Source: Promethearchaeota archaeon (GTDB taxonomy: Archaea > Asgardarchaeota > Thorarchaeia > Thorarchaeales > Thorarchaeaceae). From it: a DNA stretch of 32,000 bases. Below, piece by piece: positions 1 through 32,000 of this stretch. The stretch is taken from assembly GCA_027031765.1 (NCBI GenBank), contig JALVPN010000110.1:60990-92989 (forward strand). The letters run 5' to 3'. The notes beneath the pieces are model-generated. The model made no database searches and was not told the DNA's origin. It was given only the letters and a program-made list of their open reading frames with translations. How positions within the stretch are numbered: position 1 is the stretch's first letter; each line of letters starts with the position of its first letter. The translations under genes and the position numbers were made by a program.

Positions 1-76
1 ACAGGAGCAGCTTGACAGGGCCGCTGTGGACATGTTCAGGACAAGGTTTCCGGAACGTGCTCGCATGTTCTTCTAA
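1..76 (+). CDS. 3' end of an unidentified CDS running in from the left edge
   Basis: Frame 2 is open from the edge: QEQLDRAAVDMFRTRFPERARMFF*, TAA at 74-76. It converges on the tRNA-Val 3' end. Product not identifiable. Confidence 0.4.
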   Translation, partial: QEQLDRAAVDMFRTRFPERARMFF

Positions 77-172
77 CCCACTCGCATGTCGTGTCATATA
101 TTACTATCCCGATTCCTGCGACCCCTGTCATGCTCCGGCACGCACACACTGTCCCAGAGTTTGAAGAAGAAG

Positions 173-280
173 TGGTGGGCCGCGCCGGATTTGTCGGCCA
201 AGCCCCCGTACTGGGATCCTGTGAACCGGCGACCACCGCACTGTCAATGCGGTATCATAGCCGGGCTAGACCAGCGGCCC
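173..280 (-). tRNA. tRNA-Val(GAC) with a 30-nt intron at 56/57 (intron 193-222)
   Basis: Minus strand reads GGGCCGC TG GTCT AGCCCGGCTA TGAT A CCGCA TT-GAC-AG TGCGG TGGTC GCCGG TTC[ACAGGATCCCAGTACGGGGGCTTGGCCGAC]AAAT CCGGC GCGGCCC A CCA. Removing the bracket gives a full cloverleaf with T-loop TTCAAAT and encoded CCA. Confidence 0.92.
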
Positions 281-306
281 GTCGTAGTCCCCTCCTCCTG
301 CGGGTG

Positions 307-316
307 ATTAAAAAGG
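307..316 (-). promoter_or_regulatory. TATA-box-like element for tRNA-Val(GAC)
   Basis: Minus strand CCTTTTTAAT, about 27-36 nt upstream of the tRNA 5' end at 280. Confidence 0.6.
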
Positions 317-458
317 TTGCGTCTTGGGGTCGGGTCAACTGACTTATGGTGATATGAAGGCAAGAACTGTTGGCCCTCCGATGTAACCGGGCCAGTGAAA
401 TACTTGTCCAAGCTGAACAATGATGACCCATAGAAATACAGGGTGAGGGGTCGGGGGC

Positions 459-1105
459 ATGGGACACTTCACACCTGGAGATAGAGCGTTCTGGTTGTTC
501 GTCGTAGTTGCCTTTGCATGGTCGTGGCTGTTCTGGACACCTCAGTTTCTATGGGACTTCTCTCCGTATGTCGCTCCGTTCGGCCCTTCTGTGGCTACTC
601 TCCTTCTCACATACAAGAAGGGCCGGATGGGACGAAGAATCTACTGCGAAGAGGTGCGGACTTTCGTTTCATTAAAGTCTGGCGTGTGCCAGTCCTTCTA
701 TTGATACCCATTGTGGGGTTCTCTCTCCTAGTGGCTGTTCCCAGTTGGAATCCGGCACCTGACATTGTAGTCCCGCCACAGTCATGGGTCTTCATACCGG
801 TATTCCTCTACATCCTCTTTCTCAGTGTGCCTGTAGCGGAGGAGTTTGGTTGGAGAGGATATGCCCTCGACAGGTTGCAGACAAGGTACAGTGCTCTTGT
901 ATACGGGTAGGAGCATACTATCTGTCCTCCTCCATACCAACCGGTAACCCAATACTTCATCTTCCCAATCGGCGGGACTGGCCTGAGCGGGCAATACTCG
1001 CTCATATTGAATGCAGTCGTTGTGCTGATTGTACTCACGATATGGGGGCCTAGAAGACTGCTCCGCACACAGAATGCCGAATCGGTTTCGTCTGACAGCG
1101 GATAG
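459..1105 (+). pseudogene. CPBP/CAAX (Abi) intramembrane metalloprotease pseudogene
   Basis: The N-terminal membrane part (459-~630) shifts frame into ...AEEFGWRGYALDRLQ (CPBP motif 1). It then jumps to (N)TGRSILSVLLHT..GN (motif 4) in another frame and ends ...VLIVLTIWGPRRLLR...* (TAG 1103-1105). Several frameshifts, and the central motif 2-3 region is missing. Confidence 0.8.
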
Positions 1106-1359
1106 GTGCAGGACTAGAAGCCCTCCCAAACCGTTTCGGTAACCCCCCCGGAGGAGTTATCACCAACAGTAGCGGGCGAGCAGGACTGGTGCTGGCGGTC
1201 CTCCTCTGTGCCCACAACAGCGTGTCCACTGCCTGTCGCGGCACACCATGCCCAAGTATCACTCTTTGGGGCTGACGAGTGGCAGACCGAGCTCTCATGG
1301 CCCTGACTTGTGGTGTACATCACCACCGGACAGGTGTTGGTAGGGCCAGCTGCTACGGG

Positions 1360-2571
1360 TCAGGTGTACAGGGACAGGCCTGCCCTCGCATGTCTGGTCA
1401 AAATCCGCCTTACGAGTTGTCTCTTCAGTCTCTCGTACGTGTCGAGCTCAGCTATCATCTTGTACATTATGTCGCGGATGTACTCGTCCTCATATGCGAG
1501 CCTGAGGACGGTCTCCATGTTCTTCTCGCTCTTGAACACCAGTTTCGCTATGCTCTTCCCGACCTTGAGGTCGTCCATGAAGCGTTTCTTCCAGCGCCCC
1601 TCGTATTCACGGAGCAGCTTGGGGTCTTTCTCCCTGACAGCCCGGTTCAACACGTCGGCTGCAATGATTCCAGACTCAATGGCCATCGGAATCCCCTCCC
1701 CGGAGAATGGGTTCACAAACCCTGCTGCATCGCCCACCAAGAGTGCCCGTCCGACTACAGTCCTTTCTGCAGCCCCCGAGTATGGGAGTCGTGCGGCTGA
1801 GTCAGACACGATTTCTGGCTCGATGTCGTGCTCTTCCACAAAGCTCTCTAGCCACTTGTTGAAGTGCTGACGGATGTTCTGTGCCCTGTCCTGTCGACAC
1901 CCGGCTCCTAGGCTCAGGACACTCCTCTTTGGGAAGCACCAGACGTAGCCATAGGGTACGGGGCCGAAGAAGATGTCTATACTCACTCCTTCCCTGTCGA
2001 ATGGGACGCCACAGATGCGTGTCACGGCGTCCGCCCCGACCTCCACTTCCACTTCTATGGCAACAGCAGCAGTGTCACGCTTCCACCCCTCATAGAACCC
2101 GAGAGACCGCGCCACAGTACTGTTGATGCCGTCAGCACCCACTACGAAGTCTGCTGTCACGGTCCGCCCGTCATCCAGTGCGACCGTGACCTTGTCACTG
2201 TCCTGTGCCACCCCAACAGCCCTCGTCCCGTCCCACAGCTCAGCGCCGGCCTCTCCGGCCTTCCTGAAGAGCAGGTGGTCGAACTCCTCCCGCATGACGA
2301 GGTCGCCTGAGATCTGCGGCCTGATACACTCCACCTTCAGCCCAGAGGGGGAGTAGAACCTCTGTCCATAGACGCGCCTGTGCACCACCTCGTCAATTGG
2401 GAAGTCCAGCAGTTCCCTCACTATGTTCCTTATGCCTCCGGCACATGGCTTGTCTCTCGGAAAACGGGCCTTGTCCATCAGAAGGGTCTGCATACCCTTC
2501 TGTGCACATCTCCGTGCTGTGGTTGAACCTGCCGGCCCTCCACCTACAACTATGACATCATAGTCGCTCAT
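1360..2571 (-). CDS. Geranylgeranyl reductase family FAD-dependent oxidoreductase
   Basis: YDVIVVGGGPAG dinucleotide fold, PRDKPCAGG and VGDAAGFVNPFSGEGI motifs. Likely ATG at 2571 (ORF track extends to 2625). Confidence 0.88.
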   Translation of the reverse strand: MSDYDVIVVGGGPAGSTTARRCAQKGMQTLLMDKARFPRDKPCAGGIRNIVRELLDFPIDEVVHRRVYGQRFYSPSGLKVECIRPQISGDLVMREEFDHLLFRKAGEAGAELWDGTRAVGVAQDSDKVTVALDDGRTVTADFVVGADGINSTVARSLGFYEGWKRDTAAVAIEVEVEVGADAVTRICGVPFDREGVSIDIFFGPVPYGYVWCFPKRSVLSLGAGCRQDRAQNIRQHFNKWLESFVEEHDIEPEIVSDSAARLPYSGAAERTVVGRALLVGDAAGFVNPFSGEGIPMAIESGIIAADVLNRAVREKDPKLLREYEGRWKKRFMDDLKVGKSIAKLVFKSEKNMETVLRLAYEDEYIRDIMYKMIAELDTYERLKRQLVRRILTRHARAGLSLYT

Positions 2572-2640
2572 TGTACTGGCACCACTGCACCCCGTGTGTT
2601 GTGCCGCCACTAATTTATTTTCCATTGTCCGGATGTGTGG

Positions 2641-3144
2641 TCAGCGGCCGGTGCTGCCAAACCCGCCGGCCCCCCTCTCAGACTCTGACAGAGTCTCTAC
2701 AAGTTCGAGTTCTACTCTGGGGACTGGTCTTACCGCAAGCTGGCCGACCCTCATCCCCCTCCTGACCCTGAACACTGTGTTCCCGTGGTTTATCAGGATG
2801 ACCTTGACCTCTCCCCTGTACCCACTGTCAATGGTACCGGGGCCGTTCAGGACGCTGATGCCCTCTTCCAGTGCGAGGCCGCTCCGTGCCCTGACCTGTC
2901 CCTCATACCCCTCGGGTATCTCAAGCGCGATACCTGTCCGCACTGCACGCCACTCGCCAGGTGGCAGGTCGCAGTCCTCTACCGCATACAGGTCAAATGC
3001 TGCGTCCCCATGTCTTGCAAGGGTGGGTACCTGTGCACCGGGCACCAACTTCTTCACACGCACTCTGACAGCGTCCACAGGGCCACTCTCCTCTTCCCGT
3101 GGGGTTGCCAGATGTATAGAACCCTGAGTATTATTCTCCCTCAT
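2641..3144 (-). CDS. dut: Trimeric dUTP diphosphatase
   Basis: AFDLYA, RSGLA, GTIDSGYRGEV and RGAGGFGSTG dUTPase motifs. Start uncertain (3168 or 3144). Confidence 0.92.
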   Translation of the reverse strand: MRENNTQGSIHLATPREEESGPVDAVRVRVKKLVPGAQVPTLARHGDAAFDLYAVEDCDLPPGEWRAVRTGIALEIPEGYEGQVRARSGLALEEGISVLNGPGTIDSGYRGEVKVILINHGNTVFRVRRGMRVGQLAVRPVPRVELELVETLSESERGAGGFGSTGR

Positions 3145-3291
3145 AGTGAATCCCTCTAGTGTGTACATTGCCAGTGCCCGTATTGTACCGTCAGGATTGC
3201 CCCCGGGTCTACAGTCACCATGGCGTCTGCACCAGTCATATAGGGCTGACCCGTCCGGTCATGTTGCCTACAATACGACGAGAAATAGAAG

Positions 3292-3397
3292 TGGTGCCGC
3301 GGGCCGGATTTTTCGGCCGGGAGTCGTGACGAGCCCCCGTGAACCGGCGACGACACGGTCTTCAGCCGTGCGATCTCCCTGACTGATCTACCGCGGC
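3292..3397 (-). tRNA. tRNA-Phe(GAA) with a 29-nt intron at 56/57 (intron 3312-3340)
   Basis: Minus strand reads GCCGCGG TA GATC AGTCAGGGA GATC G CACGG CT-GAA-GA CCGTG TCGTC GCCGG TTC[ACGGGGGCTCGTCACGACTCCCGGCCGAA]AAAT CCGGC CCGCGGC A CCA. Confidence 0.93.
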
Positions 3398-3422
3398 TCA
3401 CTCCACCGACAAACTATAGACG

Positions 3423-3430
3423 ATATAAAG
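3423..3430 (-). promoter_or_regulatory. TATA box for tRNA-Phe
   Basis: Minus strand CTTTATAT, 26-33 nt upstream of the tRNA 5' end at 3397. Confidence 0.65.
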
Positions 3431-3625
3431 CTAGCGCATACGTCGGTGTCACACATACCGATGCGACATGGGTCTGACCTGCACATCGTGTCTGTGGTGC
3501 TATGTGACAGACGTTGTCTGACCTGCTACTGGTGTCCATACAGAACCGCACTGTCCCCCACATGGCGGGAGGTGCACCATACCATACCTATACCATGTCC
3601 AGTGTTGGTGTGGACTGGCTGTCAT

Positions 3626-4144
3626 TCAGCGCAGTTTGTAGTTCGTATAGCTTGCGATGACTGCTGTCACTATTGCTGCAATGTTGGCTGCTAGGGGATA
3701 GATGAACAACGAGTCGAGAAAGGCAAGGGTGGCAAGCCACGACGGGAGGTTACTGATATCAGATATCCCGAAGGGGACAAAGTAGACCATCATGAACACT
3801 GCGGTCAACAGTGCAACGCCGACGAATGGTGGGAGGTCTTCTCGAGACCTTGCAAGAGCGGAGAGTCTGTCAATCCATGACATCTTGCTCTTCTGTCTTT
3901 TGCGTCGCTTCTTCCTTGATGCAATCTCTGCCCACCTGTACATTGCCTCAGCCATGAGGACATACGCTCCTGCCAGGACTGCCGTGACACCCAGTGACAC
4001 AATCAGTTGCAGCTCTACACTCAAGACCTGCACGTATACGGTGGCATGCCATATCAGGGGCACCTGCACCAGTGCTGCTATTCCTATGAATATCATGACA
4101 AGTCCTGGCTTCTCATCGCGTTTCCACCTGACTGGAGGGTTCAT
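3626..4144 (-). CDS. Hypothetical multi-pass membrane protein (about 4 TM segments)
   Basis: 172-aa ORF with four hydrophobic stretches separated by a highly basic loop (SRKKRRKRQKSK). No recognisable family motif. Confidence 0.7.
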   Translation of the reverse strand: MNPPVRWKRDEKPGLVMIFIGIAALVQVPLIWHATVYVQVLSVELQLIVSLGVTAVLAGAYVLMAEAMYRWAEIASRKKRRKRQKSKMSWIDRLSALARSREDLPPFVGVALLTAVFMMVYFVPFGISDISNLPSWLATLAFLDSLFIYPLAANIAAIVTAVIASYTNYKLR

Positions 4145-4224
4145 GTCATTTCACCTGGCTGTTGCCTCGTCCGGGTGGGCGGCGCCCACTTTAACCTTTT
4201 GGAGCACCAGGGCATGTTGAGTCA

Positions 4225-4845
4225 TCATCTCTTCACAGCCATCTGCTTCATGTGCTGTCCCCCCCGCACGGCCTCGACCTCAAACCAGTGACCATGGTCT
4301 TCCATCCGCACCACGTGGAAGTCACACTCTTCCAGTAGTGCAGCAGTCCTTGACATGTCCTGTCCCTGTCTACCATGCATCCCGTATCCGACCTGTGTAA
4401 TGGTGCCGTCAGGCAGAATGCCCCGCATCCTGAAGATGAACACATCCGTGTCGCAGTCAATCCTGCAGGCCTTCACCAAGAGGGCCCCACTACCAGTCAG
4501 CACCCTTGAGACCTCTCTCACCACGTGTCGCTTGACGTCCCATCCGGGCATGAACCCAAGCGAGAACCAAAATGTGGCAATGTCAAATGTGGCGTCCCGG
4601 AAACACAGGGACCTTGCATCTGCAACTACCCATGTGGCCTGTGTTTCGTGGATGCGGGCCTCTCGCACCTCGTCCATTCGGATGTCCACAGCACAGACCC
4701 TGTCCCCTTCGACCCTTGCCACTAGGCCCTCTCCTCCTCCCCCAATGTCAATGATCCGTCCCGGCCCGGTGACCCTGTTAAGGACGACTTCTTGGAGTGG
4801 AGTCCTGAACACCGTGGGACTGGGAGTGCTGTGTGATACGTCCAT
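4225..4845 (-). CDS. Class I SAM-dependent methyltransferase
   Basis: IIDIGGGGEG motif I, AVDI, VADARSLCFRDATFD and EVSRVLTGSG. Likely ATG at 4845 after GGGAG (ORF track starts at 4887). Confidence 0.8.
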   Translation of the reverse strand: MDVSHSTPSPTVFRTPLQEVVLNRVTGPGRIIDIGGGGEGLVARVEGDRVCAVDIRMDEVREARIHETQATWVVADARSLCFRDATFDIATFWFSLGFMPGWDVKRHVVREVSRVLTGSGALLVKACRIDCDTDVFIFRMRGILPDGTITQVGYGMHGRQGQDMSRTAALLEECDFHVVRMEDHGHWFEVEAVRGGQHMKQMAVKR

Positions 4846-4960
4846 GTGGTGCTCCCGCCGTCCGACCGATGATAACTCTGTCGCCACCTTTCACGTCTGG
4901 AGTGTCCATGGGGCCTGCACTAGCGGGTCAGGTCGGTCACAACAGCAGAGATAAGAAGAG

Positions 4961-5067
4961 TGGTGGACCGGGCGAGATTTGAACTCGCGACCTCCTCCAT
5001 GCCAAGGAGGCGATCTCTCCCGGCAGGCCCGGTATGCGGGCCCACAACCGGGCTGATCTACCGGCCC
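4961..5067 (-). tRNA. tRNA-Ala(GGC) with a 30-nt intron at 20/21 in the D-loop (intron 5017-5046)
   Basis: Minus strand reads GGGCCGG TA GATC AGCCCGGT[TGTGGGCCCGCATACCGGGCCTGCCGGGAG]A GATC G CCTCC TT-GGC-AT GGAGG AGGTC GCGAG TTCAAAT CTCGC CCGGTCC A CCA. The G3:U70 Ala identity pair is present. Confidence 0.93.
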
Positions 5068-5097
5068 ATACTGTATGTTCGCTCTGTGTGTCTGGTA

Positions 5098-5286
5098 CTA
5101 TCCACGCACTCGCATGCCATAAACCTTCTTGTGTGCCCAGTTGTAGCTCCGGAGTCGGCTCGAGGCACCAAAGCCGCAAGCAGCACATCTCTTGTGTCGG
5201 ACATGATAGGACCTCCTACCACATCTCCTACAACGTATGTGATGGGGGTTGTTCTTCTTGCCCCTTGCTGGTGTTCCCTTTCCCAT
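5098..5286 (-). CDS. rpl37e: 50S ribosomal protein L37e
   Basis: [35 protein letters not shown] zinc-ribbon signature. Confidence 0.96.
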
Positions 5287-5292
5287 CTCGTT

Positions 5293-5550
5293 CTACTCCT
5301 TGCCACTCTGGGGGGATGGTGACACGATTACCACATTGTCGCCCCTGACAATGACCGTTGCAATTGCGGTCACGACTTCTTCTTCGGTCTCTGGGTCGAG
5401 AGCTATCTCGTCTGCGTCTTCCAGTATCAGGTTCAGGTGCTGGTCAAACCCACGGAGTCTTCCTCTTATCTTTCTCTTTCCCTTCAGCTCGACTAGGACC
5501 TGCGTTCCTATCGAGTGTTGGAGCAGCTCCATTGGCTTCCCTGCATTCAC
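5293..5550 (-). CDS. lsm: Sm-like (LSm/SmAP) protein
   Basis: VLVELKGKRKIRGRLRGFDQHLNLIL (Sm1) and IVRGDNVVIVSP (Sm2). Conserved position upstream of rpl37e. Likely GTG start at 5550. Confidence 0.93.
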   Translation of the reverse strand: MNAGKPMELLQHSIGTQVLVELKGKRKIRGRLRGFDQHLNLILEDADEIALDPETEEEVVTAIATVIVRGDNVVIVSPSPQSGKE

Positions 5551-5621
5551 TGAAGTCCACCAACGCGGAAGACACATCGAGAGAAGCAGCTCACGATGTT
5601 CGCGCTAACCTTATGGAACGG

Positions 5622-5630
5622 CTTAAAAAG
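5622..5630. promoter_or_regulatory. AT-rich TATA-like element between divergent lsm and PUA genes
   Basis: CTTAAAAAG on plus / CTTTTTAAG on minus, within GC-rich flanks. Confidence 0.35.
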
Positions 5631-5698
5631 CTGACGATGGACACTCGCGGTACCGGTGCCAGTCCCGACCGTGTGCCCGGCACCAAGACCGATGCGGC

Positions 5699-6211
5699 AT
5701 GATTGCTATGACGAAGACTATGCGTGTCCGACGACGCCACCTGCTCAAGAAACGGGACCGCAAGGCCCTGGTGGCTGAGCTGTCTGGTAGCCTCGGCCAG
5801 TCGCTCGAAACACTGTCTGGCCGTCCCGACCTTGAAGTTGGCCTGTTGGACGCTGGTGAGCGGGTTGTCCTGCTCGACGGCGAGGTCATGTTCTTTGAGG
5901 TGGGCGGTCGTCTGCTCCCGACAGTCCGTGCGATTCTCGGTGGTCTCGTCCAGCTCCCAAAGGTCACAGTCGACATGGGCGCAGTGCGTCACGTTGTCAA
6001 TGGTGCCGATGTGATGCGCCCCGGTGTCACAGAGATTGACGATGGCATCGCTGAGGGGACGGCAGTCGTGGTGGTCGACGAGCGACACAACAAACCGCTC
6101 GCAGTCGGTGTGGCACTGATGTCCTCTGAGGAGATGCGGCTTGCGTCTGGCGGCAAGGTCGTCAGCAACAAGCATCACATCGGAGACCCGCTCTGGGAGT
6201 TTGGGAAGTAA
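5699..6211 (+). CDS. PUA-domain RNA-binding protein (DUF1947/MCT-1/Tma20-like)
   Basis: LPKVTVDMGAVRHVVNGADVMRPGV...AVGVALMS...GKVVSNKHHIGD PUA pattern. The start may be a few codons downstream. Confidence 0.88.
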   Translation: MIAMTKTMRVRRRHLLKKRDRKALVAELSGSLGQSLETLSGRPDLEVGLLDAGERVVLLDGEVMFFEVGGRLLPTVRAILGGLVQLPKVTVDMGAVRHVVNGADVMRPGVTEIDDGIAEGTAVVVVDERHNKPLAVGVALMSSEEMRLASGGKVVSNKHHIGDPLWEFGK

Positions 6212-8895
6212 TCCTCTGCGGCACCTGCCCGCCTGCGCCGGAGGTGTTCCAGTGCCGCCTTGAATACGGTGCGGGCATACTGTTCCTCAAGACCACACTT
6301 CCTTGCAAAACGGTCGCGTGCCAGGTCCTCCTTTTCCCGGTCAACCTCCTTGTAGACTATCTGCTCAATTGATGTGTACCCCCTATCAAAGAGGGTCCTT
6401 GCGGCCGACCGTGTGAGCCTCATTGATGTGCCCTCCTTGCCGGGGATTTCGAGGTCCATCAGGTCTGACCTTGCCAGGTCTTTTGAGATGCCGTACTGTA
6501 GCCGTCGACTGAAGACCCTGAACTCCTCCGCAAGGGCTGGTTGTTGACGGCTCGTCATATACTTCGATATATCCCATGCGATGTTGCTACAAATCCTAAC
6601 GAATGCTTCGAGGTCACCGTCGTTCATGTACACGCCACCATATCTCCTCCCCTCCACCTCTATCCGGCCAGCCAGCTCCTGCGCTCTTTCTATCACCTCG
6701 ACCAAGGGCAGTTCGTCAATCCAGTCTTTCAGGATCTGGACCTTGACGGCACGGCGCTGTTCCACAAGTCCACGGTACCACTCGTCTGGTGGACTGAGAC
6801 CGGCCACCTGTACCTCAATATCTAGGGGCATCAGGTTGCTGGGGCGTATTGACTGCGGCAGCCGGAACTGCAGGACGATGTCTATCAACACCGAGTCATC
6901 AACACTACTGGTCAGCCCCTCCAGTATGTTGCGGATTCTTACGAGTTCCATGATGTCGAGGCCCGCCTGCACGGCCGCTGCGGCATCCTCAGCCAATACG
7001 TAGTGACCGTCCTCTTCGACTACCACCTGCTCTTCTACCAGCCATCCAAAGAGCTTGGCAAACATCGAGTCCAGTCTTCGCTTGGCGTCCTTGTCCACGG
7101 AGGCCCAGAAACTTCGGCCCGCTGCACCGAAGAACGCGTCCCGTGCCTCCTGCGCCGTGAACTGTCCTCTCCGGACCGCTCCTCGCATTATCAGGCTTGC
7201 CGCAAGGTTTGGTGGCACTACTGCGGGACGGAGTGGTCTCAGTGGGCCGTGCAGGAGTCTCCGTTCTATCTCCTTTCTGTCCCCCTTTCTTGCCCTGTCG
7301 TCCATGAATACAAGGTATACGCGTCCGCCATGCTCTGCAAGGTGGTATTCTCCGATGCGCCCCGCTATCTGGAGGTATCTTGTCCTGTTAGTGATGTTGT
7401 TAGCAAGGACTCTGTCAAAGAGAATGATGACACAGTCGACTGGAAGGCTAGTGCCCTGTGTGATGCCGGTCGTGGAGACCACGGTTCTGATACGTCCTTT
7501 CCTTGTGTGTTCCTCAAGGCGTCCCCTCACATCTGCCCTCAGGCCTGCATGGTAGAACGCCACGCCCCTCGCTAGGGTCTCACACAGCTTCCGCATCACT
7601 GGCATGGTGGTCTCTCCACCAACTACCGCCTCGACGGTTCTCGGGTCGACCTGGCGTGGGTAACGGGCAGCAAGCCTCTCCGCATACTCTTCCACATTGC
7701 TCCGGGTCCCAACGACGACGAGCACAGTGCTGTTGTTATAGTCGCCCATGTGATGGAGCACGGCTTCTAGTGGGTCGTTGGCCTTCACATGTGCGCTCTG
7801 TGCTGCATCGCTGCTGACTATCTCAATACCACCGTCCGTCCTTGTAACTATGAACTCGTCAGGGAACAGTCTGACACTGGGCCTGAACACCTGGGCGCCG
7901 AGCCACTGTGTCACCTCTTCTGTTGCCCCAAACCTCGACGAGAGCGTGAGGACTCGTGTCCTGTCCTTCAAAAGTGCCACTAGGATGTCGAGCCTGGCAC
8001 TCCTGTCTGTGCCAAGGTTCCGTACAGTGGTCTCTTTCACTGTGGAGTTCAGTTCGGTGAGCTCGTCGATCACTACCAGTCCTAGGTTCTCAGTCCATCT
8101 GCGGTTGCTGAGCACCGCCGACAGTGCAGACTCGATGACGGCGACGACAATGTCTGCACTTTCAAGCTCCTCATCTGTCGGCCGTGACTGGCCGTCATGT
8201 CTGACCACCTTGTACCCCATGTCTTGGAACAGCTGTCCGTACTCGCTGATTACCTGACGGTTCAACGACAGGTACGGTGTTACATAGAGGCACTTCTCCC
8301 CTGCCTGGATGCTCAGGAGGGTCACTATCATTGCAAGGAATGTCTTGCCAGAGCCCGGCGGCATCTGGAGCATCAGGCTCCCACTGACAGTCCCGACCTC
8401 ATCTAGGAACCTGGCCTGTGCAGGGAGGAGCGACACGAAATTCTTCCGCCTGAGGAGCTTTCGTGCTGCCTGTTGGACATCAGTTTCGCCCTTCATGTAG
8501 TCGACAAGGGTGCTGATGGTCATCAGTGCCATCCTCCCCTCACGTGTGATCATGAACTTGCGCTTGTTCTTCGCACGTGGGCCGGCAGCTGCAACATAGC
8601 CCACTTCTACTAGGCGGTTCATGGTCTCGTAGATTGTGCCACCAGCTAGGACTCTCCCATACTTCCTCCTGACATCTGCCCGTCGGAGCTCCCCTTGGGA
8701 GGCCAGTGTTTCGCCCTCTTTGTCGTATTGCTGCATCACGCCTGCAACGATTTCGTGCCATCTCAGTCGCGGGGCAATATCACCGAGCTCTGGGTTCAGT
8801 ACATCGAGGATTTCAATGGCGTAACGGTTGCTCAGTGCCTTCAGCTGGGTCCTGAGCCGCTGGATTTCTTCACGCGTCATCCTCGTGGTGCCCAT
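6175..8895 (-). CDS. Hel308/Ski2-like SF2 helicase paralogue with N-terminal winged-helix domain
   Basis: Walker A MPPGSGKT, Walker B IDELT, GVAFYHAGL, motif VI YLQIAGRIG and a C-terminal RLQYG..IPG..ARTLFDRGY Hel308-like tail. The N-terminal ~150 aa look like a wHTH (LKALSNRYAIEILDVL...TIYETMNRLVEVGYV...FMITREG). Likely ATG at 8895. Confidence 0.85.
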   Translation of the reverse strand: MGTTRMTREEIQRLRTQLKALSNRYAIEILDVLNPELGDIAPRLRWHEIVAGVMQQYDKEGETLASQGELRRADVRRKYGRVLAGGTIYETMNRLVEVGYVAAAGPRAKNKRKFMITREGRMALMTISTLVDYMKGETDVQQAARKLLRRKNFVSLLPAQARFLDEVGTVSGSLMLQMPPGSGKTFLAMIVTLLSIQAGEKCLYVTPYLSLNRQVISEYGQLFQDMGYKVVRHDGQSRPTDEELESADIVVAVIESALSAVLSNRRWTENLGLVVIDELTELNSTVKETTVRNLGTDRSARLDILVALLKDRTRVLTLSSRFGATEEVTQWLGAQVFRPSVRLFPDEFIVTRTDGGIEIVSSDAAQSAHVKANDPLEAVLHHMGDYNNSTVLVVVGTRSNVEEYAERLAARYPRQVDPRTVEAVVGGETTMPVMRKLCETLARGVAFYHAGLRADVRGRLEEHTRKGRIRTVVSTTGITQGTSLPVDCVIILFDRVLANNITNRTRYLQIAGRIGEYHLAEHGGRVYLVFMDDRARKGDRKEIERRLLHGPLRPLRPAVVPPNLAASLIMRGAVRRGQFTAQEARDAFFGAAGRSFWASVDKDAKRRLDSMFAKLFGWLVEEQVVVEEDGHYVLAEDAAAAVQAGLDIMELVRIRNILEGLTSSVDDSVLIDIVLQFRLPQSIRPSNLMPLDIEVQVAGLSPPDEWYRGLVEQRRAVKVQILKDWIDELPLVEVIERAQELAGRIEVEGRRYGGVYMNDGDLEAFVRICSNIAWDISKYMTSRQQPALAEEFRVFSRRLQYGISKDLARSDLMDLEIPGKEGTSMRLTRSAARTLFDRGYTSIEQIVYKEVDREKEDLARDRFARKCGLEEQYARTVFKAALEHLRRRRAGAAEDYFPNSQSGSPM

Positions 8896-9015
8896 CTTTT
8901 TCACTCGCCACTGGTGAGTTGACAGTATGGTGTGCCCGCCTCTTAAACCAGACCCATAATACACGGTCTTTTCTTTTGCGCCAGCGCACTCTACGTGGGT
9001 ACGAGGTGCGTATCT

Positions 9016-9426
9016 GTGCGGTTCTGGAAAAGAGACGAAGAGGAAAAGGCTGAGAGCACTGTGGAGTCTGAAGAGCCGCAGGCCGGGCCGGTCCGCGGGC
9101 TAGGTGTATTTGCACCCGCTGGTGTGACGAGCTGTTATCCTGATGGGGAACACGAGTGTAAGCGGCTGGCAGAGCTTGAGGCCATATTCATCCGCTCGAA
9201 GCGTCTGGAGTCCCTAGACGATGTGCCCTATGTTGTCAATGAGGTGCGGGCGGGTAACATTGTCCTCCTAGACATCAGCGCCCTGAACAACGGACGCGAA
9301 CAGTCACGTCTAGAGCTGAAGCGGATAATTGAGCGTATCCGGGGGGAAACCCGGTGTTTCCGTGCCGACATGGCCCTTGTCAATGACAACTGTGTGATTG
9401 TCACGCCACCTTTTGTGAAGATGTGA
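9016..9426 (+). CDS. sepF: Cell division protein SepF
   Basis: LESLDDVPYVVNEVRAGNIVLLDISAL...LKRIIERIRG...VIVTP SepF core. GTG at 9016 is preceded by GAGGTG. Confidence 0.85.
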   Translation: MRFWKRDEEEKAESTVESEEPQAGPVRGLGVFAPAGVTSCYPDGEHECKRLAELEAIFIRSKRLESLDDVPYVVNEVRAGNIVLLDISALNNGREQSRLELKRIIERIRGETRCFRADMALVNDNCVIVTPPFVKM

Positions 9427-9446
9427 GTCCGGGTCTGTCTGCCAGT

Positions 9447-9461
9447 CCGGGCTTGGCCCGG
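9447..9461. terminator. GC hairpin between convergent sepF and aCPSF1
   Basis: CCGGGC-TTG-GCCCGG, a perfect 6-bp inverted repeat. Function as a terminator is inferred only. Confidence 0.35.
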
Positions 9462-9466
9462 CCGGG

Positions 9467-9580
9467 CACTCACTCCTCACACGAGCTTGATGCTCTCTGT
9501 TACCTCGCGCCCGCGGGCTGTCTACGCGCGCAGGCGCGGCGACACTCACTCCTCACACGAGCTTGATGCTCTCTGTTACC
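9467..9580. repeat. Exact 38-bp direct repeat (9467-9504 and 9543-9580) flanking a 38-bp GC-rich spacer
   Basis: CACTCACTCCTCACACGAGCTTGATGCTCTCTGTTACC occurs twice. Copy 2 contains the last codons and stop of aCPSF1. The spacer is 9505-9542. Confidence 0.95.
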
Positions 9581-11472
9581 ATGAGCGCCTTGGTGTCGAC
9601 GTTCATTGCCTTGTGGATTGTCGACGCCAGGTTCATGCACTTGGTGGCCTCCCCGTGGCACGTGAGAATCCTCTCTGGTACGGGGCTCACTCGTTTCACG
9701 AAGTTGAGTATCTGCTTGCGGTCCGAGTGGCCCGAAAAGCCCTCCACGGTCTCCACCTGCATGTTCACCCTGATGACAATAGTCTGTCCCTCTCTGTTCC
9801 TCATCTGGACCTCTTTCCAGCCCTTCTGAATACGTCGGCCCAGCGTCCCCTCTCCCTGGTACGAGACAAAGATGAGGGTGTTCTTTTCGTCGGTCGCCAT
9901 CAGCTTGAAGTATTCCACGCTCGGCCCACCTGCCAGCATCCCAGAAGTCGCCATGATGATGCACGGCTCGCCGTTCACAATCTCCTCTCTCTGTTCCGGG
10001 CTGTCGACCTGCACGAAGATGTCGCTCAGGAACGGGTTCACGCCCTGATGGAATATCATCTCCCTGATCTTCTTGCTGAGGGACTCTGGGTGTGTGGTGT
10101 GTATTGCAGTGGCCTGTGCTATCATGCCCTCGATGTAGACCGGTACACGGGGCATCCTCTTCTTTGATACGAGGTCCTCGATTACTATCATGAGTTCCTG
10201 TGCCCGCCCGACCGCGAGGACGGGGATGAGCACCTTGCCTCCCTTCTCAAGAGTCCTCTTCACTATCGAGGCGAACTTCCGCTCGACCTCCTGCCTAGGT
10301 GGCATCTTGTCTGTCGGGAGGCCATACGTACTCTCTATGATGAGGGTTTCAAGTCTTGGAAATGTGAAGGTCGCCGGCTCGAGGAGCCGTGTGCGCCCGA
10401 ACTTGAAGTCACCCGTGTATGCCAGGTTGTACTGTCCGTCACCAATGTGTAGGTGCACTATGGCAGACCCGAGGATGTGGCCCGCATTGTGCAGGGTCAG
10501 ACGGACATCGGGGGCAATGTCGGTCACCTCACCATAGTTGAGTGGGATTGTGTGCAGGATGGCCTCCTTGACGTCCTTGTCCCTGTACGGCCTGAGCTTG
10601 CCCTCGCGCTCTGCAACATCAAGGTAGTCGAGCTGTAGGAGGGTTGATAGGTTGAGGGTCGGAGCGGTCATGTATACGGGCCCTTTGTACCCGTACTTGA
10701 ACAGGAACGGCACCATCCCTGAGTGGTCAAGGTGCGCATGGGATACTATTACTGCATCGAGTGACTCTATGCTGAACTCGGGCAGGTCGAGCCGTGGGAA
10801 TGCCCTGCTCGGCGTGCCAACGTTGACACCGCAGTCAATCAGGACGCTGGTCTCCGAGGTCTGGAGGAGCATGCACTGCCTCCCGACTTCCCTGAACCCG
10901 CCAAGTGCAGTGAGCCTGATCCAACCATTGTTGAGGATCATCGGTCTGTGAATGCGTCTGCCAATGCTGCGGAACGTCTTGTTCCGTCTGGCTGCCTCGG
11001 ACTGTATTATGTAACGTATCTGCTTGATGAGCTTGCTCTCGATTGGTGGGGTGCGCATTACAGTCGCCCGCCAGAGGGTCTGACGCGTTATCTCCCTCAG
11101 CGTCGCACCACTCCTCCCGATGACCAGTCCGGGTTTCTGTGCCTCTATTATTACCTCTCCCCTAGAGTCGTCAAAGTCGATGGATGTGATCTCGGCCTCA
11201 GCCGGCACGAGCCTCCGCACTGTTTCGGCGACCTCGTCGTGGGGGCGCCGCACCTCAGGTGCCGAACGCACAACTATCCGCTTGCGCATCTTCCTCGCAA
11301 GCGCCTTTATCCGATCTCCATCATCCAATAGTATCTTCGGTGCTTTGGAGTAGATTGCTATCTCTGGCCCCTCGAACTCTACTGAGGTCACCTCTGCTGA
11401 ACGTGGCAGCGCAGCCAGTACTGCCTCCCTGATGTCAACGTATTCGTTGTTGCTGTTTCGCATTAGAGTCAC
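9553..11472 (-). CDS. fttA: aCPSF1/FttA beta-CASP ribonuclease (KH + MBL + beta-CASP), transcription termination factor
   Basis: N-terminal KH region (VEFEGPEIAIY, KPGLVIGRSG), LGGFREVGR, SHAHLDHSG, YTGDF, ESTYG and GFSGHSD. Conserved position downstream of psmB. ATG at 11463 is an alternative start. Confidence 0.95.
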   Translation of the reverse strand: MTLMRNSNNEYVDIREAVLAALPRSAEVTSVEFEGPEIAIYSKAPKILLDDGDRIKALARKMRKRIVVRSAPEVRRPHDEVAETVRRLVPAEAEITSIDFDDSRGEVIIEAQKPGLVIGRSGATLREITRQTLWRATVMRTPPIESKLIKQIRYIIQSEAARRNKTFRSIGRRIHRPMILNNGWIRLTALGGFREVGRQCMLLQTSETSVLIDCGVNVGTPSRAFPRLDLPEFSIESLDAVIVSHAHLDHSGMVPFLFKYGYKGPVYMTAPTLNLSTLLQLDYLDVAEREGKLRPYRDKDVKEAILHTIPLNYGEVTDIAPDVRLTLHNAGHILGSAIVHLHIGDGQYNLAYTGDFKFGRTRLLEPATFTFPRLETLIIESTYGLPTDKMPPRQEVERKFASIVKRTLEKGGKVLIPVLAVGRAQELMIVIEDLVSKKRMPRVPVYIEGMIAQATAIHTTHPESLSKKIREMIFHQGVNPFLSDIFVQVDSPEQREEIVNGEPCIIMATSGMLAGGPSVEYFKLMATDEKNTLIFVSYQGEGTLGRRIQKGWKEVQMRNREGQTIVIRVNMQVETVEGFSGHSDRKQILNFVKRVSPVPERILTCHGEATKCMNLASTIHKAMNVDTKALMVTESIKLV

Positions 11473-11581
11473 GTCTCAACTATGGGTCTGTGCCTCTTGT
11501 ACTACGCCCCTTCGGGGTGGGCCCGAAGGAGGTCGGCCCCTTCTTGGCCATGGCGCGGGTCGGCCCGCTCTGCCATGCCAC

Positions 11582-12217
11582 TCACTTCTTCCAGATTTTC
11601 ATGATGGTGTCTTTGGATACCTCGGCGTACCCGTCCTTGTCAATGACACTCACGAGAATGGAGTTTCCAGAACCTGCATCCCTCTCAATTGCAGCTGCAA
11701 CCGCGTGGACTGCAAGCTCTATGGCCTTCTTCTTTGGCAGGTCGTCCTTGTACCCGGTTTCCAGCACGCCGAGGGCAACTGGAGAACCAGACCCTGTCGC
11801 TGCGAACTTGTCTGGGAGCACTGAGCCTATGAAGTCTGTATAGTAGATGTGGGCCCCGTCCTCATCGTATCCTCCCACAAGACACTGCAGGAGGTATAGC
11901 CCGCGTCCTTGGAACATGATGTTGCTGAGTAGCCGTGTTAACGCCCTGACGGTAATTGGCTTGTTCCTCTGGATTTCATAGAGCTTTGCCTCCGCCTTGA
12001 GGACATCCATTATCATCTGCGCGTCGGCCACCGAGCCTGCAATCGTAGCACCAATGCGATCCGTAATCTTGTAGATTTTCTTTGCAGTCTTGTTTGCAAT
12101 CAGGTATCCCATTGTCGCCCGTTGGTCGCTTGCTAAGACGACGCAGTCCTTTGCGACCAGCCCCACGGTTGTGGTGCCGGTCTTCAGTTCGGCCGGAGGC
12201 TGCATCTGATGTTCCAT
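11582..12217 (-). CDS. psmB: Proteasome subunit beta
   Basis: Short propeptide followed by KTG|TTTVG, then ASDQRAT and ATGSGS; Ntn-hydrolase Thr1. Confidence 0.96.
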   Translation of the reverse strand: MEHQMQPPAELKTGTTTVGLVAKDCVVLASDQRATMGYLIANKTAKKIYKITDRIGATIAGSVADAQMIMDVLKAEAKLYEIQRNKPITVRALTRLLSNIMFQGRGLYLLQCLVGGYDEDGAHIYYTDFIGSVLPDKFAATGSGSPVALGVLETGYKDDLPKKKAIELAVHAVAAAIERDAGSGNSILVSVIDKDGYAEVSKDTIMKIWKK

Positions 12218-12380
12218 GTCGATAGACTCCGTTCACTTGAGAGGTCGGTCTGGAGAACTAGTCACAACCCCCACCCCGACTCCATATTAAAAGCTTTCCG
12301 CCGAGGAACTCAGGCTGGAGTTGAAACACAGACGTCGGGCCGCGACCGACTTGCACCTCTACGTGCCGTGTCCTCTTGTA

Positions 12381-13211
12381 CTAGTTGGTGCTCTCAGTAC
12401 TGTCGTTCCCCTCGACGTCCTCGTCGGTGCCTGTCTCCTCCTCTTCGTCCTCCGCCAGTCCGCCCGGACGCTCGAAGGTCACCACTAGTCTGACCCTCTT
12501 GGCCTCTTTGTAGAACTGCAAAGTGTCCCGGGCAATTCCAATCTCGGCATACTGCACACCCTCGACATAACGGGTCTCAAGTGGCAGCCCAATTGTCACA
12601 GTGTCATCCTCTATCGAGACGTCCACACGGCTCTCAAGTATGCCCGGAATCCGCCTCTTCACGAACGCACGGATTACGTCCACGGTGTCCTGCAGGATTT
12701 CCCTGACCGTCACCTCAAAGACAAGTGTCTTGCCTGCGAGGGGGCTGTTGAAGTCGACACGGGCACGTCTACCGAGCACCTGCGTTATGACCCCACGCTC
12801 TCCCCCCATCACGACCTCCTCACCACGTGATATCTTTACCCCCATTTTGATGAGCTTTGTCTTGGCAATCATCTTGACCTTCTTTGGGTCATGGGGGCCC
12901 ACACCCCTCTCGGGTGGCACCTCAATGGTCTTCGTCTCGCCCTCCTCCATCCCCACCAGTTCCTCTTCTACCGCCTCTATTAGCCAGTTCCAGCCAACGA
13001 CCACCAGCACAGGCTCGTACCGGTTGCTCTCCTTGAACAGCCCCTCCTGCTTGGCGACCTCCTCTATTGTGAGGTCGAATATGTTTCCGTCATCCTTGGT
13101 CCTGGCCACGTAGTCGACATACACGACACTCCCGTCTTCGACCACGCGTGGCCCACTTGCCGGTGTGTCCTCTGCGGTCTCCTTGGCGGTATCAGGCGTT
13201 TCCTCTGACAT
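12381..13211 (-). CDS. Long-type archaeal FKBP peptidyl-prolyl isomerase (SlyD-like)
   Basis: VVYVDYVART..IFDLT, EEELVGMEEGETKTIEVPPE and VDFNSPLAGKTLVFEVTV. Confidence 0.9.
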   Translation of the reverse strand: MSEETPDTAKETAEDTPASGPRVVEDGSVVYVDYVARTKDDGNIFDLTIEEVAKQEGLFKESNRYEPVLVVVGWNWLIEAVEEELVGMEEGETKTIEVPPERGVGPHDPKKVKMIAKTKLIKMGVKISRGEEVVMGGERGVITQVLGRRARVDFNSPLAGKTLVFEVTVREILQDTVDVIRAFVKRRIPGILESRVDVSIEDDTVTIGLPLETRYVEGVQYAEIGIARDTLQFYKEAKRVRLVVTFERPGGLAEDEEEETGTDEDVEGNDSTESTN

Positions 13212-13257
13212 CTCTCATACCTACTGCTACACGCTCTCTGCGACACGCCCACGGCAC

Positions 13258-13878
13258 TCATAAAACGGTTTCCGTAGCTGCGCCCACATGCCGTCCCCTC
13301 AGGATGCTGATCTTCTCGAAAAAGAGGTGCTCTGTAGCGACTACGTCTACCAGTAGCCCCGCCTCCTTCATGGCGCTGATGACTGCCGCCTGACCGCCCA
13401 GTGATGACACGACGATGTAGGCCTCGCCGCCGGGGGCAAGGTGCTGTGCACAACGGCGCACGAACCGGACTGCGGTCTCTGGCCCCGTGCTACCACCGAC
13501 CAGCGCGTGGTCAAGCGTACTCCTCTCCTCATCGTCCGGCAAGTATGGTGGGTTGAACACGATGACTGAGGCACATATTGGCCGTCGGAAGGCCTCAAGG
13601 AGGTCGCACTGCACGAGATGGCAGTGCCTGTCGAGACCGTGCTCTCTGAGGTTGTGACGGGTGTTCCGTATTGCGAGCACCGATATGTCCGTTGCAATTA
13701 CCTGTCGTGCTATGGTCGCCCCTGCCATTGTGACCAGTCCAGCACCACACCCGACCTCTACGAACAGATCGCATCTGTCGAGTCCTGCAACAGTGTCTAC
13801 CAGCAGGAACGTGTCCTCTGCGGGAGGGTACACGCCATCCATGACTGTGTACTCCGTCCTATCACTGGACCATTTCAT
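13258..13878 (-). CDS. HemK2/PrmC-like N5-glutamine methyltransferase
   Basis: VYPPAEDTFLL, EVGCGAG and VFNPPYL motifs. Confidence 0.9.
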   Translation of the reverse strand: MKWSSDRTEYTVMDGVYPPAEDTFLLVDTVAGLDRCDLFVEVGCGAGLVTMAGATIARQVIATDISVLAIRNTRHNLREHGLDRHCHLVQCDLLEAFRRPICASVIVFNPPYLPDDEERSTLDHALVGGSTGPETAVRFVRRCAQHLAPGGEAYIVVSSLGGQAAVISAMKEAGLLVDVVATEHLFFEKISILRGRHVGAATETVL

Positions 13879-13884
13879 CTGGTG

Positions 13885-14745
13885 TCAGGGCCCCTCTAGC
13901 AGTCCCTCATCTATCATTTTCTGGAGCAGGTCAGCAAGGGCAATCAGGTCTTCCAGTGCGATACACCGTGGTCTGTCTGTTGGCGCAATCCTGTCACCAA
14001 TCTCCTGGAGCACAGTGTCCACAAGCGCACTGTCCAGGCCTGCGTTCTTGAACCATATTGACAGTGCCCGTTTGAAGTGTTTGTTCCGATGGGCATAGAC
14101 ACCACGCACCATCCATGAGAATGTCTTCCTGTCATGTCTGACCTCTCTGTCCACCGGCATCAGGCGCACAACTGTCGAGTCGACCTTCGGCCTCGGATAG
14201 AACGCCTCCGCAGGCACATCGAACAGTCTCTCCACATCTGCAAAGTACCTCGTGTTCACTGTGAGGCGGGAGTACTCGCCAGTACACGGCCTGGCCATGA
14301 GCCGATGTGCGAACTCGCGCTGGTACATGAGCACCGCCTCCTCGAATGAGTAGTTGTTGAGGAGCCTGAACGTAATGTCTGACGATATGCTATATGGCAG
14401 GTTCGAGACCACCTTGTCTGCACGCGGGAGCTCCATCGTCAGCGCGTCCCCATGGATCACCTCCACATTGTCGAGGTCCCGGAGGAGTCCCCTCATCGCT
14501 TGCACGAGCCTGCGGTCTATCTCTATGACGAACACCCGTCGGGCCACGGCAGCAAGTGCCCGGGAGAGTGTCCCGAGCCCGCCTCCAATCTCAAGCACAT
14601 CGTCGTCTCTGTCGAGCCGGGCCTCCACGACAGTCCTCCTGACAACCTGCGGGTTCACAAGAAATGTCTGCCCCTTCTTCCTGTCCGGCCGTATCGAGTA
14701 CCGCCTCAGGACCCTCCTGACCATGTCCTCCGATAAGAAGCTCAC
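13885..14745 (-). CDS. rsmA: 16S rRNA m6,2A dimethyltransferase (KsgA/Dim1)
   Basis: KKGQTFL, VLEIGGGLG, VVSNLPYSIS and FYPRPKVDS. Confidence 0.93.
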   Translation of the reverse strand: MSFLSEDMVRRVLRRYSIRPDRKKGQTFLVNPQVVRRTVVEARLDRDDDVLEIGGGLGTLSRALAAVARRVFVIEIDRRLVQAMRGLLRDLDNVEVIHGDALTMELPRADKVVSNLPYSISSDITFRLLNNYSFEEAVLMYQREFAHRLMARPCTGEYSRLTVNTRYFADVERLFDVPAEAFYPRPKVDSTVVRLMPVDREVRHDRKTFSWMVRGVYAHRNKHFKRALSIWFKNAGLDSALVDTVLQEIGDRIAPTDRPRCIALEDLIALADLLQKMIDEGLLEGP

Positions 14746-15341
14746 CGGCCCTTCTCTCTCTCCTCATTTCGTCGTGGTGGCCTGACAAAGAGCCACCTCT
14801 TCACATCCTCTTGCAGCTCCTCGATGATCCGTGCAGTTATCACTTTCTTCGGGTTCTGTAGCTTTGTCCTCGCAGCAATGTCTGCGAAGCTCTTGAATGG
14901 CTCCTTCTTTCTCTCTTCAAGGAGGGCCCACATGAGGGTCTGTCCGACACCCGGCAGCAGCTGCAAGGAGTGCATCCTTGTAGTTATCGGCTTGGCCTCG
15001 TTGAAGAACTGTACGAACCTGTACTCGTGCTTTGTGACGATTATCTCGACAACGAGCGGCAGTTCCGCAGCGCTCTCCGGTGCAAGTTCGTCGTAGGTTA
15101 TCCTCCGCTTCACGTACTCAATCTTGGACTTGGCGTTCTTGAGCAGTGAGACCCGTTCTTGGGGGTGGAGCTTCGCACCCCGTTTCGGTACGAGTTCTAG
15201 GAGGGTGAAGTTGTCCTCGCCAACGGCTTGGGCCACGGTATCTCCCCGGGGGCGGGTGTCCCTAAGGAACATCTTTGGCTGGATGACCGCCAAGATATAT
15301 GCATGTGTTTCACTCTTGCGTCCTCCGGGGCGTCCTTCCAT
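14742..15341 (-). CDS. DUF655 family putative RNA-binding protein
   Basis: AQAVGEDNFTLLEL and ITTRMHSLQLLPGVG (HhH). Conserved position between rpoF and rsmA. Confidence 0.88.
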   Translation of the reverse strand: MEGRPGGRKSETHAYILAVIQPKMFLRDTRPRGDTVAQAVGEDNFTLLELVPKRGAKLHPQERVSLLKNAKSKIEYVKRRITYDELAPESAAELPLVVEIIVTKHEYRFVQFFNEAKPITTRMHSLQLLPGVGQTLMWALLEERKKEPFKSFADIAARTKLQNPKKVITARIIEELQEDVKRWLFVRPPRRNEEREKGR

Positions 15342-15463
15342 CTCATCACATTCCTAGCCTTGTTGCACCGCATCGTTGCTGAGTTTATCTGCTACGGATA
15401 AAAATAGTTCGGGCCTGAGCACAGACCGGGCACACGATTCCGCGTCCGCCCCGTTATCTGCTA

Positions 15464-15814
15464 TCAGGACCTGCTCTTCTTCACAATCTCCACGATTTCG
15501 GCGAGCTGCTCGTCCGTCAGATTGGTGGTGCGTGCGTCCAGTATTGTGCGCAGTTCCTCAAGTGTGGTGGGTGCTATGTTCGCCACCTGCACGGCCTGTG
15601 CACGCGTGATGCCATATTTCTTGACCAGCCGCTCCACCAGTTTCTTGGACACGGCCGGGGCCATCTTGGAGAATATCGTTGCGTGCTCAAGGGTGATTAG
15701 CTGTTGGAACGACAGCTCACTACCCCTCTCGCGTTCTTCCTTGGCCCGTTGCGAGAGGATTTTCTTCACCTGGGCGAGCGTGACCTCTTCCTGACCGATA
15801 ATCTCCTTAGGCAT
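15464..15814 (-). CDS. rpoF: RNA polymerase subunit F (Rpo4)
   Basis: EEVTLAQVKKIL...LSFQQLITLEHA..FSK...QVANIAPTTLEELRTIL. Follows rpl21e. Confidence 0.9.
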   Translation of the reverse strand: MPKEIIGQEEVTLAQVKKILSQRAKEERERGSELSFQQLITLEHATIFSKMAPAVSKKLVERLVKKYGITRAQAVQVANIAPTTLEELRTILDARTTNLTDEQLAEIVEIVKKSRS

Positions 15815-15818
15815 CGCT

Positions 15819-16115
15819 TCATCCCCTGCTCGGCCGCAAGTGCTCCGGTCTCACAATCAGCGTCTTCGTGGCCTTTCCTAGGGCCACGTCCACTATGATG
15901 CCCCGTCCGCGTTTCCCTGTGACGACCCCCGTCCTCCCGTGATACCTGCGGTGTGGCATGCCCTTGTGGAAACTGGGGTCTATTATTATGTCGACCCGCT
16001 GACCCACCTCATAGTCAACGAGCAGATGGCCCAGCGGTCTCATACCACGCTCTCTGACCCGCTTGCTGAGGAGGGACCGTGTCCTTGCCCTGTACCCATG
16101 ACTGTTCTTGACCAT
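15819..16115 (-). CDS. rpl21e: 50S ribosomal protein L21e
   Basis: SHGYRARTRSLL...YEVGQRVDIIIDPSFHKGMPHRRYHGRTG...VRPEHL. Confidence 0.96.
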   Translation of the reverse strand: MVKNSHGYRARTRSLLSKRVRERGMRPLGHLLVDYEVGQRVDIIIDPSFHKGMPHRRYHGRTGVVTGKRGRGIIVDVALGKATKTLIVRPEHLRPSRG

Positions 16116-16371
16116 CGGGCATCATCCTGCCAGTCCTTTTGCCCCGGTATGCCATAAACCTTAGACCTACTAGTGCATGCCCGAGGCTCAGCATCACGTC
16201 CGGAGTAGTCACTTAAGGGTTATGGTCTGTGGTTCTGTTGAATTATTGTTGGTAAGATGGAAGAACCAAATATGAGACTATTGAGTTTTCTTGGTCTTGC
16301 TCCGGAGAACTACACGGGCGTTACGAACTTCATAAAGATGATATGCTGGTATATCTTATAGGTGATGGACG

Positions 16372-17106
16372 ATGAATAATAAAGATACAGGGGAGGACTC
16401 TGGAATGATAGAGAAAAAGATTGGGCAACAATACGAGGAATGGGCAAAAAGCTACGACGAAGACAAAATCAAATTGTTCGGAGAGTCTGGGGTGGATTAT
16501 AATGAGTTTATGAAATCACTCCTATCACTGTGTGAATTGAAGCCCAATATGAGTATTCTAGATGTCGGGGCTGGGACAGGACTAACATCTATTGCAATAG
16601 CAAAAGCGCTCTCATGCAATTGCAGAATTCTCGCTGTTGAACCCATTGATGAAATGATTGAGAGGGCCAGAACAAATGTTCAACAAGAAGGAGTTGAAGA
16701 CTGCATAGAGTTCAAGAATGGCATAGGGGAATCTCTTCCATGCAATGATGAGGAATTCGATCTGGTGACCTGTACATTTGCCATCAGACATATGGACGTT
16801 GAGGGAGCACTCTTGGAATTTGAAAGGGTTCTAAGGCCAAGTGGAAGGATTGTGATTGCAGATATATGTGCACCAGAAAAATGGAGGAGCCTGCCCGGGA
16901 AAATAATCACGCCCTTGATGCAGTTTATGATAAGCCGGAAGTATAAAGGAGAAATGAAATCAAAAGTTCTAACCGTAAACGAATGGAAAACGTTGATTGA
17001 GAAACTGGACTTGAGAATTCGTAGTATTGTGGAGTTTCCTGGAAAGAGAGAGCCAGAATGGGAGATTAAAAGGGTAATAATGTCTATCCAAAAGGGTATT
17101 CAATGA
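16372..17106 (+). CDS. Class I SAM-dependent methyltransferase (UbiE/MenG-like) on a low-GC segment
   Basis: ILDVGAGTG, FDLVTCTFAIRH and ERVLRPSGRIVIAD. About 40% GC by hand count. ATG at 16405 after GGAGG is an alternative start. Confidence 0.85.
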   Translation: MNNKDTGEDSGMIEKKIGQQYEEWAKSYDEDKIKLFGESGVDYNEFMKSLLSLCELKPNMSILDVGAGTGLTSIAIAKALSCNCRILAVEPIDEMIERARTNVQQEGVEDCIEFKNGIGESLPCNDEEFDLVTCTFAIRHMDVEGALLEFERVLRPSGRIVIADICAPEKWRSLPGKIITPLMQFMISRKYKGEMKSKVLTVNEWKTLIEKLDLRIRSIVEFPGKREPEWEIKRVIMSIQKGIQ

Positions 17107-17292
17107 TGAAACCAAGTTGTGCTGGCAGGCTTGGGCACTCTGCGGTGCATCGTACCCTTCCCCCTATCGGGGCCACTTGGCAAGCGGATATCTGGCTACG
17201 GCTGTCGACTTCGCGCAAATCCTCCGCTGTCGCTCAGGCTCCAGATACCCACCCGACATCATACCGACAATAGGTTGACAGAACTTGTTCTG

Positions 17293-18651
17293 CTAGTCCC
17301 CATATACCGCAGTCACTACGAGTTCTCTGCATGTACACTCAGTACCCAGCAGCTCGGAGAGCGATGGGCGTGTCCTCCCACCATCACCAGATATCAGCTC
17401 CTTGACATACGTCCCACCCTGGACCCTGAAAATGCCCTCCAGAGTCCTCGGCCCACACCTCTTGAGCTCGACAAGGTACACATGTTTCTCCCGAGTCCTG
17501 TCACTGCGTCTGTGCAGCACCCGGTGTGGTGTCTGCTGCTCAACGGTGACCCCTGAGAGGGCTGATGCAGCCTGTCGGACTGCCACGTCGTCCACATCCT
17601 CTGCTGTTTCTATCACTGCACTGTACTCCTTGATGTTTGCAGAGGCCTCTTCCTTCAGCTTGTGCATGTGATGCCTGTCAGTGAAGCGCAGGTCATGTAC
17701 CTCCACCTTGCCCTCGGCCTCCCTGTTGATGGTCTCCTGCAGCTCGGCGAGGTCTACCGACCTGACCCGCGGCTCAGACACCTCAACAACAAACGGCCGC
17801 CCAGTCCCCAGCATCAACACATCGATGTCCTCTCTCCCAGCAGCATGAAACTTGAAGCGTTTACCCTCGGCCAGTCTCTGCGCCGGCACCCCTATGTACT
17901 CTGCAATGGAGTCTGGGTATTTCCGCCCGGTGCCACCACAACTGTCGCACCCCTTCCCACGACACTCGGGACAGTCCCATCTGCTCTGTGGGATCCCACG
18001 CTGGAGCTTCTTGTACCGGCCGTATATGAATATCGGGCTGACCTGCAGCTTGACATCATGTCCTGCAACATCGTAGACTATCACCATCTGGGGGGACTCG
18101 AAGTCCACAGGCCTACTGAGCCGCCGCTGCAGGGCGCGTCCTATCTCTCGGTTGATTTCCGAGCGTATCGTCTCTCCATGGACAATCCCATGCTGCCCAC
18201 GAAGCTCGTCCTCCCGCTCTGCAAGGTTGGGCGGTGGGATGCTCCCGACAAGAAAGCTGTCAAACTCGTAGCCGTCGACTGCCAAGAGGATGTCCTCTAC
18301 GATGCGGTTGATACTGTCGAATATTGGGACGCCACTGACTGAGCACAACCAGCATGTCCTCTCACTGTCGAACGGGATGCCGTACTTCTCTGCAAGGGCC
18401 CGTGCTGGCGCAAACATCCCGTTTTCAGCAAGTGTCCTCACCAGTCCGCGCCCCCACTCGTCCTTTCTCTCCCTTATGGCCGCGTCGGCAAGCATCATGA
18501 GGACCATCTTTATTGCATGCCCCCGTTCCCTGTTCGTAGTACCGGTTCCCAGCCACGCGACCTGTCTGCCCAGGCAGAAGTCGCATAGTGGTCGCTCGTG
18601 GAGAATTGCCTCGGCCACACGTAGGAGCTCAAGCCTGTCGCTCTCTGTCAT
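17293..18651 (-). CDS. pus10: tRNA pseudouridine(54/55) synthase Pus10
   Basis: PLCDFCLGR and CWLC N-terminal Zn/THUMP region, GRYKKLQRGIPQSRW, catalytic FHAAGREDIDV and GGTYVKELISGD. Confidence 0.95.
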   Translation of the reverse strand: MTESDRLELLRVAEAILHERPLCDFCLGRQVAWLGTGTTNRERGHAIKMVLMMLADAAIRERKDEWGRGLVRTLAENGMFAPARALAEKYGIPFDSERTCWLCSVSGVPIFDSINRIVEDILLAVDGYEFDSFLVGSIPPPNLAEREDELRGQHGIVHGETIRSEINREIGRALQRRLSRPVDFESPQMVIVYDVAGHDVKLQVSPIFIYGRYKKLQRGIPQSRWDCPECRGKGCDSCGGTGRKYPDSIAEYIGVPAQRLAEGKRFKFHAAGREDIDVLMLGTGRPFVVEVSEPRVRSVDLAELQETINREAEGKVEVHDLRFTDRHHMHKLKEEASANIKEYSAVIETAEDVDDVAVRQAASALSGVTVEQQTPHRVLHRRSDRTREKHVYLVELKRCGPRTLEGIFRVQGGTYVKELISGDGGRTRPSLSELLGTECTCRELVVTAVYGD

Positions 18652-18722
18652 TCTGACGGTCCTCCTTCTCGCACACGCGATGGTGCCCTCATAAACGTGT
18701 TTGAGAGGACATGTGATGCGTA

Positions 18723-19937
18723 TCAGAAGAACGGGTGGACATACCTGATGGCCCGCAGTATGGCGAGGACTGCCTGGGGCCTTGACAACACCCCCCAGAT
18801 GGCCCTGTGCTGGTGGTCCATGTCGCCCCTCTCAGTCACCACACTCACAAGTCCATACCGTGACGCGTCATTCACCAAGGAGTCAAGCCCCCTGTCCGAC
18901 AGTGCTGCGACGAGTCGTTGTGCCAAGTACATTGTACCAAGCTCGTTCAGCAGTCTCCCACGCCACTGTTCTTCATAGAGGCGCGCCGCGTCCACACACT
19001 CGTCCATGCGGCCCAGGGCATACCGCACTGCCCTACCCGCCATCAGGGCCGCAAGTCCTCCCATTATCACACCCCCTCCCGTCGTCGCTTTCACCTGCCC
19101 CGCTGCATCGCCTACTACCATCAGCCCCGGCATGTGTGTCCTGGAAATGGGTGGGCCCACAATGACCGTCCCGCCGAGTCTCCTGTGGACTACGCCGTCC
19201 TCAAGCCTCTTTCGCATGACCGGATGGTGGCGTACTGCAGCCCTCAGTCGTAGTGGCGCCCGGTTCCGGGCAGCCAGTCCAACCCGCACACGCCCCTCTC
19301 CAATAGGAATGATCCACGCAAAGAAACCCGGCGCGTACTTGCGACTGTAGAACATCTCTACAGTGTCTTCCTCGACCTGTACGCCACTCATCTCGTACTG
19401 GTACGCCGGGAAACGGTTTCGTTGCGCCACACGGGGCAGACCTGCAGCCTTGGAGATGACCCCTCTCACGCCCTCTGCGTCAATGACATACTCTGCGTGG
19501 TGCTCCTCTACTGTGTCACCGGTGCGTACTCTGACACCAGTCGTCCTGTCCCCTTCCTTCAGCAGGGCTGTGACCTTCGTCCCGGTGCAGACGGTGACCC
19601 CCATTTCCTCTGCACGAGTTGCCAGCCACCGGTCAAACTTGCGCCTGTCGACCACCAGTGCCTCCTCCCGTCCCCGACGCAGCACGACCGTGTGCCCGGA
19701 TGGGGAGATGATCCGTGCACCGCTCACCCTGTTCTGGACGACCTCTGGTGGTGGTGATAGTCCGAGGCTCCGGAGTCCAGTGACGCTGAGGAGTCCTGCA
19801 CAGTGGTCTGGCTCTCCCACCCTCATGTGCTCTTCGAACACGACCACCCCGGCCCCGTCTGAAGCAGACTCTCTGGCTGCGAGCAGTCCTGCTGGGCCAC
19901 CCCCTATGACAACTACGTCGTGCCTCAGTGGCGTCAT
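18723..19937 (-). CDS. Geranylgeranyl reductase family NAD(P)/FAD oxidoreductase
   Basis: HDVVVIGGGPAG, DHCAGLLS, FFAWIIP and VGDAAGQVKATTGGG. ATG at 19937 or TTG at 19943. Confidence 0.87.
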   Translation of the reverse strand: MTPLRHDVVVIGGGPAGLLAARESASDGAGVVVFEEHMRVGEPDHCAGLLSVTGLRSLGLSPPPEVVQNRVSGARIISPSGHTVVLRRGREEALVVDRRKFDRWLATRAEEMGVTVCTGTKVTALLKEGDRTTGVRVRTGDTVEEHHAEYVIDAEGVRGVISKAAGLPRVAQRNRFPAYQYEMSGVQVEEDTVEMFYSRKYAPGFFAWIIPIGEGRVRVGLAARNRAPLRLRAAVRHHPVMRKRLEDGVVHRRLGGTVIVGPPISRTHMPGLMVVGDAAGQVKATTGGGVIMGGLAALMAGRAVRYALGRMDECVDAARLYEEQWRGRLLNELGTMYLAQRLVAALSDRGLDSLVNDASRYGLVSVVTERGDMDHQHRAIWGVLSRPQAVLAILRAIRYVHPFF

Positions 19938-20015
19938 CGGCAACCTTTTGGTATGGTACCCTTTTTATCTCTGGTCTATGTGACGCACTAGAGTCCTTGG
20001 GGGTGTCCCCCTCAC

Positions 20016-20384
20016 ATGGTCGTGACCCGGTTCAGGTACAAACAGGTGATTGCCGTGCGCACTGACCTGAAGATGAGTAAAGGCAAGCTTGCAGTACAGG
20101 TCGCACATGGCGCTGTCACTGCGTCAGAGCGCGCACGCCTCATGGACCGTAGGACATGGCGGGCCTGGTTCACTGAGGGCCAGAAGAAAGTGGTTGTCCG
20201 TGTCGCCTCTGAGGCGGAGCTGCTCCACCTCCAACGCCTTGCAGTTGAAAATGGCCTACCCCAGGCGCTGATCCGTGATGCAGGGATGACGGAACTCCCT
20301 CCGGGGACTGCCACCGTGATATGCGTCGGCCCGGGCCCATCCGAAGATGTTGACAGGGTCACAGGTACACTGAAGCTCCTGTGA
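20016..20384 (+). CDS. pth2: Peptidyl-tRNA hydrolase 2
   Basis: KQVIAVRTDLKMSKGKLAVQVAHG, GQKKVVVRV and DAGMTELPPGT. Confidence 0.95.
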   Translation: MVVTRFRYKQVIAVRTDLKMSKGKLAVQVAHGAVTASERARLMDRRTWRAWFTEGQKKVVVRVASEAELLHLQRLAVENGLPQALIRDAGMTELPPGTATVICVGPGPSEDVDRVTGTLKLL

Positions 20385-20394
20385 GGGGTATGTC

Positions 20395-21732
20395 TTGTAC
20401 ACTGTGCCTGATGCGGAGCAGCTCGTAGGAATGGAGCTCTACACCACTGGCATTCCGGGTTTCGGTGGCCATCTAAAACGCAGGTTCGATGACTTTGTTG
20501 TGGAGGAAATCCCCACAGGCGGCCCACGCCTCTCAGTGAGGCCTTGGGAGCCCCGGCCGTGTGGTCCACCAGCGGGTGACCCAAAGGCCCGCTATGTCCA
20601 CTTCACACTACAGAAACGTGGCCTCTCCACGCTGGACGTAGCAATGATCCTCGCCTCGGAGTTGGGAATACCACATCATCTGGTGATGTATGCGGGGATA
20701 AAGGACAAGCGGGCGGTCACCGTCCAGCGTATGTGTGTCCCTGCACGCTGTGCGGCGCAGCTCGTACAGTTACGGCTCCCCAATATCATGGTGTCTGACC
20801 CGTGCTATTCGAGGACACCCCTGCGGAGCGGCGACCTCTGGGGGAACCACTTCAGGATTCGCGTCCGGGGCATTGAGGTACCGTGTTCGGAAGCACTGCA
20901 ATGCGTTGAGGCCCTCCGTGATGTCCCTCTGCTGAACTACTACGGAGTACAGAGGTTCGGCGTGACCCGTCCGTACACCCACCTTGTTGGTAAGGCTTTG
21001 GTGCTCCGTGACTACGAGGCTGCAGTCAGGGCAATGCTCACGACCACGAACAGTTTCGAGCCACCAGGGCTCACCGATGTGCGTCTGCGTCTGAGTGAGA
21101 GACTTGCCCCTACCGAGAGCATGCTCGCGGTCTTTCCCAAGGACATGCGGCACGAACGTACAGTCCTCCACTACCTGATACGGCATCCTGGTGCATTCGA
21201 AAAGGCACTACGGCGGATACCCTCCCGCATCCGTACCCTTTTTGTACACTCGTACCAGTCGTTCCTGTTCAACCGGATTATCAGCCGTCGTGCAGCCGTC
21301 GGAGCACCACTTGTCCAGCCTGTGCCCGGCGACTTCATTGTGGAAGCACGACGTGCACATGCCGGCCGTGACTCTTGGAGGCTTGTAACAGACCAGTCCC
21401 TTGAGGAGTGCAGGTCTCTTGTGTTGTCTGGCGACTATGTGCTTGCCGCACCGGTGCCAGGCTACGCGACAAAGCTCCCGCCATCATGGCAGTCCGACAT
21501 GGTGCGAGAAGTCCTTGATGAGGAGGGCATATTACTGGCACAGTTCCATAACTCACGGTACCGTGCCCATGACACCCCGGGAGGCCTCCATCCAGTCACC
21601 ATGCGTCCCGAGCACATGGTGTCCTACTGTGAAGGGGATGTCCTCGTGGTCGAGTTCGCTCTCCAGAAGGGCTCCTACGCAACAGTTGTGTTACGCGAGC
21701 TGATGAAGAACCATCCGGTAAACCGTGTATGA
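20395..21732 (+). CDS. truD: tRNA pseudouridine(13) synthase TruD
   Basis: DFVVEE, YAGIKDKRAVT (catalytic Asp), GNHFRIRVR, NYYGVQRFG and GSYATVVLRE. Confidence 0.94.
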   Translation: MYTVPDAEQLVGMELYTTGIPGFGGHLKRRFDDFVVEEIPTGGPRLSVRPWEPRPCGPPAGDPKARYVHFTLQKRGLSTLDVAMILASELGIPHHLVMYAGIKDKRAVTVQRMCVPARCAAQLVQLRLPNIMVSDPCYSRTPLRSGDLWGNHFRIRVRGIEVPCSEALQCVEALRDVPLLNYYGVQRFGVTRPYTHLVGKALVLRDYEAAVRAMLTTTNSFEPPGLTDVRLRLSERLAPTESMLAVFPKDMRHERTVLHYLIRHPGAFEKALRRIPSRIRTLFVHSYQSFLFNRIISRRAAVGAPLVQPVPGDFIVEARRAHAGRDSWRLVTDQSLEECRSLVLSGDYVLAAPVPGYATKLPPSWQSDMVREVLDEEGILLAQFHNSRYRAHDTPGGLHPVTMRPEHMVSYCEGDVLVVEFALQKGSYATVVLRELMKNHPVNRV

Positions 21733-21733
21733 C

Positions 21734-22324
21734 TCACATCCGTCTCCTACGTCTTGGGCCGAACTGACGCAGCCTCTCTTCAAACTCGTCCGGCACCTCC
21801 TCCTCTTCCTTCTTGACACGGTCACTCTCATACTCGAAGAGCACGGGCTGTCCAGTCACACCCGAAACAATCTGCCGCAGCTCCTCCTTCGTGAACCGGA
21901 TCCTGTCACGGTCAATGTCCCGGAGCATTACTATGCTCTCCTTCGTGCCGTCCGGGAGGTAGAGGCTGTTGATGCCCATCTCAACCGCTGGTGCAATGAG
22001 GTGTCTGACAAATGCCCTGAGTTTCACGGGCCCCTCGACAATCATGACCTCGCCGAAGGCCTCGCTCATCTCGTCAAGCAGTCCGGTAGCGTCCTCTAGG
22101 AGGCTGGTCTGTCCTCTCCTCACAAGCAGCACAAGGTATCTGGTCACCCGGATTGCCCTCATGAGGTGCAGGTCTGCTAGCGACGGGTACTGTCTTGCTC
22201 GTCCAAGCAGCCACTTACTGAACTCGATGTCGAACTCGTTTATCTCCCCGTTGTCAAGGCGCTCCTGACAACTCGGGCACAGCATGTTTGACTCGATGTC
22301 GAAGATACAGACTGGTAGTCGCAT
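21734..22324 (-). CDS. NusA2-like KH-domain protein
   Basis: N-terminal PVCIFD...LCPSCQERLDNGEINEFDIE pattern followed by a degenerate KH region (GINSLYLPDG). Matches my recollection of the crenarchaeal/Asgard NusA paralogue; not confirmed by search. Confidence 0.7.
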   Translation of the reverse strand: MRLPVCIFDIESNMLCPSCQERLDNGEINEFDIEFSKWLLGRARQYPSLADLHLMRAIRVTRYLVLLVRRGQTSLLEDATGLLDEMSEAFGEVMIVEGPVKLRAFVRHLIAPAVEMGINSLYLPDGTKESIVMLRDIDRDRIRFTKEELRQIVSGVTGQPVLFEYESDRVKKEEEEVPDEFEERLRQFGPRRRRRM

Positions 22325-22400
22325 GTGTTGTTCCTCGCCAGCATATGAAGCCTCCAGCAGAGTCCGGGCTTCGGGCGAGGACCTGTCAATGTGTTCTAGC

Positions 22401-22709
22401 TCATCTCGACAGCGTGATGTCTATGGTCGACACGTTCAGCTCGCTGCCCTTGTCGGTCTGGACAGTGGTGGTACCAATCTCAATGCTCTTCACTTTGAGG
22501 TCGGTGATGAACCTGTGGCGCGTTATCTCTGCGACGTCCACTGCTCTACTGATGAGACGTCCTCTGGCCTTTATTACGACCTCCTGAGCACCCTGGTTGA
22601 ACAGGGTAACGCAAGCGAGGACGTATGACATGACGTTCTTGTTGCCGACCAGGATCACGGCGTCACTATTCTCCACATTGTCACTGCTGTCAGTCTTTTC
22701 CTCCGTCAC
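22401..22709 (-). CDS. albA: DNA/RNA-binding protein Alba
   Basis: [15 protein letters not shown]...[16 protein letters not shown]...[12 protein letters not shown] at 22709 after GGAGAG. Confidence 0.95.
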
Positions 22710-22928
22710 CCGAAGTCTCTCCGCCAGCCATAGCTTCAATCGCTTTGTGTTTGCGGTTGCTCCTTCTGATATAGGTTACGGTCAGAGGCGGCAGTGTACA
22801 TGTCGGTACACACCAATGCGTGTGGCCACTCACGTCACATCCTCGGACACATGCGGGCCTCTTCTGGCGCCACATTCACAAGCTTTTTCTCCACACAGAC
22901 GGCCACTCATTGAAGGAAGCAAGGTTCA

Positions 22929-24197
22929 ATGGTTCAACTGACATTCCTAGGTTCGTGTCAGGAGATTGGGCGTTCGGGGTTCCTTGTGACCGGCCACGAT
23001 GAGAGCATCCTCGTCGACTACGGTGTCAAGTTCCAGAACCCTGTCGGTCTGCCCGTTCCCATCAGCACAGATGACCTCCAAGGAGTCATTCTGACACATG
23101 CACACCTCGACCACTCAGGTGCAGTCCCACAGGTGCTCAGCGATTCGGATGTCGTTTCGCTGTTCTGCACCCCCGCCACCCGAGACCTCACAGCACTACT
23201 GCTCCATGACATGTTCAAGGTCACAACAAGCCCTCTGCCTTACGCTCACCACGATATACGGCGCGTCTTTGACCAGTGTCAGCCCACTGCCTACGAGGAC
23301 ACGTTGCCATTGGGGAGAGAGTTTGAGATGACCCTGTTCAATGCGGGTCATATCCCCGGTAGCGCCATGGTGTCCCTCAGCATCGACGGCCGCAGAATCC
23401 TCTTCACCGGTGACTTCAATGCCCTCCCCTCCCGTCTACATGCCGGGGTGCGCCTGAACCTCCCAAGGCACGATGTGGTCGTCACCGAGAGCACATACGC
23501 ACGCCGTGTGAACCCACCACGCGAGGAGATCGAAAGGGCACTGGTGGCCAGTATCATTGACACGATGGACCGTGGTGGTGTTGCCCTCATCCCGGCATTT
23601 GCGGTGGGCCGCTCGCAGGAGATAATGTGCATTCTGGAACAGTACGGGATCACACGAGACTATCCAGTATACGTTGATGGTCTTGCCCGTGATGTCAACG
23701 AGATTGTTATGCAGCACCCGAACTACATTGCATGCCCTCGCGAGTTCGAACGCGCTGTCAGACACACGCGCCTGATCCATGACAGCCGTGACAGGCACCG
23801 GGTCATCCACAAGGGCGGGGTGATAATCTCACCGGCCGGGATGCTCAAGGGCGGGGCCTCCAAGATGCTCTTTGAGAACCTCTACGATGACCCGTCCAAC
23901 ACAATCATCCTTGTGAGCTTCCAGATCCCGGGCACTCCGGGTGCGGAGCTCTTGTCGACTAGGCAGGTCACACTGAACCGGAGGGTGCTCCGTGTCAGGG
24001 CAGAAGTGCGGTACCATCACCTGAGCAGCCATTCGGACACAAACGGCCTGATGGAGCTGCTCATGCGGGTCCCCGGAGACCCGGAGTTCTACGTCGTCCA
24101 TGGAGAACCAGAATCGTGTGATGCCCTAGCCCAGGCCCTTACAGACAGTGGGCACCAGGCCTATGTGCCTGAGATGGGGGACTCATTCGAAGTCTAG
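22929..24197 (+). CDS. MBL-fold beta-CASP ribonuclease without KH domains (aCPSF2-like)
   Basis: LGSCQEIGRS, LTHAHLDHSG, AGHIPGS, TGDF, ESTY, AGMLKGG and HLSSHSD. Confidence 0.88.
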   Translation: MVQLTFLGSCQEIGRSGFLVTGHDESILVDYGVKFQNPVGLPVPISTDDLQGVILTHAHLDHSGAVPQVLSDSDVVSLFCTPATRDLTALLLHDMFKVTTSPLPYAHHDIRRVFDQCQPTAYEDTLPLGREFEMTLFNAGHIPGSAMVSLSIDGRRILFTGDFNALPSRLHAGVRLNLPRHDVVVTESTYARRVNPPREEIERALVASIIDTMDRGGVALIPAFAVGRSQEIMCILEQYGITRDYPVYVDGLARDVNEIVMQHPNYIACPREFERAVRHTRLIHDSRDRHRVIHKGGVIISPAGMLKGGASKMLFENLYDDPSNTIILVSFQIPGTPGAELLSTRQVTLNRRVLRVRAEVRYHHLSSHSDTNGLMELLMRVPGDPEFYVVHGEPESCDALAQALTDSGHQAYVPEMGDSFEV

Positions 24198-24221
24198 CCG
24201 ACCTGCAGCCCGTTGGATGTG

Positions 24222-24434
24222 CTAGGCCCCCTCCTCTGGCCTTGCCTCCTTGACCTCGCACTGGACGCGTTGTAGGATGCTCTCTGCCTGCTGGGGACTC
24301 GTCACAAGCGTGTAGAGGTACCGCCTTGTGCGGAGCTTCAGCTTCACCTGTCCCTTTACCCGCCTGACACGGCACTCCGTTGCATCCGCGCTCATCTCAA
24401 TGAACCTGTCAACATCCGTAATCTGTCTTGGCAT
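24222..24434 (-). CDS. rpl38e: Ribosomal protein eL38
   Basis: MPRQITDVDRFIEMS...VKLKLRTRRYLYTLV. ATG at 24434; the upstream part of the track ORF overlaps the tRNA. Confidence 0.9.
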   Translation of the reverse strand: MPRQITDVDRFIEMSADATECRVRRVKGQVKLKLRTRRYLYTLVTSPQQAESILQRVQCEVKEARPEEGA

Positions 24435-24465
24435 TTTTTGCCCCTCTTCTCTCAGGCTCGTCAGT

Positions 24466-24542
24466 TGGTGGGCCGGGGGAGACTCGAACTCCCGATATCC
24501 TCCGCGTGAGGGAGGCATCATAGCCAACTAGATCACCGGCCC
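24466..24542 (-). tRNA. tRNA-Val(CAC), intron-less
   Basis: GGGCCGG TG ATCT AGTTGGCTA TGAT G CCTCC CT-CAC-GC GGAGG ATATC GGGAG TTCGAGT CTCCC CCGGCCC A CCA. Confidence 0.94.
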
Positions 24543-24577
24543 ACACGTTGGCATGGCATAGATGTCAGTTGCATGCA

Positions 24578-24733
24578 CTACTTCTTGCGCCTCTTTGGCC
24601 TGAGGTCCTTGTGGCCGCACTTCCTGCACTTCTTTGCCTTTTCGGGGTTTGTGGCCCCACAGTAGCGGCAAATCGACTTATGGAGCAGGTAGTATTGGGC
24701 GAGCCTTCGTCTCTCAATGTCAGCAACTGGCAT
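24578..24733 (-). CDS. rpl40e: 50S ribosomal protein L40e (below the ORF-track size cutoff)
   Basis: Hand translation: [51 protein letters not shown], the eL40 C-x2-C...C-x2-C pattern. Confidence 0.95.
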
Positions 24734-24838
24734 CAATACGACCTCGTCAACTGCTGGCGGACCATAGTATGTCCTGTGAAGCCCGCTACAGTCACCCCTT
24801 CCACCGCCGTTTTAAGTTTAACTCTGTCCCCATTGCTC

Positions 24839-25069
24839 CCCAGCTGCCATGTCGCTGTGCTGTTTCTAACTGCGGTGGGGCCTCGACGGGGGGAGGTGTC
24901 CAACAGCCGTCTGCCCAGCATGTCCCGGCAAATCCATATGATTGGGGTCAGACCGGGCAGCCCGGCAGGGCAGTACTGGGGGTCTGCACCATACCAGCAA
25001 GGCAGGTCTTGTTGCGACCACCGACATGGGGTGGGACAGGGACTGCTAGACTGTCCGTAGTGGGCTGGG
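24839..25069 (+). ncRNA. Candidate structured non-coding RNA of unassigned class
   Basis: Nested long-range complementarity (24839-44/25064-69, 24847-54/25022-29, 24871-82/25005-16), a GNRA-capped hairpin at 24953-24979 and TTTAAG at 24811-16. No convincing ORF and no canonical SRP, RNase P or 5S motifs. Confidence 0.35.
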
Positions 25070-25081
25070 AGATACGCCTGC

Positions 25082-25951
25082 TCAAAGCATGTCCTTGAGC
25101 AGCCTCGCGACATCGCTGGGCCGGTCGGCGACTGGCACGTCAGCGTCATTGAATGCCTGGATCTTGGCTGCGGCAGTGCCACTGCTGCCACTGATGATTG
25201 CGCCTGCGTGCCCCATGCGCTTACCCGGTGGGGCAGTCCTCCCTGCAATGAACGCCACCACAGGCATGTTGATATGTTCCTTTATGTAGGTCGCGGCCCT
25301 CTCCTCAGCGTCGCCACCAATCTCTCCCACAAGGACGAGTGCTCTCGTGTCGCTGTCTTGCTGGAACAGTCTGATGGCCTCCACAGGCGTCAGCCCCACA
25401 CACGGGTCACCACCAAGTCCGATTGCGGTGGATATCCCGATACCCGCATTGGTCATCCCTGCTGCAATCTCGTATGTGAGCGTCCCGCTCCTTGACATCA
25501 GTCCGACCACTCCGTCCATGAATACATGGCCTGGCATGATCCCGAGCTTCTGGCGTGCGCCCGGGGTGATGATGCCGGGAGTGTTTGGCCCGATGATGGT
25601 GACGCCTCTCCGACGTGCGGTGTGGATCACTCGCATCTCGTCTTGGACAGGCACATGCTCCGTGATTATCACAACCGGGTCGAGCCCGGCAGCAATCGCT
25701 TCGAGTGCAGCGTCCCCCGCAAACGGCGCCGGCACAAAGATGACCGATGCTGTGGCGTCGTGCTCTTCTTTTGCTTGCCGCACACTGTCGTAGACCGGTA
25801 CCCCATTGACCTCTGCCCCTCCCTTTCCTGGCGTCACTCCCGCAACCACACGGGTGCCGTACTCAAGCATTGCAGCCGAGTGGAATGTCCCCTGGCTACC
25901 AGTAATACCTTGGATGATGACGCGAGTGTCCTTGTCCACAAGCACAGCCAT
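25082..25951 (-). CDS. sucD: Succinate-CoA ligase alpha subunit
   Basis: IQGITGSQG, IIGPNTPG, SRSGTLTYE, GEIGG and RMGHAGA (phospho-His). Confidence 0.96.
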   Translation of the reverse strand: MAVLVDKDTRVIIQGITGSQGTFHSAAMLEYGTRVVAGVTPGKGGAEVNGVPVYDSVRQAKEEHDATASVIFVPAPFAGDAALEAIAAGLDPVVIITEHVPVQDEMRVIHTARRRGVTIIGPNTPGIITPGARQKLGIMPGHVFMDGVVGLMSRSGTLTYEIAAGMTNAGIGISTAIGLGGDPCVGLTPVEAIRLFQQDSDTRALVLVGEIGGDAEERAATYIKEHINMPVVAFIAGRTAPPGKRMGHAGAIISGSSGTAAAKIQAFNDADVPVADRPSDVARLLKDML

Positions 25952-25952
25952 T

Positions 25953-27098
25953 TCATGCCGCCTCCTTCACCAGTTCTACGACTTTCGCCGCTGCTTCCTC
26001 CATTGTCTTCAGGAACGGAATCCCTGCCTCTTGGAGTATCCGCTGTCCCTCCTCCTCGTTAGTGCCCACCATCCGTATGACTAGTGGTACCTTTACGTCG
26101 CCGTCCTCACGTGCGGAAACAATCCCCTTTGCCACCTCGTCGCACCTGGTGATGCCACCCATTATGTTCACGAGGATTGCCTTGACCTTCGGGTACATCA
26201 TTGCAATCTCGATGCCCTTCTCTACCCGCTTGGCATCGGCGCCGCCCCCGAGGTCGAGGAACGTGCTGGCCCTGCCACCGTGGAGCGCGACCGCATCCAG
26301 TGTGGCCATTGTCAGGCCCGCACCGTTGCAGATGCATGCTATATCACCGTCCAGCTCCACATAGGCCATGTCGTGCTCTGCCGCGAGCCGTTCGCGTTCG
26401 TTCTGTTCGACAGGAGCACGTCTGAGGGCCTCGACCAGGTCTTTGTGCCGGTAGAGGGCATTGTCATCGATGTTGAGACGCGCGTCTGCTGCAAGGAACC
26501 GCCCGTCCTCGGTCAGGATTAACGGGTTGATCTCGGTGAGCTCGACATCGTACTGTGTTACAATTCTCCAGAGCTTCACGAAGAAGGATGCAAGCCCGTG
26601 GATCTGCTTGCCCCTGAAGCCCATCGCAATGGCTATCTCTCTGGCCTCGAAGGGCTGGAGTCCTAGGTCTGGGTCGACATACCTCTTGATGATCTTCTCA
26701 GGGCTCTCCTCGGCAAGCTCCTCTATAGACATGCCCCCTGCTGCGCTCCCTATCACCACGTACTTCCGTTCATTGCGGTCGACGGTTATCCCAACATATA
26801 TCTCCTGCCTGATGTTGAGCTTTTCCTCCACGAGCACTGTCTCGACGGGCAGGTCGTTGATACGCATGGCGAGGATCTGCTCAGCAACAGATGCAGCTCG
26901 TTCGGGCGTGTCTGCAAAACGTACTCCGCCAGCCTTTCCGCGTTTTCCTGTCAGGACCTGTGCCTTTACCACCACTGGCCTCCCAATCTCTGCAGCCCTC
27001 TCTCTTGCCTCGTCGGGCGTCCGGGCCACACCACTCGGAGGCGTGGGGATGGCGAACTTGCGGAAAATCTCTTTGGCCTCATGCTCAAACAGTTTCAT
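25953..27098 (-). CDS. sucC: Succinate-CoA ligase (ADP-forming) beta subunit
   Basis: MKLFEHEAK, KAQVLTGKRGKAGGV, EINPL, NGAGLTMAT, FLDLGGG and GGITRCD. ATG at 27098. Confidence 0.96.
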   Translation of the reverse strand: MKLFEHEAKEIFRKFAIPTPPSGVARTPDEARERAAEIGRPVVVKAQVLTGKRGKAGGVRFADTPERAASVAEQILAMRINDLPVETVLVEEKLNIRQEIYVGITVDRNERKYVVIGSAAGGMSIEELAEESPEKIIKRYVDPDLGLQPFEAREIAIAMGFRGKQIHGLASFFVKLWRIVTQYDVELTEINPLILTEDGRFLAADARLNIDDNALYRHKDLVEALRRAPVEQNERERLAAEHDMAYVELDGDIACICNGAGLTMATLDAVALHGGRASTFLDLGGGADAKRVEKGIEIAMMYPKVKAILVNIMGGITRCDEVAKGIVSAREDGDVKVPLVIRMVGTNEEEGQRILQEAGIPFLKTMEEAAAKVVELVKEAA

Positions 27099-27167
27099 GT
27101 TCCTCACCGCAGGCTCCGGGCCTATTCGAGTCCGGCAATGGCGGCCTCAGTTGTCGTCAATAAAAGC

Positions 27168-29396
27168 TTAGCTGATAGACCCAAGTAGGTGCTCAAGGTT
27201 CTCACGCAAGGATGCCGCCTCGTCCTGTAGGCGCCTCGCCTCAGCACTGTCGTACATCTGTGTGATTATGCTCACTGCGTACAGTGCCTCTTCCAGACAG
27301 TTCTCCACGAGGCCCGGCAGGTCAGTGGGACGGCTTGCCAGTGCTTCAATACTCTCTGCAGGGACACTGTCAAGCACCCTCTGTACCATGTCCCTCGGAT
27401 ATCCTGTTTCCCTCTCAACAATCTTCTTGAGGAGTGCCCCCAGTGTTGTCGCCCCGACCGACAGCGCCTGCATGACAGCCCTGGCATCGCGTGCGGGTAC
27501 TCCGAGGAGTGCGACGCTGCGCCCCAGAGGTGTGCACCTCATAGTCTTCCCCTCCCGGACGAGCAGACCGCTCTTCTGGAGCTCACCAATCACCTCAAGA
27601 CCACGCAGGGCGGGCCTGATTACTGTGCTTGCGTACGGGCGGGTGTCGGGGTCTTCGAGTGCATACTGTGCGAACTTGACCAGGTGCTTACACAGTCTGT
27701 GTTTCCGTAGGCCCTGGTACTTCCACGATTCACAGGAGCAGGAAACCCCGTCTGCGGCACGCAGTTCAACATAGTGCCATAGTTCACGGCTAGTGCTCTT
27801 TACAATCCCACTTATGCGGGTCGGCGAGACCGCCACCACTCTCACATCGCCGTCTGGGATTGCCTCAGCCCTCTTGACCGCATCACGTGTTGCACGCATC
27901 GCAATCAGTCCCTCTATGGAGGCGGTTTCCACCAGAGAGACCGTTTCCGCTGTTGATGGGTCTCTCTGGCTGGCGACAGCCCAGAGCGTCCTCTTGAGCA
28001 CGCTGGACAGGCCCTGTGCCCTCCGCCTCCGGTCACACAGGTGTAGCAACGCCAGGTCAAGCAGGTTCTCCGGGTCGTCCATCGAGCTGACCACCTCCCC
28101 AAGTCGTGGGACTATGTTCCCCTGACTGTCGTGGCGGAAGTACTTTGCAAGCACACGCTGTCTTTCGCCCTCGCTGTTCACGACCACGATGCCGAATGCG
28201 TCGTTGTCCTGACCCCAGCGGCCTGCGGAGTTGAGCACCTCATTCATCTGCCACTCGGTGAGCATTGTGAGCTCACCACCATCGGACAGGTCACCCCCGA
28301 CATCTTGCATGAACACGCCTATCACAAAGACGGTCGTCGCCCGGATGCCACTGGCGATGGCAAAGCGTATTGGTATGATGACCACTGGTATCACCCCCTC
28401 TTCCCATCCGCGTGACACTGCGCGTCGCTGCTCTTTGGACAGCCCCTCGTGCATGAAGGCGACCCCCCTTGTAATCATCATGCCGAGCCTTCCGGTCACC
28501 TCGCACCTCGGATAGTGCCTCATCACATTCCCTGCAATCTCCCTGAGGACGTCACGGTGTTCCGGTGTCAGACGCAGGTCAAGGACTGCACTCCCCTCAG
28601 TATTGTCAACGCCGGAGAGCTCGCCAGCAAGGTGCTCGCACGTCTCGATGTCGGAACACAGTATCATGGTCTGGCCATGTCTGTAGTGTACAAACTCGGT
28701 CAGGTCAGCCAACGAGTCGCCAATGTCCTCGAACGCCTTGACGCTGAATATCCTCCTTATGTCTGCGCGCTTGTCCTCGACCACGGTGGCGTCGAGCCAC
28801 CTGCTGAGAGGCCCGGTCTCTGATACTGGCGGACACACTGCGATGTACTGTACCCCGGGCTGGCGGATCATCAGTGTTGCAAGTATGGTCTCAAGGTGTG
28901 CTCCAAGCTTCGGCTGTCCAATCAGGTCCAGCCGTTCAATCACCACACACCTTACATCTTCGATGACCGCAGGGTTGACCCGCATTGCGATGTCCACGGA
29001 ACGGTACGTCCCCACGACCACCCGGCCAACACGTCGCATCGGCAGGTACGCCTCTCTTCTCCGTGTTATTCCTGTGGTCTCCACGCCCAGACGACGACAC
29101 TTGTGACCGACCGACTGGAGGCGTTGTTCGGCCTGGTGGGGGTTTGGGCACAGGAACAACACCCTTGAACCGACGCTGGATGCAATGATGTTCAGCGCCG
29201 CAATTTCCGCAATCTGGTACGCCTCATTGTAGTCGTGTGTCAGGAGGATCTGGCTCCGCCCCTGGACTATGCCATTGTCAAGCGCTTCTCTCTGAAAGCC
29301 TGTCAGCTCCCTGAGGCCCATCCTCCTGAGGACTTCCAGTAGGCGTGGGGAGACCTGTTCGAGTTCGAGTTCTCTGAGAGTGCTCAATGGCGTCAC
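27168..29396 (-). CDS. Hel308/Ski2-like pseudo-helicase with a SWIM zinc finger
   Basis: Q-motif (LTGFQREAL), GVAFMHEGL and SAGRWG are retained. Walker A is replaced by LTHDYNEAY and Walker B by VIERLD. CSCESWKYQGLRKHRLCKH is a SWIM C-x-C-xn-C-x-H pattern. Confidence 0.78.
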   Translation of the reverse strand: MTPLSTLRELELEQVSPRLLEVLRRMGLRELTGFQREALDNGIVQGRSQILLTHDYNEAYQIAEIAALNIIASSVGSRVLFLCPNPHQAEQRLQSVGHKCRRLGVETTGITRRREAYLPMRRVGRVVVGTYRSVDIAMRVNPAVIEDVRCVVIERLDLIGQPKLGAHLETILATLMIRQPGVQYIAVCPPVSETGPLSRWLDATVVEDKRADIRRIFSVKAFEDIGDSLADLTEFVHYRHGQTMILCSDIETCEHLAGELSGVDNTEGSAVLDLRLTPEHRDVLREIAGNVMRHYPRCEVTGRLGMMITRGVAFMHEGLSKEQRRAVSRGWEEGVIPVVIIPIRFAIASGIRATTVFVIGVFMQDVGGDLSDGGELTMLTEWQMNEVLNSAGRWGQDNDAFGIVVVNSEGERQRVLAKYFRHDSQGNIVPRLGEVVSSMDDPENLLDLALLHLCDRRRRAQGLSSVLKRTLWAVASQRDPSTAETVSLVETASIEGLIAMRATRDAVKRAEAIPDGDVRVVAVSPTRISGIVKSTSRELWHYVELRAADGVSCSCESWKYQGLRKHRLCKHLVKFAQYALEDPDTRPYASTVIRPALRGLEVIGELQKSGLLVREGKTMRCTPLGRSVALLGVPARDARAVMQALSVGATTLGALLKKIVERETGYPRDMVQRVLDSVPAESIEALASRPTDLPGLVENCLEEALYAVSIITQMYDSAEARRLQDEAASLRENLEHLLGSIS

Positions 29397-29605
29397 CAGA
29401 ATGGTTGCCTCGAATGCGCATCCGCCCGTGATACGGAGCGTGCCCTAAAAAAGATGGTGGCCGGCAATGAATGGTCGCGCGCACCTCTTTTTCGAAAGAC
29501 CGGCACCCACGTCAGCTATATGCTCACACATACATAGGCTGAAAAGGGCTCCACCTGTACAGCTGACGTGACGATTCGAGACTATGACATAAGGACTGGA
29601 TGTAG

Positions 29606-30346
29606 ATGGTTTCTGGTATCAGAAAGGACTACACCTTCGAGATAATCTTTAGGGACGGGTTTGAGATTCCCCCTGGTGCTGTGTTCATGTGCGGCTTTCA
29701 TGGGCTGGGCCAGGTGGGCTTCCTCAGCATCGCGCACCTTGCAAGGGCCCTCGATGCCGAACGGGTCGGCCTTATCAGGAGTGACATGCTGCCGATGTTC
29801 GTGTCCATGGAGAACGGTCACTTGGCACTCCCGTTCGAGATGTACTTCTATGCACCCGGTAACCTCGTGTTCCTGCTGCCAAGGTTCCAACCACACCAGA
29901 GCGAGCAGTGGAACTTCATCGACTGTCTGGCCAACTGGATTGTTGACTCCCAGTTCGACGAGTCCATACTCCTTGGTGGGCTGGATGCCAGTTTCAAAGA
30001 GGACGACGAGAACCTGCGGTGTGTACCGACAACTGCCTACTTTCCCCGTCTTGAGAGGTGGTCTGTTCCACTGCTTGAGGAGGGGCTGTTTGTTGCCGGG
30101 CCACTCGCCCTGCTCCTCGCACAGCTTGAGATGCGTGGCGTCCCTGGTCTCGGCCTGCTGTCCTATGCAACACGCGCCCGTCCCGACCCACGGTCAGCCG
30201 CCGTGATGTTGGAGAAGATAAACTCCGTCCTGGGGATTGACGCCAATGTGGACCAGTTGATTGAAGAGAGCAAGGAGATTGAGCGACGGGAGAAAATCCG
30301 GCAGTCCATAGAGTCCGAGGACCGGTCGCCGGACATGTACGTGTAG
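29606..30346 (+). CDS. PAC2 family proteasome assembly chaperone
   Basis: GFHGLGQVGFLS, ILLGG, VAGPLALLL and PDPRSAA. Confidence 0.88.
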   Translation: MVSGIRKDYTFEIIFRDGFEIPPGAVFMCGFHGLGQVGFLSIAHLARALDAERVGLIRSDMLPMFVSMENGHLALPFEMYFYAPGNLVFLLPRFQPHQSEQWNFIDCLANWIVDSQFDESILLGGLDASFKEDDENLRCVPTTAYFPRLERWSVPLLEEGLFVAGPLALLLAQLEMRGVPGLGLLSYATRARPDPRSAAVMLEKINSVLGIDANVDQLIEESKEIERREKIRQSIESEDRSPDMYV

Positions 30347-30465
30347 TGTCATCTGACTGGCCCAGGCCATCTGTGCCCCAACACGGGGGGCTGGCCGTGG
30401 GACTGGGCCTGGTCCCATACGACCCCCCTGCTCTATGGCCTGCGGTCGGTCAGCCGACCAACCCG

Positions 30466-31008
30466 TCATCCCCCGTGCCGGACAAACCAGCCAATGTCGA
30501 CTAGGTTCCTCGCAACGAGGTCATCGTCGCTCAACAGTTTCAGTCTCTCCGCGTCCACTGACAGTACGGCAAGCCCAAGACAGTGCCCGTCCTCGTCGAC
30601 CACAACAACTTTCCGTCCCCGTCTGAGTCCCGCCGGTATGTCTACTACGGACTCCCTGATAATACTGCGTCCATATGTGAAGGCCTCAGCACCACGGCGT
30701 GACACGACCAGTCGCACTCTGGTGAACTCTGACAGCCTCCTGACTGCACTCAGGCTGAGTCTGACCTGCTCTCCGACAATGTCCGCAAGGGCCTCCCCGG
30801 CATGGCGCAGCTCAAACTCGTCGTGATCCATTTCTAGGAGGTCAAGCCACTGTACAGGCACCATGAACACCGTGTAGCCCTTTCTTGTGGGGACACGCAC
30901 AGGAGTCCTGTCCCTCAGCATGTGTGCTGTGGCGCCGGCACCGAAGTTGTTGTCAATCCATGTCTGAATCCTCTCCCACTCCTCGGGACTCATTGGTTCG
31001 GCCCACAC
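30466..31008 (-). CDS. NIP7/UPF0113 PUA-domain ribosome biogenesis protein
   Basis: C-terminal AEAFTYGRSII...VVVVDEDGHCLGLA...NLVDIGWFVRHG. Directly downstream of NOP2. GTG at 31008 after GGAGG; the longer track ORF overlaps NOP2. Confidence 0.8.
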   Translation of the reverse strand: MWAEPMSPEEWERIQTWIDNNFGAGATAHMLRDRTPVRVPTRKGYTVFMVPVQWLDLLEMDHDEFELRHAGEALADIVGEQVRLSLSAVRRLSEFTRVRLVVSRRGAEAFTYGRSIIRESVVDIPAGLRRGRKVVVVDEDGHCLGLAVLSVDAERLKLLSDDDLVARNLVDIGWFVRHGG

Positions 31009-31012
31009 CGTT

Positions 31013-31984
31013 TCATTCCTCCTTACGTATCTTGCATATGAAGAACCCTTCTGTCCCGTCAGTGTGTGGCAGAAAACGTCTTGCCCGTGCAATTGTCGAG
31101 TCCAGCTGGACGCCGTATGGACTTGTGTATGCAGGTATTCCGAATGCACTCCCGACCTCCTCGAGGACGACGTCGTCCCGTCGTCTGAGAATGCCGTCCA
31201 CAACGAACTCGTCCTCCTCTGGTGCAATCGAACAGGTGGCATAGACAAGGATTCCGCCAGGTCTGAGGGCACCCAGTGCTGCATCGAGCATCTCGTCCTG
31301 ACGGGTGGCACAGTACCTGATGTCCGCCATTGACTTGCTCGTCTTCCTCGACGGGTCGCGGGGTATCAGCCCCTCCCCTGAACATGGTGCATCAAGCAAG
31401 ATCCTGTCCGGACTGATGCCCAGCCGTCCGACTCTCCTCGCATCGCCCCGCAGCACAACCGTGTTGTTGACGCCACAGCGGGCAAGGTTCCCCCGGAGGG
31501 CCCCTATCCTCTGCTCGTCTGTGTCCATGGCGACAACTAGCCCCGTGTTGTGCATTCTCTGGGCGATGTGGGTCGTCTTACCGCCCGGCGCAGCAGCCAG
31601 GTCCATCACCACCTCGCCTGGTCTCGGATCCAGGATGTGGACGGCTGTCATCGATGGCACGCTCTGGACATAGTAGTATCCCCACATGTACTCGAACAGA
31701 GCGCCCGGTGACACATCGCCGAACTCAGCTAGGTACCCCTCCTCAAGCCACGGGACTTGAGTCAGTACGACACCTTTCTTGGTCAGGCGTCCGACCACCT
31801 CGTCGGCAGTCGTCAGGAGAGTGTTGACCCTGATTGCCCTCTTCACGGGCCTCTCACAGGCCTCTATGAAGCGCAGGGTCTCCTCCTCACCCCATAGCGC
31901 TAGGTACCGCTCGACCATATACGGGAGATAGCCATGTACCTCCGAAATCTGCTTTGCGCGTTGTCTGATCTCCCGTCTACTCAT
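31013..31984 (-). CDS. NOL1/NOP2/RsmB family RNA m5C methyltransferase
   Basis: YVQSVPSM, DLAAAPGGKT, LLDAPCSGEG, YATCSIAPEEDE and HTDGTEGFFIC. Confidence 0.93.
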   Translation of the reverse strand: MSRREIRQRAKQISEVHGYLPYMVERYLALWGEEETLRFIEACERPVKRAIRVNTLLTTADEVVGRLTKKGVVLTQVPWLEEGYLAEFGDVSPGALFEYMWGYYYVQSVPSMTAVHILDPRPGEVVMDLAAAPGGKTTHIAQRMHNTGLVVAMDTDEQRIGALRGNLARCGVNNTVVLRGDARRVGRLGISPDRILLDAPCSGEGLIPRDPSRKTSKSMADIRYCATRQDEMLDAALGALRPGGILVYATCSIAPEEDEFVVDGILRRRDDVVLEEVGSAFGIPAYTSPYGVQLDSTIARARRFLPHTDGTEGFFICKIRKEE

Positions 31985-32000
31985 CAGGTGTCCTCTCCAG

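Follow-up and report, generated by a model that had tools for sequence, protein, structure and literature searches.

The analysed window (the whole stretch of 32,000 nucleotides) contains four tRNA genes, three of which are interrupted. Judging from their predicted splice motifs, the interruptions are very probably ordinary archaeal tRNA introns of the protein-spliced, bulge-helix-bulge (BHB) kind, situated at non-canonical sites of a Thorarchaeota-like genome of the Asgard group. The Asgard origin supposed in the preliminary description agrees with a neighbouring gene, whose nearest named relatives are Candidatus Thorarchaeota MAGs.

Reconstruction of the interrupted tRNA genes

The window genes were read directly and then rebuilt utilizing a custom BHB search and ARAGORN. 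Both steps bore out the initial reading that three of four tRNAs are interrupted at non-canonical sites, with position 37/38 occupied by 0/3 introns (Table 1). Val(GAC) and Phe(GAA) have the T-arm GCCGG-TTC/AAAT-CCGGC in common and are split at the same bond by introns that both end in GGCCGA(C/A). The different T-arms of Ala(GGC) and Val(CAC) lack a T-loop intron, as had been described.

Table 1. tRNA genes and introns of the window
Feature	Window position	Strand	Details
tRNA-Val(GAC) gene, encoded CCA	173-280	-	exons 223-280 + 173-192; spliced product a perfect 78-nt cloverleaf
Val(GAC) intron, 30 nt, 56/57 (T-loop; between C56 and A57)	193-222	-	relaxed HBh' motif
tRNA-Phe(GAA) gene, encoded CCA	3292-3397	-	exons 3341-3397 + 3292-3311; spliced product a 77-nt cloverleaf
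Phe(GAA) intron, 29 nt, 56/57 (T-loop), bond as in Val(GAC)	3312-3340	-	relaxed HBh' motif
tRNA-Ala(GGC) gene, encoded CCA	4961-5067	-	exons 5047-5067 + 4961-5016; G3:U70 present; T-stem GCGAG
Ala(GGC) intron, 30 nt, 20/21 (D-loop; between U20 and A21)	5017-5046	-	BHB motif and intron-less orthologues
tRNA-Val(CAC), uninterrupted comparison gene	24466-24542	-	RF00005, 58.4 bits; T-stem GGGAG

Removal of the introns gave a canonical cloverleaf with identity elements for 3/3 genes, with G3:U70 of Ala retained. Below, G000 is the genome under study (genus g1), other G numbers are related genomes and g numbers are genera of the family. The spliced Val(GAC) product matched intron-less Val-GAC orthologues of relatives, that of Phe(GAA) closely resembled those Phe orthologues of the family that lack an intron, and that of Ala(GGC) did not differ from Ala-GGC of G063, G060 and G054, which is uninterrupted.

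Motif scoring and precursor folding

In motif scoring all three window introns had a central helix of 4/4 together with 3-nt bulges. The Val(GAC) intron has central helix CGGU/GCCG, bulges UC/A and AC/A and an intron stem of 4 bp, with the outer helix absent. The Phe(GAA) intron has the same central helix, bulges UC/A and AA/A and a 6 bp intron stem, and the Ala(GGC) intron has central helix CCCG/CGGG, bulges GU/U and AG/A and a 9 bp intron stem. The minimum-energy fold from ViennaRNA was the helix-bulge-helix for both Val(GAC) and Phe(GAA), with a fold frequency of 0.75 for Phe. For Ala(GGC) ViennaRNA favoured an adjacent register over the 30-nt 20/21 solution; its boundaries were set by intron-less orthologues (e.g. 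G063, G060), which involve no motif assumption. A 26-nt alternative for the Ala intron (central helix CGGU/GCCG) would produce a 13-nt D-loop and was dropped, the orthologues confirming the 30-nt 20/21 intron.

In the precursor, exon bases X-5 to X-2 would form a helix with four intron bases, those immediately before the final two of the intron, leaving two 3-nt bulges. A heterotetrameric (alpha-beta)2 EndA with a specificity loop and lysine would cut each bulge after its second base, and the exons would be joined by a ligase. Introns would persist wherever a cleavable motif can form. The outer exon helix is missing from the 56/57 introns (h = 0, relaxed HBh'), so they probably depend on an enzyme of broad specificity, an activity predicted from the protein sequences.

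The preliminary description had proposed an intron mobility system. The window introns are hairpins of 29-30 nt with zero coding capacity, and thus hold no intron-encoded endonuclease, reverse transcriptase or ribozyme core. No mobile element is associated with them, and tRNA was the sole family matched in an Rfam scan of the window. This part of the proposal was abandoned.

The inserts could in principle be something other than introns, marking tRNA pseudogenes in decay or errors in the assembly of a metagenome bin. The assembly is a Thorarchaeota-like MAG in 229 contigs; its DNA is listed in one sequencing run, a hydrothermal-vent metagenome that is probably its source, and in no RNA run. 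Fragmentation of this order would suit such a reading, as would the failure of standard tRNA finders on these genes. Val(GAC) and Phe(GAA) were detected by neither ARAGORN (with or without -i) nor Rfam RF00005, and both programs called only a truncated gene for Ala(GGC). Against it, the exons show perfect conservation and can form a cloverleaf. The genome yielded no intact second copy of Val-GAC, Phe-GAA or Ala-GGC, so the window copies are the sole genes found for those anticodons. Each insert lies at a splice motif in which compensatory changes are seen, and like architecture is present in relatives that were assembled independently. Within the central helix, C51 of the T-stem pairs with an intron G in G000, and T51 with an intron A in G013, G014 and genus g8. 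We regard a pseudogene or artefact origin as extremely improbable.

Enumeration of tRNA introns in the genome

Since ARAGORN and Rfam RF00005 miss genes split in the T-loop, all strict and one-mismatch BHB candidates were listed genome-wide, spliced in silico and re-scanned. This located 44 tRNA genes, of which 26 (∼59%) are interrupted by a total of 30 introns, ∼0.7 per tRNA gene. With 21/30 introns at non-canonical positions, the heavy load suggested by the window holds for the genome. The three window genes are not a special locus; interruption is a habit of the whole genome and family. Genes for Arg-CCT and Ile2-CAT were not found in the census.

Ten of 11 T-loop introns checked have a 4/4 central helix, and a twelfth (Arg-TCT) was scored 3/4 by hand. 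The motif fits poorly in a few other introns, namely Met-i 18/19, the Thr-GGT variable loop and Asp (2/4 central helix). A 37/38 placement of the Lys-CTT intron was rejected, with 0/4 central helix there, and the site was assigned to 43/44. Loci C107:8940-9140, C57:2020-2220, C215, C114, C73, C121 and C183 from the relaxed scan were rejected as coding sequence with poor cloverleaves.

Identification of the splicing endonuclease

The genome is predicted to encode a two-subunit (alpha-beta)2 EndA with the specificity loop (CSL/L1) and its conserved lysine; the enzyme type was a point that the preliminary description had put forward for identification. There are two paralogues. The alpha subunit (P0002) matches A. 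pernix alpha (3P1Z_B) with an E value of 5e-36 and carries the catalytic signatures AVY, DHAP (histidine) and VRKR; the beta subunit (P0001:270-447) lacks the catalytic histidine. The alpha loop FGQPVGIRKPK aligns to YGQPLDVEKPR (3P1Z_B residues 36-46), placing query Lys9 at K44 of the crenarchaeal loop, a residue whose role in the specificity loop has been described (PMC5829648). Asgard (alpha-beta)2 EndA with the L1 loop is known and includes Thorarchaeota SMTZ1-83 (Kaneta et al., 2018, PMC5829648).

The pair resembles the A. pernix 3P1Z and Kaneta enzymes in having two paralogues, with Tyr/His/Lys in one and the histidine lost from the other, and in the loop lysine aligned with K44; its substrate range is predicted from sequence. 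It differs in that the alpha gene is cut by a contig end, with the N-terminus outside the sequence, and in that beta occupies the last part of an open frame of 447 codons, of which the N-terminal 270 look spurious.

Turnover of introns within the family

Comparison among relatives pointed to very fast turnover. Within the family tRNA-Phe occurs in seven states, with an intron in the D-loop, at 37/38, in the variable loop, at 53/54, 56/57 or 59/60, or with none, a distribution that takes 11 or more changes over 23 tips. For Val-GAC 5 changes are needed and for Ala-GGC 4. Orthologous Ala-GGC 20/21 introns were found in G009, G023, G019, G001 and G016. Intron presence and position change both between and within genera, from which we infer that introns are frequently gained and lost.

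The same patchwork might instead come from precise losses alone, with most introns present in the family ancestor and no recent gains. The Ala-GGC 20/21 intron spans at least four genera (g1, g2, g5, g10) with CGGGAA-type 3' ends, and g7 and g8 have clearly homologous Phe introns at 59/60, both as expected of old introns. Loss alone would however require six different introns at once in the ancestral tRNA-Phe. In addition, species of one genus differ in state (in g10, g8, g3 and g6) or have introns at the same site that cannot be aligned (G001 compared with G016), and Goswami et al. reconstruct many gains on terminal branches in Asgard (bioRxiv 10.64898/2026.10.13.758758). Loss alone is therefore judged improbable, and repeated gain and loss is preferred.

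Similarity of introns between tRNA genes

The preliminary description proposed that introns at 56/57 were targeted to the T-arm. Seven 56/57 introns were seen, in Val-GAC and Phe of G000, Val-GAC of G013, Phe of G014 and Val-TAC of three g8 genomes, and 7/7 lie in GCYGG T-arms. Within G000 the GCCGG T-stem occurs in only 2/44 tRNA genes, Val-GAC and Phe, which bear the only two 56/57 introns of the genome; simple combinatorics puts this coincidence at 1 in 946, for two genes that adjoin. The restriction to GCYGG arms stood for the introns seen, but the arm as determinant of the site was not supported. GCYGG arms of relatives also carry introns at 58/59 or 59/60, in the variable loop or at 37/38, or have none, which was one of the outcomes named beforehand as contradicting the targeting claim.

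Pairwise identity was compared for 29 introns of G000. None (0/29) was at least 80% identical to an intron of another tRNA type, the top cross-type pair being Trp and Pro-GGG at 58/59 with 76%. Transposing introns of the Thermoproteales type, taken as identity of at least 80% across tRNA types, were accordingly not recognized. Recent copying was likewise not supported: the Val and Phe introns of G000 align at 15/30 positions beyond the ends constrained by the splice helix, and no pair in the genome reaches 80%.

Copying guided by homology could still have carried an intron with its T-arm context between genes that share GCYGG-TTC/AAAT-CCGGC. A single insertion would then be the ancestor of the 56/57 introns, with gene conversion acting between Val-GAC and its neighbour Phe and among Val isoacceptors. 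This is unlikely on balance, although several observations favour it beyond the GCYGG setting of all seven introns. Val-GAC and Phe are syntenic neighbours ∼3 kb apart, and the 56/57 intron is in both genes in G000, in Val-GAC only in G013 and in Phe only in its sister G014. The 9-mer ACGGGGGCU is common to the Val and Phe introns of G000, and identity between the Val-GAC intron of G000 and the Val-TAC introns of genus g8 is 63-67%, with identical acceptor stems. Thirteen intron pairs of G000 share 8-mers or longer, compared with 3.5 in dinucleotide shuffles and 3-7 in reversed, complemented and reverse-complemented controls. In three cases adjacent tRNA genes have a non-canonical site in common (permutation P about 0.03).

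Both the k-mer test and the neighbour test were post hoc, and tests on the unconstrained cores of the 56/57 introns gave P values of 0.02-0.1, uncorrected over 21 pairs. Neighbouring Val-GAC and Phe have no common site in most genomes for which both were read (e.g. G006, G009, G012, G013, G021, G023), even though in G009, G013 and G023 their T-stems are identical. Introns of the same gene in genus g8 (G070 compared with G062 and G066) were not detectably alike. As orthologous introns are unalignable within one genus, sequence tests on homology of the 56/57 introns are powerless either way.

Copying of introns between genes is thus possible, with weak hints. Local spread by homology within this Thorarchaeota family, among Val-GAC, Phe and Val-TAC at 56/57 and between Asn and Lys-CTT at 43/44, seems doubtful, and equally doubtful is its corollary that the hairpin then diverges fast, leaving only k-mer traces and a common site. 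If true, such spread would provide a concrete route by which Asgard tRNA introns arrive.

Comparison with published intron loads

Non-canonical and multiple tRNA introns are known from Thermoproteales, for which intron transposition has been proposed (Sugahara, 2008; Fujishima, 2010). The introns described here are alike in splice motif logic, in sites such as 20/21, 53/54, 56/57, 58/59 and 59/60, and in a (alpha-beta)2 EndA with specificity loop in both. They differ in that none of the 29 introns noted above is at least 80% identical to one of another tRNA type, and in lineage, which is Asgard and not TACK.

Heavy non-canonical loads with repeated gains at BHB sites have been reported for Asgard archaea (Valentin-Alvarado, 2024, PMC11291895; Goswami, 2026, bioRxiv 10.64898/2026.10.13.758758). 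The present introns resemble those in being short and of the BHB kind, in lying in the D-arm, the T-arm and the variable region, in the occurrence of multiple introns per gene, many missed by annotators, in repeated gains, and in the lack of near-identical intron families across tRNA types. The novelty initially considered does not hold, and the general picture is unchanged: publications already cover heavy non-canonical loads, the (alpha-beta)2 enzyme and the repeated gain of introns at sites that can be cleaved (PMC5829648 and the two studies above). Those two studies deal mainly with Atabeyarchaeia and Jordiarchaeia (Freyr-/Jordiarchaeaceae), with ∼2.2 introns per gene compared with ∼0.7 here, and the word Thorarchae- does not appear in the main text of the Goswami preprint. 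With this locus a Thorarchaeota-like lineage joins the documented cases of tRNA-intron load, and the seven states of tRNA-Phe in one family provide a very clear example of turnover.

tRNA genes, splice motif and splicing endonuclease

Four tRNA genes, all on the minus strand and all with an encoded CCA, lie in the window. ARAGORN and Rfam matched only Val(CAC) and a truncated Ala(GGC) there; the complete Val(GAC), Phe(GAA) and Ala(GGC) genes were recovered by reading the reverse strand. The preliminary description had proposed that three of these genes are interrupted at non-canonical sites, and this was confirmed from the sequence read, the BHB motif and the spliced products. The T-arms of Val(GAC) and Phe, described there as identical, both read GCCGG-UUC/AAAU-CCGGC (slash, intron), and both introns lie at one bond and have 3' ends GGCCGA.

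Coordinates of features in the window and on other contigs (C40, C144, C217) of the source genome
Feature	Location	Strand	Remarks
tRNA-Val(GAC)	173-280	-	30-nt intron 193-222, directly after C56
tRNA-Phe(GAA)	3292-3397	-	29-nt intron 3312-3340, at the Val(GAC) bond (56/57)
tRNA-Ala(GGC)	4961-5067	-	30-nt intron 5017-5046, between U20 and A21
tRNA-Val(CAC)	24466-24542	-	ARAGORN, Rfam
Membrane-protein-like frame	518-910	+	
FttA/aCPSF1 (termination factor)	9553-11472	-	
Pus10 (T-loop pseudouridine 54/55 synthase)	17293-18651	-	
TruD	20395-21732	+	
Second beta-CASP nuclease	22929-24197	+	
tRNA-Tyr	C40:175171-175276	-	intron at 58/59
tRNA-Trp	C217:23056-23219	-	57-nt intron at about 37/38, 29-nt intron at 58/59
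tRNA-Pro(GGG)	C40:79324-79460	-	intron at 58/59
tRNA-Asn and tRNA-Lys(CUU)	C144:88675-88996	+	adjoining, both split at 43/44
447-codon frame with EndA beta	C40:171787-173130 (fetched locus L002:466-1809)	+	EndA beta in last ~178 codons

Splice sites were assessed with a BHB rule in which exon positions X-5 to X-2 pair with intron positions L-5 to L-2, with bulges (X-1, X, i1) and (iL-1, iL, X+1). The canonical intron of Ser(CGA) in the source genome (G000) served to validate the rule. The central helix was complete (4/4) in all three window introns (CGGU/GCCG in Val(GAC) and Phe, CCCG/CGGG in Ala(GGC)), with intron stems of 4 bp in Val(GAC), 6 bp in Phe and 9 bp in Ala(GGC). The outer exon helix is absent from the 56/57 introns of Val(GAC) and Phe, which therefore take the relaxed HBh' form. 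For these two the ViennaRNA minimum-energy fold was exactly the predicted helix-bulge-helix; for the Ala(GGC) intron a neighbouring register was favoured. Removal of the 30 nt from Ala(GGC) gave the D-loop AGCCCGGUA and a gene identical to the relatives' intron-less Ala(GGC) genes, so its boundaries are set independently of the motif. Among relatives the 56/57 central helix changes together with the T-stem (C51 pairing with G, U51 with A), which supports the fold.

G000 encodes two paralogues of the tRNA-splicing endonuclease EndA. P0002, at a contig end, corresponds to the catalytic alpha subunit of A. pernix (3P1Z_B, E 5e-36), retains the catalytic histidine (DHAP) and has a lysine aligned to K44 of the crenarchaeal specificity loop. 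P0001:270-447 has lost the catalytic histidine and is a structural subunit. These features identify the EndA type, a point raised by the preliminary description, as (alpha-beta)2 with an L1 loop, which is already known in Asgard archaea, one Thorarchaeote included (Kaneta et al. 2018, PMC5829648). Introns and enzyme type belong to an already known kind. Judged from sequence, the window introns are very probably standard BHB introns processed by broad-specificity EndA. The 270 codons 5' of EndA beta are of low complexity and appear to be a spurious extension.

Intron census and turnover

The G000 assembly comprises 2.95 Mb in 229 contigs (59% G+C, estimated completeness 95%). The closest named relatives of the geranylgeranyl-reductase-like gene between Val(GAC) and Phe are Candidatus Thorarchaeota MAGs (60-62% identity), and window DNA was present in one public sequencing run only, a hydrothermal-vent metagenome. 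All BHB-compatible deletions in G000 were enumerated and rescanned with ARAGORN, and an acceptor/T-stem pairing search was added. This gave 44 tRNA genes, 26 of them split, and 30 introns in total, 21 at non-canonical sites. The window thus exemplifies a genome-wide habit and is no special locus. T-loop introns occur at 53/54 (Gly-CCC), 56/57 (Val-GAC, Phe), 58/59 (Tyr, Trp, Pro-GGG) and 59/60 (Thr-CGT, Leu-UAA, Ser-GCU, Lys-UUU, Asn, Arg-UCU). The D-loop is interrupted in Ala-GGC, Pro-UGG, Pro-CGG, His, initiator Met and Arg-UCU, and introns at 43/44 are present in Asn and Lys-CUU. The two tRNA-Trp introns have GCGUGUUC in common, and CUGCGUGU occurs both in the 57-nt tRNA-Trp intron and in the D-loop intron of Pro-UGG.

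Relatives of the same family were searched for Phe (24 genomes) and for Val-GAC and Ala-GGC (60 genomes), covering 16 genera (g1 to g16) overall, and up to 30 fetched loci were re-analysed per gene. The tRNA-Phe intron lies in the D-loop in g5, at 37/38 in g2, g13 and g16, in the variable loop in G020, at 53/54 in G002, at 56/57 in G000 and G014 and at 59/60 in g4, g7, G007 and G023; eight genomes have none, and the state can vary among species within g3, g6, g8 and g10. Val-GAC is mostly intron-less, with introns at 56/57 (G000, G013), 58/59 (G019), the variable loop (G021) and 37/38 (g7); Val-UAC is split at 56/57 in three g8 genomes. Ala-GGC is split at 20/21 in g1, g2, g5 and g10 and at another D-loop site in g4, and is uninterrupted in at least 10 genomes. 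Minimum changes on the FttA tree numbered 11 for tRNA-Phe (23 tips), 5 for Val-GAC and 4 for Ala-GGC. The mobility system envisaged in the preliminary description finds only partial support: turnover is real and fast, and a dedicated system is not present. The Ala-GGC 20/21 introns of two g2 species (L073 of G001, L080 of G016) are both 31 nt and essentially unalignable, which implies extremely fast divergence or replacement in place.

T-arm sequence and copying between genes

Intron position and T-stem sort cleanly in G000, with GCCGG at 56/57 and GGGAG at 58/59; stems at 59/60 are GCGGG, GAGGG, GGAGG or CCCGG. Structure accounts for much of this pattern. A 59/60 intron uses the T-stem as its outer helix and U54-R57 for its central helix, so any tRNA is a possible host; a 58/59 intron can form an outer helix only in a slipped register (49-52 with 60-63), which GGGA/UCUC permits (h = 4). 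No structural reason was seen for the GCYGG arm at 56/57. The seven 56/57 introns are all in GCYGG arms. Elsewhere the same arm is intron-less or split at other sites, one of the observations that the preliminary description had itself named as contrary to its reading. Host-type stems without a T-loop intron in G000 are GGGAG in Val-CAC, Leu-CAA and Ser-UGA and GCUGG in Val-UAC.

The same seven arms would suit homology-guided copying of introns between tRNA genes, which is possible but rather improbable. Val-GAC and Phe are syntenic neighbours, both with a 56/57 intron in G000, Val-GAC only in G013 and Phe only in its sister G014; in most genomes, however, these neighbours have no common site. 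G000 has three adjacent tRNA gene pairs with a non-canonical site in common (Val-GAC/Phe, Thr-CGU/Arg-UCU, Asn/Lys-CUU; permutation P about 0.03, post hoc). In addition, 13 pairs of G000 introns share 8-mers or longer; dinucleotide shuffles gave 3.5 such pairs, and controls that were reversed, complemented or reverse-complemented gave 3-7. Both statistics, however, were designed only once the data had been seen. No intron pair in G000 reaches 80% identity (top 76%, Trp vs Pro-GGG at 58/59), and 56/57 cores aligned alone gave P 0.02-0.1, uncorrected. Same-gene introns are already unalignable within one genus, and sequence is therefore no arbiter of copying. Copying, mobile elements and reverse transcription were tested in 90 Asgard genomes by Goswami et al. 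2026 (bioRxiv 10.64898/2026.10.13.758758), who found no general route.

Among cross-isotype introns of G000, the most similar (72-76% identity) are those at 58/59 in Tyr, Trp and Pro-GGG, where each gene has a GGGAG T-arm. They have GGGGCUCCCC or CCGACGGGAC in common, and a shared origin is more plausible for them than for the Val/Phe pair of the window. The Asn and Lys-CUU introns resemble each other in their flanks (UUGU/ ... /UGGYC), each with a central helix of 3/4.

Other genes in the window

Pus10, TruD, FttA/aCPSF1 and a second beta-CASP nuclease are encoded in the window, with no evident link to the introns. The membrane-protein-like frame stops and seemingly resumes in another frame to about 1129, and 518-1129 may be a frameshifted gene.

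Follow-up and report, generated by a model that had tools for sequence, protein, structure and literature searches.

The tRNA-Phe(GAA) gene at 3292..3397 (minus strand) of the window, by which we mean the whole 32,000-nt stretch analyzed, is very probably a functional, single gene with a protein-spliced archaeal intron at 56/57, removed via a relaxed HBh′ motif by EndA and RtcB. The gene spans 106 nt, including an encoded CCA, and is the sole copy in the assembly. Its 5′ exon (3341..3397, minus strand, 57 nt) covers Sprinzl positions 1-56 with 17a and carries the anticodon GAA at 3363-3361; the intron (3312..3340, minus strand) is a predicted hairpin of 6 bp plus a short bulged inner stem; and the 3′ exon (3292..3311, minus strand) covers positions 57-73 as a 17-nt body at 3311-3295, followed by the CCA at 3294-3292. 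The original prediction, of a 29-nt insert at 56/57 whose splicing restores TTCAAAT, was borne out on both counts: the insert runs from 3340 to 3312 on the minus strand, and once it was excised ARAGORN called a 77-nt tRNA-Phe(gaa) with all stems paired and the T-loop TTCAAAT. The diagnostic bases of this tRNA are T16, A17a and C45. Neither ARAGORN nor Rfam reported the unspliced gene in raw scans of the window and of the genome, and relaxed ARAGORN settings on the sequence returned mostly noise. Upstream, an archaeal promoter-like box (3423..3435, minus strand; TATA core 3429-3423), of which a TATA-like version is kept in 14 of the 15 genes shown, the window gene included, is inferred to function as the promoter, while a pyrimidine-rich run 3′ of the CCA (3281..3291, minus strand) is the probable archaeal terminator. 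A 172-aa open reading frame (3626-4144, minus strand), with a weak Pfam match to SieB that falls under the cut-off, adjoins tRNA-Phe in most of the family loci tested. An 81-aa open reading frame at 3156-3401 overlaps the tRNA-Phe gene and was not counted as a gene.

At the intron boundaries, exon residues C51 G52 G53 U54 (CGGT, 3343..3346, minus strand) form the 5′ strand of a central helix H and the 3′ end of the intron (GCCG, 3314..3317, minus strand) forms the other; read as 3346-3343 against 3317-3314, all four pairs can form, three of them G-C and one U-G. A 3-nt bulge, UCA (TCA, 3342-3340), follows the exon strand with a predicted cut between 3341 and 3340, and AAA (3313-3311) follows the GCCG with a predicted cut between 3312 and 3311. 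Both predicted cut sites thus fall two bases 3′ of a helix H strand, as expected of a BHB-type motif. On the intron side, CGGGGG (3339-3334) pairs with CTCCCG (3323-3318) in a 6-bp helix h′, which with its loop occupies 3318..3339 on the minus strand. The helix and bulge sequences had all been named in the original prediction, which described the AAA as a second bulge; that part needs refining, because the exon-exon helix h beyond it is absent (0 bp, with C50 opposite A58). The AAA side therefore lacks a closing helix, which makes the motif HBh′ rather than strict hBHBh′, a class that we rejected for want of the outer helix. The first pair of h can form in only 3 of the 24 cases at 56/57 that we collected from the family. 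When inserts were base-shuffled 100,000 times, a full central helix together with an intron helix of at least 6 bp arose at the boundary in 0.012%. Two other classes were rejected as well: a self-splicing group I or II intron needs a catalytic core of more than 100 nt, against an insert of 29 nt with no Rfam match, and a split or permuted tRNA is at odds with two exons that lie collinear within one 106-nt gene.

Because A is the first base of the intron and of exon 2 alike, cuts at 56/57 and at 57/58 would yield an identical product, and residual pairing of G49-C65 and C50-G64, possible at a cost of 1.8 kcal/mol, would allow a different fold, a bulge-helix-loop in which the T-stem is partly kept. 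Removal of the insert by cuts shifted by one base, or from such a fold, would give the same mature tRNA; we nevertheless consider it quite improbable. The predicted position at 56/57 is fixed by the geometry of the motif, with its register of 4-bp helix and 3-nt bulge, and by the introns of relatives that start with G, where an intron-initial G and an exon-2-initial A permit only 56/57. We assign the tRNA-Phe intron to the archaeal BHB type, in its relaxed HBh′ class, with cleavage as a prediction.

A pattern search of family tRNA genes recovered 24 introns at 56/57, spread over the isotypes Phe, Val, Pro, Arg, Met and Trp, and a backwards control pattern had zero matches. All but two (22 of 24) are exactly 30 nt long, which makes the window tRNA-Phe intron one base shorter than the family form. 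In an alignment of 23 of them, the HBh′ structure pairs in 96% of cells against 25-45% for slid-register controls, with two-sided changes at all nine h′ pairs, and at exon base 51 the pair with the intron is C-G in 10 and U-A in 8, with no pair in the other 5. These figures overstate the covariation, because the search pattern itself imposed three of the four pairs in H and the sequences come from kin that are not independent. A rival pairing, between the end of the intron and exon 62-65, reaches 68.5% in the family alignment with zero two-sided changes; it is this pairing that the energy model favours in the free precursor.

Nearest-neighbour folding of the precursor placed the splice-competent form about 3 kcal/mol above the form with an intact T-stem and gave helix H a probability of at most 0.07 at 37-70 °C. 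When the other arms were held in place, the fold that keeps the T-stem and loops out the hairpin had a probability of about 0.9. Since the splice-competent fold is minor, either capture by the enzyme or co-transcriptional folding must be assumed. The 3′ strand of the T-stem is transcribed after the intron, and from the folding model we infer that the HBh′ motif is either captured by the enzyme or formed before that strand exists. The same dominance of the T-stem-intact fold could be read to mean that the tRNA works unspliced, with an enlarged T-loop, but this we find hardly credible. The elbow of a tRNA is held by the contacts G18-U55, G19-C56 and U54-A58, all of which would be lost if a 29-nt hairpin stood between C56 and A57; furthermore, conservation of the exon-intron helix would then have no purpose.

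To define the insert independently of the motif, we can turn to intronless orthologues: 60 complete tRNA-Phe genes, including that of the window, were collected from 86 family genomes, and 29 of the 60 have no intron. The spliced window tRNA differs by 3 bases from the closest of these (genome G072) and by 5 from that of G009. In the other 31 genes, inserts are found at 37/38, within the variable region, near 53/54, or at 56/57, 58/59 or 59/60. An intron at 56/57 is present in 7 of the 60, namely in the window genome, three genomes of genus g3, two of g6 and one of g15, to which two g11 genes with a second intron can be added; pairing is conserved in the 56/57 inserts of the other six genomes, from three genera. 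In g3 and g6 there are intronless copies as well, some of them with an identical T-stem, and gain or loss of the 56/57 intron has therefore happened on more than one occasion, as far as patchiness can be judged by genus labels. All seven 56/57 introns are found among the 27 genes with G52 and none among the 33 without it (Fisher p 0.002, in a sample whose kin are not independent). Outside the family, a pattern search of 400 genomes of the phylum, blind to genes with further introns, found no 56/57 intron in tRNA-Phe; its single match, in another family, was by eye not tRNA-like and was discarded. Judged from this distribution of sequences, the tRNA-Phe intron is dispensable cargo that was gained or lost several times in the family.

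Some further features of the relatives were noted in passing. Several have a second, decayed or truncated tRNA-Phe copy beside the intact gene, or a 5′ fragment only (L017:1501-1660 in G026; L033 and L034 in G006 and G031; L050, L051 and L055), and these decayed copies may mark tandem duplication or integration sites. In genus g6, tRNA-Phe genes (L013, L045, L047-L050, L052, L053) carry a 32-nt insert in the variable region or at the start of the T-stem, in which the exon word TTGTC is repeated at the ends and the splice motif is unclear. Thorarchaeal introns of about 30 nt occur at varied positions, many with a loop word like GATTTCC or GACTTCC (loci L011, L012, L016, L038, L101, L103, L119, L124 and L127).

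The dependence of the host on this gene was assessed by a census of its tRNA genes, which was made by hand, as automatic intron fitting mis-fitted class II and multi-intron genes. The assembly (2.95 Mb in 229 contigs, 95% complete, with about 5% missing) encodes 47 tRNA genes, which are the 46 standard archaeal isoacceptors plus Sec, each present once. BLAST searches of the assembly, for which the spliced gene, its exon 1 and its anticodon arm served as queries, found no second tRNA-Phe gene. Nineteen of the 47 genes are uninterrupted and 28 have inserts; in about 20 genes one or more inserts sit elsewhere than at 37/38, and in 14 the T-arm (53/54 to 59/60) is interrupted. Besides Phe, non-canonical inserts are found in Tyr, Asn, Trp, His, initiator and elongator Met, both Lys and all three Pro genes. 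The original prediction had reasoned that viability would depend on non-canonical splicing if the Phe gene were the sole copy, and from a single-copy tRNA set this is sound: because tRNA-Phe is single-copy, Phe decoding probably depends on such splicing. This dependence is a genome-wide condition, shared with about 20 other tRNAs, and is not specific to Phe.

An incomplete, fragmented assembly also leaves room for a different account, in which the insertion has turned the window gene into a pseudogene and the true tRNA-Phe is encoded in sequence missing from the assembly. The two Phe loci, or decayed copies, of some relatives would fit this account, as would the prediction that a fold other than HBh′ has the lowest energy. 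It is, however, very unlikely in our judgment: the exons are intact and fully paired, the promoter box and the synteny are conserved, the other 45 isoacceptors are all single-copy in the genome, and an insert that conserves the pairing occupies the same bond of the same gene in six other genomes of three genera. A functional gene with a spliced intron remains the reading that we prefer.

The census brought several observations on other tRNA genes of this genome (G000). The selenocysteine tRNA, a type known from some Asgard archaea, is encoded at C107:10649-10739 on the minus strand. In the window, tRNA-Ala(GGC) at 4961-5067 (minus strand) carries a 30-nt D-loop intron (5046-5017, at about 20/21) with a central helix of 4 bp and an intron helix of 9 bp, and ARAGORN and Rfam give only a truncated gene there. 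Elsewhere in the genome, the Pro(GGG), Trp and Tyr genes (C40:79460, C217:23219 and C40:175276, all minus strand) have 29-nt T-loop introns at about 58/59 that share common ends and appear related by eye; their hosts all have a GGGAG T-stem strand.

The genome also encodes candidate splicing machinery. Two EndA paralogues are present. The catalytic one has the residues Tyr, His and Lys (Y/H/K) and a CSL loop whose lysine aligned to K44 of Aeropyrum pernix EndA, an alignment made partly via the 75%-identical P0002; the gene itself is truncated at a contig end. The second paralogue lacks the catalytic His, which fits a structural subunit. Almost all of the closest named homologues of the EndA are from Candidatus Thorarchaeota, at about 70% identity, and by these names the host is probably a Thorarchaeote (Asgard). 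RtcB is encoded as well. In A. pernix, EndA K44 and its loop confer broad specificity and cleavage of relaxed motifs (Hirata 2011, PMC3241643), and the A. pernix enzyme cuts an HBh′ intron (Kaneta 2018, PMC5829648); the L1 loop of EndA is conserved in Asgard archaea (Kaneta 2018, PMC5829648). The host is accordingly predicted to encode an EndA able to cut relaxed motifs, together with an RtcB ligase. These observations provide the basis for a model of tRNA-Phe maturation. We predict that the upstream TATA box drives transcription of the precursor and that the intron folds as a hairpin, whose GCCG 3′ end would pair with exon 51-54, displacing the T-stem, to give the relaxed HBh′ motif. An (αβ)2 EndA with the CSL/L1 loop would then cut after C56 and before A57, and RtcB would join the exons, upon which the T-arm could refold.

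In the window, the tRNA-Phe intron has a companion. The original prediction had called its 56/57 position the same as that of another gene, which we identified as tRNA-Val(GAC) at 173..280 (minus strand), with a 30-nt intron at 56/57 (222-193); ARAGORN and Rfam left this gene unreported too. The window Val(GAC) and Phe genes have identical T-arm sequences and the same insertion bond. Among the 24 other family Val(GAC) genes read, only one has a 56/57 intron, and none has the Phe-like C51 of the window gene. The two window introns are 53% identical overall; their cores are 43% identical (shuffle p 0.31), no closer than shuffled sequences, and recent copying between them is therefore not supported. 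No further copy of the tRNA-Phe intron was found in the genome, and its best matches elsewhere reach 60-67%. Closer pairs occur in relatives. In G067, the 56/57 introns of Pro(CGG) and Arg(GCG) are 87% identical and those of the two Arg genes (CCG and GCG) 93% (L115:1496-1547 for Pro(CGG); L130:1495-1546 and L130:1967-2018 for Arg(CCG) and Arg(GCG)), and in both Arg introns the central helix contains a C-A mismatch; similarly, the Val(TAC) intron of a g8 genome and a Phe intron of g6 are 80% identical. If a transposed intron family is recognized by identity of 80% or more between introns of different tRNA types within a single genome, the window Phe intron falls short of this, whereas the Pro(CGG) and Arg(GCG) pair of G067 reaches it. 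Such resemblance across isotypes hints at copying between tRNA genes, while the shared form could also reflect convergence under a common structural constraint. We can speculate further, and tentatively, that a single stereotyped unit underlies the 56/57 introns of Thorarchaeaceae, mobile between tRNA types by homology-driven gene conversion and able to settle only at hosts with G52-G53-U54, although we think this rather less likely to be true than not. The proposed unit has 30 nt, made up of 1 base, a 9-bp stem, a 5-base loop, a 4-base helix strand and 2 bases. If it exists, the window Phe intron would be a diverged member, one base shorter, and the C51 of Val(GAC) would have been taken from a Phe-like donor.

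Comparison with known systems places the gene in an established class. The review by Yoshihisa 2014 (PMC4090602) lists the 56/57 position and relaxed HBh′ sites for Crenarchaeota, for example in tRNA-Pro(UGG) of Pyrobaculum islandicum, and cites Marck and Grosjean 2003 and Sugahara 2007 and 2008 for non-canonical tRNA introns. The introns of Thermoproteales and other Crenarchaeota share with the tRNA-Phe intron described here the 56/57 position, HBh′ sites and an (αβ)2 EndA; what differs is the host, an Asgard archaeon, and the isotype, Phe. Intron transposition among tRNA genes of Thermoproteales is attributed in that same review to Fujishima 2010. There, like introns are found across isotypes, and the common T-arm and insertion bond of Val(GAC) and Phe are reminiscent of this, whereas the two window introns are only 53% identical. 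Among Asgard archaea, 92-95% of the tRNA genes of complete genomes are interrupted by introns, frequently non-canonical ones (PMC11291895), and Thorarchaeota SMTZ1-83 is among the genomes with predicted tRNAs in Kaneta 2018 (PMC5829648). A 2026 preprint on 90 Asgard genomes describes concentration of introns in the T-arm, repeated gains, BHB enrichment and a two-subunit EndA, with little copying between tRNA types (1.5% at 80% identity, for its focal classes); its focal lineages are Jordiarchaeia and Atabeyarchaeia, and its main text does not name Thorarchaeia. The intron burden here (28 of 47 genes) is lower than in those focal lineages as given there, and the 56/57 introns with 80-87% identity in different isotypes of this family stand apart from the little cross-type copying that the preprint reports. 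The EndA of this genome has the same loop type as the Asgard (αβ)2 EndA with its L1/CSL loop (PMC5829648, PMC3241643); in the EndA literature examined we found no report of an assayed Asgard EndA or of an assay on a 56/57 substrate. The 56/57 position, HBh′ cleavage and intron-rich Asgard tRNAs are thus already published, and the tRNA-Phe gene adds one more example.

For the annotation of this organism, the finding matters because standard finders miss the gene, so that the genome would wrongly seem to lack tRNA-Phe. The precursor would lend itself well to assays of an Asgard splicing endonuclease, since its splice motif has to out-compete the T-stem of the tRNA itself. If the 56/57 introns do form one mobile unit, the family would show how introns can arrive in an Asgard lineage, by a route that the recent census did not reveal in other classes. 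Finally, Thorarchaeal tRNA-Phe is a handy locus for the study of tRNA intron gain and loss, since a single orthologous gene displays at least five kinds of insertion site while half of its copies are intronless.
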